Source: an uncultured Cryomorphaceae bacterium (GTDB taxonomy: Bacteria; Bacteroidota; Bacteroidia; Flavobacteriales; Schleiferiaceae). From it: 64,000 bases of DNA. How positions within the stretch are numbered: position 1 is the first letter of the stretch; every line of letters starts with the position of its first letter. The notes under the pieces were generated by a model, which searched no databases, was not told where the DNA came from, and worked only from the letters and a program-made list of their open reading frames with translations. A program made the translations under genes and the position numbers. The stretch is taken from contig CAJWZE010000001.1 of NCBI GenBank assembly GCA_913049845.1, forward strand, positions 19,765-83,764, read 5' to 3'. Of this stretch, positions 1-64,000 are shown piece after piece.

Positions 1-2043
1 CTAAACCTAACAGCAGAAGAATTGTATGATATCAATAATGCGTCTATAAAAGATGCGATTGTTTCTTTGGGCGGATTCTGTACTGGTGAGATTATCTCAA
101 ACCAGGGATTGATGCTAACCAACCACCACTGTGGTTATGATGCAATCCGTTCACATTCTACAGTAGAAAACGATTACCTAACAGACGGATTCTGGGCGAT
201 GACTCGCGAGGAGGAGCGCACCAACCCAGGGCTTACTGCAGGTATCCTTATACGCATGGAAGATGTTACCGATAAAGTATTGGCGGAATTGACCGACGAT
301 ATGACGGAAGCTGAGCGTGCAGCCAAAGCGAGAGAAGTGGGTTCGGCACTTGCTAAAGACGCTACAGATGGCACGAAACACAACGCATACGTTCGTAGTT
401 TCTTCCACAACAATGAGTACTACTTGTTCGTATTCAACACGTATAAGGACGTTCGTTTGGTGGGGGCTCCACCAAGTAGTGTGGGTAAGTACGGTGGCGA
501 TACGGATAACTGGATGTGGCCTCGTCACACTGGTGATTTCTCTATGTTCCGCATCTATGCAGATGCGGAAGGAAACCCAGCCGATGTCAGCTTTAATAAC
601 GTACCCTTGACGCCGAAGCACCACTTACCGGTGAGCTTGAACGGTGTTCAGGAAGGCGACTTCTCTATGGTGTTTGGATTCCCTGGCTCAACAGACCGCG
701 TCTTGACCTCTACAGGTATCGAGCAAGCAATTAACCTATACAACCCAACTGTGGTAGAGATTCGCGCGCAGAAATTGGCTATCATGAAAAAGGCTATGGA
801 TGCGGATGATGCAGTTCGTATCGCACTGGCATCGAATTATGCTTCTACGGCCAACTACTGGAAGTACTTCATTGGTCAGACTGAGCAGTTGAAGAAAAAC
901 CGTGTTAAAGCGAAGAAAGAAGCCATTGAAGCGACTTACCTCGCTTGGGCTAATGCCGATGAAAACCTTGGGGAATATGCGGGAGCTTTGGATTTATTGG
1001 ATGAGGCATATGCCGCTACCGACGCTACTGTGAAAGGTCAAGTATACCTAATGGAAGGTGGTATTCGTGGCGCTTCTTTGCCGTTATATGCATTCCGTCT
1101 AAACAGAATGCTAGGCGCTTTGGAAAGCTCAGAAGAGTTGGAAGAAGATAAGCAGAACGTACTTGAATATGCAACAGAGCACTTCAGCGAGTACCGAGAA
1201 GATGTAGATCGTAAGTTGGCTCAGGCGCTGTGGGGTATGTGGATGGAAAACGTTCCTGCAGACCAGCAGCCGAGCATTTTCGCTGAGGTTCGCGACAGCA
1301 TGAGCGGCGATTTAAGCGTACTTGTTAATGAAGTCTATGATAACAGTATCTATGCTTCTAAAGAAGCACTACAATCTTGGTTGGAAACTATGGACTTCGA
1401 TGCTCTAGCAGAAGATCAAGGAGGCAAAGTAGCTTCCTCATTCATTGCAGCGTACTTTGCTTCGCAAGCTGGCAATGTTGAGGTAAGTGAAAAAATGGAA
1501 AAGGGTTACCGCCTGTTTACGGACGGTCTCCGTCAAGCGATGCCTGACAAAGTATTCGCGCCGGATGCGAACTCTACTTTACGTATGACTTGGGGTGTTG
1601 TAGGTTCTTATGACCCACAAGATGCTGTTCACTACGACTACGCAACAACGTTGGACGGTGTAATGCAGAAGGAAGATCCTACCAACGATGAGTTTATCGT
1701 ACCTGCTCGCTTGAAAGAGTTGTACAACGCAAAAGACTACGGTCAGTACGCTGATGAGAATGGTGATCTAATCGTAAACTTCATTTCGAACAATGACATC
1801 ACTGGTGGTAACTCAGGTTCGCCAGTAATCAATGGTGACGGTGAGCTTATTGGTACTGCTTTTGACGGTAACTGGGAAGCAATGTCAGGAGATATCTTCT
1901 TCGAAGACCAGCTGCAGCGTACAATCTCGGTAGATATTCGTTACATTTTGTTTATCATCGACAAGTATGCAGGTGCTAGCCACCTCATTGACGAGATGAC
2001 TATTGTTAAAGGCAAGAAAAAGCGCAAGAAGCGTCGTAAATAA
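1..2043 (+). CDS. S46 family dipeptidyl-peptidase (DPP7/DPP11-like serine peptidase), 5'-truncated by the window edge
   Basis: Frame 1 is open from nt 1; the track ORF begins at an internal TTG at nt 22. A TNHHCGYD His motif lies near the N-terminus and a GGNSGSPV catalytic-Ser motif near the C-terminus. The tail is basic (KKKRKKRRK) and a strong hairpin follows the stop. Confidence 0.85.
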   Translation, partial: LNLTAEELYDINNASIKDAIVSLGGFCTGEIISNQGLMLTNHHCGYDAIRSHSTVENDYLTDGFWAMTREEERTNPGLTAGILIRMEDVTDKVLAELTDDMTEAERAAKAREVGSALAKDATDGTKHNAYVRSFFHNNEYYLFVFNTYKDVRLVGAPPSSVGKYGGDTDNWMWPRHTGDFSMFRIYADAEGNPADVSFNNVPLTPKHHLPVSLNGVQEGDFSMVFGFPGSTDRVLTSTGIEQAINLYNPTVVEIRAQKLAIMKKAMDADDAVRIALASNYASTANYWKYFIGQTEQLKKNRVKAKKEAIEATYLAWANADENLGEYAGALDLLDEAYAATDATVKGQVYLMEGGIRGASLPLYAFRLNRMLGALESSEELEEDKQNVLEYATEHFSEYREDVDRKLAQALWGMWMENVPADQQPSIFAEVRDSMSGDLSVLVNEVYDNSIYASKEALQSWLETMDFDALAEDQGGKVASSFIAAYFASQAGNVEVSEKMEKGYRLFTDGLRQAMPDKVFAPDANSTLRMTWGVVGSYDPQDAVHYDYATTLDGVMQKEDPTNDEFIVPARLKELYNAKDYGQYADENGDLIVNFISNNDITGGNSGSPVINGDGELIGTAFDGNWEAMSGDIFFEDQLQRTISVDIRYILFIIDKYAGASHLIDEMTIVKGKKKRKKRRK

Positions 2044-2054
2044 GCCTTTGGAAT

Positions 2055-2111
2055 AGCTAAATATATAAACCCCCCGTTCGCATCGCGAGCGGGGGGTTTA
2101 TATATTTAGCT
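2055..2111. terminator. Long near-perfect palindrome, probable bidirectional intrinsic terminator
   Basis: Perfect 22-nt inverted arms agctaaatatataaaccccccg / cggggggtttatatatttagct are separated by 13 nt that pair further. The core is GC-rich with A/T-rich flanks on both sides. It starts 12 nt after the S46 stop. Confidence 0.6.
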
Positions 2112-2323
2112 TATAACGTACGTACTTTTTTCTGTGGAATGATCTTGTCCGGCTGCGCAGTTAAAACGTTAAACGCGGTACCAAGCGACTCGAACAGTAT
2201 CTGCAAAATGGAATATGACCTCAGTATTGTGGGTAATGGGGGTACGTTACCGCTATGGAAATCCTGGTATGGTTACTTGTGACGGTTACGGAGAGGACGA
2301 TTATGTAAGTTGTTCTAAATGAT

Positions 2324-2350
2324 AAAAAAAGCCCCGCACAGCCGGGCTTT
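2324..2350 (-). terminator. Intrinsic terminator of the DPP-IV gene
   Basis: Read on the minus strand: aaagcccggctgtgcggggc hairpin followed by T7. It lies 15 nt downstream of the stop at 2365. Confidence 0.55.
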
Positions 2351-2364
2351 ATACTTTCTTGGTT

Positions 2365-4500
2365 TTATTGCTCTAAACTGACTTCGATGTAGTCTAGAAC
2401 TTTGTTCATCAGGTGGAGCCTGTCTTTACCGCGTACGTTATGTGGGTGCATTGGGTAAGGGAAGAAATCCATTTGTATACCTGCATCGATGAAGGCTTTC
2501 ACCAAGCTTAGATTGTGTTGCATCACTACTACATCATCCACGGTTCCATGGATGAGCAGGAGGTCACCTTCCAAGTTTTCCACGTGGTTGTGGAGTCTGC
2601 TGGCAGCATATCCGTCCACATTTTCCTCCGGACGGTCCATGTAGCGCTCGCCGTACATCACTTCGTAATACTTCCAATCGGTAACTGGTCCACCAGCTAC
2701 GCCAGCTTTAAAGGTGCCTGGCTGACGAAGCATCAAAGCGGTGGTCATAAATCCTCCGTAGCTCCAGCCGTGAACAGCCATACGATTACCATCGATGTAC
2801 GGAAGAGATTTGAGGTATGCTACACCGGCCAATTGGTCCTCCATTTCAACGGTTCCAAGCTGTCGGTGAATTTGCTGTTCGAATGCTGTGCCGCGATGTG
2901 CTGAGCCTCGGTTGTCAAGTGTAAATACAATGTAACCGCGGTTCGCAAATTCATTCATCCAAAACTGACCTCCACCGTTCCATCGGTTGGTGATCATTTG
3001 AGCGTGAGGACCACCGTAGACGTAAACCAGCACAGGATATTTCTTTGCTGGGTCAAAATCGAACGGTTTGTACATTCTTGTGTGGAGTGTAGAACCGTCA
3101 GGTCCCGTAATACTCCCGAGTTCTGGCTTGCGAATATTGGTACCTTCGAAAGGATCAGTAGCTTCTGCCAATATCCTCACTGTCTTGCCCGAAACTGAAG
3201 ATAATTTTGTCGTAGTCGGAGTGTTTACCGACGAATAGCGCGTAATGAAGTAGCTGCCATCTTTTTGAACAGTAGTACTGTGTACGCCGCCTTTTGTAGT
3301 GAGTTGCTTTTGCCTGCCTTTGAGGCTTACGCTAAACAGATGTGATTCTCTAGGGTCTTCACCGGTTGCGGTAAATAGAATATCTCCGCTCTTATTACGG
3401 CCAACAATCCCTGTGGCTACAAATTCGTTATCGGTCAATTGACGTACTAAAGCACCTTTGGTGTTGTACAGGTATAGGTTCATAAAACCTTCGCGCTCGC
3501 TCAACCAGATGAACTCTTTGTTGCTCACCCAATAAGCAGGAAACTCAGGTTCTGCCCATTTTTCATTATTCACGCTGAAGAGCCTTGCAACACGCTTTCC
3601 ATTTTTCGCATTGAAAGCAACCACATTATAGTTGTTTTGTGCACGATTAACGATGGCCAAGACGATGGTTTTACCGTCCGGCGACCAGCTTAAGTTGGTC
3701 AGGTATTGTTCGTGCTCAATGCCGTCAGTCTCCAGATACACTGCTTTTTCCATGCCTTTGTGTAGAACGCCCACTCTTGCGTACTCTGAACCTTGGCCGG
3801 CCATAGGGTATTTGATTTCGCGAAGCGACCCTGGGGTAGATTCAATATCTAAAATCGGGTAGTTTGATACAGCCGATTCATCTTTCTCGTAGAACGCAAT
3901 AGCATCACCGCTCTCGTTCCAGAACAATCCTTCTGTAATACCAAATTCACTGCGAGCGATGGCTTGGCCGGCGACAATATTGGCATTCTCGTGGGAGGTT
4001 ACTTGTTGCATTCTTCCGTCTTCGCTCCAGTTGACGTAAACGTTGTTATTAATCGTATAGGCAGCATTTAAAGCCGAAGAGAGGTGTACATTTCCAGCTC
4101 CTTCAGTCATACTAAAGAGCGAGGAAGCTTTTTTTGATTCTAAATTATAGGTGAACAAGTGGCCATTTTGCGTGAAGTGTAAATTTTGGCCGTCTTCTGA
4201 CCAATTAAGCATCCAAGTGCCACCAATTTTCGTTTCAAAATCGGCCAAAGCTTCATTGATCTCATCTGCAGATAAACGGCTTGTTTCTTCACCACTTTTT
4301 ACATCAATAATGGCCAAGCTTTGGTAGCCGTCTACTACATGGGAATAGCTGTCGCTGCCAGGGACCCATTTTGGTGAAATCAATCCTTGTGGGTAGTACT
4401 TACGGCCATTGAGAACGGCATCTTCAAGCGTAAGCGTTGTTTGGGAAAAACCGGTCAAAAAGACCAATAACGCCGAAGTTAAAATGTAGTACTTTTTCAT
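2365..4500 (-). CDS. S9B family dipeptidyl-peptidase IV (prolyl dipeptidyl aminopeptidase)
   Basis: N-terminal signal peptide. A long beta-propeller-like N-terminal region is followed by an alpha/beta hydrolase domain with DNRGS and the nucleophile elbow GWSYGG. Late Asp (GTVDDVV) and His (HPH) residues complete the pattern. 711 aa is typical. Confidence 0.85.
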   Translation of the reverse strand: MKKYYILTSALLVFLTGFSQTTLTLEDAVLNGRKYYPQGLISPKWVPGSDSYSHVVDGYQSLAIIDVKSGEETSRLSADEINEALADFETKIGGTWMLNWSEDGQNLHFTQNGHLFTYNLESKKASSLFSMTEGAGNVHLSSALNAAYTINNNVYVNWSEDGRMQQVTSHENANIVAGQAIARSEFGITEGLFWNESGDAIAFYEKDESAVSNYPILDIESTPGSLREIKYPMAGQGSEYARVGVLHKGMEKAVYLETDGIEHEQYLTNLSWSPDGKTIVLAIVNRAQNNYNVVAFNAKNGKRVARLFSVNNEKWAEPEFPAYWVSNKEFIWLSEREGFMNLYLYNTKGALVRQLTDNEFVATGIVGRNKSGDILFTATGEDPRESHLFSVSLKGRQKQLTTKGGVHSTTVQKDGSYFITRYSSVNTPTTTKLSSVSGKTVRILAEATDPFEGTNIRKPELGSITGPDGSTLHTRMYKPFDFDPAKKYPVLVYVYGGPHAQMITNRWNGGGQFWMNEFANRGYIVFTLDNRGSAHRGTAFEQQIHRQLGTVEMEDQLAGVAYLKSLPYIDGNRMAVHGWSYGGFMTTALMLRQPGTFKAGVAGGPVTDWKYYEVMYGERYMDRPEENVDGYAASRLHNHVENLEGDLLLIHGTVDDVVVMQHNLSLVKAFIDAGIQMDFFPYPMHPHNVRGKDRLHLMNKVLDYIEVSLEQ

Positions 4501-4506
4501 TTTTGA

Positions 4507-5199
4507 TTATTTAGTAGTATCTGAATCTATGTTTCCATCCACCAAGCGGATCACGCGCTTGGCGCGCTGAGCGATATCTTCTTCGTGGGTAACGAGCACA
4601 ACGGTATTGCCGGCGGCTTGGATATCGTCGAAGAGTTTCATGATTTCAATCGAAGTCTTTGAATCAAGGTTACCAGTAGGTTCATCGGCTAGAATGAGGG
4701 CAGGGTTATTGACCAAGGCACGGGCAACCGCTACACGCTGGCGTTGACCTCCTGAAAGCTGGTTGGGACGGTGTTTCATACGGTCGGCAAGACCTACCTG
4801 CTCCAAAACCTCTGCAGCCCGGGCTAATCGTTCTTCTTTGCTAAGGCCGGCATACACCAACGGTAGGGCAACATTTTCTAACGCTGTCGAGCGTGGGAGG
4901 AGGTTAAAAGTTTGAAAGACGAAGCCAATTTCGCTGTTGCGAATTTCTGCTAGAGCATTATCGTTCAAAGAGCTAACATCAGTACCATTCAGCTCGTAGC
5001 TTCCGCTCGTTGGGGTATCCAAACAGCCTAATAAATTCATCAAAGTAGACTTACCAGAACCAGAGGGCCCCATCAAGGCGACGTATTCGTTTTTCCCAAT
5101 ATCAAGATTAACGCCCTTCAAGACATGTACGGTTTGCGCACCTAATTTAAAGTCGCGCGTGATGCCGCGCAATTGGAGAATGGCATCTGTGGTTGGCAT
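4507..5199 (-). CDS. ABC transporter ATP-binding protein (MacB/LolD/FtsE-like)
   Basis: Walker [10 protein letters not shown], signature LSGGQRQR, Walker [10 protein letters not shown]-loop VTHE. 230 aa. Confidence 0.85.
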
Positions 5200-5236
5200 A
5201 TGGGTTTATTAGGTTGGTTAGGAGCCTTAAAAATAG

Positions 5237-7108
5237 CTATTCGTAGTCAAACTCACTGAGTTCGAGCCACCTCATTTCCTTTTCATCCAATTCAGCCAAT
5301 ACTTCCTTAATCTCCTCAGCCGCTGCGGCCACCTCCTCAGCATCCTGCTGTGCTGCTTCAAAAACAGCTTTCAGTTCATCTCTGCGGGCTTCCAATGACT
5401 CAATCTGACCGGGCAGTTCGTCCCACTCGCGCTTTTCCATGTAGCTGAGCTTGGTCTTGACCTTCTCCTTCTTTGGTTCTTCCTTCGGTATCTCTTTGGC
5501 TACCGATGTGCGTATAGCGTCTACACGCTTTTGCCCTTCACGCCATTCATAGTAGCGACCGTTAAAGTCTTTGATGCGTCCGCCGCCCTCAAATATTAAT
5601 AGGTGATCACACAACTTATCTAAGAAATAGCGGTCGTGACTGACCACAAGCAAGCAGCCCGAATATTCTTCTAAAAAGCTCTCCAAAGCTTGAAGGGTGA
5701 GGATGTCTAAATCATTGGTTGGCTCGTCGAGAATGAGGAAGTTGGGGTTCTTCATCAAGATGGTCAGCAAGAACAACCGGCGACGCTCTCCACCACTTAA
5801 AGTGCTGACGTAGGAGTACTGCTGGTGGCTGTCGAAAAGAAAGCGTTCACACAGTTGCGACGCGGTCAATTTTTGACCCTTCTCCAAGGTGATATATTCC
5901 CCAATCTCTTGTACCACCTCAATAACTTTGAGGTTGTCCTTATTTACAATGCCGTCCTGGGTATAATGACCAAAAACCACCGTATCGCCAGTAACTATTT
6001 TTCCTTTATCCGGGGCCAATTCGCCCATGATTATTTTCAACAACGTAGTCTTTCCACTCCCGTTAGGCCCAACAATTCCAACGCGTTCACCTTTCTTGAA
6101 AATGTAATTGAACTGTTCGATCAACAACTTATCTGGGAAACTTTTAGCCACCTTGTGCAGCTCCAAAATCTTCCCGCCCAAGCGCTGCGTATTCAATTTC
6201 AGAGTTACTTCTCTATCGTCGATTCGTTTTTTCGCCGCCTCCTTGACATCCTTGAACCGGTCTTTTCTATCCTTTGATTTTCCCGTCCGCGCGCTCGGCG
6301 TCCTGCGCATCCAATTCAGCTCTTTCTTAAACAACTGTTTGGTCTTGTGTAGATTCGCCGCTTCGTTGACTTCGCGCGACTCTTTCTGCTCTAAGTAATA
6401 GCTGTAATTTCCCTCGTATTTATAGAACTGCAAGTTTTCTAGCTCATAGATGGTCCCGCATACGCGCTCTAAAAAGTAGCGGTCGTGCGTAATCATCAAA
6501 AGGGCACCCTTGTAATTGATTAAATATTCTTCAAGCCATTCGATGATATCGAGGTCTAAATGGTTGGTGGGCTCATCCATCAAAATGAGGTCAGGCTCTT
6601 CAATAAACAGCTGAGCCATTGCAAGGCGCTTGACCTCTCCACCTGAAAAATTATTTACTGTGCGGTCCATATCTGGCAAATTCATACGGCCGTGCATCTC
6701 TTGGATGCGCCCCTCCAGGTGCCATCCCCCTGTGGCCTCAACCTTTTCGAGGGCCGCCTTTAACCTCTCGGTATCGCCAAAGGAGAGGATGCCCTCATAG
6801 TCCCTTAAAGCATCGAGCCCGGGGTGTTTACTTTGGTAAAGAATTTCACGAACGGTCTGTCCGTTTTCAAAAGAAGGTTGCTGGCTGAGGGTGCGAATCT
6901 TAATGCCCTTACGGAAGGTAACCTCGCCCGTATCTGCAATGGTGGGGTCCACCAGCGTGTTCATCAAGGTACTTTTGCCTGCACCATTTTTGGCGACGAT
7001 GGCAATTTTATCGCCCGCATGAATACCAAAGGTGATGTCCTTGTACAGGGCCTTAATGCCATATGACTTACTTATTTTATGTACTGAAATAAGGTTTTTC
7101 GCGTCCAA
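5237..7108 (-). CDS. ABC-F family ATPase (Uup/YheS-like, no membrane domain)
   Basis: Two ABC cassettes (AKNGAGKST and GPNGSGKTT Walker A; FSGGE and LSGGE signatures). A charged linker and an acidic coiled-coil C-terminus are present. Confidence 0.85.
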   Translation of the reverse strand: MDAKNLISVHKISKSYGIKALYKDITFGIHAGDKIAIVAKNGAGKSTLMNTLVDPTIADTGEVTFRKGIKIRTLSQQPSFENGQTVREILYQSKHPGLDALRDYEGILSFGDTERLKAALEKVEATGGWHLEGRIQEMHGRMNLPDMDRTVNNFSGGEVKRLAMAQLFIEEPDLILMDEPTNHLDLDIIEWLEEYLINYKGALLMITHDRYFLERVCGTIYELENLQFYKYEGNYSYYLEQKESREVNEAANLHKTKQLFKKELNWMRRTPSARTGKSKDRKDRFKDVKEAAKKRIDDREVTLKLNTQRLGGKILELHKVAKSFPDKLLIEQFNYIFKKGERVGIVGPNGSGKTTLLKIIMGELAPDKGKIVTGDTVVFGHYTQDGIVNKDNLKVIEVVQEIGEYITLEKGQKLTASQLCERFLFDSHQQYSYVSTLSGGERRRLFLLTILMKNPNFLILDEPTNDLDILTLQALESFLEEYSGCLLVVSHDRYFLDKLCDHLLIFEGGGRIKDFNGRYYEWREGQKRVDAIRTSVAKEIPKEEPKKEKVKTKLSYMEKREWDELPGQIESLEARRDELKAVFEAAQQDAEEVAAAAEEIKEVLAELDEKEMRWLELSEFDYE

Positions 7109-7122
7109 TTTTGAGTTTACTC

Positions 7123-7527
7123 TTATTTATCCACCTCCAACGAAGTGATCCAAGTTGCAATAGTAAATAAATCTTCATCAACCACCCAAGTTATGGGGGC
7201 CATTGGCGGATAATCTGGCCAATTTTCTTGAACGGGTTGCTTAATAAGGGATATAATTTCTTCCTCGCTGTAGCCGCGTGCAGCAATTTCCTTGTAAGAT
7301 GGACCAATGAGTTTCTTATCGACCTTGTGGCAGCCCAAACAGGTGCTTTTTGCAAGAAGCGACTTCACTTCCGAAGGAATGTCCGACTTCTTTGCGGTCA
7401 CTGGCTTTTTCATCACGGGGTAAGATGGCGCCGAAGGTTGCTCAGACTCACTACAACAACTTTCTAACACTGCTACGAACAAAATGCTCAGAAAAGCGTG
7501 ATAAAAGTAGGTAGATTCACATTTCAT
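7123..7527 (-). CDS. Small c-type cytochrome (class I, c551/c552-like), membrane or lipid anchored
   Basis: Single CxxCH motif (CLGCHK) followed by IGPSYKEIA and a distal PPMAP (Met ligand region). Hydrophobic N-terminus. Confidence 0.7.
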   Translation of the reverse strand: MKCESTYFYHAFLSILFVAVLESCCSESEQPSAPSYPVMKKPVTAKKSDIPSEVKSLLAKSTCLGCHKVDKKLIGPSYKEIAARGYSEEEIISLIKQPVQENWPDYPPMAPITWVVDEDLFTIATWITSLEVDK

Positions 7528-7544
7528 CTGCTTAAATTTTGACT

Positions 7545-8222
7545 ATGATAAAGATAAACCTCAAACCAAGCGAATGGTTGAAAATCGGTATACTTATTTC
7601 GGTCTTTGTGGTGGGCTCCACCGCGGCGTACCAGATATTACAGCCAAAACCGAGATTACCCATCTATAACCCATCAGATCTGAACCCTGCCGTGGTAGAC
7701 GATGATCTTGAGCGTATAGGGCGTGGCCATCGCATAGGTAATTTTGACCTTATTGATCAATGGGGCAATAAGGTGGATTCTTCGCTCTTCCAGGGCAAAA
7801 TCTATGTGGCAGACTTTTTTTTCACGACCTGTCCAACCATCTGTATTGATATGGGCAAGAACTTCCAACGCATACAGGAGGTGTACAAAGACGAGGATCG
7901 ATTAAATCTTGTAAGTCATACCGTGATGCCCGAAATAGATACTGTTGAAGTGATGCACACCTATGGGGAGCGCATTGGCGCATTAAAGGGGAAATGGCAT
8001 TTATTGACCGGAGAAAAGGGCGAGTTGTACCGAATGGCACGCAGAGAATATTTCGCTGTGATGGAGCAAGGCACAAGTTTCGACGAGCACGACTTTATTC
8101 ATACTGAAAATGTCATTCTCGTAGATGAGAAGAAACGCATCCGCGGCTTTTATGACGGAACAAGCGACCTTGACATCGACCGATTGATCAGGGACATTCA
8201 AATCCTATTCGATAGAAAATAA
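7545..8222 (+). CDS. SCO1/SenC family copper chaperone / thiol-disulfide oxidoreductase
   Basis: N-terminal TM helix and a thioredoxin-fold CxxxC motif (TTCPTIC). An ATG lies at 7545; the track uses a TTG at 7539. It is divergent from the cytochrome c gene. Confidence 0.8.
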   Translation: MIKINLKPSEWLKIGILISVFVVGSTAAYQILQPKPRLPIYNPSDLNPAVVDDDLERIGRGHRIGNFDLIDQWGNKVDSSLFQGKIYVADFFFTTCPTICIDMGKNFQRIQEVYKDEDRLNLVSHTVMPEIDTVEVMHTYGERIGALKGKWHLLTGEKGELYRMARREYFAVMEQGTSFDEHDFIHTENVILVDEKKRIRGFYDGTSDLDIDRLIRDIQILFDRK

Positions 8223-8234
8223 GGAATTTTATTC

Positions 8235-9545
8235 TTAGCGAGCACCCGTAGAATCCTGAGTAAAGACCGGTTCTGGAAGCGCCATCGGATTCTCTCTTGG
8301 GGTGTCTTCAAAGGGACTAATTTCCGGTACTGTTGGCGCTACTTTGAGCATCTCTGGAGTCGTTATTTCAGTGCTGTCTAAGTCTGTGCTGTCCGCGTTC
8401 AAAATGAAAAAATCATCATAGGCTACAAGTATACTGTCCGGTATATCGAAGAGGGCTGTGAATCCTAGGTAGGAGGTATCGGAAGCAGGCATAGCCAAGT
8501 GAACATCGCCACGGTGAAAGTCCCATATTTTATTTGTGCTGTCTTGAGGATGTTTCTGCAAACCGGCCCAGTGCTTTCCTAATATGGTCCCGGATTCACT
8601 AATGTAGAATCGGGTATATTTTGTGTTTTCGAATAATGCTGGACGGAAGGTCAAGTAATCTTCCACTATTCCGCGATCTCTCGCATATTCTCCAACTTTG
8701 ATGTTGCCTTTTTTATAGTATTCAAAGGGTAGTCGGTTCTCATTGTATCGGATGAGTAGATCGTTCTCTGCCCAAACCCCCAAACTGTCCAAGGCTTGCA
8801 CACGGTACAAGCTTAACCTATTTTTGAGGTAGCGAACGTCGTTGGGAAAATAGCTCAGCAACGCGTCTTGAGTTTTCTGAGCTTTTTTATGGTCTCGCCA
8901 TATGTGCCATTCCATATCTACCTGTTGCTCGGCAGTCATGCGCCAAAAATCTTTGCCGCGCTCAAAACGCATCATATTCTCGTCGACCCATTCTCTCGCT
9001 TTGAAGTAGTTTTCGCGTTCAATAGAAATGCGGGCGAGCATGTAGAACGGCGTTTGTTTGTCGTAGAGTTCAGAGATGGCGTAGTAGGTGTTATAGGCAC
9101 TTTTTAAGTCACCTAGTTCATACTGAATTCCAGCTTTACGCAGCATGTATTTCAGATGATTGGCCCTAAATTCAAGACACTTCTCAATATTCCCTAGTGC
9201 TTTGCGAAGTTGACCTAACTCGTAGAAGGCTGTTGCGCGGAAATAATACAGATCCTCGCTATTCATGTGCTTTGAGATGGCTAGATCATAATGCATCAAG
9301 GCCTTAGTGGGTTCCTTCTTTTCGATGGACATGAAAGCACGTCCTATGGTCATGTTGTCTCTTCCGCTTAGCGTGGCGCCTTTGGGCGAATACTCGATGA
9401 TTTTATCATAGCTCTTGGTGTTCCAAAGCCTTCCGATATAGCTGCTTTGAGCAGCTAAACTGGTAGCAAGGCACGCGAAAAGTATGACTAGGTTACGGCT
9501 CAATTTTATCTTCTTTGGAGTTTGGTAGTATGATGGGTTGTTCAA
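8235..9545 (-). CDS. TPR-like repeat protein, secreted (function unknown)
   Basis: Signal-like LVILFACLATSLAAQ. The first half is helical TPR-like repeats. The start is uncertain: the ATG at 9545 overlaps the upstream gene by 53 nt, and an in-frame TTG close to that gene's stop would give a much shorter overlap. Confidence 0.5.
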   Translation of the reverse strand: MNNPSYYQTPKKIKLSRNLVILFACLATSLAAQSSYIGRLWNTKSYDKIIEYSPKGATLSGRDNMTIGRAFMSIEKKEPTKALMHYDLAISKHMNSEDLYYFRATAFYELGQLRKALGNIEKCLEFRANHLKYMLRKAGIQYELGDLKSAYNTYYAISELYDKQTPFYMLARISIERENYFKAREWVDENMMRFERGKDFWRMTAEQQVDMEWHIWRDHKKAQKTQDALLSYFPNDVRYLKNRLSLYRVQALDSLGVWAENDLLIRYNENRLPFEYYKKGNIKVGEYARDRGIVEDYLTFRPALFENTKYTRFYISESGTILGKHWAGLQKHPQDSTNKIWDFHRGDVHLAMPASDTSYLGFTALFDIPDSILVAYDDFFILNADSTDLDSTEITTPEMLKVAPTVPEISPFEDTPRENPMALPEPVFTQDSTGAR

Positions 9546-10590
9546 GTTCCCAGTTGGCCTTTACTTCAAAAGTCTGGCCAGAAATAAGCGGTTCGGCGGA
9601 TGTATTTAATGTCCAAGAGGGACTGTCCCAAAGGCCATTGCCGTTGAGATCTAAATATCCGAACAACTCATACTTTCCTGGCGCATAATAGTGTGCTTCA
9701 GTTTTGAGAGTATCCTTACTTGCACCGGTACACAGGTCAAATAGTACATCTCCTGCGCGATGTGCGTAGAGGATAACAGAATCTGCCGATGGGGGTATAG
9801 TGAAGCTGATTAGGCCTAGATTTTCGCTCGAGGTGGTATCCACAAAATTGGCCACAGAATCTAAAGCAGCCGTGTCCAAGTTTGGAAATTCAAAGCGCTC
9901 TGCCGAATAAGGGATTGCGATTAATGAGGAGTCGGATGAGGTCGGTATACCCTTGAGAAAGCCGAAGGTTTCAACGCCATCGTCCCAGATTTTATTAAAA
10001 TTGATGTCTTCAAAGACTAAGAAATCAAATGTATCTTTAGGAAGATAGCTGAGGTAAAAAGAACCGTCTTTACCTGGAGTAGTACTGAACTTTGGAAGCC
10101 CCACAGTATCGCTGCCTTCAGGTAATAGCCAAATGGTGAGGTCTTCAAAAGCACCTTTACCCGTTTTGTCAATATGACCTCCAACCTGCATACTGTCAAT
10201 GAAGGAGCCCGTGCTCCAGACGACCTCGAGGTTAGCGTATTTATTATTCTCATTCAGGTCGCCTATTTCATCGCCCATTGAGATCCTATAGGTCGTGTTT
10301 TCCAAAAGTTGTTCGTCTTCCCACTTCAATTTTAGTTTTTTGCCTATGATCTCAAATTCCAACCCTTCAAGCGGCGGACTCGTCGCGATATTACCGCGCA
10401 ATTTTATCCCTTGGATGTATTCATTGAAAACGATTTCCGCTCCATTACCTGTAAAGTTCAATGCACCTAGCGTTGGCGTCATTTTGATCACAGCAGGTGG
10501 TGTTTCGTCCTTAGGCCCGCCTTGCGGACGACTTTGAACGGCACACCCTACCAGAAGCAATAGGAAGGAAGGAATGAGGAATCGTTTCAT
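9493..10590 (-). CDS. Ig-like (SbsA/Big_5-type) domain lipoprotein
   Basis: Lipobox LLVGCA followed by the GGPKDETPP...FNEYI pattern typical of Bacteroidota Ig-like-domain lipoproteins. Confidence 0.6.
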   Translation of the reverse strand: MKRFLIPSFLLLLVGCAVQSRPQGGPKDETPPAVIKMTPTLGALNFTGNGAEIVFNEYIQGIKLRGNIATSPPLEGLEFEIIGKKLKLKWEDEQLLENTTYRISMGDEIGDLNENNKYANLEVVWSTGSFIDSMQVGGHIDKTGKGAFEDLTIWLLPEGSDTVGLPKFSTTPGKDGSFYLSYLPKDTFDFLVFEDINFNKIWDDGVETFGFLKGIPTSSDSSLIAIPYSAERFEFPNLDTAALDSVANFVDTTSSENLGLISFTIPPSADSVILYAHRAGDVLFDLCTGASKDTLKTEAHYYAPGKYELFGYLDLNGNGLWDSPSWTLNTSAEPLISGQTFEVKANWELEQPIILPNSKEDKIEP

Positions 10591-10691
10591 GAGCTAAAGG
10601 TCACCAATTATCGGCATACATACTTAGAGGAAACGGACAATTCCCTGTCAATATTTCAACAGTATTCGATTCCGATTAAAAAAGTAAATTA

Positions 10692-13600
10692 GTGTCTTAT
10701 TATAATCACACGCTTGTGAAAAAATTTCTACTCCTATTCATGTCAGTTTTTGCTCTGGGAGCAAATGCACAATCTTACTGTTCGCCGACTTACACACTGG
10801 GTTGTACTTATGGCGATGACATCAACGATGTTTATATTGGAACTTTCTCTGATACAGCTACAGGCTGTTCGACAGGTAACTACTACGTGGCAACTTCTGA
10901 TACGATTTATATCCAACAGACGGCGCCTACCTCGGTTGAATTTACTTCAAACTATTCTACGCAGTATTTTGCTATTTGGGGTGATTGGAACAACGACGGT
11001 GATTGGGATGATGCTGGAGAGCATCTTTGGTCTTCTTCGACGAACCAGTGGAACGGTAATGTGGAATCAATCACAATTCCTTCTACTGTATCACTAGGCT
11101 CTTACCGCATGCGCATCCGTTCAAATTATTCTGCAGCTATTTCAGCTACAGAAAGCTGTTCAAGCATGTCTTACGGTGAGGTTCACGATTATACAGTGAC
11201 CGTTACTACACCGCCGGCATGTCCGGCACCGACCTTTGCAAGCATCACTGCTTCAGATTCATCGGCTACTCTTACTTGGAATTCGAACGATACAACGTTT
11301 GTTGTTGAGTACGGTACATCTGGTTTCGTGAACGGTCTCGGACTTCAAGTAACTGCGAGTGACACGTTTGCTACGATCACTGGTTTGAGCTCAAACACAG
11401 CCTACGATTTCTACATTAAAACAGATTGTACAGCGGATACAAACGGTTATAGCACAAACGTTGGACCGTTCTTCGTGAAGACGTTGTGTACTTCGGTAAG
11501 CACACCGCTCTATGAGAGCTTTGATACAGATTCAACGGGCGGATTCTCAAATCCAAATGCTCCTTCATGTTGGTACTATGCTGAAAATTCTGGTGCTGCT
11601 GGATACGGATACATAGCCGGTTCTTCTTGGAATTTGAGTCCATATTCAGGTACTCAGATGTACTACCTCTACAACAGCTATGATTCAGCGGTTGAGGCAT
11701 TGATTAGTCCTGCCATTATTGGTTTAGATAGTGGTACGAAGCAGATGGACATCTATATGGCGTGTACAGGCTGGTCTTCAGGCAATGATGTCATTGTGGG
11801 AACTGTTAGCAGCCCGACAGATTTGAGCAATTTCAATGCTATTGACACAATCAGTGTACCTAACGGCGCTTCTTGGAACATGTACACGGTGTACTTCGAT
11901 GCAAGTGCAGGGTACAACATGAGCGACCAACACATTGCCATCATTTCAACCTCGATAAACACCTACACGGCGGTATACTTTGATGAAATCATCATAAAGG
12001 ACGCACCACAATGTTTACCGCCTTCGGCATTAAGCATTGGTTCGCTAGGTGCAGATTCGGCTGAGGTCAATTTCACTGCAGCAGGTATTGCCACTTATCT
12101 AGAATACGGTCCTGTAGGGTTTGTACCGGATTTCCAACAGAGTACAGGAACGCTTGTTACTGCATCGTTGTCACCGCATTGGTTAACAGGTCTTGACACA
12201 AACACTTCATACGACGTATACGTATACCAAATGTGTGTGGATAGTACCGTAAGTCCAGCCTTTGGTCCTGCGACATTTAAGACGCTACAGTGTGCCCCGT
12301 CGTCAATGTGTACGTTTGACATTGAACTTACAGATACATGGGGCGATGGATGGAACGGTGCTCAAGTTGAAGTCTTGAATTCATCAGGCGGGGTAGAATA
12401 TACTCTAGGTGCAGGATTTACCACGGGCACTTCGTATACGGAAACTATCATGGTTTGTACAGGTGAAACATTTACCATTCAAGTTAGTGTTGCCGGTTCT
12501 TATCCTAGCGAGATCGGTTTAAATGTTCTTTCAAATAGTTCTGTTGTCGATTCTTACACGGCAACTTCAGCTACAACCGTTAGTACTCAAATGGCACAAT
12601 TCACAGCATCCTGTAACGCAGCTTGCCCACCACCAAAGAGCTTGACTTATGCAGCAGGAAAGAATGATGCGACCTTCACCTTTGATCAGAACGGAGGTTC
12701 TGCGACCTACGTTTACGAGTGGGGTCCAGTGGGATTTGCACAGTCAACAGGTATAATCTCTAATAACATTGATTCAACGACAAGTAACACTTTCTCCATC
12801 TTTGGTTTGAGCGCAGCCACTTGCTATGATGTATTCCTTATCGGAAATTGCGGTGCTAGCGGAGTGAGTGATACATTGGGGCCGTTGACCTTCTGTACTA
12901 ATCTTTGTGATACTACAGATTTATGTACTTGGACGATGAGTATGTATGATTCATGGGGCGATGGATGGAACGGTGCTGAAGTACAAGTATTGTATAACGG
13001 TGCCTTCGGTCAGTCCTTTACATTCTTAACAGGCGATTCGTCTATTGTAGATTTCCAGGTATGCAGTGGAACGCAGATTTCAGTATTCAACAGCGCTGCC
13101 GGATCCTATCCTTCTGAGGTAAGCTATGTGCTTTCGAATTCCTCTGGTACGCAAAGCACTTCTGTGAGTACGGGTAATTTTACAGTAGGTGTCCAAGATA
13201 CCTTGGTTGCGAATTGTGTCACAGTTTCTTGTCCAATGCCATCGAATTTGACGAATACGAACATTGGCGCTACAACTTCTGATATTTCATGGACAGGTGG
13301 TACAGGAACTTTCTTGTACCAATACCGTGCTCAAGGAACCACTACTGGTCCAATGCTCAGCGGTATATCAACTGCAACAACGGCTTCAATGATGGGTCTA
13401 ACGCCGTCTACCACGTACGACTTCTACGTGAAAGAAGCTTGTGCTCCAGGCGATACATCGATGACCATGTATCACGTGTTTACTACAGATTCCTGTGCAG
13501 CAATTACATTAGGTAATCCACAGTTCAACGTGGATAGCGTGAATGCTGCAGCTGCAGCACTGACCTTTAACTGGAACAGTGCAAACACCACTGGATTCAA

Positions 13601-14027
13601 TATTTCTTTTGGTGACGGTAACTTAGCGACGGGTGTTGGGGGTACAGTTTCACACTCGTACACTGCCAACGGTACATACTCCGTAACATTGACCGTATAC
13701 AGCGATTGTGACACTGTTAGCAAGACGTTTAATGTACAAGTTGGTACTATCGGTATCGAGGATAATGCTGGAATTACTGCCTTGATTATTTATCCCAATC
13801 CAACACAAGGGTTGGTGACCATCGATGGTGAGATTTCACACAACGCTGAGGTGAGTATTCGAATAATCAACTACTTGGGTCAGGAGATCCTAGCAGATGA
13901 ATTTGACCCTACTTCTTCAGTTCTAATGAAAACGTATGATTTGAGCGCGGCTGGGGCGGGAGCTTATCTCATCGAGGTTGCAACGAATCGAGACGTAGTA
14001 CAGAAATCCATTATTGTTCGTCACTAA
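10692..14027 (+). CDS. Giant T9SS-secreted mosaic protein (GEVED domain, four Fn3-like modules, two WGDGWNG modules, PKD-like domain, T9SS C-terminal sorting domain)
   Basis: GTG start (an alternative GTG lies a few codons downstream) and a signal peptide ending ANAQ. YGEVHDYTVTV is the GEVED signature. Four modules open with CP.P. A PKD-like FGDGN...YSVTLTVYSD segment is present. The C-terminus is IYPNPTQGLVTIDG...YLIEV...KSIIVRH. Confidence 0.75.
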   Translation: MSYYNHTLVKKFLLLFMSVFALGANAQSYCSPTYTLGCTYGDDINDVYIGTFSDTATGCSTGNYYVATSDTIYIQQTAPTSVEFTSNYSTQYFAIWGDWNNDGDWDDAGEHLWSSSTNQWNGNVESITIPSTVSLGSYRMRIRSNYSAAISATESCSSMSYGEVHDYTVTVTTPPACPAPTFASITASDSSATLTWNSNDTTFVVEYGTSGFVNGLGLQVTASDTFATITGLSSNTAYDFYIKTDCTADTNGYSTNVGPFFVKTLCTSVSTPLYESFDTDSTGGFSNPNAPSCWYYAENSGAAGYGYIAGSSWNLSPYSGTQMYYLYNSYDSAVEALISPAIIGLDSGTKQMDIYMACTGWSSGNDVIVGTVSSPTDLSNFNAIDTISVPNGASWNMYTVYFDASAGYNMSDQHIAIISTSINTYTAVYFDEIIIKDAPQCLPPSALSIGSLGADSAEVNFTAAGIATYLEYGPVGFVPDFQQSTGTLVTASLSPHWLTGLDTNTSYDVYVYQMCVDSTVSPAFGPATFKTLQCAPSSMCTFDIELTDTWGDGWNGAQVEVLNSSGGVEYTLGAGFTTGTSYTETIMVCTGETFTIQVSVAGSYPSEIGLNVLSNSSVVDSYTATSATTVSTQMAQFTASCNAACPPPKSLTYAAGKNDATFTFDQNGGSATYVYEWGPVGFAQSTGIISNNIDSTTSNTFSIFGLSAATCYDVFLIGNCGASGVSDTLGPLTFCTNLCDTTDLCTWTMSMYDSWGDGWNGAEVQVLYNGAFGQSFTFLTGDSSIVDFQVCSGTQISVFNSAAGSYPSEVSYVLSNSSGTQSTSVSTGNFTVGVQDTLVANCVTVSCPMPSNLTNTNIGATTSDISWTGGTGTFLYQYRAQGTTTGPMLSGISTATTASMMGLTPSTTYDFYVKEACAPGDTSMTMYHVFTTDSCAAITLGNPQFNVDSVNAAAAALTFNWNSANTTGFNISFGDGNLATGVGGTVSHSYTANGTYSVTLTVYSDCDTVSKTFNVQVGTIGIEDNAGITALIIYPNPTQGLVTIDGEISHNAEVSIRIINYLGQEILADEFDPTSSVLMKTYDLSAAGAGAYLIEVATNRDVVQKSIIVRH
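12290..13220 (+). repeat. Tandem in-frame duplication with a 615-nt (205-codon) period inside the GEVED-protein CDS
   Basis: An identical 26-mer catggggcgatggatggaacggtgct occurs at 12337-12362 and 12952-12977. The protein modules are C..C-T-[FW]....D-[TS]-WGDGWNGA-V-VL ... C-[TS]-G ... GSYPSE ... C. Confidence 0.7.
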
Positions 14028-14412
14028 ACCTCCAAGGCTAGTCCAAGCAAATGCAAGGGTTTCTCTGGGAATTCTTCCTGAATGACTTCTGTAGCATAAT
14101 GCAACGTCAATGCCATAATTGAGTTTGTGATAAGTGGAACTTATTGATGGGTAATTGATTAATACTGCGCTAATGCTGGCCTCGACTGTTGACAAAATCC
14201 TTTGTAGGTACTTACCCTAGAGAACGGAGCACCTAGGTTGCGCAGCTAGACACATTTGGCATACGCTTTGCTCTTGAGGGTGGAAAAGGTCTTTACCAAG
14301 GAGGTAATGTTTATGAAAGACGAGGCTTGTTAAAAACTTAGCATCATTGTAAAGTAGATATGCTGGGATTGAGGTAGTTTCGTTCTTATATAAGACAAAC
14401 TAATTTGGAGCT

Positions 14413-15300
14413 ATGAGTTCAATAGGAAACAAAGGGAGATTAGGATTGGTAATTGGCCTATTGGCTGTTGTTGTACTTGCATTGGGCGTATTGCTCTATT
14501 TACGCAGTGAAGAGAAGCATGCAATGGAGTTAGACAAGCAAGAATTGACCTTAGAACTGAGTGGTTTGAAGGAAGATTTGATTAGCCAGATTGGCGAGAA
14601 CGACAGTCTAAATTCATTTATTGAGACAGAGACAGCACGTTTAGGCTCGTTGATTGATAGCATTAACGCTGTAAATGTTGACAACAAAAAACAATTAACA
14701 AACTACCGTTACCGTTTGAGAAGCTTGAAGTATCAGAATGCGGAGTTGGTAGAACAATTGGATAGCATAAACGAAGCATATGCGGCGCTCAAGATCCGTG
14801 AGCAGATGATTGCAGACAGCTTGAATTTCGCGATAACTGCAAACCAGGCGCTTTCCGGTCAGAACAGTGTACTTTCAAATACAGTGGCCAAAGGAAAGCA
14901 GTTGGTTATTGCTGCATCCTCAGCTAAGGCGGCTCGTATTAGCAATAGTGGCAGGGAGCGCAAGACAATGCGTGCGAAGAAAACGGACCGTGTGAATGTT
15001 TGTATCACCATCGCTAAAAACCGTATTGCAGATTCAGGCGAGCGTACATTGTACGTGAAGCTCTTTGCACCAAACGGTAAGGAGGTTGACGCGCCTGAGA
15101 ACAACAAAGCAGTTGTTGGCGGCGTTAACAGCGGTTACAACGGTATTGCGAAAGTGAATTTCCAAGGAGAAGCAATGGACGTGTGTATTGCTGCGAACAG
15201 AGCGACAGATGCACCTGTTATATTAAAACCAGGAATCTACACTGCAGCCGTTATGACGGACTCGTACGTTTTGGGTACAGTAGCAGTAGAATTGAAATAA
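14413..15300 (+). CDS. Membrane-anchored coiled-coil protein with a beta-rich C-terminal domain (unknown function)
   Basis: N-terminal TM helix (LGLVIGLLAVVVLALGVLLYL), a heptad-rich middle region, and a C-terminal Ig-like-looking segment. The stop lies 4 nt before the OmpA-family gene. Confidence 0.55.
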   Translation: MSSIGNKGRLGLVIGLLAVVVLALGVLLYLRSEEKHAMELDKQELTLELSGLKEDLISQIGENDSLNSFIETETARLGSLIDSINAVNVDNKKQLTNYRYRLRSLKYQNAELVEQLDSINEAYAALKIREQMIADSLNFAITANQALSGQNSVLSNTVAKGKQLVIAASSAKAARISNSGRERKTMRAKKTDRVNVCITIAKNRIADSGERTLYVKLFAPNGKEVDAPENNKAVVGGVNSGYNGIAKVNFQGEAMDVCIAANRATDAPVILKPGIYTAAVMTDSYVLGTVAVELK

Positions 15301-15304
15301 TACC

Positions 15305-16267
15305 ATGAAGAAGCTATTCATTTTTGCACTTTTCGGTGCACTTACCACCTCTTGTGTGAGCACTAAGGTGCACAAAACCTTACAAGAGAAGTACGATATT
15401 CTTTCGAACGAAGCAGATCAGCTTCGTCAAAAGAGCGAAATGCGAGCGGCTGAGAACTCAGAACTCGAGCGTACACTAGGAGAGGTACGTCGTGATGTGA
15501 ATCAGCTTCAAGAGGATACAATTGTAAAGTTTGACGAGCTGCGCGCCTTGCAGACCAAATACGACCGTTTGTCCAAGCAGTACGATTACTTACTCGACAA
15601 CAACAGTACTTTGATTGCTGCAAGTGCTCGTGAAAACAAAGCTCTGATGGACGAGCTTAGTACGATACAAAGCCGTCTTCAAGCGAAAGAAGACAGTCTA
15701 AACACAGAGCGCCGTGCCTTGGAAAATGGGCAACGTCGAGTTTCGGAGCTTGAGGGCGTTATTCGTCGTCAAGACAGCACGGTAAATTATGTTCGTCAGA
15801 AAGTGGCGGATGCTTTGCTTGGATTCACGGGCAAAGGACTTACTGTCAACATGCGTGATGGTAAGGTCTACGTAAGCTTAGAGAACAGTCTACTCTTTGC
15901 ACCAGGATCTTGGAGTGTGGCAGCAAATGGACAAGTCGCTTTGGACAACCTTTCTAAAGTTCTTGCAGATAACGAGGAAATCAGCGTGCTTGTTGAGGGG
16001 CATACGGACGACGATCCTTACCGAGGACAGAGCCAAGTTAAGGACAACTGGGACCTCAGTGTGATGCGCGCTACGAATGTGGTAAAGATTTTGACTAAGA
16101 ATGTGGGTCTTGACCCAAAGCGAATTACAGCAGCCGGTCGCGGTGAGTACGTGCCTTTGGTTGAGAACAGTTCTTCGAGCAACAAAGCCATCAACCGTCG
16201 CACGGAGATTATCCTAACACCAGATTTAACAGAGCTTGCTAATTTACTAGATTCAGCGGGGGAGTAA
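15305..16267 (+). CDS. OmpA/MotB-family peptidoglycan-binding lipoprotein with a coiled-coil N-terminal half
   Basis: Lipobox LTTSC and a long coiled coil. The OmpA_C-like domain shows GHTDD...NW.LS..RA...V...L...G and NRRTEI. Confidence 0.8.
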   Translation: MKKLFIFALFGALTTSCVSTKVHKTLQEKYDILSNEADQLRQKSEMRAAENSELERTLGEVRRDVNQLQEDTIVKFDELRALQTKYDRLSKQYDYLLDNNSTLIAASARENKALMDELSTIQSRLQAKEDSLNTERRALENGQRRVSELEGVIRRQDSTVNYVRQKVADALLGFTGKGLTVNMRDGKVYVSLENSLLFAPGSWSVAANGQVALDNLSKVLADNEEISVLVEGHTDDDPYRGQSQVKDNWDLSVMRATNVVKILTKNVGLDPKRITAAGRGEYVPLVENSSSSNKAINRRTEIILTPDLTELANLLDSAGE

Positions 16268-16276
16268 TTGCTTTAT

Positions 16277-17629
16277 TTAGAATTGGTCACTGACCAATTC
16301 TTCAATTCTTTTCAATCCCACTATGTCAATTTCGTAGTGGGATTTTTCTATTTGGTGGTGAGCACTTACGTAGATGCGTTCAAATCCAAGTTTTTCAGCC
16401 TCGCGTATGCGCTGCTCTACCTTGGTCACCGGTCTAACTTCACCGGTCAATCCAACCTCTGCGGCAAAACACACCTTATCCGATATAGGCTTATCGTTAT
16501 TCGAGCTGAGAATGGCAGCAATCACGGCTAAATCTAAAGCAGGATCATCTACGCGTAGTCCACCAGTGATGTTTAAGAAGACGTCCTTTTGTCCCAATCG
16601 GAACCCACAACGCTTCTCTAAAACTGCCAATAGCATATTCAGTCGACGCGTGTCAAAACCCGTCGTAGATCGCTGAGGCGTCCCGTAGACTGCTGTCGAA
16701 CACAACGATTGGAGTTCCAATAGCATAGGACGAATACCCTCTAACAATACCGCTACAGCATTACCGCTGAGACCATCGTGTTGTTTGGTTAAAAGCAAAT
16801 CGCTCGGATTTGCTACCCCTTTAAGGCCTTCTTGTTCCATAGTATACAACCCAATCTCATGGGTAGATCCAAATCTGTTTTTATTTGCTCTTAAGATGCG
16901 GTACAATAGGTTGGGGTCTCCCTCAAACTGAAGGACAATGTCCACCATATGCTCTAATATCTTCGGTCCCGCGATACTTCCTTCTTTGTTGATATGACCA
17001 ATCAAGAGAACCGGGGTTCCTGTCTCCTTTGCGTAACGAATAAAACTTGCAGCACTCTCCCGGATTTGAGCTACTGAACCCGGTGTGCTTTCAACATGAG
17101 GCACGTGAAGCGTCTGTATAGAATCTATGACCACAAGGTGTGGTCGCATTTTTTTTAAATGGTTGAAAATGACCTCCGTTTTGGTCTCGTTCAAAAGGAA
17201 CAATTCACTTTCTGTGTGGCCAATTCTTTCCGCTCTAAGCTTGATTTGTGAAGGACTTTCTTCACCGCTTACATAGGCTACGGTTCCACTGAATTTAAGT
17301 GCCATCTGTAAGAGCAAGGTGCTCTTACCAATCCCGGGCTCGCCACCCAACAAAACCACCGAGCCTGGTACAATACCGCCTCCTAATACTCGTGAAAATT
17401 CGTCGTCGCGAATTGGATAACGTTGTACAGTGGAGTGCTCAACTTCATTAATTTTAAGCGGCCTAATTGAGGGATTATCCCCACTCCAAGCTCGTGGATC
17501 AGGCTTGCTTTTAGTCTGCGTTTCCTGCACGAGCGTGTTCCACTCTTTACATCCCTGGCATTGCCCCATCCATTTAGAATGTTCAGTACCACAGTTGTTG
17601 CAGATAAAGATGCTCTTACTTTTTGCCAT
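16277..17629 (-). CDS. radA: DNA repair protein RadA/Sms
   Basis: N-terminal zinc finger CNNCG...CQGCKEW, Walker A GEPGIGKST, the KNRFG motif and a Lon-like C-terminal domain. Confidence 0.92.
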   Translation of the reverse strand: MAKSKSIFICNNCGTEHSKWMGQCQGCKEWNTLVQETQTKSKPDPRAWSGDNPSIRPLKINEVEHSTVQRYPIRDDEFSRVLGGGIVPGSVVLLGGEPGIGKSTLLLQMALKFSGTVAYVSGEESPSQIKLRAERIGHTESELFLLNETKTEVIFNHLKKMRPHLVVIDSIQTLHVPHVESTPGSVAQIRESAASFIRYAKETGTPVLLIGHINKEGSIAGPKILEHMVDIVLQFEGDPNLLYRILRANKNRFGSTHEIGLYTMEQEGLKGVANPSDLLLTKQHDGLSGNAVAVLLEGIRPMLLELQSLCSTAVYGTPQRSTTGFDTRRLNMLLAVLEKRCGFRLGQKDVFLNITGGLRVDDPALDLAVIAAILSSNNDKPISDKVCFAAEVGLTGEVRPVTKVEQRIREAEKLGFERIYVSAHHQIEKSHYEIDIVGLKRIEELVSDQF

Positions 17630-17634
17630 GGAGA

Positions 17635-18609
17635 TTATTTCTTCCTAGTAAAATACAGAATTAGCACACCAATAGCACCTGTTGCAATGAACATTAAACT
17701 ATTGCCGCTATGGATGATGGTAGCATATGCGGTTCCTAGTTCTGGCGAATAACCAACGACTGTGAGTGCCTTCGATACGAGATAGTGGTAGGCGCCAATA
17801 CCACCAGGCACAGGAACAACGTACCCTAAACCGGCTGCAACACTGACATAAAATGCTTCAGAAAGCCCTAGGGCTTCTAATCCTGGCACGATTTTAAAAC
17901 CTACAAATATCGTAGCTATGTAGCACATCCAAATACCTACGCTATATGCCCAGAACAAGAATTTGTTCTCGACATTTTGAACGCTTTTTAAGCCCTCAAC
18001 AAGCCCTTGAATGAAGCTGATTATTTTCTGAGCAAAACCCCATTGCGACCACATTTTTCGAGTGCTCCAAAGACCAATTAGTAAAAGTATAGTGACGCCA
18101 ATTAAAGCACTGACTAACAATGGCGATAGCGAAGGAAAACTGGCACCGCTTTGAATTAGGAAGATGGATAGTTGTGTTGCTTGCGTAATGATAGTAATCA
18201 AAAAGACAAAACCAAACATAAGGATGTCTACTACCCGCTCAAGTAAGACAGTTCCGAAGAGCTTATCAATAGGGATATCGTCGGTGCGGTTGATTGCAGT
18301 GCATCGAGCTACTTCACCAACTCTTGGTGTAACAAGATTGACTAGGTAAGAAAAGGCTACCGCTGCGATGGCATTGAGTGAACTCACATTGTAGCCGAGG
18401 GTCCCCAAGAGCTGCACCCATCGGATGCCGCGAATGATAATGGCAATTAATCCAATTCCAATTGCGATAAATAATCCGAACCCATCAACGGACTGAATGT
18501 TCTTCGATAATTCTTCAGGGTTGGTATTTTGAAATGTAAAATAGAGTAACAATCCGCCAATGCTCAAGAAGAGCATGTATTGCAACACCTTTTTTACATT
18601 TTCCGTCAC
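17635..18609 (-). CDS. UPF0104 / lysylphosphatidylglycerol-synthase-TM-like (flippase-like) membrane protein
   Basis: About 8 predicted TM helices and 324 aa. The position next to panD is common in Bacteroidota. The family assignment comes from overall pattern only. Confidence 0.55.
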   Translation of the reverse strand: MTENVKKVLQYMLFLSIGGLLLYFTFQNTNPEELSKNIQSVDGFGLFIAIGIGLIAIIIRGIRWVQLLGTLGYNVSSLNAIAAVAFSYLVNLVTPRVGEVARCTAINRTDDIPIDKLFGTVLLERVVDILMFGFVFLITIITQATQLSIFLIQSGASFPSLSPLLVSALIGVTILLLIGLWSTRKMWSQWGFAQKIISFIQGLVEGLKSVQNVENKFLFWAYSVGIWMCYIATIFVGFKIVPGLEALGLSEAFYVSVAAGLGYVVPVPGGIGAYHYLVSKALTVVGYSPELGTAYATIIHSGNSLMFIATGAIGVLILYFTRKK

Positions 18610-18959
18610 TATTTCAAGAGATTAGTTGATTCGTCTGGGAATACAATCCGAGGTTTGTGTGTCTTTGCTTCTTCTGGGGTCATTTGCGCATAAGCGATAA
18701 TGATAATCACATCGCCTTTTTGAACACGACGAGCGGCAGGTCCATTTAAAACAACACTTCCCGTGCCGCTGCCTCCTGAAATGGTGTAGGTGTCGAAACG
18801 CTCCCCATTATTGACGTTGACGATGTAAACACGTTCACCAGGAACAATACCAACCGCAGCCATTAAATCATAATCTAAAGTGATAGAACCCACGTAATCA
18901 AGGTCCGCTCCTGTGACCTTAACGCGATGAATTTTACTCTTTACAACCTCTATTTGCAT
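18609..18959 (-). CDS. panD: Aspartate 1-decarboxylase
   Basis: [29 protein letters not shown] includes the Gly-Ser self-cleavage site. 116 aa. Confidence 0.92.
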
Positions 18960-18973
18960 GGCGCAAAAGTAGA

Positions 18974-19819
18974 TTAAAAAAGAGGAAGGTTATCGATAAG
19001 GCGAACTTTTCCGCACATAACAGCCGCAAAGACTCTTGTCGGAACATTTAATTTGAACCTATCTACCGGAATCAACGTATTTGCCGCACTGAATTCGAGG
19101 TATTCCACCTCGAGGTAATCGACACTATTGATTTTTTTAATTAGCGCTCTTTGGGCAGTTTTTGGTGAGGTAGCCCCAAAATCTGTATCCTGAATCCATC
19201 GCGAGATAATATGGTAAATTTCTTTGGCTGCTCTTCGCTGGGCGGATGACAAACGGAGGTTTCGGCTGCTCATGGCGAGGCCGTCGTCTTCGCGTAGTGT
19301 AGCACAAGGCACGATTTCTACGTGCCAATTTTCCTCATTAACAACGTGCTTGATTATAGCGAGCTGTTGATAGTCTTTTTCACCAAAAAATGCGCGGTGT
19401 GGCTCGATGATTTCAAAGAATCGTGTTACAACAGTTGCCATTCCGTCGAAGTGACCAGGTCGTCCAGCTCCTTCCATGAATTTGCTCAACGAACCAAAAT
19501 CAAAGCTTCTTGATTTCAGCCTATGTGGATAAAGATCTTTTTGAGAGGGCAGGTACACAACTACTTCTCCGGTATCACGCAAGAGGCGTAAATCTTTCTC
19601 AAGGGTCGAGGGGTACTTGTCCAAGTCCTCCGCATTGTTGAATTGTGTTGGATTCACGTATATACTCACCAGGGTATAGTCGTCCATTGAAAGACTGCAC
19701 TTTACTAAACTCAGGTGGCCTTTGTGAAGTGCACCCATCGTAGGCACAAATCCAAGGGTTTGCTCCCCAATGCTAACTCGCCACTCGTTTAATTCTAAAA
19801 TATTTCTTAAAACGGTCAT
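18974..19819 (-). CDS. panC: Pantoate--beta-alanine ligase
   Basis: [10 protein letters not shown] (HIGH-like) motif and the SSRN motif. 281 aa. Confidence 0.92.
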
Positions 19820-19878
19820 TTTGGGCTGTAAAAGGGCTCAAAACTAGGCTATTCTTAGGAAAAAGCGTCAAAAAAAGG

Positions 19879-19886
19879 TATCTTTG
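19879..19886 (+). promoter_or_regulatory. Candidate Bacteroidota sigmaA -7 box (TAnnTTTG)
   Basis: tatctttg lies 29 nt upstream of the ATG at 19915, in the divergent panC/glgA-like intergenic region. Confidence 0.35.
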
Positions 19887-19914
19887 CCCCCTAGTTTAAA
19901 AACATCTAATCCGT

Positions 19915-20733
19915 ATGGATAGCAAGAGAGTATTGTTTATCTCACAGGAAATTCACCCATACCTACCTGAGAACAAGATTTCAAGCACAACTTTAGCGCT
20001 AGCTAAGAAAACGAATAATAGTGGCCATCAGGTACGCGTTTTTATGCCTCGTTTTGGGGTGATTAATGAACGTCGTCACCAGTTGCACGAGGTTATCCGC
20101 TTGAGCGGTATGAATGTAGTGATTAATGACATGGACATGCCGTTGATCATTAAGGTTGCTTCGGTTCCTGGAGCACGCATGCAAGTCTATTTCATCGATA
20201 ACGAGGAATATTTCAAGCGCAAGTTTACCTACACGGACGCTGACGGTAAATACTTTGAGGATAACGATGAACGTACTCTGTTCTTCTCTAAAGGGGCTAT
20301 TGATACTGTTGAAAAACTAGGGTGGAAGCCAGATGTTATACATGTTCATGGCTGGATGTCGGCCTTAGTACCATTGTATTTAAAGCTCTTCCAAAGTGAG
20401 AATCATATTTTTAAGGACGCCAAAGTAATTTTCTCTGCTTACGACAATGGCTTTGAGGGAACTTTAGGTCCAAATTTGAAAGCGGGGATGGAGTTTGATG
20501 AAATTGATCCTTCTTTGACTGATAGTTTGGAAAAACCCACGAGTGTTGACCTTCAAAAATTAGCCGCCAAATATTCGGATATACTTATCCTTGGAGAGGA
20601 AAATACGGCTGAGGTTGCAGAATATGCAAAATCTATCGGTGTCGAGGTAGTTGATGGTTCGTCATTCATAGATGAGCCAGAAGAAGCCATTAAGGTGTAC
20701 GAATCTCTCCTTGTTGAAAGCGATGCCGAATAA
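19915..20733 (+). CDS. Short glycogen/starch-synthase-like protein (N-terminal Glyco_transf_5-type half only)
   Basis: VLFISQEIHPY...GHQVRVFMPRFG...HVHGWMSAL matches the GlgA N-domain pattern. The ORF is only 272 aa and has no C-terminal GT-B half. Confidence 0.7.
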   Translation: MDSKRVLFISQEIHPYLPENKISSTTLALAKKTNNSGHQVRVFMPRFGVINERRHQLHEVIRLSGMNVVINDMDMPLIIKVASVPGARMQVYFIDNEEYFKRKFTYTDADGKYFEDNDERTLFFSKGAIDTVEKLGWKPDVIHVHGWMSALVPLYLKLFQSENHIFKDAKVIFSAYDNGFEGTLGPNLKAGMEFDEIDPSLTDSLEKPTSVDLQKLAAKYSDILILGEENTAEVAEYAKSIGVEVVDGSSFIDEPEEAIKVYESLLVESDAE

Positions 20734-22036
20734 ATTCTGTTTAGCCCTAAGCCTAATTATTGCAGTTGCACTTATCACTTCATGTGAGAAAAGTAACGGC
20801 TCTATTGGTTCAGGTAAGTTTATTGATGACCGACCTGAGTTGGGAGAAAAACTTTCTTTTCCAGTAGTATCGTATACCCAAAGTTGGGATAGTATCAGTA
20901 CTAAAAACCCTGCACAGGTTATTTTGGGAAATTATGAAGATCCTATTTTTGGTCGCACAAACGCCTCTTTTTTTACTCGCATCCTTTTGTCTAAATCGTC
21001 CCCAGACTTTGGTGAAGGAACTATCTGTGATTCGGTAAAATTCCGTGTAGCTTACTCTAGCTATTACGGTGTGGAAGGCGATGAAATTGGTCTTAAGGTA
21101 TATCCTATGCTCGTTGAGCAATATGATTCCATATCCTATTTTTCAAATCGTGTTATGAACTATGGTCCAGCTATAGCGGATTCTAATTTGGTTTTAGGTC
21201 CACGAGATACCATAGATAATGGTGTGGACACTTTAGTTGGGTATTTGTCTTTTGATGCGGACCCTTCGTATTTCCAAGCCAACATTTTTGATGCGGCTAT
21301 AAACGGTGCTAGCCATTTCGCTGATAATGCAGATTTCGTTAAGCAGGTACCTGGACTCTATTTTACAGACGAGGGCGCAGGCTCTACGATTGCAGGTTAC
21401 TTCAACTTAGAAGCCTCTGGTTCGCTCATTCAACTCTACTACCACACAGGAATAGACGATACCATCGCAAAGGTGTTTAACCTTACATTTGGCCAAAATT
21501 TTGGCGACCCTACGTTGAGTTATAACCTATTTTCGAACGATTATGCTAATGCTCAGTTTGATTTAGACATAATTGACACACTCAACGGTGAAGTACTGAC
21601 TTACATTCAGGGTGGCTCAGGCGTTCGTACGTTTTTGAAGTTCCCGTATTTAGATACGCTTATAGGCAAAGGCTATTCTATAAATAAAGCAGAACTGTCT
21701 TTTGACGTGCTTCAGGGTACTGCTGGTCAATACCGCTTCCCGGGTTCGTTGATTATTATTCAAGACCAGGATACCGTACAACGCCTAATAAAAGATTACC
21801 TGTCCGACATCACCTCTACAGGCGGTACTGTTGCAAGAACGGATATTAGGGAGTTCAATTACACCTTCAATGTGACCCGTATGGTACACGACTTCGTAAA
21901 CGATAGAGAAGATATCCTACCTGTGTTCTTAGCACCTTCTTCGAGCAGCAGTAATATTTACCGTGTGGTTTTAGGTGGAGGTATCCACCCGGTTATCCCT
22001 GCTCAATTTAACGTCTTCTATACGCGCAGTAATTAA
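20723..22036 (+). CDS. DUF4270-like lipoprotein (unknown function)
   Basis: The corrected start at ATG 20723 gives MPNKFCLALSLIIAVALITSC (lipobox). It overlaps the upstream stop by 11 nt. Its position between the short glgA-like gene and glmS matches the recalled Bacteroidota synteny. Confidence 0.55.
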   Translation: MPNKFCLALSLIIAVALITSCEKSNGSIGSGKFIDDRPELGEKLSFPVVSYTQSWDSISTKNPAQVILGNYEDPIFGRTNASFFTRILLSKSSPDFGEGTICDSVKFRVAYSSYYGVEGDEIGLKVYPMLVEQYDSISYFSNRVMNYGPAIADSNLVLGPRDTIDNGVDTLVGYLSFDADPSYFQANIFDAAINGASHFADNADFVKQVPGLYFTDEGAGSTIAGYFNLEASGSLIQLYYHTGIDDTIAKVFNLTFGQNFGDPTLSYNLFSNDYANAQFDLDIIDTLNGEVLTYIQGGSGVRTFLKFPYLDTLIGKGYSINKAELSFDVLQGTAGQYRFPGSLIIIQDQDTVQRLIKDYLSDITSTGGTVARTDIREFNYTFNVTRMVHDFVNDREDILPVFLAPSSSSSNIYRVVLGGGIHPVIPAQFNVFYTRSN

Positions 22037-22080
22037 GAAGCGTTACTTTTATGTAGCTAACCAAATAAACCAATTTAATT

Positions 22081-23925
22081 ATGTGTGGTATTGTAGGATA
22101 CGTGGGAGACCGCAATGCGTTTCCCATTCTAGTCAACGGCCTCAAGCGATTGGAGTATCGTGGTTACGACAGCTCGGGTGTAGCACTAGCGCAGAACGGT
22201 GAAATCACCCTATACAAAAAACAAGGCATGGTTAAAGCTATGGAGGAATTTGCCCTTGCCGGTGATACTTCTGGCTCAACAGGTATTGCCCACACTCGCT
22301 GGGCGACTCACGGTCAACCTTCGGATAAAAACGCACACCCACACGTAAGCAACTCGGGCAATCTTGTTTTGGTGCACAACGGTATTATCGAGAACTACCA
22401 AGCGCTGAAGGAATTACTCCAAGACAATGGTTTTGAATTTCACAGTGAAACGGATACTGAAGTTCTCGTCAACTTTATTCAGTTCATTCAAGATCAAGAA
22501 CATTGTAAACTTAGAAAGGCTGTCCGTATCGCTTTGACTCAAGTTACCGGAGCCTACGCAATTTGTATTTACGATAAAAACAAGCCCGAAGAAGTAGTAG
22601 TTGCCAAGCTAGGGTCCCCGCTAGTAGTGGGTTTGGGTATTAATGAAAAGTTTATCGGTTCTGATGCGACCCCGTTCTTGGAATACACAAAGGATGCTAT
22701 TTATCTAGAGGACGGAGAAATGGCCACGCTTACGGCCAAAGGCGAAATCGATATTCGATTAATTGAGAGTGATAGGGCTGTAAATACTCAGGCACACAAG
22801 CTACAGATGGACCTTGAAAGTATTGAGAAGGGCGGTTATGATTATTTTATGATGAAGGAGATATACGAGCAGCCTCGTGCCATTTATGACAGCTTCCGTG
22901 GTCGCCTCTTGGCAGAGCAAGGGATAATCAAGATGAGCGGATTGGAAGAATATGCCGACCGTTTTCGTAATGCTGATCGCATTATCATGACGGCATGTGG
23001 TACTTCTTGGCACAGTGCACTAGTTGCTGAGTATTTGTTCGAGGAATTTGCACGTATCCCCGTAGAGGTTGAATACGGATCTGAGTTTAGATACCGTAAC
23101 CCTATTATACATAAAAATGATGTGGTTATCGCCATTTCCCAAAGTGGGGAAACGGCAGATACGCTCGCTGCAATTAAAATGGCGAAAGAAGCTGGTGCGA
23201 TGGTCTTTGGTATCTGTAATGTACCTGGTTCAACTATTGCTCGCGAGACGCATGCCGGAGCATATACTCATGCAGGACCTGAGATTGGTGTGGCTTCAAC
23301 CAAGGCCTTTACCTCTCAAGTAACTGTGCTTACTATGATGGCCCTCGAGCTGGGTAAGATTCGCGGCGAATTTTCAACCTCGCAATACCGTGCGCTGTTG
23401 AATGAGTTAAGTGTCATTCCTAAAAAAGTGGAGAAGGTACTAGAGTCGAAAGAACTAGTTAAAGAGATTTCTGCACTTTACAAGGATGCTAGTAATGTCC
23501 TCTACTTGGGTCGCGGGGTCAACTTCCCTATTGCCTTAGAAGGCGCATTAAAGCTTAAAGAAATTTCATACATCCACGCAGAGGGTTATCCAGCTGCTGA
23601 AATGAAGCACGGCCCGATCGCGCTCATTGATGAAAATATGCCTGTAATCGTAGTTGCTCCTAATGCGGGACATTACGAAAAACTGGTAAGTAACGTTCAA
23701 GAGGTAAAAGCGCGTCACGGTAAGGTGATCGCAGTAGTGACTGAAGGCGATACTGAGATTGTTCAGAGTGCCGATCACGTGATTGAAATACCGGAAACAC
23801 TCGAAGCACTTACGCCACTACTGACTGTGATTCCACTTCAACTCTTGAGCTACTACATCGCTGTGATGAGAGGCTGTGATGTAGATCGTCCACGCAATCT
23901 CGCGAAATCGGTTACCGTGGAGTAA
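22081..23925 (+). CDS. glmS: Glutamine--fructose-6-phosphate aminotransferase
   Basis: MCGIVGY N-terminal nucleophile, two SIS domains and the C-terminal AKSVTVE. 614 aa. Confidence 0.95.
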   Translation: MCGIVGYVGDRNAFPILVNGLKRLEYRGYDSSGVALAQNGEITLYKKQGMVKAMEEFALAGDTSGSTGIAHTRWATHGQPSDKNAHPHVSNSGNLVLVHNGIIENYQALKELLQDNGFEFHSETDTEVLVNFIQFIQDQEHCKLRKAVRIALTQVTGAYAICIYDKNKPEEVVVAKLGSPLVVGLGINEKFIGSDATPFLEYTKDAIYLEDGEMATLTAKGEIDIRLIESDRAVNTQAHKLQMDLESIEKGGYDYFMMKEIYEQPRAIYDSFRGRLLAEQGIIKMSGLEEYADRFRNADRIIMTACGTSWHSALVAEYLFEEFARIPVEVEYGSEFRYRNPIIHKNDVVIAISQSGETADTLAAIKMAKEAGAMVFGICNVPGSTIARETHAGAYTHAGPEIGVASTKAFTSQVTVLTMMALELGKIRGEFSTSQYRALLNELSVIPKKVEKVLESKELVKEISALYKDASNVLYLGRGVNFPIALEGALKLKEISYIHAEGYPAAEMKHGPIALIDENMPVIVVAPNAGHYEKLVSNVQEVKARHGKVIAVVTEGDTEIVQSADHVIEIPETLEALTPLLTVIPLQLLSYYIAVMRGCDVDRPRNLAKSVTVE

Positions 23926-24040
23926 CAGAATATAATTACCCTGGACGAACTCGACTGAATTGGGACGGGAAAGCAATGAAAATTACAAATTATAAACTCG
24001 CCAACGCTTGGGAAATATAACAAACACAATACGTAAGAAT

Positions 24041-27000
24041 ATGAAGCTAATGAAGCTCTTTGTCGCAGCAGTATTTGCGGCAATGTGGAATACTTCCTAT
24101 GCCCAGGAAGAGCCAAAGTCCACCTTAGAACAGGTGATGGAAAAGATGGAACCGCGCAACATCGGTCCAGCAGGGATGAGTGGTCGTGTGACCTGCATCG
24201 CTGTGCATCCAGACCGTCCAACAACTATTTACGCGGGAGCCGCGAGTGGTGGATTGTGGGTGAGCGAAAATAACGGCCAAACGTGGTCGCCGATTTTTGA
24301 AAACGAAGCTGTTGCTTCTGTAGGTGCCATAGCCATTGACCCAAAACATGCAGACATTATTTATTTGGGTACCGGGGAAGGAAACCCTCGTAACTCTCAA
24401 ACTAGTGGTTATGGATTGTATAAATCTTACGATGGCGGAGCCAATTGGGAACTCCTAGGCCTCGAAGAAACCCGCACTATTCATCGTATTATCATCAACC
24501 CAGAAAATACGGACGAAGTATTTGTAGGTGCTACTGGTGTCGCTTGGGGCGAAGGACCGCGGGGTGTATTCAAATCGACCGATGGTGGTAAGACTTGGGA
24601 CAAATCATTGTACATCGACGCCAAGACAGGTGCCGGTGACCTAGTAATGGATCCAAGCAATCCTAAAAAGTTGATTGCAGCCATTTGGGAATATCGCAGA
24701 TGGCCGTGGTTCTTTAAGAGTGGGGGTCCATCTTCAGGATTGTACATCACGTACGACGGAGGTGAAAACTGGAAGAAGATGACCGAAAAGGAAGGTCTTC
24801 CGAAAGGCGATTTGGGCCGTATGGGTCTAGCAATCTCACCATCGAACCCAAACAAGCTATACGCACTAATTGAAACGGGTAAGAAGAACGGTTTGTACGC
24901 AAGTTCTAACGGCGGTGCAAAGTGGTACAAGGTGAGCGAAGACGAGCAGACGGGTAATCGTCCGTTCTACTACGCAGATCTTCGTGTAGACCCACAAAAC
25001 GAAGATCGGATTTACTCGTTGTGGACGTATGTCACGCGCAGTGATGACGGTGGTAAGTCTTGGAAGACAATCACGCCATACAGCACAGTGCATCCTGATC
25101 ACCACGCTATGTGGATAGACCCGGTAAACCCATCTCACGTGATTGAAGGAAATGATGGGGGTATGAACATCTCGTACGACTATGGAGAGACTTGGTATTT
25201 TGTAGAGAATCTGCCGCTGGCGCAGTTCTACCACATCAATGTGGACGATCATCTGCCGTACAATGTATACGGTGGTATGCAGGACAACGGTTCATGGATG
25301 GGACCAGCGTATAGTTTGACTGTGGACGGTATCCGTAACGAAGAGTGGAGCGAGCTGTTCTTTGGTGACGGCTTTGATGTGGTTCCGGTACCGGGCCGTA
25401 CGGATGCAGTATATGCCCAGAGCCAGGAAGGGAATGTTGGTCTAGTCAATACCAATACAGGCTACAGCGAGTTGATAAAGCCGGTGCATCCTGAAGGCGA
25501 GAAATTGCGTTTTCACTGGAATGCACCTATTGCTCTAGACCCATTCGCGCCAGAGACGTCATTGTACTTTGGTTCTCAGTACATCCATAAAAGTACAGAT
25601 AATGGAAAGAACTGGACCATTATTAGTCCAGACTTAACGACCAACGATCCTGATAAGCAAAAGCAGTTGGAGAGTGGTGGTCTCACTTATGATGTAACCG
25701 GTGCGGAAAATCACACTTGTATCATTGCTATTGCGCCATCACCGCTAGATCAGAATGAGATTTGGAGTGGTTCGGACGACGGTAAATTGCACGTGACCAC
25801 CGATGGCGGGGCCAATTGGACTGACCTTAGTAAGAAGCTTAAGGGCATACCGCAGGGTGCCTGGATTCCACAAATTCGTGCCTCAGAGTACGAAAAGGGA
25901 ACTGCTTGGGTAGTGGTGAATGACTACCGCCGCAACAACTGGAGTGCGTACCTCTATAGAGTCGAAGATTACGGTAAGAAAGTAACACGTGTGGTGGACG
26001 ACAGTGATATTTTCGGTCCAGTCCTGAGCGTCTTACAAGACCCTGTGGAGCCCAATTTACTTTGGGTAGGTGGTGAGTACGGCTTGTATGTAAGTACCAA
26101 CGATGGCGGCACCTTCCAGAAATGGGATAAGAACATGCCGACGGTACAAGTGATGGACCTGGCCTTCCAAAGGAGAGAAAAGGACCTTGTATTAGGAACC
26201 TTTGGTCGTGGCGCATGGGTGTTAGATGATGTTGAGCCATTACGTCAATTAGCCGCCGCAAATGACTTCAGCGAACCGACCTTCTTCAAACCACCTACGG
26301 CCTTTCAATGGGAGCGCAAGCAGAGCCCAGGGGTACGCTTCGCAGCAAGTGCCACCTTCCGTGGTGAGAACCGTCCGTTTGGCGCGCGTTTTAAGGCCTA
26401 TTTGCCAGAAGTTGCAGAGGACAACAAGAAGAAGATGCGTGTCGATTATCAAGACGCATCAGGCGATACCATCTACACGCAGTACGTAAAGGTGAAAGAA
26501 GGATTAAACAGCTGGCGCTGGGCTATGTGGCAAAGGGGTCAGCGCTACCCACAGTTCAAGATTCGTCAGGAGAAAGAGCAGCAGAGCGATCCTCGAGGCG
26601 CAACCGTAATGCCTGGTACCTTTAAAGTGACCATAAGCTTTGATGATGTCGTAGCTTCTCAAGAATTAGAGATCCGCCAAGACCCACGCATGACTTCATG
26701 GGTGAGTATGGAAGATCTTGCTTCGCGCCAAGAATATTTCAAAGGTATTGAGGCGATTGAAGCCGATTTGGATGTTGCTGTGCAGAAATTGGCTCGTGCG
26801 AATCAGAATATTGAGAGCCTACAGAAACTGTTGAAAACGGAGGTATACAAGAACGATTCAACTTTAGCTGCCAACGTGAAAGCCACGGCGAAAGCTTTGG
26901 AAGAGGTGCGTCACGGTATCTTTGGTAAGAAGGAGACGAAGGGATACTTTGAGCAGCCTGAAGTGTGGTCGAACCAATGGAGTGGCTCATTGTGGCAGTT

Positions 27001-27175
27001 GGTAAGTTCACAGCGTGCTTGGGAGAGCAACGAAAAAAACTTGTTCAACAACCTTAAGAAGCGCACAGAAGAGGCAAAGGTTTCAGTTAACACTTTCCTT
27101 GATAAAGACTACAAAGCCTTGATGGAATACCTCGAGGCCAACCCTGTAGACTTTATGATGCCGTTGGGGGATTAA
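24041..27175 (+). CDS. BNR/Asp-box repeat protein (sortilin/VPS10-like, glycosyl-hydrolase-like), secreted
   Basis: The corrected start gives the signal peptide MKLMKLFVAAVFAAMWNTSYAQ. At least 9 Asp-box motifs S-x-D-x-G-x-T-W are present (SENNGQTW, SYDGGANW, STDGGKTW, TYDGGENW, SDDGGKSW, SYDYGETW, STDNGKNW, TTDGGANW and others). Confidence 0.8.
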   Translation: MKLMKLFVAAVFAAMWNTSYAQEEPKSTLEQVMEKMEPRNIGPAGMSGRVTCIAVHPDRPTTIYAGAASGGLWVSENNGQTWSPIFENEAVASVGAIAIDPKHADIIYLGTGEGNPRNSQTSGYGLYKSYDGGANWELLGLEETRTIHRIIINPENTDEVFVGATGVAWGEGPRGVFKSTDGGKTWDKSLYIDAKTGAGDLVMDPSNPKKLIAAIWEYRRWPWFFKSGGPSSGLYITYDGGENWKKMTEKEGLPKGDLGRMGLAISPSNPNKLYALIETGKKNGLYASSNGGAKWYKVSEDEQTGNRPFYYADLRVDPQNEDRIYSLWTYVTRSDDGGKSWKTITPYSTVHPDHHAMWIDPVNPSHVIEGNDGGMNISYDYGETWYFVENLPLAQFYHINVDDHLPYNVYGGMQDNGSWMGPAYSLTVDGIRNEEWSELFFGDGFDVVPVPGRTDAVYAQSQEGNVGLVNTNTGYSELIKPVHPEGEKLRFHWNAPIALDPFAPETSLYFGSQYIHKSTDNGKNWTIISPDLTTNDPDKQKQLESGGLTYDVTGAENHTCIIAIAPSPLDQNEIWSGSDDGKLHVTTDGGANWTDLSKKLKGIPQGAWIPQIRASEYEKGTAWVVVNDYRRNNWSAYLYRVEDYGKKVTRVVDDSDIFGPVLSVLQDPVEPNLLWVGGEYGLYVSTNDGGTFQKWDKNMPTVQVMDLAFQRREKDLVLGTFGRGAWVLDDVEPLRQLAAANDFSEPTFFKPPTAFQWERKQSPGVRFAASATFRGENRPFGARFKAYLPEVAEDNKKKMRVDYQDASGDTIYTQYVKVKEGLNSWRWAMWQRGQRYPQFKIRQEKEQQSDPRGATVMPGTFKVTISFDDVVASQELEIRQDPRMTSWVSMEDLASRQEYFKGIEAIEADLDVAVQKLARANQNIESLQKLLKTEVYKNDSTLAANVKATAKALEEVRHGIFGKKETKGYFEQPEVWSNQWSGSLWQLVSSQRAWESNEKNLFNNLKKRTEEAKVSVNTFLDKDYKALMEYLEANPVDFMMPLGD

Positions 27176-27194
27176 GTACTAACTAGCGGATATT

Positions 27195-27232
27195 AAAAAA
27201 AACCCTCCGGGCTCAGCCCGCACAGGTTTTTT
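27195..27232. terminator. Candidate bidirectional terminator (A8 - imperfect GC hairpin - T6)
   Basis: aaaaaaaaccctccgggctcagcccgcacaggtttttt lies between convergent genes. Confidence 0.45.
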
Positions 27233-27239
27233 AAGGATA

Positions 27240-27266
27240 CCTCAGCGCTGCGACGCGGCGCTGAGG
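27240..27266. terminator. Second hairpin between the convergent genes
   Basis: Perfect 9-bp stem cctcagcgc / gcgctgagg with a 9-nt loop, followed by a T-rich stretch. Confidence 0.5.
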
Positions 27267-27279
27267 CTTTTACTTTCTT

Positions 27280-29295
27280 TTACTGAATTATGATAGGCTT
27301 GCGCACCGTACCTGCCTGGAATATGTAATATCCTGCGGCAGTTTCGATGTCGATAGTATGCTCAGTGTTCAATTGACCCTCCAGAATCAATCGGCCATCA
27401 ACACTAATAATAGTATAGTCGGTACCCACAGGAAGGCCTTCAACACCAAACGAACCGCTTGAAGGATTAGGGTAAAGGGTGATATTCTTCGCCGTGAATT
27501 CCTCAGTATCCAACACAGTGGTCAATTGGAAATCGTCTAAGAAGGCATTATTTCCACCGCCCGAGATGAAGTCTACTTTAATCATAATTGGTGCTGAACC
27601 AACGTAATCACTTATGTCAATATTAATGCTTCTCCAGTTGTTTTGTGAACCTGGGTTCCAAGGATTGGCCTTATTCGTAGTTGCATACAGAAGCGGTCCT
27701 AAAAGGGTACGAACGCTGCTCCACGTATTTCCACAATCTTGGCTCACACTCACTACAATGCGGTCACCGGCAAACCCTGGTTTACTCGCCACAGCATATT
27801 TAAAGCTGAAGTTCATACTCTTTGCACCGCCCACATAAATATTATCTGTAATCAAAGCATCGGTATTGTCTGCTACATTATTGTAGTTGTCCAATTTCAC
27901 ACAATAAGCGCCTTCATAATAATTGAAGTTATTGCGTTGCCACCTGATGTTGTCTCCGTCTGGATTCTCTACGTGCCAAGTCCCATTTGGTACCGTATTA
28001 AACTCAAAGCCCGAGTTAAAGCCATTGACCCATATACCTGGGTTGTTGCGACGAACACTCACGTATCCTGTTTGAAGGAGGGTGCTTGTGCCGTTGCTAT
28101 TGGTCACTTCAAGTTTCACGTTATAGTTCCCGGGGCTGTTGTAAGTCACTGTTGGATTTTCTATAGTAGAACTGTTAGGTGTACCCCCTGGGAAGTTCCA
28201 TTTCCAAGACGTAGGGTTTCCAAAGGTGCTCTTGTCCGTGAACTGAATGGTTGCACCTGCACAGAATACCGCTTGGTCGGCATCAAAGTTTGCTTCTGGC
28301 GCACACGGCAGCACCGCATTCGCAGCAAGACCTGTATTGCTTGCATTTGTGCTCGTCACCAAATACCCTCTTCGATTAGAAATGTTCAGGTTGCTACGCA
28401 TAATGGTACGCTGATTTTCGGTGAACATATTCGTACAAATATCATCTGCATAGTCCATGTAGTTCTCTATCTGATCTGGCAGGTTGGGGTTGTCGTTCGA
28501 ACATGTGTTTGCGTTGAGGTTACAACCAAAGCTTGCTTCGCTTACCGGTGGTGTATCTGAACAGTTGTCTCCTGCAAAACATCCGCCTTTAAATGGGTGA
28601 TCTAGTCCGAGGTAATGCCCTACCTCGTGGGTAAGTGTGCGGCCCGCAGAATTACCTGTGCCTATTCTACCCATACGATCATGACGAATAACTACACCAT
28701 CAAAAGTGGTGCTTTGCCCTGGGTTAGGCTTGTAGGCATATCCTAAGACTGTTCCTTGACCCGAGCTTCCGATATTGATGCTATTTACTACCCAAATATT
28801 AAGGTACTTATTATTCGGCCAGCTCACCAGTCCTTTTACGCTGTTGCTCGCGTTTACGCTGAGCGCACTTTGCTTTCTCGTGATTCCTGAAGTACAATTT
28901 CCTTGTGGGTTAATTTTGGCCAATTCAAATTGAATTTCACAATCTGCAGCCACGCCCAAGAATGCAGAACGAGTATCGACCGTATCGGCGTTTAGACGTC
29001 TGAAATCTTCGTTAATTACAGCGATGGCATCTTTGACTTGTTTGTCGCTAATATTATCGCCTGCATCGTCGTAAATAATATGGACAACCACAGGGATTTT
29101 AAAAACGGTCGCTTCTGGGGCGTTTGCAGCGTCAAAACGAACGCTTTCAATGAACTCTTGTTCTGCACTTTCGTAGTTTGGATAGAGGCGCTTTACTTCA
29201 CTTTCTAAGTAGTCGTGTCCACATTTTTGTCCGTATACAGCACTAGAAATCAGTACTGAAACAATAATTAGGAGTCTTCTGATGTATTTTTGCAT
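27280..29295 (-). CDS. M43 (pappalysin/cytophagalysin-like) zinc metalloprotease with a PKD domain and a T9SS C-terminal sorting domain
   Basis: The corrected start (ATG at 29295) gives the signal peptide MQKYIRRLLIIVSVLISSAVYGQ. HEVGHYLGLDHPF is the zinc site. A PKD-like WKWNFPGG...YNVKLEVTNSNG segment is present. The C-terminus is LYPNPSSGSFGVEG...YYIF. Confidence 0.8.
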   Translation of the reverse strand: MQKYIRRLLIIVSVLISSAVYGQKCGHDYLESEVKRLYPNYESAEQEFIESVRFDAANAPEATVFKIPVVVHIIYDDAGDNISDKQVKDAIAVINEDFRRLNADTVDTRSAFLGVAADCEIQFELAKINPQGNCTSGITRKQSALSVNASNSVKGLVSWPNNKYLNIWVVNSINIGSSGQGTVLGYAYKPNPGQSTTFDGVVIRHDRMGRIGTGNSAGRTLTHEVGHYLGLDHPFKGGCFAGDNCSDTPPVSEASFGCNLNANTCSNDNPNLPDQIENYMDYADDICTNMFTENQRTIMRSNLNISNRRGYLVTSTNASNTGLAANAVLPCAPEANFDADQAVFCAGATIQFTDKSTFGNPTSWKWNFPGGTPNSSTIENPTVTYNSPGNYNVKLEVTNSNGTSTLLQTGYVSVRRNNPGIWVNGFNSGFEFNTVPNGTWHVENPDGDNIRWQRNNFNYYEGAYCVKLDNYNNVADNTDALITDNIYVGGAKSMNFSFKYAVASKPGFAGDRIVVSVSQDCGNTWSSVRTLLGPLLYATTNKANPWNPGSQNNWRSINIDISDYVGSAPIMIKVDFISGGGNNAFLDDFQLTTVLDTEEFTAKNITLYPNPSSGSFGVEGLPVGTDYTIISVDGRLILEGQLNTEHTIDIETAAGYYIFQAGTVRKPIIIQ

Positions 29296-29469
29296 GTCGT
29301 GCAATTTCGCAATTAATCTCAATGTTAACAACACAAAAACCGTGCACAGTTCATCGTGTCTATATTTTGTTCTGAGATTTTTGGTTGTTAGGCAAATAAA
29401 GATGTATTTTCGCAGCCCTTTTAGGGGGTTGTGAATAGTAAGCACTTTAAACTTTAAAACGCATCAGCG

Positions 29470-29925
29470 GTGAATACATTAAGTTACAAAACAGTATCAG
29501 CCAACGCGGCAACAGTTGAAAAGAACTGGGTAGTAGTAGATGCAGAAGGCCAAACATTAGGTCGTCTTGCTTCTAGAGTTGCATTGCTTCTTAGAGGCAA
29601 GCGCAAGCCAAACTACACTCCTCACGTAGATTGTGGCGATAACGTAATAATCCTAAACGCGGAGAAGGTTGTTTTGAGCGGAAACAAAATGACTGATAAG
29701 ACGTACGTATGGCACACGGGTTACCCAGGTGGTCAGCGCACGACTAACCCAGAAAATATGATTGAGAAGTTCCCAGAACGGGTCGTTGAGAAAGCGGTTA
29801 AAGGTATGTTGCCAAAGAACCGTTTGGGTGCACAGTTGTTCCGTAATCTTCACGTTTACGCAGGAGCTGAGCATTCGCACGAGGCTCAAAAGCCAACTGC
29901 AATTAATATTAACGAAATCAAATAA
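29470..29925 (+). CDS. rplM: 50S ribosomal protein L13
   Basis: GTG start. [25 protein letters not shown]. Confidence 0.95.
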
Positions 29926-29935
29926 GTAATTATAA

Positions 29936-30322
29936 ATGGCAAAGTTTCACGCAATTGGAAGACGTAAAACTTCTGTAGCTCGTGTATACATGGACGAGGG
30001 TGCTGGGAGCATCACAGTAAATGGCAAGGATTACAAGGATTACTTCAACACTGCGCCGTTGCACTACAAGTTAGAGCAGCCATTCACTTTGACAGAGACT
30101 ACAGGTTCTTACGACGTAAAAGTAAACGTTGTAGGCGGTGGTATCACTGGTCAAGCTGAGGCGATTCGCTTGGGTGTTTCTCGTATCCTCTCTGAAATCG
30201 ATACAGAAAACCGTACAGCATTGAAGCCTGCCGGACTACTTACTCGTGACCCACGTATGGTTGAGCGTAAGAAATTCGGTCAGAAGAAAGCACGTAAGAA
30301 ATTCCAATTCTCTAAACGTTAA
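29936..30322 (+). CDS. rpsI: 30S ribosomal protein S9
   Basis: GRRKTSVARV... with a C-terminal KKARKKFQFSKR. 128 aa. Confidence 0.95.
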   Translation: MAKFHAIGRRKTSVARVYMDEGAGSITVNGKDYKDYFNTAPLHYKLEQPFTLTETTGSYDVKVNVVGGGITGQAEAIRLGVSRILSEIDTENRTALKPAGLLTRDPRMVERKKFGQKKARKKFQFSKR

Positions 30323-30404
30323 TCGAGATTTAGTATCCAAATGAGCCAGACTCTTTACAACAGGCTACTGGCACATTGCTTACTAGGAAAGTAAACTCAA
30401 GAAA

Positions 30405-31151
30405 ATGGCAGTAACAGGAAACATTAAAAAACTTATGGATGCAGGTGTTCACTTTGGACACTTGACCCGCAAGTGGAACCCAAATATGGCGCCTTACATC
30501 TTTATGGAACGCAACGGTATCCACGTAATCGACTTGCACAAAACGGATGCAAAATTGAAAGAAGCAACTGAGGCTCTTTCAAAAATTGCAGCGTCTGGTC
30601 GTAAGATCCTTTTCGTAGCAACGAAAAAACAAGCAAAAGAAATCGTAGCTAAATTCGCTGGCGATGCAAATATGCCTTATGTAACTGAGCGTTGGCCAGG
30701 AGGTATGTTGACAAACTTTGTAACTATTCGTAAAGCGATAAAGAAGATGCAGAGCATCGATAAGATGAAAGAAAATGGTACGTTCGAAACTCTATCTAAG
30801 CGCGAGCGTCTACAAGTAGACCGTCAACGCGCGAAGCTTGAGAAGGATTTGGGTTCTGTAGCAGATATGAATCGTCTACCGGCTGCACTTTTCATCGTTG
30901 ATATCAAGCGTGAAAACATTGCTGTAGATGAAGCCATCAAATTAGGTATCCCAACTTTTGCGATGGTAGATACAAATTCAGATCCTCGCCGTGTAGATTA
31001 CGCAATTCCTGCGAACGATGATGCTTCTAAATCTATTGCTGTTATCATGGAAAGAGTTACAGACGGAGTTAAAGCAGGTCTTTCTCAGCGCAAGAGCGAT
31101 AAAGCGGCTGCAGAGCAGGCGAAAATTGAAAAGAAGGCTGCAAAAGCGTAA
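30405..31151 (+). CDS. rpsB: 30S ribosomal protein S2
   Basis: LMDAGVHFGHLTRKWNPNM and ERWPGGMLTN. Confidence 0.95.
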   Translation: MAVTGNIKKLMDAGVHFGHLTRKWNPNMAPYIFMERNGIHVIDLHKTDAKLKEATEALSKIAASGRKILFVATKKQAKEIVAKFAGDANMPYVTERWPGGMLTNFVTIRKAIKKMQSIDKMKENGTFETLSKRERLQVDRQRAKLEKDLGSVADMNRLPAALFIVDIKRENIAVDEAIKLGIPTFAMVDTNSDPRRVDYAIPANDDASKSIAVIMERVTDGVKAGLSQRKSDKAAAEQAKIEKKAAKA

Positions 31152-31186
31152 GCGAGGCAGTTCTTAATAAAACTTTATACTTTTCA

Positions 31187-31224
31187 AGAGAGCCGTGGGG
31201 AAAACTTTACGGCTCTCTTTTCAA
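31187..31224 (+). terminator. Intrinsic terminator after rpsB
   Basis: 10-bp stem agagagccgt / acggctctct followed by a T-run. Confidence 0.65.
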
Positions 31225-31252
31225 TTAAAATAACAAATTAAATTTCAATGTC

Positions 31253-32071
31253 ATGGCAAAGATTACTGCTGCTGAAGTAAACAAACTCAGAAAGCAAACT
31301 GGTGCTGGTATGATGGACTGTAAAAAAGCTTTGGTAGAAGCGGAAGGTGATTTCGAAGCTGCAGTTGACATCCTAAGAAAGAAAGGTCAGAAAGTAGCTG
31401 CTAAGCGTGCTGACCGTGATGCTACTGAAGGTGCTGTTATCGCGAGGACGAACAGTGCAGATAAAGGTGTTATCGTGAAGTTGTCTTGTGAGACTGATTT
31501 CGTAGCTAAGAACGAAGATTTTGTTGCTTTGGCACACAAATTAGCTGACATCGCTTTGTCTTCTGGTGTTTCTACTTCAGAGGAACTGGGTGCTACAGAG
31601 TTTGAAGAAGGTTTGACTGTTGCTGATAAATTGCAAGAGCAGACTGGTGTTATCGGTGAGAAAATCGAGGTAGCAGAAATGGCTACAGTAAATGCCGCTT
31701 ACGTCGCTTCTTATATCCACATGGGTAACAAGATCGGAACTTTAGTAGGTTTGACTGCTGAGGCTGCTGAGGCTGGTCGCGACGTAGCAATGCAAGCTGC
31801 TGCAATGAATCCAGTTGCTTTGAACCGTGGTGCCGTATCTCAAGACGTTATCGATCGTGAGTTGGAAGTTGGTAAAGAGTTGGCGCGTCAAGAAGGCAAG
31901 CCAGAAGAAATGCTGGAAAAAATTGCCACTGGTCGTCTAAACAAATTTTTTAAAGAGAATACTTTGGTAGATCAAGCTTTCATCAAAGATAGTAAGATAA
32001 GTGTTGCTAAATACCTAACTAGCGTTCAAGCTGGTTTGGAAGTAGTAGACTTCAAACGCGTTTCTTTATAA
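31253..32071 (+). CDS. tsf: Translation elongation factor Ts
   Basis: ITAAEVNKLRKQTGAGMMDCKKAL and LSCETDFVAKNEDF. Confidence 0.93.
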   Translation: MAKITAAEVNKLRKQTGAGMMDCKKALVEAEGDFEAAVDILRKKGQKVAAKRADRDATEGAVIARTNSADKGVIVKLSCETDFVAKNEDFVALAHKLADIALSSGVSTSEELGATEFEEGLTVADKLQEQTGVIGEKIEVAEMATVNAAYVASYIHMGNKIGTLVGLTAEAAEAGRDVAMQAAAMNPVALNRGAVSQDVIDRELEVGKELARQEGKPEEMLEKIATGRLNKFFKENTLVDQAFIKDSKISVAKYLTSVQAGLEVVDFKRVSL

Positions 32072-32096
32072 TTGAGAATACTCTAAAAATAGTAAG

Positions 32097-32127
32097 GCCC
32101 TCACTTATAAAGTGGGGGCTTTTTTTA
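32097..32127 (+). terminator. Intrinsic terminator after tsf
   Basis: 9-bp stem (gccctcact / agtgggggc, one G:U pair), 5-nt loop and T8. It lies inside the track's 32112 ORF extension, which argues for the 32223 start of pyrH. Confidence 0.65.
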
Positions 32128-32222
32128 TACTATCAACTGTGAGGAGTTGGTGTAAAAGTAACCGCCACACGATGGACAATGGAACTGACTTGACTTATAT
32201 TTGTGTTCAAATCCTATGTAAG

Positions 32223-32933
32223 ATGAAGTACAACCGAGTGCTGCTAAAATTGAGCGGCGAGGCATTAATGGGGGACAATGATTTTGGAATTGACCCAAAA
32301 AGAATCGCAGAATACGCGGAGGAAATTAAAGCCGTAGCTAACAATGGCGTCCAGGTTGGTATCGTGATTGGCGGAGGAAATATCTTTAGAGGTATTAGTG
32401 CTGCTTCACAAGGCATGGATCGTGTTCAAGCCGACCATATGGGTATGCTTGCTACGGTCATTAATGGTCTTGCATTACAGGGGGCCCTTGAAAGTGCTGG
32501 TGTAAAGACACGACTTCAGAGCGCAATTGAAATGGATAAAGTTGCGGAGCCTTTTATTCGCCGACGTGCCATCCGACACTTGGAAAAAGGTCGCGTTGTG
32601 ATATTCTCTGCAGGTACGGGAAATCCATATTTTACAACAGATACAGGAGCGACCCTACGCGCAGTTGAGATTCAAGCCGACGTAATCCTAAAAGGTACTC
32701 GTGTCGATGGAATTTATACTGCTGATCCGGAGAAGGACGAGACTGCCACGAAATTCTCTGAGTTGAGTTTCAAAGAAGTCTACGACCGTGGATTGAAAGT
32801 TATGGACATGACGGCATTTACTCTAAGTAAAGAAAACAATCTGCCTATTGTTGTCTTCGATATGAACACAAAAGGAAACTTGATGAACGTGGTATCTGGG
32901 GTTAACGGGGTAGGAACTTTAGTAAAGAACTAA
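32223..32933 (+). CDS. pyrH: UMP kinase
   Basis: The corrected start gives [23 protein letters not shown] is also present. Confidence 0.93.
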
Positions 32934-32946
32934 CAAGATAAATCTG

Positions 32947-33510
32947 ATGGAAGAGGAATTAGAATTAGTATTTGAATCGACCAAGGATGATATGGACCGT
33001 GCAATCACGCACATGGAAAAGTCGTTACTTAAAATCCGTGCTGGACGCGCAAGTGCTACTATGTTGGATAGTGTTATGGTAGAGTACTATGGAACCCCGA
33101 CACCATTGGCTCAGGTGAGTAATATCAATACACCGGATGCACGTACGATAAGCATTCAACCTTGGGAGAAGATTATTATTCCTGATATCGAAAGAGCCAT
33201 TGTGAATGCAGGATTGGGCTTTAACCCAATGAATAACGGGGAAAGTGTGATCATTTCTGTACCTCCATTGACGGAGGAGCGTCGCAGAGAGTTGGCAAAA
33301 ATGGCCAAAGCAGAAAGTGAAAGTGCTAAGGTTGGTGTTCGCGCTGCAAGAAAGAGTGCAATGGACGAACTCAAAAAAATGGGCAACGACGGTCTGAGCG
33401 AAGATATGCGTAAAGATAGCGAGAATAATATCCAGAAATTGACCGACGATTACATTGCAAAATGTGATTCTATGTTCACCAAGAAGGAAAACGATATTAT
33501 GACAGTTTAA
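32947..33510 (+). CDS. frr: Ribosome recycling factor
   Basis: LLKIRAGRASATMLD and PPLTEERRREL. 187 aa. Confidence 0.93.
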   Translation: MEEELELVFESTKDDMDRAITHMEKSLLKIRAGRASATMLDSVMVEYYGTPTPLAQVSNINTPDARTISIQPWEKIIIPDIERAIVNAGLGFNPMNNGESVIISVPPLTEERRRELAKMAKAESESAKVGVRAARKSAMDELKKMGNDGLSEDMRKDSENNIQKLTDDYIAKCDSMFTKKENDIMTV

Positions 33511-33533
33511 TCCTGAAGAAGATATAGCAAATG

Positions 33534-33567
33534 ACCCGCACTAACTGGTGCGGGTTTTTATTTTTTA
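33534..33567 (+). terminator. Intrinsic terminator after frr
   Basis: 8-bp stem acccgcac / gtgcgggt, 6-nt loop and a T-rich tail. It lies inside the track's 33531 ORF extension. Confidence 0.65.
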
Positions 33568-33608
33568 TTGCGTGTTTGAACAATTACCTGTATCATTGTT
33601 TAGTGTTT

Positions 33609-34067
33609 ATGCGCCTCGAAGACGAAATTAAACAAAGTGCCTTTTCCACTGAGCAATCAAAATTGATTGTCAATCTCATATATACCTCCAACAAGTTAAA
33701 AGAGAAAATCACGGCACGCCTGAAATCAAACGGCCTAACTATGCAGCAGTACAATGTGTTGCGTATTGTACGCGGCGCTGGTAGCGCAGGCTCAACAACT
33801 TCAGAAATACGTGACCGTTTGTTGGACAAAATGAGTGATGCCTCTCGAATGGTTGACCGACTTGTGAGTATGGATCTTATAGAAAAAGTTCGCGATAAGG
33901 AAGATCGTAGAATCGTCTTTATTTTTTTAACGGAGAAAGGAAGTACTCTTGTTAATGAATTAGTAGCCAAGGAAGAAGTGGAATCTCTTGCCGCGGGTGT
34001 AGACCAAACAAAAGCCCAACAACTCAATGAGCTATTGGACGTTTTCCGTTCAGAACTCTCTCAATAA
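33609..34067 (+). CDS. MarR family transcriptional regulator
   Basis: Corrected start MRLEDEIKQ. A winged-HTH pattern is present (LTMQQYNVLRIV...TTSEIRDRL...ASRMVDRLVSMDLIEK..DKEDRR). Confidence 0.72.
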   Translation: MRLEDEIKQSAFSTEQSKLIVNLIYTSNKLKEKITARLKSNGLTMQQYNVLRIVRGAGSAGSTTSEIRDRLLDKMSDASRMVDRLVSMDLIEKVRDKEDRRIVFIFLTEKGSTLVNELVAKEEVESLAAGVDQTKAQQLNELLDVFRSELSQ

Positions 34068-34068
34068 A

Positions 34069-35706
34069 TCAGCTTCTCAAATAATCGATAAGCGAAGTCG
34101 TTGAGCTATCGTGTTCGTGTTTAGTACCGCCCTTAAGTTCATTAAGAACCGCTTTTGCCAGCACTTTTCCAAGCTCTACACCCCATTGGTCATAAGAGTA
34201 AATGTTCCAGATATATCCTTGGATGAAAATCTTGTGCTCGTACGCTGCAATCAGCTGACCCAAATGGTATGGGTTGATTTCGTCAAGTACGATGCTGTTT
34301 GTAGGTCTGTTTCCTTCAAAAACTCGATATGGCGCAATCCTATCTATATCGTCACTGCTTAATCCAGCCTGACGCATTTCAATCTCTACATCCATTCTGG
34401 ACTTTCCTACCATCAATGCCTCGGTCTGGGCAATGAAGTTAGCTAGAAGAATAGGGTGGTGTTCCGCCAAACTGTGCTGGCATCTTTTTGCAGCGATAAA
34501 GTCCGCAGGAATGAGGTCAGTGCCTTGATGGATCAGTTGGTAGAATGCGTGCTGACCGTTTGTTCCTGGCTCGCCCCAAATGATTGGACCGGTAGGATAG
34601 TTCACACGATTGCCGCCACGATCGACATACTTACCGTTGCTTTCCATATCTCCTTGTTGGAAGTAGGCGGCAAACCTATCTAAGTATTGATCGTAAGGAA
34701 GAATCGCTTGTGAAGGTGCGTTGTGGAAGTTACGGTACCAAATGCCGAGCATAGCCATAAGGGCTGGAATGTTTTCGCTCCAATCTGCCTTGGTTACATG
34801 CTTATCCATTGCATGTGCACCGCTTAAAAATTCTTGGAACCCTTGGAACCCGATTGCTAAAATCACTGGAAGTCCAATGGCCGACCATACGCTGTAGCGA
34901 CCACCAACCCAGTCCCAGAATCCAAACATGTTTTTGGTATCTATCCCAAAACCTGCAACACCTTCATCATTTGTGCTTACGGCAACGAAGTGTTTCTCTA
35001 CCTCTTCTTCACTCCCGCCGTTTTTTAAGAACCAATTCTTCGCACTATTTGCGTTTTGCATAGTCTCTTGAGTAGTAAATGTTTTTGAGGCGATGATGAA
35101 AAGCGTGGTTTCAACATCTACTTGTTTCAATACCTCATCAAGGTCGGCACCGTCCACGTTAGCAACAAAGTGGAAATTCATTTCATCCGTTACGAATGGC
35201 TTCAATGCGTTGATCACCATTCTTGGACCTAAATTTGAACCGCCGATACCGATATTAATCACATCAGTAATGCGCTTACCTGTATATCCCTTCCAATTTC
35301 CTGAGCGAACTTCATTAGAGAAGGTGGCCAATTTTGCCCATGAATCGCGTACGCCTGGCATAACATCCTCGCCGTCTACATAAATTGGATTCTCGCTCAT
35401 GTTGCGAAGTGCCGTGTGCAGTACAGCTCTGTTCTCCGTAATATTAATTTTTTCACCGCCTTGCTGTTGCGCAATGGCTGCACGTACATCTGCTTCTTCG
35501 AGTAATTCTTGGAAAAGGGCAAATGTTTCGCTACCCATATGGTTCTTAGAGAAATCGAAGAGTATACCGTCCCACTTAATGTGGTATTTATTGAAGCGCT
35601 CTGAGTCCTCATAAAAACGAGTCTTTAGCGTTCGGTTGTCGTAGATAAAGTTCTGTTGAAGCTTGTGCCAAGCCTTTAGTTCTGTGGGCTTTAAATTTTT
35701 AAGCAT
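34069..35706 (-). CDS. pgi: Glucose-6-phosphate isomerase
   Basis: [22 protein letters not shown] and [15 protein letters not shown]. 545 aa. Confidence 0.93.
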
Positions 35707-35800
35707 CTTAGATAATCTTGAATTCAGTACAAAACTAAACTATGTAAGGTTAGTTGTTGTTCTTATTACTAAATTCAAACCTTTATTTTACACAAACTTC

Positions 35801-36865
35801 ATGTTGCGATTTAAAAGTTCTAGCGATTTTCAGAAGGAAGTTCGCAAAAGAGTAAGAACGTACCTCAAGGAAGAAGGAAAATCTGGAATGGCAGATTACC
35901 GTTACTTTTTGAAGGCTTTCTTGAATATGGTGATGTACCTCGTTCCCTTCATTTTATTTCTTACTGGCTATACTTCTTTTTGGATGACCACGGTATTGTG
36001 GGTAGTCACAGGTCTAGGTATGGCAGGCGTTGGGATGAACGTGATGCACGACGCCATTCATAATAACGTAACTAAAAGCGAATGGGTCAATCGCAAGATT
36101 GGTGCAGTGATCTACATGTTATGTGGAAACTCATATACGTGGAAGGTGCAGCATAATATCAAGCATCATACCCATACTAATCTTGACGGTTATGATGATG
36201 ATATTAATACTGGTAGCTTGTTCAGGTTTCACCCATCTCAGGAGCGCAAGTCGTTCCACCGCTTCCAGCACATTTATGCCCCATTTACTTACAGTCTTAT
36301 GACTTGGAAATGGCTCTTGGAGAAGGATTTTACCCAAGTTGTTCAATACAACAAGTCAGAACTATTCAAAGCAAAAAACCAAAGCTTGGCTGCCGTATGG
36401 ACAAAGCTAATCGTTGGTAAAGGGTTCCATTTATCTTTGTTCTACGTTCTGCCGATAGCTTTAGGTATTCCATGGTATATGGTACTATGGGGCAATACAG
36501 TGATGCACTTAATAGCAGGACTGATTTTATCGTTCACTTTCCAGTTAGCACACGTGGTAGATAAGGCTGATTTCCCAACTGAGGAAGAGGCGAAAGACGA
36601 TAGCTTGCTTGAGCACCAGTTGAAGACAACGGCGAACTTTAGCACCAAAAGTAAGTTTGTTACTTGGTACACAGGAGGTTTGAATTTCCAGGTAGAACAC
36701 CACTTGTTCCCAACAATCAACCACGTACATTATCCAAAGATTGCAGAAATCGTTCGGAGCACGGCTAAGGAGTTTAAGTTGCCGTATAACGAGTATCGTT
36801 CGACTATTGCAGCGCTCAGAGGACACTTTGCACATTTAAAATATATGGGCAAAGCGATGGCTTAA
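35801..36865 (+). CDS. Membrane fatty-acid desaturase (front-end-type histidine boxes, no cytochrome b5 domain)
   Basis: Corrected start MLRFKSSSDF. The His boxes are HDAIH, HNIKHH and QVEHHLFP (Q-x-x-H-H third box). Four TM segments. Confidence 0.8.
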   Translation: MLRFKSSSDFQKEVRKRVRTYLKEEGKSGMADYRYFLKAFLNMVMYLVPFILFLTGYTSFWMTTVLWVVTGLGMAGVGMNVMHDAIHNNVTKSEWVNRKIGAVIYMLCGNSYTWKVQHNIKHHTHTNLDGYDDDINTGSLFRFHPSQERKSFHRFQHIYAPFTYSLMTWKWLLEKDFTQVVQYNKSELFKAKNQSLAAVWTKLIVGKGFHLSLFYVLPIALGIPWYMVLWGNTVMHLIAGLILSFTFQLAHVVDKADFPTEEEAKDDSLLEHQLKTTANFSTKSKFVTWYTGGLNFQVEHHLFPTINHVHYPKIAEIVRSTAKEFKLPYNEYRSTIAALRGHFAHLKYMGKAMA

Positions 36866-36887
36866 TCTAGAATAATATTTAACAAAT

Positions 36888-36920
36888 AGGGCGATCCAAC
36901 GGGTCGCCCTATTTTATTTT
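36888..36920 (+). terminator. Intrinsic terminator after the desaturase gene
   Basis: 7-bp stem agggcga / tcgccct followed by attttatttt. Confidence 0.55.
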
Positions 36921-36941
36921 AACTAGCTGATTTATAATCAT

Positions 36942-36949
36942 TAGATTTG
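36942..36949 (+). promoter_or_regulatory. Candidate -7 box (TAnnTTTG)
   Basis: tagatttg lies 29 nt upstream of the ATG at 36978. Confidence 0.35.
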
Positions 36950-36977
36950 TCTTTAGCACTTAAAAAAAGGAGATGTA

Positions 36978-38531
36978 ATGAAAAATGTAGCGACTGTTTT
37001 TAGTGTTGTAATTCTGTCTCTTCAGATGGCGGGACAGAGCACCTTCAATGATATCGCTCCGCTCCTATATAAAAATTGCACGAGTTGTCATAGACCTGGA
37101 GGGGGTGCGCCCTTCTCGATGCTTTCGTATGCATCAACAGCTCCTTGGACGACAAGTATTGTTCATGTATTGCAGAACAGCGAGATGCCCCCTTGGTCCG
37201 CCGATACGTCTTACCTACATTTTGTTAACGAAAGACAGATTACACAGGCAGACAAAGACTCTTTGTTAAAATGGATTTATGATGGCGCTTCTCAAGGTGA
37301 TCCAAATCTCCAGCCGCCTACTCCTGCATATCCTCTACGTCAATTAGCAGGAACACCAGATACTGTGTTACAGATGATGAAATTTAAGAGCAATGCGACG
37401 ACATCTGATGCATACAATACACTCGTTGTTCCATTGAATCTAGGTCAAAACAGATTCCTTAGGGCTATTGAGCTAATTCCCAATAATCCCCAGTTAGTGC
37501 ACCATGCACTCATCATGGCGGGCGATGTTGGTGATATTGATGTGGATACCACAGGGAGTTCTTTTTCTACCGATGGTGAAATCTCCATAGGTACTTGGGC
37601 TCCGGGTTCGATGCCTATTGTTTATCCAAACTCGTCATTGATTAAAATGGGGATTGAGCTTCCGGCAAACGGCGAAATTGGTATGCAGATTCACACCCCC
37701 AAGGGTACTGCAGGTCAGTTAATAGACATCAAGCTCCGTATGTACCTCTATCCTATCAATGAATCTGGGGTGCGCCAAGTACACGATACAGTACCCCTCC
37801 AATATTGGGCGAATGATTTTTTTGTTCCAGCAGGGCAAGTTAAGAGTTTTTCAGTCGAAGAAGTATGGCCACCGCAGACGGTGTCCATTTTCTCCGCATT
37901 CCCTCATTCGCACCAAATTTGCTCAGAGATATTGAACTATGCTTACAAGCCGCAAACGAACGATACCATCCCTTTGATGAAAATCGATCGCTGGGATTTT
38001 GAGCACCAGGAATACTACTATTACAAGAACTTGGTCAAAGTACCGGCAGGATATAACATACATTCAACTCATTCCTTTGATAATAGGAGTACAAATCATC
38101 ACAATCCTAACTCTCCACCACAACTAATAACGGTAGGATTTAGTACCGATGACGAAATGTTGTTTGATGGATTTCAATACTTAGCTTATCAAGCTGGCGA
38201 CGAGCATATTAATATCGATTCTATTCTTAAAAACGATCCATTACTATTATTAGACGTAAGCGAATATGAAAGACCTGTTGCTTATCGTTCAGTGGTAATT
38301 CCAAATCCTATAAGGCATCAGGCGAGAATAGAAGTTATTCCTCCTCTAAGCGCATCGATGGACTATCAATTGAATGTTTTTAACAAGCGAGGGCAACCGA
38401 TCAAGATGGTATACTTTATTGAGAACAGGGGAATAAACATTCAACGTTCCTATATTTCGCGCGGAACGTATTTCTATGAAGTGGTAAGTGGCGCCCAACG
38501 GATTACCGCAGGCCGCTTGATTTTCAACTAA
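36978..38531 (+). CDS. T9SS-sorted protein with an N-terminal CxxCH haem-c motif and a PHM/DBH-like copper type II monooxygenase signature
   Basis: Signal peptide. CTSCH at residues 34-38 (nt 37077-37091). The ordered motifs are VHH(175-176)ALIM, QIH(239)TP, FPH(310)SH(312)Q and TDDEM(394)LF. The T9SS C-terminal domain reads VIPNPI...GTYFYEVV...RLIFN. Confidence 0.6.
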   Translation: MKNVATVFSVVILSLQMAGQSTFNDIAPLLYKNCTSCHRPGGGAPFSMLSYASTAPWTTSIVHVLQNSEMPPWSADTSYLHFVNERQITQADKDSLLKWIYDGASQGDPNLQPPTPAYPLRQLAGTPDTVLQMMKFKSNATTSDAYNTLVVPLNLGQNRFLRAIELIPNNPQLVHHALIMAGDVGDIDVDTTGSSFSTDGEISIGTWAPGSMPIVYPNSSLIKMGIELPANGEIGMQIHTPKGTAGQLIDIKLRMYLYPINESGVRQVHDTVPLQYWANDFFVPAGQVKSFSVEEVWPPQTVSIFSAFPHSHQICSEILNYAYKPQTNDTIPLMKIDRWDFEHQEYYYYKNLVKVPAGYNIHSTHSFDNRSTNHHNPNSPPQLITVGFSTDDEMLFDGFQYLAYQAGDEHINIDSILKNDPLLLLDVSEYERPVAYRSVVIPNPIRHQARIEVIPPLSASMDYQLNVFNKRGQPIKMVYFIENRGINIQRSYISRGTYFYEVVSGAQRITAGRLIFN

Positions 38532-38537
38532 ACCATT

Positions 38538-39152
38538 TTAACCGTTCACTGCAACAACGTCGTCAACTAATGTTGGTAGCATCTTTTGTAAAATGCTTAA
38601 GATGCCGTTTTTCAGAGTCATAGTTGAAGACGGACAGCCCGAACAGGCACCTTGAAGCTGTACTTCAACAACCTTATCCTTGTACCCCATAAAAGCGATG
38701 TTTCCGCCGTCTTGGGCTACAGCAGGCTTGATGTATTCTTCTAAGATGTCTACAATACGCGCTTCAACTTCGCCAATATCTTCTGAGTTCAACATAGGAT
38801 CTTCGCCTTCTTCAGGTTTTTCTTCCTGCGTTGGCTTGAGCTGGTCTTCATGAACTGGAACTCCACCTTCGGTCAAAAACTCCGTAATGAACACGCGAAC
38901 TTCCTGTGCAACATCGTCCCATTCTACCACATCAAATTTTGCAATAGCGATGTAGTTTCCTGAAATAAAAACGTTCTTTACAAATGGAAAGTGGAAGAGC
39001 TTAGTCGCCAACGGTGAAGGCTTCGCTTCCTCGATATTTCTAAATTCTGCGGAATCTGTCTGAAGGAGTAGTTTATTGCTTACGAACTTCATGACCTTGG
39101 GATTTGGGGTCATTTCTGCGTAAATATTTACGGGGACTCTTTTAATTTCCAT
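38538..39152 (-). CDS. NifU/Nfu-type Fe-S cluster assembly protein (Nfu_N plus NifU C-terminal domain)
   Basis: C-terminal CSGCPSS motif, the N-terminal TPNPKVMKF pattern and an acidic linker. Confidence 0.8.
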   Translation of the reverse strand: MEIKRVPVNIYAEMTPNPKVMKFVSNKLLLQTDSAEFRNIEEAKPSPLATKLFHFPFVKNVFISGNYIAIAKFDVVEWDDVAQEVRVFITEFLTEGGVPVHEDQLKPTQEEKPEEGEDPMLNSEDIGEVEARIVDILEEYIKPAVAQDGGNIAFMGYKDKVVEVQLQGACSGCPSSTMTLKNGILSILQKMLPTLVDDVVAVNG

Positions 39153-39201
39153 AATTAAGGTAATTTCAGGTTACAAAAGTACATTACAAAAACAAGACGG
39201 T

Positions 39202-39720
39202 ATGCCTATTGTTCGCCCTGTTCTCGGACACCAACCTGACATTGGTAAAGATTCATTCATCGCAGAAAATGCAACTATTATCGGGAACTTCTCCTGTGGT
39301 GAAGGCTGCAGTTTTTGGTACGGTAGCGTCATTCGTGCGGATGTGAATGCAATTACTATGGGTAATAAAGTCAACTTACAAGACAACGCCATCGTTCACT
39401 GCACTTACGAAAAGTTTCCGACGACCATTGGCGATAACGTAAGCATAGGACATAATGCCATTGTTCATGGTTGTACTATTGAAAATAATGTACTTATTGG
39501 AATGGGAGCGATTGTAATGGACGACTGCGTGGTAGGTGAGGGCTGCATTGTTGCTGCGGGGTCTGTGGTGACACAAGGAAAAAAATTGGCGCCTGGGACG
39601 ATTTGGGCTGGAGTGCCGGCGAAAGAAATCCGTTCGGTACCGGAAAGATTGCGCTCCGGTGAAATCGAACGTATTGCGAATAATTACCTCAAATACAGCT
39701 CTTGGTACAAGGAAGAATAG
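39202..39720 (+). CDS. Gamma-class carbonic anhydrase family / hexapeptide-repeat protein (YrdA/PaaY-like)
   Basis: Left-handed beta-helix hexapeptide repeats with the conserved IGDNVSIGHNAIVHGCTI pattern. 172 aa. Confidence 0.8.
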   Translation: MPIVRPVLGHQPDIGKDSFIAENATIIGNFSCGEGCSFWYGSVIRADVNAITMGNKVNLQDNAIVHCTYEKFPTTIGDNVSIGHNAIVHGCTIENNVLIGMGAIVMDDCVVGEGCIVAAGSVVTQGKKLAPGTIWAGVPAKEIRSVPERLRSGEIERIANNYLKYSSWYKEE

Positions 39721-39723
39721 GCG

Positions 39724-40680
39724 TTATAAAAGCTGAAGCTTTGTCTTGAGATTTGTAAGCATAGCTTCTGTCATCGTATCCAAATTGTATTTTTGGGACC
39801 AGTTCCAATCTGCCTGAGCGGAAGAGTCATCAATACTTTCAGGCCAAGAAGCAGCTATATCTTCTCGGAAATCCGGCTCAAAATTCAATTCGAATTCAGG
39901 CATCAACTTTTTGATACTCGCTCCAATTGTTGCCGGGTCAAAACTGATACCTGCAAGGTTGTATGAAGAACGAATCTTTACATGTTCAGTTGGCGCTTCC
40001 ATCAGTTCAATAGTTGCGCGAACAGCATCTTCCATATACATCATAGGAAGCGCTCTGTGTTCACTTAAGAAGCAAGTATACTTACCTTGCTCTAGAGCTT
40101 TATAGTAGATCTCAACAGCATAATCTGTAGTGCCGCCTCCAGGTTGCGATTTCCACGAAATAAGCCCAGGATAGCGAATAGAGCGCACATCCACGCCGTA
40201 CTTATTGTGGTAATATTCACACCAACGTTCCCCGGCCAACTTTGAAATTCCATAGACCGTTGAAGGTTCCATAATGGTCTGCTGAGGCGTTAGGTTCTTT
40301 GGAGTCGTAGGACCAAAAACAGCAATGGAAGAAGGCCAGAAAATTTTATCAATGATATTTTCTTTTGCCAATTCTAATACGTACAACAAACTCCGCATGT
40401 TTAAATCCCATGCTTTCATTGGGAATTTCTCACCCGTAGCACTGAGCATAGCCACCAGATGGTATACCGTGGTTACATTATACTTTTCGCAGATTGCACG
40501 TATACCATCAGAATCGCTCGCATCGAGAACTTCAAAGGGGCCATTTTTAAGTTCGGCTAGTCTAGGTTCATTGATGTCTGTAGCAATAATGGTTTCGTTG
40601 CCGTATTTCTCGCGTAGCGTGAGGGTAAGCTCTGTGCCAATTTGGCCACAGGCGCCCAGGATTAGAGTGGTTTTTTTCAT
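39724..40680 (-). CDS. NAD-dependent epimerase/dehydratase family SDR, likely L-threonine 3-dehydrogenase type
   Basis: Rossmann GACGQIG at the N-terminus, a YGISK catalytic Tyr-x-x-x-Lys, and about 318 aa as in extended-SDR threonine dehydrogenases. Confidence 0.65.
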   Translation of the reverse strand: MKKTTLILGACGQIGTELTLTLREKYGNETIIATDINEPRLAELKNGPFEVLDASDSDGIRAICEKYNVTTVYHLVAMLSATGEKFPMKAWDLNMRSLLYVLELAKENIIDKIFWPSSIAVFGPTTPKNLTPQQTIMEPSTVYGISKLAGERWCEYYHNKYGVDVRSIRYPGLISWKSQPGGGTTDYAVEIYYKALEQGKYTCFLSEHRALPMMYMEDAVRATIELMEAPTEHVKIRSSYNLAGISFDPATIGASIKKLMPEFELNFEPDFREDIAASWPESIDDSSAQADWNWSQKYNLDTMTEAMLTNLKTKLQLL

Positions 40681-40726
40681 GCTCTGATCGTGATAAAACT
40701 CAGATTTGGGTAGGTTAAAGATAACC

Positions 40727-40734
40727 TATCTTTG
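40727..40734 (+). promoter_or_regulatory. Candidate -7 box (TAnnTTTG)
   Basis: tatctttg lies 21 nt upstream of the ATG at 40755. Confidence 0.35.
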
Positions 40735-40754
40735 CTATAACAAATTGCTATCGG

Positions 40755-41816
40755 ATGGATCCAAATGCTGGAAAAAAAGATTTAGTTAATAAGCTTGATA
40801 AAGAGTGCCTTAGAGCGAAATTGGATGCAGAGACTTTCATACGCATTACCCTTTCTTTCTATAAGTATGTCATTATTGACAAACCTCAAAAGCTGCGCGA
40901 CGAACTTTATTCGAAGTGGTTGGCTTTGGATTGTCTCGGTCGCATTTATGTGAGTCAGGAGGGAATTAATGCTCAAATGAATGTGCCTGAGCACCATTGG
41001 GAGGAATTTGAGCAGCATCTAAAAGCAATAGATTATTTCAAGGATGTGCCTTTTAAGATTGCCGTTACAGATAAGACAGACGGTAGATCATTCTTAAAAC
41101 TTAAAGTGAAAGTTCGCGGCCAGATTGTGGCGGACGGGTTGCAACCTGAAGATTACGATGTTACTAACGTTGGTGCTCATTTAAGTGCGAAGGATTGGAA
41201 CAATATTATGGAGAACGGCGATCCTATCGTCGTGGATATGCGCAATCACTACGAGAGTGAGATAGGCCATTTTGAAGGTGCGGTTTTACCTGAAGCGGAG
41301 ACCTTTAAGGAGGAATTACCGATGGTACTAGAAAAGCTCAAGGGCCAAAAGGACCGCAAGATTTTACTCTATTGTACGGGCGGTATTCGTTGCGAGAAGA
41401 CCTCGGCCTATTTGAAGCACCACGGATTTAACGATGTGAATCAGTTGCACGGCGGAATCATTGATTACGCTCGTCAGATTGACGAAGAGCAGCTCGATAA
41501 CAAGTTTCACGGGGTTAATTTTGTATTTGATGAAAGACTGGGCGAAGAAATTTCATGTGAGGTTATTTCGGATTGTCACCAGTGTGGTGAAAAAAGTGCT
41601 AGACATACCAATTGTGCCAATAAAGCATGCAACCTGCTTTTTATACAGTGCGAGAGCTGCGCTGATAAAAACGAAGGCTGTTGTACGCCGCAATGTGTGG
41701 AAGTAATTAACCTTCCCGAAGTGGATCAATATGAGATTCGTAGAAAAGCAAAGGAAACAAAGCGATTCCACAGACATTCTAAAGTAAATTTACGAGATGC
41801 CTTCAAAGAGGAGTAG
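40755..41816 (+). CDS. trhO: Rhodanese-domain protein of the UPF0176/TrhO family (tRNA U34 hydroxylase)
   Basis: The rhodanese active-site loop is [10 protein letters not shown]. The C-terminal tail is Cys-rich. Confidence 0.75.
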
Positions 41817-41850
41817 CTTAAGGACCAATCTTCAGAACAAAAAAAGCACT

Positions 41851-43392
41851 ATGCAAGACAAGCGAAAACATCTACGCGACCTCAAAAAACAAAGTCAAGA
41901 AGGCGGCGGACAGAAACGAATCGATGCGCAGCATGCTAAAGGCAAACTTACTGCGCGCGAACGTATTCATTTCCTTTTGGACGAAGGAAGCTTCCAGGAA
42001 ATGGGTGCAATGGTTCGACATCGAAGTGATTTATTTGGACTTGATAAACAGAAAATTTTAGGCGACGGCGTAGTGACCGGTTACGGCACGGTAAAAGGGC
42101 GTTTAATCTATGTGTTTGCGCAAGACTTTACAGTATTAGGCGGTTCATTAGCTGAGGCTCATGCAGAGAAGATTACGAAAGTGATGGACCTTGCTATGAA
42201 AACTGGAGCACCATTGATTGGCTTGAACGATAGCGGTGGCGCACGTATCCAAGAGGGGGTCGTTTCCTTGGGTGGGTACTCTGATATTTTCTACCGAAAT
42301 GTACAAGCCTCAGGGGTTATCCCGCAGTTTTCGGCAATGATGGGTCCTTGTGCGGGCGGTGCAGTTTACTCACCTGCGCTTACAGATTTTATTATGATGG
42401 TGGAAGACACTTCTTACATGTTCGTGACTGGGCCTAATGTGGTGAAAACGGTAACCCATGAAGAAGTAACGGCTGAAGAGTTAGGTGGCGCGAGTGCACA
42501 TTCTACGAAAAGTGGAGTGACTCATTTTACCTACCCAAATGAAATGTCTTTGTTTGAGGGGTTAAAGAAACTATTGAGCTACGTTCCGCAGAATTGTGAT
42601 GAAGAACCGCCTTCTCTTCCCTATGAAGCAGGTGACGAAATGCGTGATGTTCTTAAGGACATAGTGCCGGATAATCCTAATCAACCTTACGACATAAAAG
42701 AAGTCATCTCTGCTATTGTGGATGAGGAAAGCTTTTATGAGGTACATAAGGACTTTGCAGAGAACATCATAGTTGGTTTTGCGCGCCTGGCCGGAAAGTC
42801 AGTGGGCATTGTGGCGAACCAGCCGGCTTATTTGGCTGGGGTATTGGATATTCATGCATCAACAAAAGGCGCTCGTTTTGTGCGCTTCTGTGATTCCTTC
42901 AATATTCCGTTGCTAGTGCTTGAAGATGTTCCTGGATTCTTACCGGGTACGGATCAAGAGTGGAATGGAATTATCACCAACGGTGCTAAATTATTGTATG
43001 CCTTTAGTGAAGCAACTGTTCCGCGTATTACAGTAATTACACGAAAAGCATATGGTGGCGCATACTGTGTCATGAATTCTAAACAGATAGGTGCGGATAT
43101 GAACTTTGCTTGGCCAACGGCGGAAATCGCTGTTATGGGCGCTAAAGGTGCTGCAGAAATTATATTTAGAAAAGACATCAAGGCTGCTGAAGATCAGGCA
43201 GCAAAATTGGCCGAAAAGGAAGCAGAATACTCTGAAGCTTTTGCCAATCCTTATCGTGCAGCGTATCGGGGATATGTAGACGATGTTATTCTGCCGCAGG
43301 AAACGCGTGAGAAGTTGATCAAGGCTTTTTCGATGTTAGAGAATAAGGCTGTAAAATTGCCTAAGAAAAAACACGGTAACCCACCTCTTTAA
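41851..43392 (+). CDS. Acyl-CoA carboxylase carboxyltransferase (beta) subunit, propionyl-CoA carboxylase / methylmalonyl-CoA carboxyltransferase type
   Basis: Corrected start MQDKRKHL. Motifs seen are [32 protein letters not shown] and [10 protein letters not shown]. Confidence 0.88.
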
Positions 43393-44184
43393 ATGTTTGT
43401 AGATACCCACTGTCACCTCTACGACGCGTACTTCGCTGATAAAAAAGCTGAGATTCAAAGCAGGGCTTTAGCAGCAGGCGTAACAACCATATTGCTTCCA
43501 AATATCAGTGCCGAGAGCATTGGTGCGTTGGATGCTGTGGAGGCAGATTACCCCCAGCTCAAGATTGGACGAATGATTGGCCTGCATCCTTGTCGTGTGA
43601 AGGAGGATTGGAAAGATCAGTTGGACCAATTGGAAGCACATTTTCGTGCTAACCCACATCAATATATGGCTGTAGGTGAGATTGGTATGGATTTGTATTG
43701 GGACACCACTACTAAGGCTATGCAGGCGGAAGCATTGAATCACCAACTAGATTGGGCGGTAGAATGGGATTTGCCCATTGCGCTTCATGTAAGAAGTAGT
43801 TTTAAGCAATTGTTCCCAGTTCTTGAGGAGGCTCAAGTGCGCCATAACGGAAAGTTGCGCGGGGTATTTCACTGTTTCAGTGGTGGCAAAAAACAAGTGA
43901 AGCGTGCCTTAAAACTTGGGGATTTTTATTTCGGAATTGGCGGGTCGTTTAGCATCAATCGGTCGTCGACAGATATTGTTCTTAAGGGTATTCCAAAGGA
44001 ACGATTGATTTTGGAAACAGATGCGCCGTACCTTACTCCGAAAGCATTTCGCGGGGAGAAGAATGAGCCCTCGTTCATTATTGAACCAGCGAAAGTAATG
44101 GCTGAGGTATTAGAGATGGATTTGTATGAAGTTGCTGCAATGACCTCTCAAAATGCGAAGCAATTGTTTGGATTATATGCGTAA
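43393..44184 (+). CDS. TatD family metal-dependent hydrolase/DNase
   Basis: MFVDTHCHL, the EIGMDLYW pattern and LETDAPYL. The start immediately follows the upstream stop. Confidence 0.85.
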   Translation: MFVDTHCHLYDAYFADKKAEIQSRALAAGVTTILLPNISAESIGALDAVEADYPQLKIGRMIGLHPCRVKEDWKDQLDQLEAHFRANPHQYMAVGEIGMDLYWDTTTKAMQAEALNHQLDWAVEWDLPIALHVRSSFKQLFPVLEEAQVRHNGKLRGVFHCFSGGKKQVKRALKLGDFYFGIGGSFSINRSSTDIVLKGIPKERLILETDAPYLTPKAFRGEKNEPSFIIEPAKVMAEVLEMDLYEVAAMTSQNAKQLFGLYA

Positions 44185-45184
44185 AATAGCCCTCATATAT
44201 ACCGGTGGTACTATCGGGATGCGAAAGAACGAGCATGGGAAATTGGCGCCAATGGACTTTGCGTCTGTAGCGGAAAAGATTCCTGCAATGCAGTTGCTTC
44301 CAATAGAAATTTTACCGAGGACGCTGGAGCATCCTATTGATAGCTCAGAAATGGTTCCTAAAGTGTGGCAAGAGCTTGCCCTAACTATTGATGCTCTTAT
44401 GGATCAGGTCGATGGAATAGTTGTGCTGCACGGTACGGATACGATGGCCTACACGGCATGTGCGTTAAGTTTTATGTTCGAAGGGCTTCAAAAGCCTATT
44501 ATCATCACTGGATCGCAATTACCAGTTGGTGTGTTGCGAACAGATGCTGTCGAAAACATAGTAAGTGCTTTTGAATTTGCAGCCTTGGCTGAAGAAGATG
44601 GTTCGGCCGTTATTCAAGAAGTAGCCATCTATTTTGAGTATGAACTTTTGCGTGGTAATCGGTCCTACAAAAGATCGTCGAATGAATTTAACGCTTTTAG
44701 TTCACCAAATTATCCACCGCTTGCAAGTAGTGGCGTTCGACTCAGCGTGAGCAAGAAATTACTCTGGCGTTCAGAAAAAAAATATGGCCTAAAGACAGCT
44801 ATTGACACAAGTGTTGGGGTAGTTACACTTTACCCTGGATTGGATTTTGACCAATTGCCTCATTTGACGCATTGGAAAGTATTAGTACTGAGGACTTTTG
44901 GAGCAGGAAATGCGCCAAAATCAACTTCTTTCTTAGAATTTTTAAAGCGAGTCGAAAAAAATGGAACCATTATTGTCAATATTTCACAATGTGTGAGCGG
45001 TTCTGTCTTACCCGGGCTGTACGACAGCTTTAGCCCGCTTGAAGAAGTTAAAATGCTGAATGCCAAGGATATGACATTCGAAAGTGCATTGGTTAAGTCG
45101 ATGATTCTATTGGGTCAGGGCAACTCGGTGGAGGATTTTCATATGAAGTTTTCGCTGTCTCTCTCAGGAGAGGTCTCAGAATAG
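44177..45184 (+). CDS. ansA: Type I L-asparaginase
   Basis: The corrected start gives MRKIALIYTGGTIGM. HGTDTMAYTA is present. It overlaps the tatD-family stop by 8 nt. Confidence 0.8.
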   Translation: MRKIALIYTGGTIGMRKNEHGKLAPMDFASVAEKIPAMQLLPIEILPRTLEHPIDSSEMVPKVWQELALTIDALMDQVDGIVVLHGTDTMAYTACALSFMFEGLQKPIIITGSQLPVGVLRTDAVENIVSAFEFAALAEEDGSAVIQEVAIYFEYELLRGNRSYKRSSNEFNAFSSPNYPPLASSGVRLSVSKKLLWRSEKKYGLKTAIDTSVGVVTLYPGLDFDQLPHLTHWKVLVLRTFGAGNAPKSTSFLEFLKRVEKNGTIIVNISQCVSGSVLPGLYDSFSPLEEVKMLNAKDMTFESALVKSMILLGQGNSVEDFHMKFSLSLSGEVSE

Positions 45185-45185
45185 G

Positions 45186-45205
45186 AATTGGACACCAATT
45201 TTTTG
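45186..45205 (+). terminator. Weak AT-rich hairpin plus T-run after ansA
   Basis: aattgg-aca-ccaatt followed by ttttt. Confidence 0.3.
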
Positions 45206-45278
45206 TATTTTCGACGCCCGGAAGGGTTTTGCGTAAATCCACCGATAGATAATTAATAAGAATTAATTCTTAAGAAAA

Positions 45279-46130
45279 ATGAAAAAAGCACTCTCTTTGC
45301 TTGCAATCGTTTCCCTATCAATGGGTACCGTAAACGCGTACACACAGGACGAAATGACGGCTACTGAAGTAGTAGTAGATTCTGCTGCTACCGAAACTAC
45401 TGACTCTGCTGATGTACTTTTAGATTCTGCAGCTGCAGCTACAGACTCTGAAGCTTCTGAAGAAGCTATTGGGGAAGTAGTTGAGTCTGATAAGGCATTT
45501 ACTCAAATCTTGAAGGAGAAATTCATCGAGGGTGGTGCATTCTTCATGTCGTTTGTATTATTGGCCTTGGTATTAGGCTTAGCACTTGTTATAGAGCGTA
45601 TTATCTACTTGACATTCGCACAAACAAATACTGAGAAGTTGTTGAGCGAAGTTGAAGGTGCATTGAACAACGGTGGTATCGACGCAGCTAAGGAAGTATG
45701 TCGTAACACTCGTGGTCCAGTAGCTACAATTTTCTTCGAAGGTTTGGACCACTACGAAGAAGGTCTAGATATGGTAGACAAATCAATTATGAGCGTAGGT
45801 TCTGTGGAGAACGGTAAGCTTGAGAAAGGTGTATCGTGGATTTCATTGTTCATCGCTTTGGCACCAATGCTTGGCTTCATGGGTACCGTAATTGGTATGA
45901 TTGGTGCATTCGACGCGATTGAGGCAGCAGGTGATATTAATCCTTCCCTTGTAGCGGGAGGTATTAAAGTGGCACTTTTGACAACAGTATTCGGTTTGAT
46001 TACTGCAATCATCCTACAGATTTTCTACAATCTTATCGTTGCTATGATTGACGGTATCGTGATCAAAATGGAAGATGCATCTATTTCTTTCTTAGACATC
46101 TTGGTAGACTTCAAAAAGAAAAATAGCTAA
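45279..46130 (+). CDS. exbB: MotA/TolQ/ExbB proton-channel protein with an acidic low-complexity N-terminal extension
   Basis: Signal-like N-terminus, an approximately 50-aa D/E/S/T/A-rich tract, then three TM helices with the LAPMLGFMGTVIGMI...GG pattern. Confidence 0.85.
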   Translation: MKKALSLLAIVSLSMGTVNAYTQDEMTATEVVVDSAATETTDSADVLLDSAAAATDSEASEEAIGEVVESDKAFTQILKEKFIEGGAFFMSFVLLALVLGLALVIERIIYLTFAQTNTEKLLSEVEGALNNGGIDAAKEVCRNTRGPVATIFFEGLDHYEEGLDMVDKSIMSVGSVENGKLEKGVSWISLFIALAPMLGFMGTVIGMIGAFDAIEAAGDINPSLVAGGIKVALLTTVFGLITAIILQIFYNLIVAMIDGIVIKMEDASISFLDILVDFKKKNS

Positions 46131-46135
46131 GAATT

Positions 46136-46543
46136 ATGGCTGATAAACTCCCATTAATCGGACGTATCCTAGGCATTGCTCTTGGTCTAATCGGCGTTGT
46201 ACTATTCATTATGGTAGCAGCGAATGAAGATCAAGCGCCAGGATTTGTATCGTACGGGATGATCATTACTATCGTTAGTATGATTATCGCTGTATCGAGC
46301 TTCGTCCTTGCACTTGTGGTGAACCCACAAGGTGTCAAAAGCGTAGGTATTGGTTTAGCGGCAATTCTTGTTATCGGCTTAATCTCGTGGTTCACAGCTG
46401 ATGGCTCAGATTTTGCGCAATACAAAAATGTTAAGGAGGCTACTTCGAAAGCATCGAGTGCAATGTTGACTTCGTTCTACATTCTGTTCTCAGGTGCTGT
46501 ACTAGCCGTTGTTTATTCTCTAATTGCTAGAGTAATTAAATAA
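46136..46543 (+). CDS. Small 4-TM membrane protein (unknown) embedded in the exbB-exbD cluster
   Basis: Four hydrophobic helices. 5-nt and 8-nt spacers separate it from its neighbours. Confidence 0.5.
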   Translation: MADKLPLIGRILGIALGLIGVVLFIMVAANEDQAPGFVSYGMIITIVSMIIAVSSFVLALVVNPQGVKSVGIGLAAILVIGLISWFTADGSDFAQYKNVKEATSKASSAMLTSFYILFSGAVLAVVYSLIARVIK

Positions 46544-46551
46544 GGAGCGCT

Positions 46552-47136
46552 GTGGCAAGAAATAAAAGAGCCATACCAGAAATTAATGCAGGTTCGATGG
46601 CGGATATCGCCTTCCTACTATTGATTTTCTATCTCGTAACTACTACTATGGACACAGATAAGGGGATTAATAGGAAGCTTCCACCTATCGAAGATGAGCT
46701 AGTTCAAGAACCTCCACCTATTAAGGAGCGTAATATTTTTACAGTTCTAGTAAACTCGAACGATCAGTTGCTAGTAGAAGATGAATACCTAAAGATTAAC
46801 CAGCTTCGTGCTAAGGCTATGGAATTCATTGACAACAACGGCGACGGTTCCTGTGAATACTGCAAAGGTTATGGTGTTTCGTCAAGTTCTGATAACCCTG
46901 TTAAAGCGGTTATCTCGCTTCAAAATGACCGTGGTACTTCTTACGGCATGTATGTAAAGGTTCAGAATGAATTGGTTGCAGCCTATGAAGATTTACGTGA
47001 GCGTTACGCTGAAGATGAATACGGGCGTTCATACCGTGGTATGAATCCAAAAGAGGATAAAGAGATCATTAAAGAAATCAAGAACGCTTACCAGCAGAAA
47101 ATTTCCGAGGCAGAACCGTTAAATATTGGTGGATAA
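46552..47136 (+). CDS. exbD: ExbD/TolR biopolymer transport protein (long form)
   Basis: The N-terminal pattern is INAGSMADIAFLLLIFYLVTT. It carries an insertion containing CEYC. Confidence 0.8.
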   Translation: MARNKRAIPEINAGSMADIAFLLLIFYLVTTTMDTDKGINRKLPPIEDELVQEPPPIKERNIFTVLVNSNDQLLVEDEYLKINQLRAKAMEFIDNNGDGSCEYCKGYGVSSSSDNPVKAVISLQNDRGTSYGMYVKVQNELVAAYEDLRERYAEDEYGRSYRGMNPKEDKEIIKEIKNAYQQKISEAEPLNIGG

Positions 47137-47630
47137 TGGCAGTAATTAAGAAAAAGAAGGATAAAGCGTTGCCAGCGGTAAACACGTCGGCACTTCCTGA
47201 TATTGTTTTTATGTTGTTGTTCTTCTTTATGGTTGCTACGGTAATGCGTGAGGTAGATTTGAAGGTTAGCGTAAACAAACCTCAAGCAACAGAAATCCAG
47301 AAGCTAGAACGCAAGTCTTTGGTTACTTACATTTACGCAGGTTCGCCACGTGCTAAGTACCAGGATAAGTTTGGTAAGACGGCTAGGATTCAGCTAAATG
47401 ATGCGTTTGCATCTATCGATGATTTACAACCGTTTGTTGTCCAAGAGCGTGAGGCTAAGGCTGAAGAAGATCGCCCAATGATGACAATGTCTATTAAAGC
47501 TGATAAGACGGTTAAAATGGGTTTGATTTCTGATATCAAATTAGAGCTGCGCAAGGCGCAAGCTTACAAGATTAATTATAGTTCTTTGCAGCCGAAAGAT
47601 GCAGAAGCATTGTACAGCTCAGATAACTAA
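47136..47630 (+). CDS. exbD: ExbD/TolR biopolymer transport protein
   Basis: VNTSALPDIVFMLLFFFMV. The start overlaps the upstream stop (ATAATG). Confidence 0.8.
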   Translation: MAVIKKKKDKALPAVNTSALPDIVFMLLFFFMVATVMREVDLKVSVNKPQATEIQKLERKSLVTYIYAGSPRAKYQDKFGKTARIQLNDAFASIDDLQPFVVQEREAKAEEDRPMMTMSIKADKTVKMGLISDIKLELRKAQAYKINYSSLQPKDAEALYSSDN

Positions 47631-47666
47631 GCAAAGAGAATATTTTATAGTGAAAAGTCGGGCTTT

Positions 47667-47692
47667 TGGTTCCGGCTTTTTTGTTTTTACTA
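47667..47692 (+). terminator. Candidate terminator after the exbD genes
   Basis: The gtcgggc...gttccggc stem needs G:U pairs and is followed by T6. Confidence 0.35.
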
Positions 47693-47701
47693 GGTCTTAG
47701 T

Positions 47702-48613
47702 TTATTGGTCCAGCCAAGTAGAGTGCTTGATGCGAATGCTCCTAAGCCAGACGATCCCGAGTATTAATGGCACTAGTCCTAACATACTCCACCCTAGTGC
47801 TATAGTGCTTTCGGTTTGTAGTTCTCCTCCTGCTGAGTACGACGACAACAAAGCAAATCCATTATTTATGGAATGGAGTATAATAGGCGCCCACAGGCTG
47901 CCTGTCCAATACTTGGTATAGCCCAATAGGACTCCCATAAACAAGAGAGGAATAAAACTTAAAGGTTGTTGATGTGCAACGGCAAAACAAGCTGCACTAG
48001 CCAAGATTGCACCACGAATGCCAATACTTCGATTAAACATCTTTTGCAGCACACCACGGAAGAAGAATTCTTCACCAAAGGCAGGCACCAAGACCAAGAC
48101 CACAGCGTTTGCCAAAAGAGCCAATGAGGAAGTGTCCTTTAAAAGTGTTTTAAGTGAGTCTATAACCAGTGCTTCTTGGTCTTTCAGTCCTTGGAAGTAG
48201 CTGTTGTTCGGAACAATGTATTGGTTGAGTTGCGCGAGGAGGTCAATAGCGAAAAAGGCACCTATACAAACCATAGCCAATGCAGTATATGTTTGGAAAG
48301 CTGAAGGTAGTTTTTCCGCATTTTTTCTTGAATGCGTGGGAGAACCGTAACTAGGCAAATAGACCAATTGAAGGAATCGTGCAGGATTACTGGTGGCAAT
48401 CTGAGAAAATATTAGTGGCGGCATTAAAAATAGTCCCAGCGATACGGAAAACTGGAACCACCGCATGCCTTTAGGCGAGGTTATGCCGTAGGTGGTATTT
48501 GCAAAGGTTAAGCCGATACCTCCGAAGAAGACGAGGCTGGCTACTGTGATAAAAAACAAGGTCATTGCAGATCTCGCATGCCCCCATTTTAATGTCTTGT
48601 CAGTATAGCTCAT
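47702..48613 (-). CDS. CPBP (CAAX) family intramembrane glutamic endopeptidase
   Basis: EEFFFRG, FAVAH and HSINN motifs and multiple TM helices. The corrected start is MSYTDK (ATG at 48613). Confidence 0.7.
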   Translation of the reverse strand: MSYTDKTLKWGHARSAMTLFFITVASLVFFGGIGLTFANTTYGITSPKGMRWFQFSVSLGLFLMPPLIFSQIATSNPARFLQLVYLPSYGSPTHSRKNAEKLPSAFQTYTALAMVCIGAFFAIDLLAQLNQYIVPNNSYFQGLKDQEALVIDSLKTLLKDTSSLALLANAVVLVLVPAFGEEFFFRGVLQKMFNRSIGIRGAILASAACFAVAHQQPLSFIPLLFMGVLLGYTKYWTGSLWAPIILHSINNGFALLSSYSAGGELQTESTIALGWSMLGLVPLILGIVWLRSIRIKHSTWLDQ

Positions 48614-48632
48614 CCCGTTGTACTTTTGCCGT

Positions 48633-49688
48633 ATGGTAAAGATAGGTGATATCGAATTAGGCGACTTCCCTTTATTGCTCGCTCCCATGGAAGATGTGAG
48701 TGATCCGCCTTTCAGAAAACTCTGTAAAGATCATGGGGCGGATGTGATGTACACTGAATTTATCTCCTCAGAAGGATTGATACGCGATGCTGCAAAGAGT
48801 GTAAAGAAATTAGACTTCTACGAATATGAAAGGCCTTTAGGTATTCAGATTTTCGGGAACGAGATTGGGAGTATGCGCCAAGCTGCTGAGGTATGTGCCG
48901 CTTCTAATCCGGATATTATCGATATCAACTATGGTTGTCCCGTCAAAAACGTGGCGTGTAAAGGCGCTGGTGCTGGTATTCTTAAAGATATTCCAAAGAT
49001 GGTGAAGATGACGGCTGAGATCGTAAAGGCCGTAGATAAGCCTGTGACTGTCAAGACTAGATTAGGTTGGGACGATAACACTAAATACATCGTAGATATT
49101 GCAGAGCGCCTTCAGGATGTTGGTATTCAAGCCATTTCTATTCACGGCCGAACACGTAAACAGATGTACAAGGGTGAGGCAGATTGGTCGTTAATTGCCG
49201 AAACTAAGAACAACCCTCGTCTACATATCCCTGTCTTTGGGAACGGTGATGTGGATAGCGGCCCAAAGGCGATGGAGTATCGCAATAAGTACGGTGTAGA
49301 CGGCATCATGATGGGACGCGCATCCATTGGATATCCATGGATTTTCAACGAGATTAAACACTACTTTGAGCACGGCTTAGAAGCTAGAAAGCCTTCAGTC
49401 AAGGAGCGTGTGGCGGCGGCTCGCGAGCACTTTAAATTGAGTCTTAAGTGGAAGGAAGAACGTTATGCTATTATGGAAACTCGCAAGCATTACACCAACT
49501 ACTTCCGTGGTCTAAGTCATTTTAAGCCTTATCGTACTCGTTTAGTTACGATCGAAAATCCGTCAGAAGTCCTAGCTACTTTAGATGAGATCGAACAAGA
49601 ATACATAGCTAAATACGGTAATCAGCAAGATTTGGGAGATCTGAATAACCTGCAGTACGGCCGCATTGCGGAGAAGCAAACTATTTAA
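48633..49688 (+). CDS. dusB: tRNA-dihydrouridine synthase (DusB-like)
   Basis: The corrected start gives MVKIGDIELGDFPLLLAPMEDVSDPPFR. INYGCP, HGRTR and GRASIGYPWIF are present. Confidence 0.85.
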   Translation: MVKIGDIELGDFPLLLAPMEDVSDPPFRKLCKDHGADVMYTEFISSEGLIRDAAKSVKKLDFYEYERPLGIQIFGNEIGSMRQAAEVCAASNPDIIDINYGCPVKNVACKGAGAGILKDIPKMVKMTAEIVKAVDKPVTVKTRLGWDDNTKYIVDIAERLQDVGIQAISIHGRTRKQMYKGEADWSLIAETKNNPRLHIPVFGNGDVDSGPKAMEYRNKYGVDGIMMGRASIGYPWIFNEIKHYFEHGLEARKPSVKERVAAAREHFKLSLKWKEERYAIMETRKHYTNYFRGLSHFKPYRTRLVTIENPSEVLATLDEIEQEYIAKYGNQQDLGDLNNLQYGRIAEKQTI

Positions 49689-50883
49689 TCACTTTACGTG
49701 TTGCCCAGGCACTAAGACTGCTGCCGATACTTAATACAATGGCACTGGTCAATGCGATATGTTCCCATTTTAAGCTGACCGGATAATATTCTTGGACGTA
49801 TCCAGTGCCTAAGGGCACAATGCCAACATAATGTTGGAGGGCAATGACACCAAAACCTACTAGTAATCCACTGAGCCAACCGGTGGCTACAATCATAAGC
49901 CCGTTCTTAAAGAAAATATTGCGCAGGTCAGACTCTGAGGCACCCATAGCCCAAAGCGTGTGAACATCGCCTTTCTTTTCGAGGGCTATTATGATGAGCG
50001 CACTAACAACGCCGAAACTTGCTAGAAGCACAATAAAGGCCAAGATGAAAACCACGACCATTCTTTCGGAGCGCATAACTTTGAAAAGGGCAGCCTCTTG
50101 TTCTAATCGATTTCTAATGGTTATTCTATCTCCAAAATGTCCTTCTAATGCCTTCCTAACGCGACTCTCCGCCGCCGAATGTATTTCTATAAAGGACGGT
50201 GCTTTGGATCCAGTAAATTTTTTAAACCAACCTTGTGGGGCTAAAGCGTATTTCTGGTCGTAATTTGGCTCAACGCTGTGAATGGCTATTGCAAATGCAT
50301 TCTGACCTTCAATGGCATCGCTAAGATTTAAAACATTCGTTTTTGCTGCGATTTTAGGAAGATAAACAGATACAATAGGCGGCGGGTTTGTCGTACTTAA
50401 CCCGAGGTGATAGGCAATTCCCGCCCCTAATGTCAAAGTAAACTTACCATAATCCATTGCCGGATCTGCCATCGTCAGCAGGTGCTCAGATAAATGATGC
50501 CTTTCTGCATATTCTTTTGGCACCCCCAATAGGTAAGCAATGTGTTGATTTTCACCATAAGTCAACAGCACGCGCTTCTGAAATATAGCCATCGTAACAG
50601 TTTCCTCATAACTGGCTTCAAGGCCGCTCAAAAACAAGGAATCTTCTAATGTTAGCTCTATGTAAGGCCCGGTGGCCGATTCAATTTTCAGCGTCGCATT
50701 TGCATCTTTGAATTGGCTCAGAATAAGATCCTCGAGCCCAGCAAAGGCACTCAAAACTACAGTCATTGCTGCCGTACCCAATGCTAAGCCTACTAATGCT
50801 GCAAGAGACATCAGTCGTATTGCTCCTAGTTTTCCTAAGGAGAAGAAGTATTTTTTACTTATGAAGGACGAGAACGACGGCAA
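49681..50883 (-). CDS. FtsX-like ABC transporter permease (LolC/LolE-like)
   Basis: One N-terminal TM helix, a large periplasmic loop and three C-terminal TM helices (FtsX pattern). 400 aa. Confidence 0.72.
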   Translation of the reverse strand: MPSFSSFISKKYFFSLGKLGAIRLMSLAALVGLALGTAAMTVVLSAFAGLEDLILSQFKDANATLKIESATGPYIELTLEDSLFLSGLEASYEETVTMAIFQKRVLLTYGENQHIAYLLGVPKEYAERHHLSEHLLTMADPAMDYGKFTLTLGAGIAYHLGLSTTNPPPIVSVYLPKIAAKTNVLNLSDAIEGQNAFAIAIHSVEPNYDQKYALAPQGWFKKFTGSKAPSFIEIHSAAESRVRKALEGHFGDRITIRNRLEQEAALFKVMRSERMVVVFILAFIVLLASFGVVSALIIIALEKKGDVHTLWAMGASESDLRNIFFKNGLMIVATGWLSGLLVGFGVIALQHYVGIVPLGTGYVQEYYPVSLKWEHIALTSAIVLSIGSSLSAWATRKVIK

Positions 50884-50889
50884 GGGTTT

Positions 50890-51249
50890 CTATTTAATAG
50901 GGCTTTCACCTTCCCCGCCAAGTAGACGTTCGATATTCTCTTCGTATTCCAAGCTGTCGTCGGTATAAATAACGAGTTCTGGCGTTACTCGAAGTTGGTT
51001 GCCTACACTGTGCCCTAGAGCGCCACGAAGTTTACTCTGGTTCAGCGCAATAAAACCTTCCACTTCTTTGGTATTTACCACCGGGAAAATACTAACGTAG
51101 ATTTTGGCTAACCCTAAATCAGTGCTCACGCGAACCTTACTTACACTTAGAAGTGTGCCAGGGAAATTTTCACGGGCCATTTGTTGCAGAATAGTCGCCA
51201 TTTCCTTCTGAAGAAGCTTGGCAATCTTAAGTTGTCTTGTACTTTCCAT
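50890..51249 (-). CDS. rbfA: Ribosome-binding factor A
   Basis: RQLKIAKLLQKE...VSKVRVSTDLGLAKIYVS. 119 aa. Confidence 0.85.
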   Translation of the reverse strand: MESTRQLKIAKLLQKEMATILQQMARENFPGTLLSVSKVRVSTDLGLAKIYVSIFPVVNTKEVEGFIALNQSKLRGALGHSVGNQLRVTPELVIYTDDSLEYEENIERLLGGEGESPIK

Positions 51250-51303
51250 AAAGCAAAGATACCATTTGCGTCAATTCAATTAAATTCGCTTCGAAGTGCT
51301 GTT

Positions 51304-53097
51304 ATGAAATCATTCGCTCGAATCTTATCGCTTTTGAAGCCCTATATGCCATTGGTTGTGTTGGCCGCTGCTTTCAATATTCTCACGGTCATCTTTAGCA
51401 TTGGATCAGTGGGGGCCTTGATTCCCATCCTGAATTTAATTTTTGATACACCCGGTATCGATCTGGCGAATATCCCTGCTTGGAAATTAGCGCTTGCCGA
51501 AATAGTTGAGTCGTACAAAGCACAACATGGTGCTGTGAAGACACTTTACGTCACGGTTATAGTTACTCTATGCATTTTTATTCTCAAAAATATCAGCCGC
51601 TACGCGGCCCTATTTACCCTTTCTCCAGTGAGAAACGGTATAGTATCTTACCTCAAGCAGCAACTTCACGATAAGTGGATTGCCTTAAGCTTGCGCCAGC
51701 ACGGCGATTTAAAAAAAGGTGATATGCTGACCCGGGCGACCGCAGATCTCAATGAGATTGAATGGTCTATGCTCAAAGGTATGGAAGGGTTCGTTCGCGA
51801 TCCTTTGATGATCGTTGGAACCTTGGTGTTGCTTTTTACCATGAGCCCAAAGCTGACCTTATTGGCCATTGCCATTATCCCTATTTCTGCTGGATTGATT
51901 GCTACTGTAGGGCGTAGTTTGAAGAAGAGCGCGAAGAAAGCGCAAGAAGAATTGGGACAGAATACCTCTGCACTAGAAGAAGTCCTTACTAACTTGCCCA
52001 TCATCAAAGCATTTGTTGCCGAAGAGGCCATGTCTGCTCGTTATGCCAAAAGTTTGTCTGCGTGGACACGCCATATGGTGAGCGTGTTTCGCAAGCGTGA
52101 TCTTAGTTCACCAATCGCCGAAGTGTTGGGGGTAAGCGTACTTTTAGTCGTTCTGTATTTAGGGGGAATGGAAGTCATCGCAGGCCGAAGTTTAACCGGT
52201 GGCGAACTTATCGCTTTCGTGGTTTTGTTTTACCAGCTGATTCCTGCCTTTAAAAACGTTACCAATGCGCTGTACGACATTCAAAAGGGCAATGCTTCTG
52301 CCGCTCGCGTATTCGAAGTACTTGACATGGAGGAGCCGCGTAGTGGAAGTATTGCACCGAAGCAGGAACAGTGGCAAGAGGATATCATATTCTCAGGGGT
52401 CCTATTTTCTTACGACGAGCGCCCCGTTATTAACAATTTGAATCTTACCATTCCATCAGGAAAGACTACCGCGCTTGTGGGTCCTTCTGGATCCGGTAAA
52501 ACCACCTTACTTCACCTATTGGCGGGGTTCGCACACCCTCAGCAAGGTTCAATTTCCTTAGGCAGTCTCAACTTACAGGACACCGAGCTTAAGGCCTACC
52601 GTCAAAATCTGGGCTGGGTTCCGCAGCAGCCGTTATTATTTAATTCAAGCTTTGCTGGAAACGTTGCCTTGGGCAGCACGCCCGATATACCCAGAGTCGC
52701 AGCGGCTTTAGAAGCTGCGTACTGTACGGAATTTGCTAGCAATTGGTCCGCAGGAAAAGTTATTGGTGAAGGAGGTTCTTCTTTAAGCGGTGGTCAGCGC
52801 CAGCGATTGAGCATTGCACGTGCCTTTTATGTCGATCCGAAGTTGTTGTTGTTGGATGAAGCCACCGCTGCATTAGATAATGAAAGCGAAGCTAAGGTGC
52901 AACAAGCACTTGAGGGTTTGATGAAGGAACGTACGACGGTAGTGGTAGCACACCGATTAAGTACCATTAAGAACGCCGATCAGATTGCTTATATCGAGGA
53001 GGGTCGTGTGATAGAATTGGGTACGCATGCAGAACTGATCGAAAAGGGCGGTAAGTATGCAGCATTGGTTAACTTAGGAGACCTGAAAGCAGAATAA
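51304..53097 (+). CDS. ABC transporter, fused permease/ATPase (MsbA-like exporter)
   Basis: Corrected start MKSFARILSLLKPY. Six TM helices, then [17 protein letters not shown] and LLLDEATAALD. Confidence 0.85.
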   Translation: MKSFARILSLLKPYMPLVVLAAAFNILTVIFSIGSVGALIPILNLIFDTPGIDLANIPAWKLALAEIVESYKAQHGAVKTLYVTVIVTLCIFILKNISRYAALFTLSPVRNGIVSYLKQQLHDKWIALSLRQHGDLKKGDMLTRATADLNEIEWSMLKGMEGFVRDPLMIVGTLVLLFTMSPKLTLLAIAIIPISAGLIATVGRSLKKSAKKAQEELGQNTSALEEVLTNLPIIKAFVAEEAMSARYAKSLSAWTRHMVSVFRKRDLSSPIAEVLGVSVLLVVLYLGGMEVIAGRSLTGGELIAFVVLFYQLIPAFKNVTNALYDIQKGNASAARVFEVLDMEEPRSGSIAPKQEQWQEDIIFSGVLFSYDERPVINNLNLTIPSGKTTALVGPSGSGKTTLLHLLAGFAHPQQGSISLGSLNLQDTELKAYRQNLGWVPQQPLLFNSSFAGNVALGSTPDIPRVAAALEAAYCTEFASNWSAGKVIGEGGSSLSGGQRQRLSIARAFYVDPKLLLLDEATAALDNESEAKVQQALEGLMKERTTVVVAHRLSTIKNADQIAYIEEGRVIELGTHAELIEKGGKYAALVNLGDLKAE

Positions 53098-53510
53098 TGT
53101 ATCACCACCTCACCAAGATAGAACACCTCGGCATCGCCGTAAAGAGCCTTGAACAAAGCAATACCTTGTACACAAAAATATTAGGGGTGCCTCCCTATAA
53201 AGAGGAGGAGGTCGTTAGCGAAGGGGTACGTACTAGTTTCTTCAGGGCAGGTCTAAATAAAATTGAGCTGTTGCAAGCAACGAATCCGGACAGCCCCATC
53301 GCGAAATTCATAGAAAAGCGCGGCGAAGGTATACACCACGTTGCCTATGCGGTTGAAGACATTAAGGCGGAGATGGCACGTCTTGAAGGTGAGGGATTAA
53401 CCTTGCTCAATACTCAGCCAAAGGTCGGCGCAGACAACAAATGGGTGTGCTTCTTACATCCAAAGGGGACTGGCGGCACATTAATTGAACTTTGCCAGGA
53501 CCGCGGGTAA
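53097..53510 (+). CDS. mce: Methylmalonyl-CoA epimerase (VOC/glyoxalase fold)
   Basis: IEHLGIAV, GEGIHHVAY and FLHPKGTGGTLIELCQ. The start overlaps the upstream stop (TAATG). Confidence 0.82.
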   Translation: MYHHLTKIEHLGIAVKSLEQSNTLYTKILGVPPYKEEEVVSEGVRTSFFRAGLNKIELLQATNPDSPIAKFIEKRGEGIHHVAYAVEDIKAEMARLEGEGLTLLNTQPKVGADNKWVCFLHPKGTGGTLIELCQDRG

Positions 53511-54092
53511 TTCTTTAGTTAAATCTTGCTCTTGTATATTGAAAAGGACGGTGTTTATGCCTAGGGCTTCAGCCGCCTTGATATTATTAGGAGAGTCGTC
53601 CACGAAAAGTACTTCTTCAGGTTTCGCATCCATATATTCTAGGACGTAGTTGAAATACCCGTCGTCCGGTTTTCTGAGGCCAATTTCATACGACAAAAAC
53701 AACGCTTCAAATTTCTCAACGAAGCTATTCCATAAAAAGGGACCAGCTTGTTTGCGAATAGATCTGATGTGCGCCTCATTAGTGTTGCTCACCAAACACA
53801 GATTATAAGAGGCAGCCAATCGTTTCAGAAAAAGCGTTGGGTCAGTCATTTTACCGAGCAAAGCATTCCAAGCACGCGCAATATCTTTTGAGCCCTGAAG
53901 ACACTTGCAGCTCGAGGCAATCTCTTGGAAAAATTGCCCGGAAGTAATTACACCTAATTCGTATTCCTGGTTGAGGCGCTGAATGGATTCCTCAGTGAAT
54001 TGAACCCCCTGTTCCTCAAACGCCTCTTTCGTGCGTTGTGGAAAGATGGGAATGAAGACGTTTCCGAAGTCGAACCAAATCTGTTTTATCAT
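53481..54092 (-). CDS. HAD superfamily hydrolase (subfamily IA-like phosphatase)
   Basis: Motif I-like IWFDFGNV, SNTN, and motif IV FVDDSPNN. 203 aa. Confidence 0.7.
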   Translation of the reverse strand: MIKQIWFDFGNVFIPIFPQRTKEAFEEQGVQFTEESIQRLNQEYELGVITSGQFFQEIASSCKCLQGSKDIARAWNALLGKMTDPTLFLKRLAASYNLCLVSNTNEAHIRSIRKQAGPFLWNSFVEKFEALFLSYEIGLRKPDDGYFNYVLEYMDAKPEEVLFVDDSPNNIKAAEALGINTVLFNIQEQDLTKELPAVLAKFN

Positions 54093-54273
54093 GGTCTGGG
54101 GCTTAAATTCAAACGCAAGGTAGTTCCTACATTTAAGCTACCGGCTGATATATGTTTGGTAAAATTACATACCAATAAGTAAAGGTTGGTGCTAAAGGAA
54201 TGCTAGTTTTTACCCCAACTATTCAATGAGTAAAAGGCGCTCAAATTATTATCTAGTATCTATACATCTGCAT

Positions 54274-54281
54274 TATATTTG
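54274..54281 (+). promoter_or_regulatory. Candidate -7 box (TAnnTTTG) for the tRNA gene
   Basis: tatatttg ends 7 nt before tRNA position 1. Confidence 0.45.
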
Positions 54282-54288
54282 TCCCCTT

Positions 54289-54362
54289 GGGCTCATAGCT
54301 CAGTTGGTTAGAGCACCTGACTCATAATCAGGTGGTCGCAGGTTCGAGCCCTGCTGGGCCCA
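54289..54362 (+). tRNA. tRNA with anticodon CAT: elongator tRNA-Met, or tRNA-Ile2 if lysidine-modified
   Basis: Hand-folded cloverleaf: acceptor GGGCTCA/TGGGCCC, D-arm GCTC-AGTTGGTTA-GAGC, anticodon arm CCTGA-CTCATAA-TCAGG (CAT at 54323-54325), variable loop TGGTC, T-arm GCAGG-TTCGAGC-CCTGC, discriminator A. CCA is not encoded. Position 1:72 is paired, so it is not an initiator. Confidence 0.88.
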
Positions 54363-54366
54363 CTTT

Positions 54367-54403
54367 AAAGCACTTCCATTTGGAGGTGCTTTTTATTTTA
54401 ATT
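54367..54403 (+). repeat. Left direct repeat (DR-L) of the islet; also the terminator hairpin of the tRNA
   Basis: aaagcacttccatttggaggtgctttttattttaatt has a 9-bp stem agcacttcc/ggaggtgct, a 4-nt loop and a T-run. It matches 58239-58276. Confidence 0.8.
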
Positions 54404-54567
54404 GGGTCCTTTAATTACTGCCTTCACCAATAATGGATAATCCAAGAGACGGATTAGTATTAAAAGAAAGGTAATCAATCTGAATTTCCATTCTGTCACT
54501 TTTCCTGTCACTAAAGAATGCTACTGTGCTGATTTTGTTACCTTAGAAATAAATCAAGAAATAAAAG

Positions 54568-56334
54568 ATGATCTCACCTGAGCGAAAGAATATTGAAGAG
54601 ATTTTAGGAGGAACAAGAGTCAAATATACCGTTCCAAATTATCAGCGAGCCTATAATTGGGGTATGACAGAGCTTCAAGAATTGATGGATGATTTGATTC
54701 AATTGAAAAGCGATCAAAGTCAAAAGCTTTTCTTAGGTAATTTGATTTTTGATGTTTCTAATGATTCAGAATATCAAATAGTTGATGGACAACAGAGACT
54801 AACAAGTATATCAATACTGTTTATAGCAATTCGTGAACATGCTAAGAGGATTAATGAAATTGATATAGCCGGTGAAATTCAAGACAATATTAGTATCTAC
54901 TCTTCAACAAGAGGTACGAATCAGATTAAGTTTAAAGTTGCGGAGAACATAAGGGAGATCTATGAGTTCATGGCAGACCCAAAATGGGACTTATCTTTTC
55001 CTTCAGAGCTAAATGGAAAAGGAGTAAAAAGACAAGTGAACAAGGTCAGACCCATCTTTAATTTCCTCTATTCCTCTTTAGAGACATTCAACTCAAATGA
55101 CCTTAAAGGATTCATAGAATCGCTTTGGGATGCGTATGTTGTGGTTATCAAAGTTGAAAATACAGAAGATGTATTTGCTGTATTTGAAAGAACCAATGCT
55201 AGGGGTCTAGATTTAAATATTGGTGATCTACTCAAGAATTATATCTTCTCTTATCAGAAAAGTGGATTTGAAGAGAAATGGGAAGCAATAGTAGACAATG
55301 CTAACGGTCAGCTTCCTCGCATGCTAAAGTATTTTTGGGTTTCTCGCAAGGGGTACATTCAACAATCCAAATTGTACAGAAGTCTAAAGGAATATTGCCG
55401 AGAACTTGAGACGATTGAATCAAACGAAGAAGGGATCACAATTTTTGTAAATGATCTGCTTTTATTTTCTCAATATTATTCTGCTGTTACAGACCAGTCC
55501 AAAGAAAAACTTAGAGATTGGCTATCTGATTTTGGACTAAATAGCATAGTGAATAATGAAGATTACTTTGATAATGTAGTTAGAGTTTTCCAAGCGCTGA
55601 AGTTATTTAGGGTTTCTCAACCAATTCCATTAATTTTTTCCTTTTTTGTCAATTACAAGGTGCACTGCAAGTCACCAGATAAATTGGTTAAAGCATTGAT
55701 TGCCATAGAAAAATATCACTTTGTTAATAATGTAATATCAGGTAGGGTAGGTAACGAAGTTGAAAGATTTTATTCAGATTTGGCCCCTAAAGTTTTTGAT
55801 TCAGACAAACCGATCGGTCAAAACACATCGTCATTTCTGGACAAACTCAGAAAGAAAAAGGCAAACAAGGAAGAATTTACCTCCAATTTTATTGATGTAA
55901 TCACCTATGGACAGAAAAACTTTGCTTTGGTTAATTATGTCTTTGACCGAATAAATAATTATCAGACAAAGGGGTCTCAATATGTCTCAATATTTCGTCC
56001 TGATGTCAACTATAAGAAAAGAAACTACAACATTGAACATATTTTAGCTCAGAGCAATAAGACCAATTATAACGAGAAAGACCAGGAACGATTTAATGAA
56101 ATAGGGAACTTAATTGTCATAAGTAGACATACAAATTCCTCTCTTGGAGACTTACCACCATCTGAAAAAGTATTGAAGATAGAATCCGATAAAAAGCATT
56201 GGGGTAATCTTCGTTATATGGATGAATTCTTGAATGATTATCGTGATGACTTTTCAAATTGGGATTTGCAGACCATAAGGAAGAGGTCAATTAACATTGC
56301 TAACGATTCATATCAACGATATTGGAACTTCTAA
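54568..56334 (+). CDS. DUF262-DUF1524 protein (GmrSD-like type IV, modification-dependent, restriction / anti-phage nuclease family)
   Basis: N-terminal DUF262 motifs: VPNYQRAYNW, DGQQRLTS (nt 54784-54798) and FERTNARGLDLNIGDLLKN. C-terminal DUF1524/His-Me-finger-like motifs: NIEHILAQS, IGNL and NSSLG. Confidence 0.8.
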   Translation: MISPERKNIEEILGGTRVKYTVPNYQRAYNWGMTELQELMDDLIQLKSDQSQKLFLGNLIFDVSNDSEYQIVDGQQRLTSISILFIAIREHAKRINEIDIAGEIQDNISIYSSTRGTNQIKFKVAENIREIYEFMADPKWDLSFPSELNGKGVKRQVNKVRPIFNFLYSSLETFNSNDLKGFIESLWDAYVVVIKVENTEDVFAVFERTNARGLDLNIGDLLKNYIFSYQKSGFEEKWEAIVDNANGQLPRMLKYFWVSRKGYIQQSKLYRSLKEYCRELETIESNEEGITIFVNDLLLFSQYYSAVTDQSKEKLRDWLSDFGLNSIVNNEDYFDNVVRVFQALKLFRVSQPIPLIFSFFVNYKVHCKSPDKLVKALIAIEKYHFVNNVISGRVGNEVERFYSDLAPKVFDSDKPIGQNTSSFLDKLRKKKANKEEFTSNFIDVITYGQKNFALVNYVFDRINNYQTKGSQYVSIFRPDVNYKKRNYNIEHILAQSNKTNYNEKDQERFNEIGNLIVISRHTNSSLGDLPPSEKVLKIESDKKHWGNLRYMDEFLNDYRDDFSNWDLQTIRKRSINIANDSYQRYWNF

Positions 56335-56444
56335 AAAGAGTCTAGGGATACAATTTGAGTCTTTGGTTGATATTAGTGTATCACGACAGAACAACAATGC
56401 CATAAGAAAGGACAGGGCGGCAACCCCGAATGGCCGCCAGAAAG

Positions 56445-56540
56445 GCTCTTTCAGTTTTTTTTGGTCAATAACAATACGCGGTTTCACTCACTTCGGTGGG
56501 GGCTTTTCCTATATTTGATTGAATCAATAGAACCAAAACA
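56445..56540 (+). repeat. Intergenic module copy 1 (related to 57325-57431)
   Basis: Shared order: gctct - T-run - ttgNtcaata - tcacYcacttcggtg - ggNtttt - tatat - aaccaaaaaca. It contains the -7 box tatatttg at 56510-56517. Confidence 0.55.
56510..56517 (+). promoter_or_regulatory. Candidate -7 box (TAnnTTTG) for the LRR lipoprotein gene
   Basis: tatatttg lies 24 nt upstream of the ATG at 56541. It is the same octamer as in front of the tRNA. Confidence 0.4.
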
Positions 56541-57299
56541 ATGAAGAAACTACTTTTTATTTTACCACTTCTTCTAATTATTAGTTGTACTGATTCTAAC
56601 AATCCGCACAGAGCCAGATTCAACAGCAGCGGTTGCCTTGAATGTGATAATTACACTGCTGGCGAAACCTTTATTTTAGACGGCTTTGAATATATAGTAG
56701 CTGATAGAACAATGTTAGCTACGGCAATAGCAAATGATGAAGATTTAACCAAGTATTGCACTTCATTAATTAATGATATGTCATCCTTATTCAAGGACCT
56801 AATAACCTACAATGAGGATATAAGTACTTGGGATGTGAGTAATGTAACCAATATGGAAGGTATGTTCTGGTCGGCTTCCTCCTTCAATCAAGATATTGGT
56901 AGTTGGGATGTAAGTAATGTCGATAACATGAACAGTATGTTTAAATCAGCTGAATCATTTAATCAGAATTTAAGTGAATGGAATGTCGAAAAAGTCGTTG
57001 ATATGAGCGGAATGTTTTTATCTGCTAAAGCATTTGATAGTCCTATAGGTGGTTGGGATGTTGGCTCTGTCAATAATATGAGCAGTATGTTTCAAGGAGC
57101 AATAACCTTCAATCAGTATATAGGTGATTGGGATGTGAGCAGAGTAGGTAATATGTTAAATATGTTCTACGGAGCGACGATTTTTAATCAAGATTTAAGT
57201 GGTTGGTGTGTGCCAAACTTATTTGTTGCACCGTTTGGTTTTTCGAAATACAGTTTATTGACTCTTTCAAATCATCCAGTTTGGGGCACTTGCCCTTAG
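56541..57299 (+). CDS. DUF285 / BspA-type leucine-rich-repeat surface lipoprotein
   Basis: Lipobox LLIISC. About six 25-aa repeats of the form F-N-Q-D-I-x-x-W-D-V-S-x-V-x-x-M-x-x-M-F. Confidence 0.75.
   Translation: MKKLLFILPLLLIISCTDSNNPHRARFNSSGCLECDNYTAGETFILDGFEYIVADRTMLATAIANDEDLTKYCTSLINDMSSLFKDLITYNEDISTWDVSNVTNMEGMFWSASSFNQDIGSWDVSNVDNMNSMFKSAESFNQNLSEWNVEKVVDMSGMFLSAKAFDSPIGGWDVGSVNNMSSMFQGAITFNQYIGDWDVSRVGNMLNMFYGATIFNQDLSGWCVPNLFVAPFGFSKYSLLTLSNHPVWGTCP
56766..57212 (+). repeat. Approximately 75-nt (25-codon) tandem coding repeats of the DUF285/LRR type
   Basis: Recurrent ...tgggatgt(g/a)agt...atg...atgtt... units. The protein-level repeat is clear and the DNA-level copies have diverged. 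Confidence 0.6.
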
Positions 57300-57324
57300 G
57301 GAGGGTAAGCAATTAGTATACTTC

Positions 57325-57431
57325 GCTCTGCTTTCTTTTTTTCTTGCTCAATATGTCACCTTTAGTGTCACCCACTTCGGTGAAGGTTTTGATATATATA
57401 TGGTTAAACTAAAAATCAAACCAAAAAAACA
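57325..57431 (+). repeat. Intergenic module copy 2 (related to 56445-56540)
   Basis: See copy 1. The 15-nt core tcacccacttcggtg (57368-57382) matches tcactcacttcggtg (56484-56498) with one mismatch. Confidence 0.55.
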
Positions 57432-57590
57432 GATTATTTCTGTTAGCCGCCGCTGCTGTAGCCCTATTATTACTTATGTAGATGTCTATGTGTTATTGTC
57501 GTTTGTTTAATAATGAGTTTATTGGGGTCAAAATGAAACAAAATATCATCGTATAAATGCTAGATTCCTAATCATTTAAAACATTATGTA

Positions 57591-58217
57591 ATGAAAAAAT
57601 CAACATTTATTTTTCTATTCGCATTTGGTTTTGGGTTGACTTCGTACGCCCAGGACTATGCGAAAAATTCCTTCGGGATAAACACATCAGGACCCTTCCA
57701 AGGTTTTGGCTTGCAATGGAATCATCAGCTTACTGAGAAAACAACCTTTACGGCTTATTATGGCCAGGCTGTTGCACAGGAATGGACTAGTGACAATCCT
57801 TACTACCCGAATGATGATCAATCCGGACAGGGATATTCGGGAGAAACCTTTCAGAATAGCTCTTGGACTAGCTTTATCTTAAACTTCCGTCCATTAGATA
57901 ATTTCCAGGCATTTAGAGTTGCTTCGGGATTAGGTGTAGGTCGATTAGGAGGAACACTTAAAGGGTTGACAGATGAGAACACCTATTTTATTAATGGTGC
58001 TGGACCTTTTGCCTACATGGGTATAGGTTATGGATTAAAACCTGTTAAAGGATTCCAATGGGGGATTGATATTGGTTGGATACGCGGACCAGGCTTTACG
58101 ACGCAAACTGACGGAGTTGATGCAGCAGCAGCAGCGGCTAGTTTGGAGCTTACCGCCCGTAATCATGAACTTCCATTCTTTCCGAATGCTCAAATAACAT
58201 TTGCTTGGGGATTCTAA
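57591..58217 (+). CDS. Small outer-membrane beta-barrel protein (porin-family-like), function unknown
   Basis: Signal peptide ending SYAQ. The composition is Gly/aromatic-rich and alternating. The C-terminus ITFAWGF ends in Phe (OMP beta-signal). Confidence 0.5.
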   Translation: MKKSTFIFLFAFGFGLTSYAQDYAKNSFGINTSGPFQGFGLQWNHQLTEKTTFTAYYGQAVAQEWTSDNPYYPNDDQSGQGYSGETFQNSSWTSFILNFRPLDNFQAFRVASGLGVGRLGGTLKGLTDENTYFINGAGPFAYMGIGYGLKPVKGFQWGIDIGWIRGPGFTTQTDGVDAAAAAASLELTARNHELPFFPNAQITFAWGF

Positions 58218-58238
58218 TTGAATCATCATTTTTTGAAA

Positions 58239-58276
58239 AAAGCACTTCCATTTGGAGGTGCTTTTTTATTTCAATT
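58239..58276 (+). repeat. Right direct repeat (DR-R) of the islet; a bidirectional terminator shared by the barrel gene and rluA
   Basis: aaagcacttccatttggaggtgcttttttatttcaatt is preceded by an A-run and followed by a T-run. Its last nucleotides overlap the rluA stop codon. Confidence 0.8.
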
Positions 58277-58937
58277 AGGAATTCCAAATATCTCTGTTCG
58301 GTGATGGTGCTTCAAAAACTAAGGGGCTTCCGTTGATGGCACTAGGAAGTTCGATTGATCTTGCGTGAAGCGCGATTTGCAGCGGTTGATATTCAGCTTC
58401 CGATTTGTATTTCTCGTCGCCAATTATAGGGCACCCGATTTGGCTTAGCTGAGCTCTGATTTGATGAAATCGTCCCGTTTTGGGTTTTATTTCAAGCAAG
58501 TGACCCTTGCTAGATGATGATAAGATTCTATAGCTCAGTTCAGCTTTTTTGGCACCTTTCACCTTGGTGTCCGTGACCAATGCTTTTTTGTTCTTTTGAT
58601 CTGTTAATAGGTAGTGGGTGAGCACACCCTTTTCTTCTCTAGGCACTTTGTTAGTAATAGCCCAATACGTTTTTTGAATTTTCCGCTGCTCAAACCACTT
58701 GTTCAAGGTTTTCAAAGTTTCTCTCTTTTTCGCGAAGAGAACAACTCCACTAGTTACCCGGTCTAGTCGATGAACGACCCCGATATAGGGATTATTAATT
58801 TTTTGCCTTAGGTATTCTCGGTAATTTGATTCGAGATTATTGTGTTCGAAGGGGTTGTCCTCAGTGATTACTCCTGCAGGTTTTTCGACCACTAACAGTT
58901 GGTTTGATTCAAATAAAACACCATCTTTTTTTACCAT
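58275..58937 (-). CDS. RluA family pseudouridine synthase (short form, no S4 domain)
   Basis: HRLDRVTSG catalytic motif and a GRFHQIRAQL motif. Confidence 0.85.
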   Translation of the reverse strand: MVKKDGVLFESNQLLVVEKPAGVITEDNPFEHNNLESNYREYLRQKINNPYIGVVHRLDRVTSGVVLFAKKRETLKTLNKWFEQRKIQKTYWAITNKVPREEKGVLTHYLLTDQKNKKALVTDTKVKGAKKAELSYRILSSSSKGHLLEIKPKTGRFHQIRAQLSQIGCPIIGDEKYKSEAEYQPLQIALHARSIELPSAINGSPLVFEAPSPNRDIWNS

Positions 58938-59016
58938 ACGGGCAAGCTACTGATTTCGCGGGAATTTTATACTGAAGCGCTTCCTTTTGACAAGATTATG
59001 TTGCATCTTCAAGGCA

Positions 59017-60273
59017 ATGAAACGATTGGGTCTTCTATTACTATTTTCCTTTGGTTACCAGTTAGTTACAGCTCAGGTGACTACGGTTCGAATAATGACT
59101 TACAATATCTTGAATTACAGAAATTCCACCAACGAGTGCAACGGGAATACAAACTCTGCAAGCAACAAAGAAATAGCCTTGGATACTATTGTTCGTAACA
59201 TACATCCTCATATCATTTGTTTTCAGGAGGTTGGCGCATCTGCAAACAACTCTACGTATTTGTTGAATAATGCGTTGAATACGTCGAGCGCGATCAATTG
59301 GACGACTACGAATTACACGAATAATAGCTTTTCTTCTCTAACTAATGTCATTGCCTACCGCAGTGACATTTTCGGTTTAATTTCTCAGGAAGTCATCTCC
59401 AAAGATTTGAATAGTAACAATCTTGTTCGCGTGGTGGATGTGGCTCGATTCTATTACAAGGACCCGCTGCTAAGTGCCCAGAGTGACACGGTGACGTTCT
59501 CGGTCATAGTAGCACATTTTAAGGCCGGTAGTGGAACTTCAAATTCTTCACAGCGCGATGCGATGGCTGGTGCCATTATCGATTATATCGAAAACGACGC
59601 AGTCGATCCCAACATTATGTTGATGGGCGACTTTAACATGTACGCATCTTCGGAAAGTGGTTATCAAACCTTAATTGCAGGAAATGGTTATCGTTTTGAG
59701 GACCCAATAAACAGCTCTGGGAGCTGGAACAACAACAGTTCTTTTGCGGCAATTCATACACAGAGTACTAGAAATGGCGGTTCTAACAGCTGTTTTTCTG
59801 GAGGCGGATTGGATGATCGATTCGATCAAATTCTCTGCTCAGAAGAAATCATAGAGGGTGACGATGGAATGGCTTATGTTCCTAATACCTACTTTGCCAT
59901 AGGTAATGACGGAAATCATTTTAATAATCGCATAAATGCGGGTACAAATTACAGCGTAAGTAGTACTGTATTATCGGCACTTTACGCCTTAAGCGACCAC
60001 CTTCCCGTCATTGCAGATTTCGATGTTGATCTTCTAGGTTTGAACACAACAGAGTTGAAAGTGCCCAAATTAGAAAACCCGATGTATCAGCCGGCCCAAT
60101 TGGCTGATTACTACCTGCGTTATAGTCTCGAGATATATTCCTTAGACGGAAGAAAATTATTTGAAAAACCAGAAGGTCAGCCTGCCACTGTACAGGGGCT
60201 CCCATCAGGACTTTACATTGCTCGTTGGTCGAAAGACAGCCAAAGCACAACTTCAAAATTGATGCTATGGTAA
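59017..60273 (+). CDS. Endonuclease/exonuclease/phosphatase (EEP) family protein with a T9SS C-terminal sorting domain
   Basis: Corrected start with signal peptide MKRLGLLLLFSFGYQLVTAQ. The EEP motifs are MTYNILN, ICFQEV, GDFN and SDHLPV. A beta-rich C-terminal tail ends SKLMLW. Confidence 0.8.
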   Translation: MKRLGLLLLFSFGYQLVTAQVTTVRIMTYNILNYRNSTNECNGNTNSASNKEIALDTIVRNIHPHIICFQEVGASANNSTYLLNNALNTSSAINWTTTNYTNNSFSSLTNVIAYRSDIFGLISQEVISKDLNSNNLVRVVDVARFYYKDPLLSAQSDTVTFSVIVAHFKAGSGTSNSSQRDAMAGAIIDYIENDAVDPNIMLMGDFNMYASSESGYQTLIAGNGYRFEDPINSSGSWNNNSSFAAIHTQSTRNGGSNSCFSGGGLDDRFDQILCSEEIIEGDDGMAYVPNTYFAIGNDGNHFNNRINAGTNYSVSSTVLSALYALSDHLPVIADFDVDLLGLNTTELKVPKLENPMYQPAQLADYYLRYSLEIYSLDGRKLFEKPEGQPATVQGLPSGLYIARWSKDSQSTTSKLMLW

Positions 60274-62387
60274 GAAGGTTATTTACTGTTTTACTTCTCT
60301 TACCTGTTCTTGGGTTCGGTCAAGGATTTGAAGAATTTCAAACCACCAGAGCTAATGTTCGTTTGAGTGCCACCAATGTAGGAACGTTTGGAAACGCTTT
60401 CCGTGGTTACCGCGACGGATCTGGAACACCGTCGATGGAATATCCGGCGGGGTCAGGGATTGAACACCTTTTTGAAGGTGGACTTTGGCTTGGCGGCTTG
60501 GACAATGGGGTTGTTCGCGTCAGCACCTCGGCATATGATGCGCCGCAGGGATATGCTCCGGGGCGCGGCGGCTTTGAGTTTAATGCTGTACAAGGTGCAA
60601 ATGTTGTTGAAAAAAGCTCATTGCGTTCGTCGCCTAACTATAGAGCAGATGGCGTCAGTCACCAAGATTTTATTGCAAGCTTTAACGACAGTGAAATTCT
60701 AGTCCCAGGTACTAGTATTCCGATTAATAATCACATTAACCCTATGAATCTTCAAGTGGATATGGCGGTTTATAACTGGGAATATTCATTTACCGATTTT
60801 ATGGTCATTGTTGACCTCACCATTACGAATGGTTCGAACAATACCTACGAGGATTTTTATGTAGGGCTGTGGAACAATACCGTAGTTCGCAATATTAATA
60901 TTACTCCAGCGGGTGCAGGAGGTGCAACCTTCTATTCGCAAGGCGGGAATGGCTTTATAGACAGTTTGAATTTAGCCTATTGTTACGATCGTAATGGAGA
61001 TGTTGGTTTTACAGACAGCTATGTAGGTCAAATGTTCCTAGGCGCTGAAGATAAGAACGGGTTCCAACACCCTCAGGTGAGTACTGGTACTAAGGTGAAT
61101 TACAACGCTTGGGTGTTTAATAATAGTGGTGCCAATACCTTCTTCTTTCCAACCTCAGACCAGCAGCGTTATTTAAAGATGTCGGACGGGTTTAATCAGC
61201 ATCCGTGTTGGAACGATCCTACAAGTGCGGCTTGTGTAACGACTATGGACGTCGACTTACAGTCTGAGCTCAACGCTTTGGGCAACCGTTCGGATTTAGT
61301 TTCTGTAGGACCATTTGACGACTATCAGCCTGGCGATGAAATCAAGGCAAGTTTTGCCTATGTCGTGGCTAAGAAATACGAGGACGGTTTACCTAACGGC
61401 TCCAACAACGCCACACAACAAACTTATTTGTTAGACGCTGCCAACTGGGCGCAGCGCACGTATAATGGTGAGGATGCCAACTTTAATGGAATACTAGATG
61501 AAGGTGAGGATAAAGACGGCAACGGTATTATTACACGATTCATTTTACCTTCGCCGCCAGAGACTCCGATCATTCGTGTTGAACCAGGCGACGGCGAGTG
61601 TACCATTTATTGGGCAGATAATTCTCGATTGAGCGTAGATCCTATTTCCAAAAAGCAGGACTTTGAGGGGTATAATATTTATGCAACGCAAACCGGATTT
61701 GATGTGTTCGGAACACCGGATTTACAGAACGATTTAGAATTGGTAGCAAGTTTTGATTCATTGGCTAATGACTATGGCTTTAACAATGGGTTTTTACCAG
61801 TTAAATTGGTCACGCCTGTAACGTTTGATGGCGATACCAATGAATATGCATTTGCCTACACGTTAAACCCACTTCCCAACGGTTGGCAGACAGCAGTAGC
61901 GGTAACGGCATTTGATAAAGGCGATTTGAACAGCGGACTAGAATCGCTCGAGAGTGCCGCACTGTCGAACGCGGTGAGGGCATTCCCTGGTGCTGGGGCG
62001 AGCAATCTTGATAGTGTGGAGCCATATGTGTACCCGAACCCGTATTACCTCGGTGCGAGTTGGGAAGGGCCGAGTAACTTCCAGGAGGAGAGTCGAAAAT
62101 TGGTCTTTTCTAACCTTCCAAGAAATTCAAAAATCACCATCGGTACCGCTGGTGGTGATTACATAGACAGTTTTGAGCATCATGAAGAGTACGATGGAAC
62201 AGACATTCGCTGGTTCCGCAGCTTTGGGTCAGAAGATCCGTCGCGAAACGTATTCTCAGGTGGTGAACATGCGTGGGATTTGCTTTCCAGAGAGAGTCAG
62301 ATTATTGCGCGCGGTATGTACCTCTATACCGTTGAGGATTTAGAAACAGGAAAATCATTTACAGGAACTTTTTTAATCGTGAAATAA
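60267..62387 (+). CDS. Secreted protein of unknown family (Ca-binding-like D-x-D-x-D-G loop; C-terminal beta-sandwich resembling a sorting or FlgD-Ig-like domain)
   Basis: The corrected start gives MVRRLFTVLLLLPVLGFGQG and overlaps the upstream stop (ATGGTAA). DEGEDKDGNGI is present. The C-terminus reads YPNPYY...GMYLYTVEDL...GTFLIVK. Confidence 0.55.
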   Translation: MVRRLFTVLLLLPVLGFGQGFEEFQTTRANVRLSATNVGTFGNAFRGYRDGSGTPSMEYPAGSGIEHLFEGGLWLGGLDNGVVRVSTSAYDAPQGYAPGRGGFEFNAVQGANVVEKSSLRSSPNYRADGVSHQDFIASFNDSEILVPGTSIPINNHINPMNLQVDMAVYNWEYSFTDFMVIVDLTITNGSNNTYEDFYVGLWNNTVVRNINITPAGAGGATFYSQGGNGFIDSLNLAYCYDRNGDVGFTDSYVGQMFLGAEDKNGFQHPQVSTGTKVNYNAWVFNNSGANTFFFPTSDQQRYLKMSDGFNQHPCWNDPTSAACVTTMDVDLQSELNALGNRSDLVSVGPFDDYQPGDEIKASFAYVVAKKYEDGLPNGSNNATQQTYLLDAANWAQRTYNGEDANFNGILDEGEDKDGNGIITRFILPSPPETPIIRVEPGDGECTIYWADNSRLSVDPISKKQDFEGYNIYATQTGFDVFGTPDLQNDLELVASFDSLANDYGFNNGFLPVKLVTPVTFDGDTNEYAFAYTLNPLPNGWQTAVAVTAFDKGDLNSGLESLESAALSNAVRAFPGAGASNLDSVEPYVYPNPYYLGASWEGPSNFQEESRKLVFSNLPRNSKITIGTAGGDYIDSFEHHEEYDGTDIRWFRSFGSEDPSRNVFSGGEHAWDLLSRESQIIARGMYLYTVEDLETGKSFTGTFLIVK

Positions 62388-64000
62388 TGAAAAGAGTCGT
62401 TTTACTTTTTGTAGTGCTTTTTGGCTTGTCAGTCAATGCACAGAGCTACGTGTCCATTTCGGACATTAACTATGTAAGCCCAACAGATTTGGCAGCATGT
62501 AATGATACTTCGTCCTATCTGGGCCAGACAGTAATTACTCGCGGTGTTGTAGTGACACCAGGTAATGTGACGGAAGTAGCTTCAGGTTCAGTAACCGGTG
62601 GAGCCCGCCCTTTTATCTTCATTCAAGATACCACAGTCGGGGGTCAGAGTTCTCCATTCGCAGGTATTGAGGTGATGGGTGTATACACGAGCAGCACAGG
62701 TTCATTGCAAGTACCCGCAACATTTACCCAAGCGCTACCGGGAGATATCGTGGAGGTTAAAGGTGTGGTTGGCGAGTACAACGGCTCCAACCAATTGTCA
62801 TTGGCTGATGCCAACTCGTTTAGCATTGTGAATACGACTACAGATCCTGTGGTAAGCGATACGATTACCGTTGGTGATCTTAACGACGCACAGTTCGTGA
62901 ATAACGTTACAACGGGTGAGCAGTATGAGGGGTCTTTTGTGACTTTGTCAGACGTGACTGTTACGCAGGTGATTCCATTCAGTGGAAACCGTGTGAGCTT
63001 CAACATTGTCGATGGAAACGGTAATGCAATGAACGTAAGTGATCGATTCCTTGCTCAAAAATTGAGCTCATGGACGACGGTAAACCCTAATTCTCCCCAG
63101 ACTCAAGGTTCATTTGTGCCACCAGTACCTGGGACATTCTACAACTCGATTTCGGGTGTGGTCCGTCACGATGCAAACGGATGTACAGGGGATAACGGTC
63201 GTGGTTACGAGATCAACCCGTTTGCCGCTTCACACTATGATATTGGCTATGCGCCGCCCTACATCGCCAACTTTGAGCGCGATCCTTCGATTCCCACCTC
63301 AAACCAGGATGTCGAGATTGTATGTACCATTACAGATTTTGACGGTAGCGTAGATTCTGTAGCCTTTGTATGGAGTGCTATTGACACGCAATCGGTGGCT
63401 AATTTCACTGTAGACCCTATGACATTAGTAACGGGTACTACCGATGAATTTGAATTTGAGATTCCACAGCAGGCCAACGGTACGCTGGTGCGTTACTACA
63501 TCTATGCAAAAGACGACGACGGCAATGAAAGTTACTTGCCTTCGAAGCCGATCAATCAGGCAACACCAAACTTTGACTTCTATACTGTTCGTGATAACGG
63601 TTTGATTATCCCGGATATTCAGTTCACGTATAATTCAAACGGAGCTTCTTCTTTGAATGGTGCGGAGGTAACTGTGAAAGGTATTGTGACGGCTTCAACT
63701 AAAATTGGCGATCTAGGCTTCTTGTACATCCAAGATGAAAATGCAACATCTTGGGCGGGTATCTGGTGTGTCGGAATTGGCCTTAACACCTATTACCGCA
63801 ATGAAGAAGTTGAGGTTACAGGCTTTGTTGAAGAGTTCTATGGAATGACTCGATTAAATGTGACTTCTTCGAGCAAGACTGGTAACCTGGGTTCTATTAC
63901 ACCTTTGGTAATTGATCCATCGGATTCAGCGAGCTATGCAAACTTCGGTTGGGAGCCTTACGAGAGTATGTTAGTTCGTTACGAGGATCCAAACAACAGT
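62387..64000 (+). CDS. Large secreted protein, 3'-truncated by the window edge, with repeated OB-fold-like modules
   Basis: Not in the ORF track because there is no stop in the window. I translated it by hand: the ATG overlaps the upstream TAA (TAATG), the signal peptide is MKRVVLLFVVLFGLSVNAQS, and the frame is open for 538 codons to nt 64000. The module I.DI...G..V.V.G.VT...F.YIQD...AGI.V...G.EV.V.G.V.E%.G is seen twice. Confidence 0.65.
   Translation, partial: MKRVVLLFVVLFGLSVNAQSYVSISDINYVSPTDLAACNDTSSYLGQTVITRGVVVTPGNVTEVASGSVTGGARPFIFIQDTTVGGQSSPFAGIEVMGVYTSSTGSLQVPATFTQALPGDIVEVKGVVGEYNGSNQLSLADANSFSIVNTTTDPVVSDTITVGDLNDAQFVNNVTTGEQYEGSFVTLSDVTVTQVIPFSGNRVSFNIVDGNGNAMNVSDRFLAQKLSSWTTVNPNSPQTQGSFVPPVPGTFYNSISGVVRHDANGCTGDNGRGYEINPFAASHYDIGYAPPYIANFERDPSIPTSNQDVEIVCTITDFDGSVDSVAFVWSAIDTQSVANFTVDPMTLVTGTTDEFEFEIPQQANGTLVRYYIYAKDDDGNESYLPSKPINQATPNFDFYTVRDNGLIIPDIQFTYNSNGASSLNGAEVTVKGIVTASTKIGDLGFLYIQDENATSWAGIWCVGIGLNTYYRNEEVEVTGFVEEFYGMTRLNVTSSSKTGNLGSITPLVIDPSDSASYANFGWEPYESMLVRYEDPNNS

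Follow-up and report, generated by a model that had tools for sequence, protein, structure and literature searches.

Between a tRNA(CAT) gene and rluA, in the 64-kb stretch of marine flavobacterial DNA analysed here (the window), 3.9 kb of DNA lies between two copies of one terminator hairpin. The question raised by this locus is whether the segment came as a single islet, as a preliminary description proposed, or has a composite origin. We suggest that it quite probably represents the leftovers of several successive tRNA-site integrase islands whose integrases have been lost. Serial island insertion at tRNA sites, followed by integrase loss, is a familiar bacterial route to variable defence regions.

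Repeats and borders of the segment

The tRNA(CAT) gene (54289-54363, + strand; Rfam tRNA, 74.7 bits) was labelled Met by ARAGORN, a label that stands here for Met or Ile2, and would form the chromosomal half of the attachment site. Its discriminator base at 54362 is followed by four spacer bases and then by the left copy of an exact 28-mer, AAAGCACTTCCATTTGGAGGTGCTTTTT (T1), present on the + strand at 54367-54394 and again at 58239-58266. As described previously, the repeats extend to 37 and 38 nt (54367-54403 and 58239-58276), with one T indel and one substitution beyond the 28 identical nucleotides. The right copy overlaps the stop codon of the convergent rluA-family pseudouridine synthase gene (58275-58937, - strand; Pfam PseudoU_synth_2, 1.2e-35), a core gene that is syntenic across all relatives examined and forms the right border of the hotspot. 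The native sequence 5' of the tRNA (tatatttg..gggctcatagc) is common to the window and the empty-site relatives.

Both copies were predicted to form a strong hairpin with a T-run behind it (-15.9 and -19.8 kcal/mol; z -3.4 and -4.6), and the fold on the + strand, with a G.U pair, is better than that on the - strand, with a C.A mismatch. The left hairpin is the predicted terminator of the tRNA. The right one, flanked by A6 and T6 runs, is a predicted 14-bp two-way terminator for the barrel gene described below and rluA.

T1 might belong to a genome-wide family of repeated terminators or REP-like elements, two of which came together by chance; the same 22-mer of T1 was found in 39 metagenome contigs of several lineages, behind two different tRNAs. 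The probability of this explanation is negligible. No further copy was detected in the 64-kb window with up to three mismatches allowed, and 100 shuffles gave 0 copies of the 28-mer. Among 41 metagenomic copies, 39 sit 4-7 nt past a tRNA, whole or fragmentary, and the remaining two behind the barrel gene, with no other context. By its sequence distribution T1 is no genome-wide REP-like repeat, in line with the preliminary reading.

Composition and gene content

The AT-rich DNA is limited to 54404-57502. The GmrSD-like and DUF285 genes located there have a GC content of 0.341 and 0.360 vs 0.44 +/- 0.027 for the 42 window ORFs (3-3.7 SD below the window mean). The barrel gene has a GC content of 0.429, inside the normal range of the window, and a low GC3 (0.34), so the right edge of the AT-rich DNA is not set by the T1 repeat. 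The earlier picture of an AT-rich islet is correct for 54404-57502, but not for the barrel gene and the right boundary. The reported gene content (GmrSD-like nuclease, DUF285 protein, small outer-membrane barrel) was recovered by Pfam matches and a structure model; the barrel gene does not count among the defence genes and is not AT-rich. No integrase was found, as stated before: the window has no Pfam recombinase, and tblastn of the whole window with a sister-element integrase gave no match (best E 0.028, outside the region).

The GmrSD-family (DUF262 + DUF1524) nuclease gene (54568-56334, + strand) is full length, encoding 588 aa (Pfam GmrSD_N 1.5e-29, GmrSD_C 1.5e-11; PADLOC HEC-06 5.8e-64, with a match to the Orf5 model too). 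The N-terminal domain has the DGQQR motif (IVDGQQRLTS), and the protein shares 93% identity with P0121, a product of the intact element L060. Its two-domain DUF262-DUF1524 architecture is the same as in GmrSD/BrxU-type type IV restriction enzymes, a membership shown at the level of sequence.

Upstream of this gene lies a conserved element left arm, a candidate P' arm (54395-54567, + strand), with 89% identity to L051, L025, and L060 and a TGTCAC-N6-TGTCAC pair at 54494-54511. Downstream is the frameshifted N-terminal stump of a DUF5681 gene (56397-56454, + strand), whose counterpart in L060 matches PF18932. In the blastn comparison, which was complemented by pairwise alignment and tblastn, window positions 54288-56455 are 88.3% identical to L060 positions 1221-3410 over 2193 nt. 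The interval 54288-56454 corresponds to the left third of the intact 6.5-kb L060, cut about 60 nt inside the second gene, and the end of homology is the putative deletion breakpoint. Judged from this alignment, the GmrSD part is what truncation has left of the left end of an L060-like element (E1). Beyond DUF5681, L060 carries three more genes, an inward-facing tyrosine integrase (PF00589, 32.8 bits; phrog_1, 4e-18), two TGTCAC motifs, and a partial tRNA.

Intact, circular, and empty sites in relatives

In L032, a complete sister element of 5.9 kb, one edge has a tRNA-T1 junction and the other an integrase-partial tRNA junction. The two ends of L040 overlap by 123 nt, and L046, which comes from a different sample, represents this 10.65-kb circle opened at another point; across the joint, the order is integrase, partial tRNA, T1, left arm. 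Because L032 has T1 in attL and a different hairpin in attR, and T1 is present in the L040/L046 attP junction, the left T1 of the window is preferably read as the element-derived part of attL. The crossover would lie within GGGCCCACTTTAA, judging from the single L032 attL/attR pair. These comparisons support the view that the site is used for attachment by tyrosine-integrase elements carrying T1 in attP. TGTCAC pairs were detected in the relatives at fixed distances from T1, +126 to +148 or -153 (11 related places vs 0.017 expected by chance), and these sites may bind the integrase. The window has only two TGTCAC-N6-TGTCAC pairs, both at arm positions, on the + strand, and with the same 12-nt period.

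The postulated ancestral arrangement, tRNA > T1 < rluA with a single T1, was present in seven more distant loci (L023, L026, L036, L049, L050, L056, L057), and the empty-site junction T1-TTTTTATTTCAAT-rluA matches the right copy of the window. The comparison DNA, at 77-88% identity, consisted of metagenome contigs only, and among them no strain of the same species turned up, whether carrying the islet or lacking it; all contigs with an identical rluA carry the islet.

Direct repeats at both ends, known empty sites, and the lack of a recombinase between the repeats could result from the insertion of one 3.9-kb three-gene islet into the terminator, with duplication of an att-like site and a recombinase lost or supplied in trans. 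We consider this very improbable, and the related loci speak against arrival as one unit duplicating T1. L070, with flanks 83% identical to the window, has the order tRNA-T1-barrel-T1 and contains neither GmrSD nor DUF285 nor the 3.1-kb AT-rich DNA, indicating that the T1 repeat predates the AT-rich DNA; in L039 and L048, as in L070, the barrel gene stands alone between T1 copies. The GmrSD part represents a truncated fragment of a longer element with an integrase, DUF285 was inserted separately relative to L009, the composition is split (GC 0.34-0.36 vs 0.43), and the partial tRNA and right arm of the intact elements are missing at the right end. What can be retained from the preliminary description is att-derived ends with a lost integrase. 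Mobilisation of the segment in trans is unlikely: at its right end there is no partial tRNA, no right arm, and no copy of the inferred crossover segment.

Element scraps, DUF285, and the barrel gene

The hairpin H2 (56481-56507, + strand; UUCG loop and T-run) shares a stretch of 24 nt at 100% identity with the arms of L038, L047, and L053 and was assigned as a distal left-arm scrap of a second element (E2). It lies upstream of the DUF285 repeat lipoprotein gene (56541-57299, + strand; Pfam DUF285 7.6e-63), the putative E2 cargo. The blastn map places the DUF285 cassette (about 56529-57502) as an insertion relative to L009, in which H2 directly precedes the barrel promoter. DUF285 genes come after T1 and an arm in L041 and L045. 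The second TGTCAC-N6-TGTCAC pair (57354-57371) and the hairpin H2' occupy a stretch (57348-57390, + strand) 88.6% identical to an L038-type arm, probably what remains of a third left arm (E3). The DUF285 and barrel genes each have a scrap of the conserved left arm ahead of them.

The barrel promoter region and gene (57503-58217, + strand; gene 57591-58217) form what appears to be an older resident cassette, 86.5% identical to L070 at the nucleotide and 95% at the amino acid level. The 208-aa product was modelled as a small outer-membrane beta-barrel (pLDDT 78), with CarO, OmpA, and OmpW as best PDB matches, and is 70% identical to the L009 protein. A homologue with 56% identity occurs in an unrelated tRNA-free context. 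No intact element with a barrel gene was found among the relatives; the gene may be former cargo of an older element. In L035, L030, L054, and L080 the barrel gene is upstream of the tRNA, for which our model has no explanation.

Similar hairpins bracket each of the three genes, suggesting a hairpin-targeted, integron-like cassette exchange in which single genes moved via T1 or H2, giving T1-barrel-T1 and H2-DUF285-H2'. T1 in L039 and L048 stands at the exact position of H2 in L009, with the same sequence following, and H2-type hairpins recur behind cargo genes in L041, L042, and L059. This mechanism is nevertheless highly improbable: neither an integron integrase nor another recombinase is nearby, the hairpins resemble ordinary intrinsic terminators, H2 and H2' are accounted for as parts of element left arms, as in L038, and 110 nt of unrelated DNA separate H2' from the barrel gene. 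The T1/H2 swap can be explained by deletion through shared GCTTTTTT tails.

The origin of the right T1 is a separate question within the remnant-array reading. We prefer to see it as the chromosomal, attB-side copy, an att origin based on the downstream junction only: the sequence 3' of it matches the empty-site junctions of L050, L057, and L058, and the match of the 13 nt past T1 and the rluA end fits an original chromosomal copy. The array could be real and the right T1 not att-derived, if local duplication, gene conversion, or deletion had put the tRNA terminator behind the barrel gene, where it was kept as terminator of the convergent barrel and rluA transcripts. The two-way terminator structure with its A6/T6 flanks would suit that function, and no partial tRNA lies ahead of the right T1. 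The clade-A order is barrel, own terminator, tRNA, T1, and a deletion running from one AAAGC motif to another would fuse the barrel gene to T1; the L009 barrel gene ends with an unrelated hairpin. We regard this origin as unlikely, in view of the downstream match and of the approximately 12 nt after the left T1 of L070 that resemble an element-arm start (GTTTGGTTGAGC vs GTTTAGTTAAGC), suggesting an element scar before the barrel gene. The barrel-T1 junction is common to the window, L039, L048, and L070.

Proposed history of the locus

In the decayed-array model, the tRNA(CAT)-T1 junction by rluA would be the attachment site of small tyrosine-integrase islands (about 6-11 kb) of marine Schleiferiaceae/Cryomorphaceae. 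Their attP would have the order integrase start, right arm (two TGTCAC), most or all of the tRNA, T1, and a conserved left arm of about 150 nt (two or three TGTCAC). Integration at the tRNA 3' end would rebuild the tRNA and place the element's T1 and left arm behind it, each event shifting the previous T1 and all beyond it to the right. At least three elements may have come in turn, in an order that we infer, and illegitimate deletions would have stripped all integrases and right arms, together with all internal partial tRNA/T1 copies.

E1 would have left T1, the left arm, GmrSD, and the DUF5681 stump (54367-56454), E2 an arm scrap and DUF285 (about 56481-57300), and E3 an arm scrap (57348-57502). 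The barrel gene, T1, and rluA would form an older unit, for which the simplest view is a leftover of an even earlier element, together with the original chromosomal T1. The two T1 copies would be the outermost attL-side and attB-side terminators of a decayed tandem array, which would now be fixed, as site-specific recombination could no longer move it. Its working content would be a type IV-like GmrSD nuclease, a surface lipoprotein, and a small outer-membrane barrel, with a hairpin terminator behind each.

Comparison with known systems

A 2022 paper (PMC9618062) describes integrase-bearing 5-12 kb elements of marine bacterioplankton, including Flavobacteria, that carry defence-type cargo and are seen as circles or concatemers, features similar to those of the elements at this locus. 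The latter differ in giving no evidence of packaging: L060 yielded no match for terminase, capsid, primase, or AlpA genes, and searches of IMG/VR viral contigs recovered neither T1 nor the integrase family.

Classical tDNA-associated islands and integrative mobilisable elements share the tRNA 3'-end position, low GC, direct repeats, and integrase-bearing relatives. A Klebsiella survey also lists repeat-flanked islands without integrase, and asymmetric 3' end recombination is a known tDNA sublocation (bioRxiv 10.1101/2020.11.02.365908). In contrast to the classical islands, the surviving repeat of the window is the terminator only, with zero tRNA sequence, and the internal att copies would have been deleted.

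The window array appears closest to the tandem accretion and decay of tycheposons, in whose tRNA-flanked Prochlorococcus islands decayed remnants and broken-up integrases occur (Hackl et al., bioRxiv 10.1101/2020.12.28.424599). Common features are small cargo elements of which one end carries an inward-facing tyrosine recombinase, integration at tRNAs, successive same-tRNA integrations separated by partial tRNAs in which newer elements push older ones inward, degenerate remnants in islands, and marine plankton hosts. The hosts are cyanobacteria there and Bacteroidota here, and the likeness is drawn without integrase-lineage comparison. No primase/helicase replication or hallmark module was detected in L060. 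The attP here would have a tRNA terminator hairpin and a conserved TGTCAC-repeat arm, and the cargo seen here consists mostly of nuclease-type defence genes and surface proteins.

The terminator repeat at the tRNA(CAT) gene

The 28-mer AAAGCACTTCCATTTGGAGGTGCTTTTT of the terminator-like hairpin T1 was confirmed as an exact plus-strand repeat at 54367 and 58239. No third copy was detected in the 64 kb at ≤3 mismatches, and none in 100 shuffles. The 37/38-nt copies differ by one T indel and one substitution, as the preliminary description stated, and both form a strong hairpin (-15.9 and -19.8 kcal/mol, z -3.4 and -4.6) with a T-run behind it. The hairpin has a G.U pair on the plus strand versus a C.A mismatch on the minus strand, suggesting that T1 is built for rightward transcripts. 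The borders were also placed correctly: the left copy lies 4 nt past the discriminator base of tRNA(CAT) (54289-54363; ARAGORN, in agreement with Rfam), foreign DNA beginning directly after T1, and the right copy overlaps the stop codon of rluA (58275-58937, minus strand). The Rfam search of 53.9-58.6 kb detected the tRNA alone; T1 and the arm, the conserved ~150 nt after it, match no known RNA family. The window repeat is the terminator only, the right copy having no tRNA bases before it, while flanking repeats with a tRNA part are present at the related loci L032, L060, L040 and L021.

The tRNA was called Met by ARAGORN; its anticodon stem is non-initiator and it resembles elongator Met and Ile2 (lysidine) tRNAs alike. 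Only 196 nt (54093-54288) separate it from the HAD hydrolase gene. At L009, L044, L051 and L070 this gap holds a 549-577-aa Por_Secre_tail gene, with two extra genes in L009 and L044; the region left of the tRNA is thus also variable.

An exact scan of metagenomes with the 22-nt T1 core detected 41 copies on 39 contigs, 39 of them 4-7 nt past a tRNA or tRNA fragment and the other two past the barrel gene. The tRNA is Met(CAT) at most loci and Ala(GGC) at five. Since no metagenomic copy lies outside these settings, T1 does not qualify as a dispersed repeat. A REP/MITE-like element or genome-wide repeated terminator, which would make two copies here expected by chance, is made very unlikely by this linkage and by the occurrence of just two copies in the window.

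The 28-mer and the ~150-nt left arm are found in T1-forward orientation behind tRNA-Ala(GGC) in L029 (T1 at 1515), L033 (833), L038 (2448), L047 (3909) and L053 (903), where the integrase is present as C-terminal scraps only. This suggests that the element arm is coupled to a different tRNA target at these loci.

Gene content and base composition of the islet

The islet between the tRNA and rluA (54367-58276) contains the three genes described from the sequence, for a GmrSD-family nuclease, a DUF285 lipoprotein and a small outer-membrane barrel. The nuclease matches DUF262 and DUF1524 in Pfam (1.5e-29 and 1.5e-11, both over curated cut-offs) and HEC-06 in PADLOC (5.8e-64), and its translation has a DGQQR motif in the N-terminal DUF262 part. 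With a DUF262 domain bearing DGQQR and a DUF1524 His-Me finger domain, it is predicted to be a type IV restriction nuclease. The DUF285 lipoprotein was identified by Pfam, and the model of the 208-aa protein (pLDDT 78) is a small outer-membrane barrel that most resembles CarO, OmpA and OmpW. PADLOC gave no match for the DUF285 protein, the barrel protein or the other cargo of the related element L060; PHROGs gave none for the barrel protein and three other L060 cargo genes, and matched the DUF285 and DUF5681 genes to families of unknown function only.

The DUF285 gene has five tandem 75-nt (25-aa) units at 56819-57230 with 62-71% identity, and DUF285-type genes are repeated cargo behind T1 in L041, L043 and L045.

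The absence of an integrase holds for the islet and for the whole 64-kb window, in which ORF, Pfam and tblastn searches detected no recombinase; tblastn with two integrases of the F1 family of sister elements found no significant integrase relic in the islet. The proposed AT-richness of the islet stands for the GmrSD (GC 0.341) and DUF285 (0.360) genes, which are 3-3.7 SD under the 42 long ORFs of the window (0.44 +/- 0.027), and fails for the barrel gene (0.429), despite the low GC3 of the latter (0.34).

The tRNA-rluA interval in relatives

Contigs of the marine MAG GCA_003545085.1 (Cryomorphaceae), TARA and JGI encode proteins identical to the window's, and all of these contigs carry the islet. 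Two independent assemblies, L006 and L007 (TARA scaffold_355 and CEWG01407983.1), start at window position 54289, exactly where the tRNA begins. Such contig ends suggest that a repeat broke the assembly, and they would be expected if the population carried tRNA-T1-arm as a repeat with differing DNA on its left.

The nearest RluA relatives have 77% identity, and among them the interval from the HAD hydrolase/tRNA to rluA is hypervariable. L009 carries different genes and a barrel orthologue at 70%, L044 and L021 carry katG plus neighbours, and in the species encoding the protein P0032 an alginate-use locus adjoins rluA. Cargo at this one tRNA site across relatives includes the GmrSD nuclease, HNH, Schlafen-like and MazG proteins, surface proteins, katG and the alginate-use locus. 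The empty site that was to be sought in relatives exists: seven loci have tRNA-T1-rluA, and the sequence after T1 in L050, L057 and L058 (TTTTTATTTCAAT, then the rluA end) is that after the right T1 of the window. Presence/absence is combined with deviating composition: L070 is without 54404-57502, seven loci are empty and the inserted DNA has low GC.

The alginate-use locus (GntR, SusC/SusD, PKD, alginate lyases) spans 10680-20627 in L070, starting ~500 nt past the right T1, and 10711-20693 in L015, where it abuts rluA. This hotspot may house a locus exceeding 20 kb; a comparison for continuity between L070 and L015 found no overlap of the two stretches.

Another island type occupies the same tRNA in L021 (full tRNA 894-969; repeat 3750-3803), L037 and L052. 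Its repeat is the last 23 nt of the tRNA only, and its cargo is three secreted or lipoproteins, without an integrase. The tRNA-proximal end has another hairpin (AGCACTTACG..CGTAGGTGCT), which is also at the right end of L032.

Integrase elements at the tRNA site

We detected intact sister elements encoding an integrase in L060, L032 and L040/L046. Integrases of the F1 family (360-370 aa) match Phage_integrase over the Pfam cut-off and also PHROG integrases, and in L046, L040, L032, L034, L028, L024 and L060 a tRNA copy, whole or 5'-truncated and with T1 after it, lies 70-90 nt to the right of the gene start. L032 is a complete 5.9-kb element, in which tRNA and T1 are followed by the conserved arm, four cargo genes and the integrase, and then by a partial tRNA (nt 13-75, carrying a compensated T-stem variant) and a different hairpin. 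The T1 behind an occupied tRNA is therefore element-derived, since the right end of L032 ends in a different hairpin. In this one case the exchange would have occurred between the T-stem and the hairpin, within GGGCCCACTTTAA.

L040 (10769 nt) has an exact 123-nt terminal overlap, and L046 (10778 nt, from another sample) is a rotation of its 10.65-kb circle with 99.97% identity. The joint has the order integrase, TGTCAC x2, partial tRNA, T1, arm, and represents either an excised circle or a tandem copy; since T1 is in the joint in both cases, attP includes T1. This candidate excised element encodes a 1751-aa protein, a DUF4379/DUF559-like nuclease, a DUF5681-like small protein and the integrase. 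Cargo across the sister elements includes DUF4379/DUF559-like nucleases and HNH, MazG-like, Schlafen AlbA_2/DUF5929, DUF2779 and GIY-YIG-like proteins.

The motif TGTCAC-N6-TGTCAC was found 11 times in 283 kb of T1-site loci versus 0.017 expected, with all pairs on the tRNA strand, at +126 to +148 or -153 from T1. These pairs are putative arm-type integrase sites.

Element remnants and the older barrel unit

The GmrSD protein P0121 (93% identity to that of the window) is encoded on L060, with the order tRNA copy, T1, arm (three TGTCAC), GmrSD, DUF5681, three genes, integrase, TGTCAC x2, partial tRNA. Window 54288-56455 and L060 1221-3410 are 88.3% identical over 2193 nt, and the homology ends ~60 nt into the second gene, where window 56397-56454 is a frameshifted DUF5681 stump. 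Since homology stops inside the DUF5681 gene, this remnant (E1) is the left third of an L060-like element, of which ~4.3 kb with the integrase and attR are gone. Among the other L060 genes, Pfam and PHROG made no assignment besides DUF5681.

The window has only two TGTCAC-N6-TGTCAC pairs, both on the plus strand, at 54494 in the intact left arm and at 57354. The 57354 pair together with H2', the hairpin upstream of the barrel gene, has 88.6% identity to the distal left arm of L038-type elements, and H2 (56484-56507), upstream of the DUF285 gene, matches that arm at 100% over 24 nt; these scraps would represent two further remnants, E2 (H2) and E3 (the 57354 pair with H2'). A right-arm origin of the 57354 pair was rejected, as its flanks are of left-arm type. 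The segments 56487-56528 and 57503-58217 are contiguous in L009, so the DUF285 cassette must have entered separately, between H2 and the barrel promoter.

P0241, with 95% identity to the barrel protein of the window, is encoded on L070 in the order HAD, Por_Secre_tail gene, tRNA, T1, 18 nt, barrel promoter and gene, T1 (with one loop change), TTTTTTATTTCAATT, other DNA. L070 and the window are 83% identical in the flanks and 86.5% in the barrel region (window 57503-58282). The T1-barrel-T1 unit is also present in L039 and L048, and the barrel-T1 junction is common to all four. It is therefore the barrel cassette that the T1 pair encloses, the 3.1 kb at 54404-57502 being a later arrival. The barrel gene had been counted with the AT-rich defence DNA, which is contradicted by its GC and by this older unit.

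We favour the barrel gene as probably all that is left of an even earlier element, since ~12 nt after the left T1 of L070 resemble the arm start, the right T1 keeps the empty-site junction, and L039 shows the predicted intermediate, an integrase-partial tRNA-T1-barrel-T1. The alternative of a plain core gene is weakened by the low GC3, the divergent L009 allele, the arm scar that precedes the gene in L070 and its occurrence upstream of the tRNA in other lineages.

Discussion

The att-derived ends, the lost integrase and the empty site of the preliminary description are retained; the analysis shows integrase-bearing intact relatives, T1 in attP, the E1 truncation, L070 without the AT-rich DNA and the empty sites. 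A single three-gene islet is not retained, given the truncated E1, the separate DUF285 insertion and the T1-barrel-T1 unit of L070. Successive integrations at the tRNA 3' end, each carrying its own T1 and arm, would have built the region, and illegitimate deletions would then have taken the integrases, right arms and internal partial tRNA/T1 copies. The right end is without the partial tRNA, the right arm and the presumed crossover segment, so the islet is probably immobile now and mobility supplied in trans is unlikely. RecA-type deletion between the 28-bp copies is possible as a rare event and would remove the barrel gene too.

The islet lies directly 3' of a tRNA and is, in its GmrSD segment, homologous to the intact same-site element L060; the islet and the 64-kb window encode no integrase. 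In Prochlorococcus islands, integrase elements at tRNAs form tandem integrations divided by partial tRNAs, newer elements push older ones inward, and degenerate remnants are found (Hackl et al., bioRxiv 10.1101/2020.12.28.424599). Such tycheposon-type layouts are present in L060, L032, L046 and L039, with remnants in the window; the likeness is one of pattern and layout, as set beside the published description. The tDNA-island surveys describe the same hallmarks and include integrase-less islands (bioRxiv 10.1101/2020.11.02.365908). As the pattern matches both, we place the islet among the known tRNA-island kinds.

The VEIMEs, marine integrative satellites (PMC9618062), are similar to the T1-site elements in size and habitat. 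As to packaging or helper genes of phage satellites (PICI/VEIME), Pfam and PHROG detected no terS, capsid, primase or AlpA in L060, and IMG/VR scans with T1 and the L060 integrase gave no match, which, for one collection, weakly argues against a satellite or virion reading. An integron cassette array was rejected: there is no IntI or any recombinase, the hairpins are terminator-like with a G+C stem and T-run, and two of them are element-arm pieces.

Taken together, an uncultured marine flavobacterial lineage appears to build a hypervariable tRNA-side region as Prochlorococcus does, by repeated integrase insertion followed by decay. The literature searched contained nothing relevant on such elements or islands in Schleiferiaceae and no description of the F1 family, for which we provide a concrete attachment-site layout of tRNA copy, terminator hairpin and arms with TGTCAC repeats. 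The terminator-bearing attP, T1-plus-arm behind tRNA-Ala and the cargo range at one site are points of note. For annotation, terminator-like direct repeats around an integrase-less islet may be the outer ends of a decayed array and not of one element.

The element may carry T1 so that the rebuilt tRNA retains a terminator. T1 with the left arm may have been re-coupled to another tRNA segment (Met(CAT) at most loci, Ala(GGC) at five), which, if true, would be modular switching of the integration target, and hairpin-level exchange could shuffle single-gene cassettes (T1-barrel-T1, H2-DUF285-H2') without a nearby integrase. That T1 as an attachment-site module, target switching by re-coupling and integrase-free cassette shuffling all hold together seems to us quite improbable.

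Other locations of the barrel gene

A different clade has the barrel gene and its own terminator on the upstream side of the tRNA (L035 2975-3813, L030, L054, L080 8001-8624), adjoining a divergent 282-aa gene, which in L009 is downstream of the barrel gene. The swapped order at these four loci remains accounted for by none of the explanations tried. In L081-L084, of another lineage, a 56%-identical barrel homologue (8001-8621) has an unrelated, tRNA-free chromosomal context, and the barrel family is thus not confined to the tRNA hotspot.
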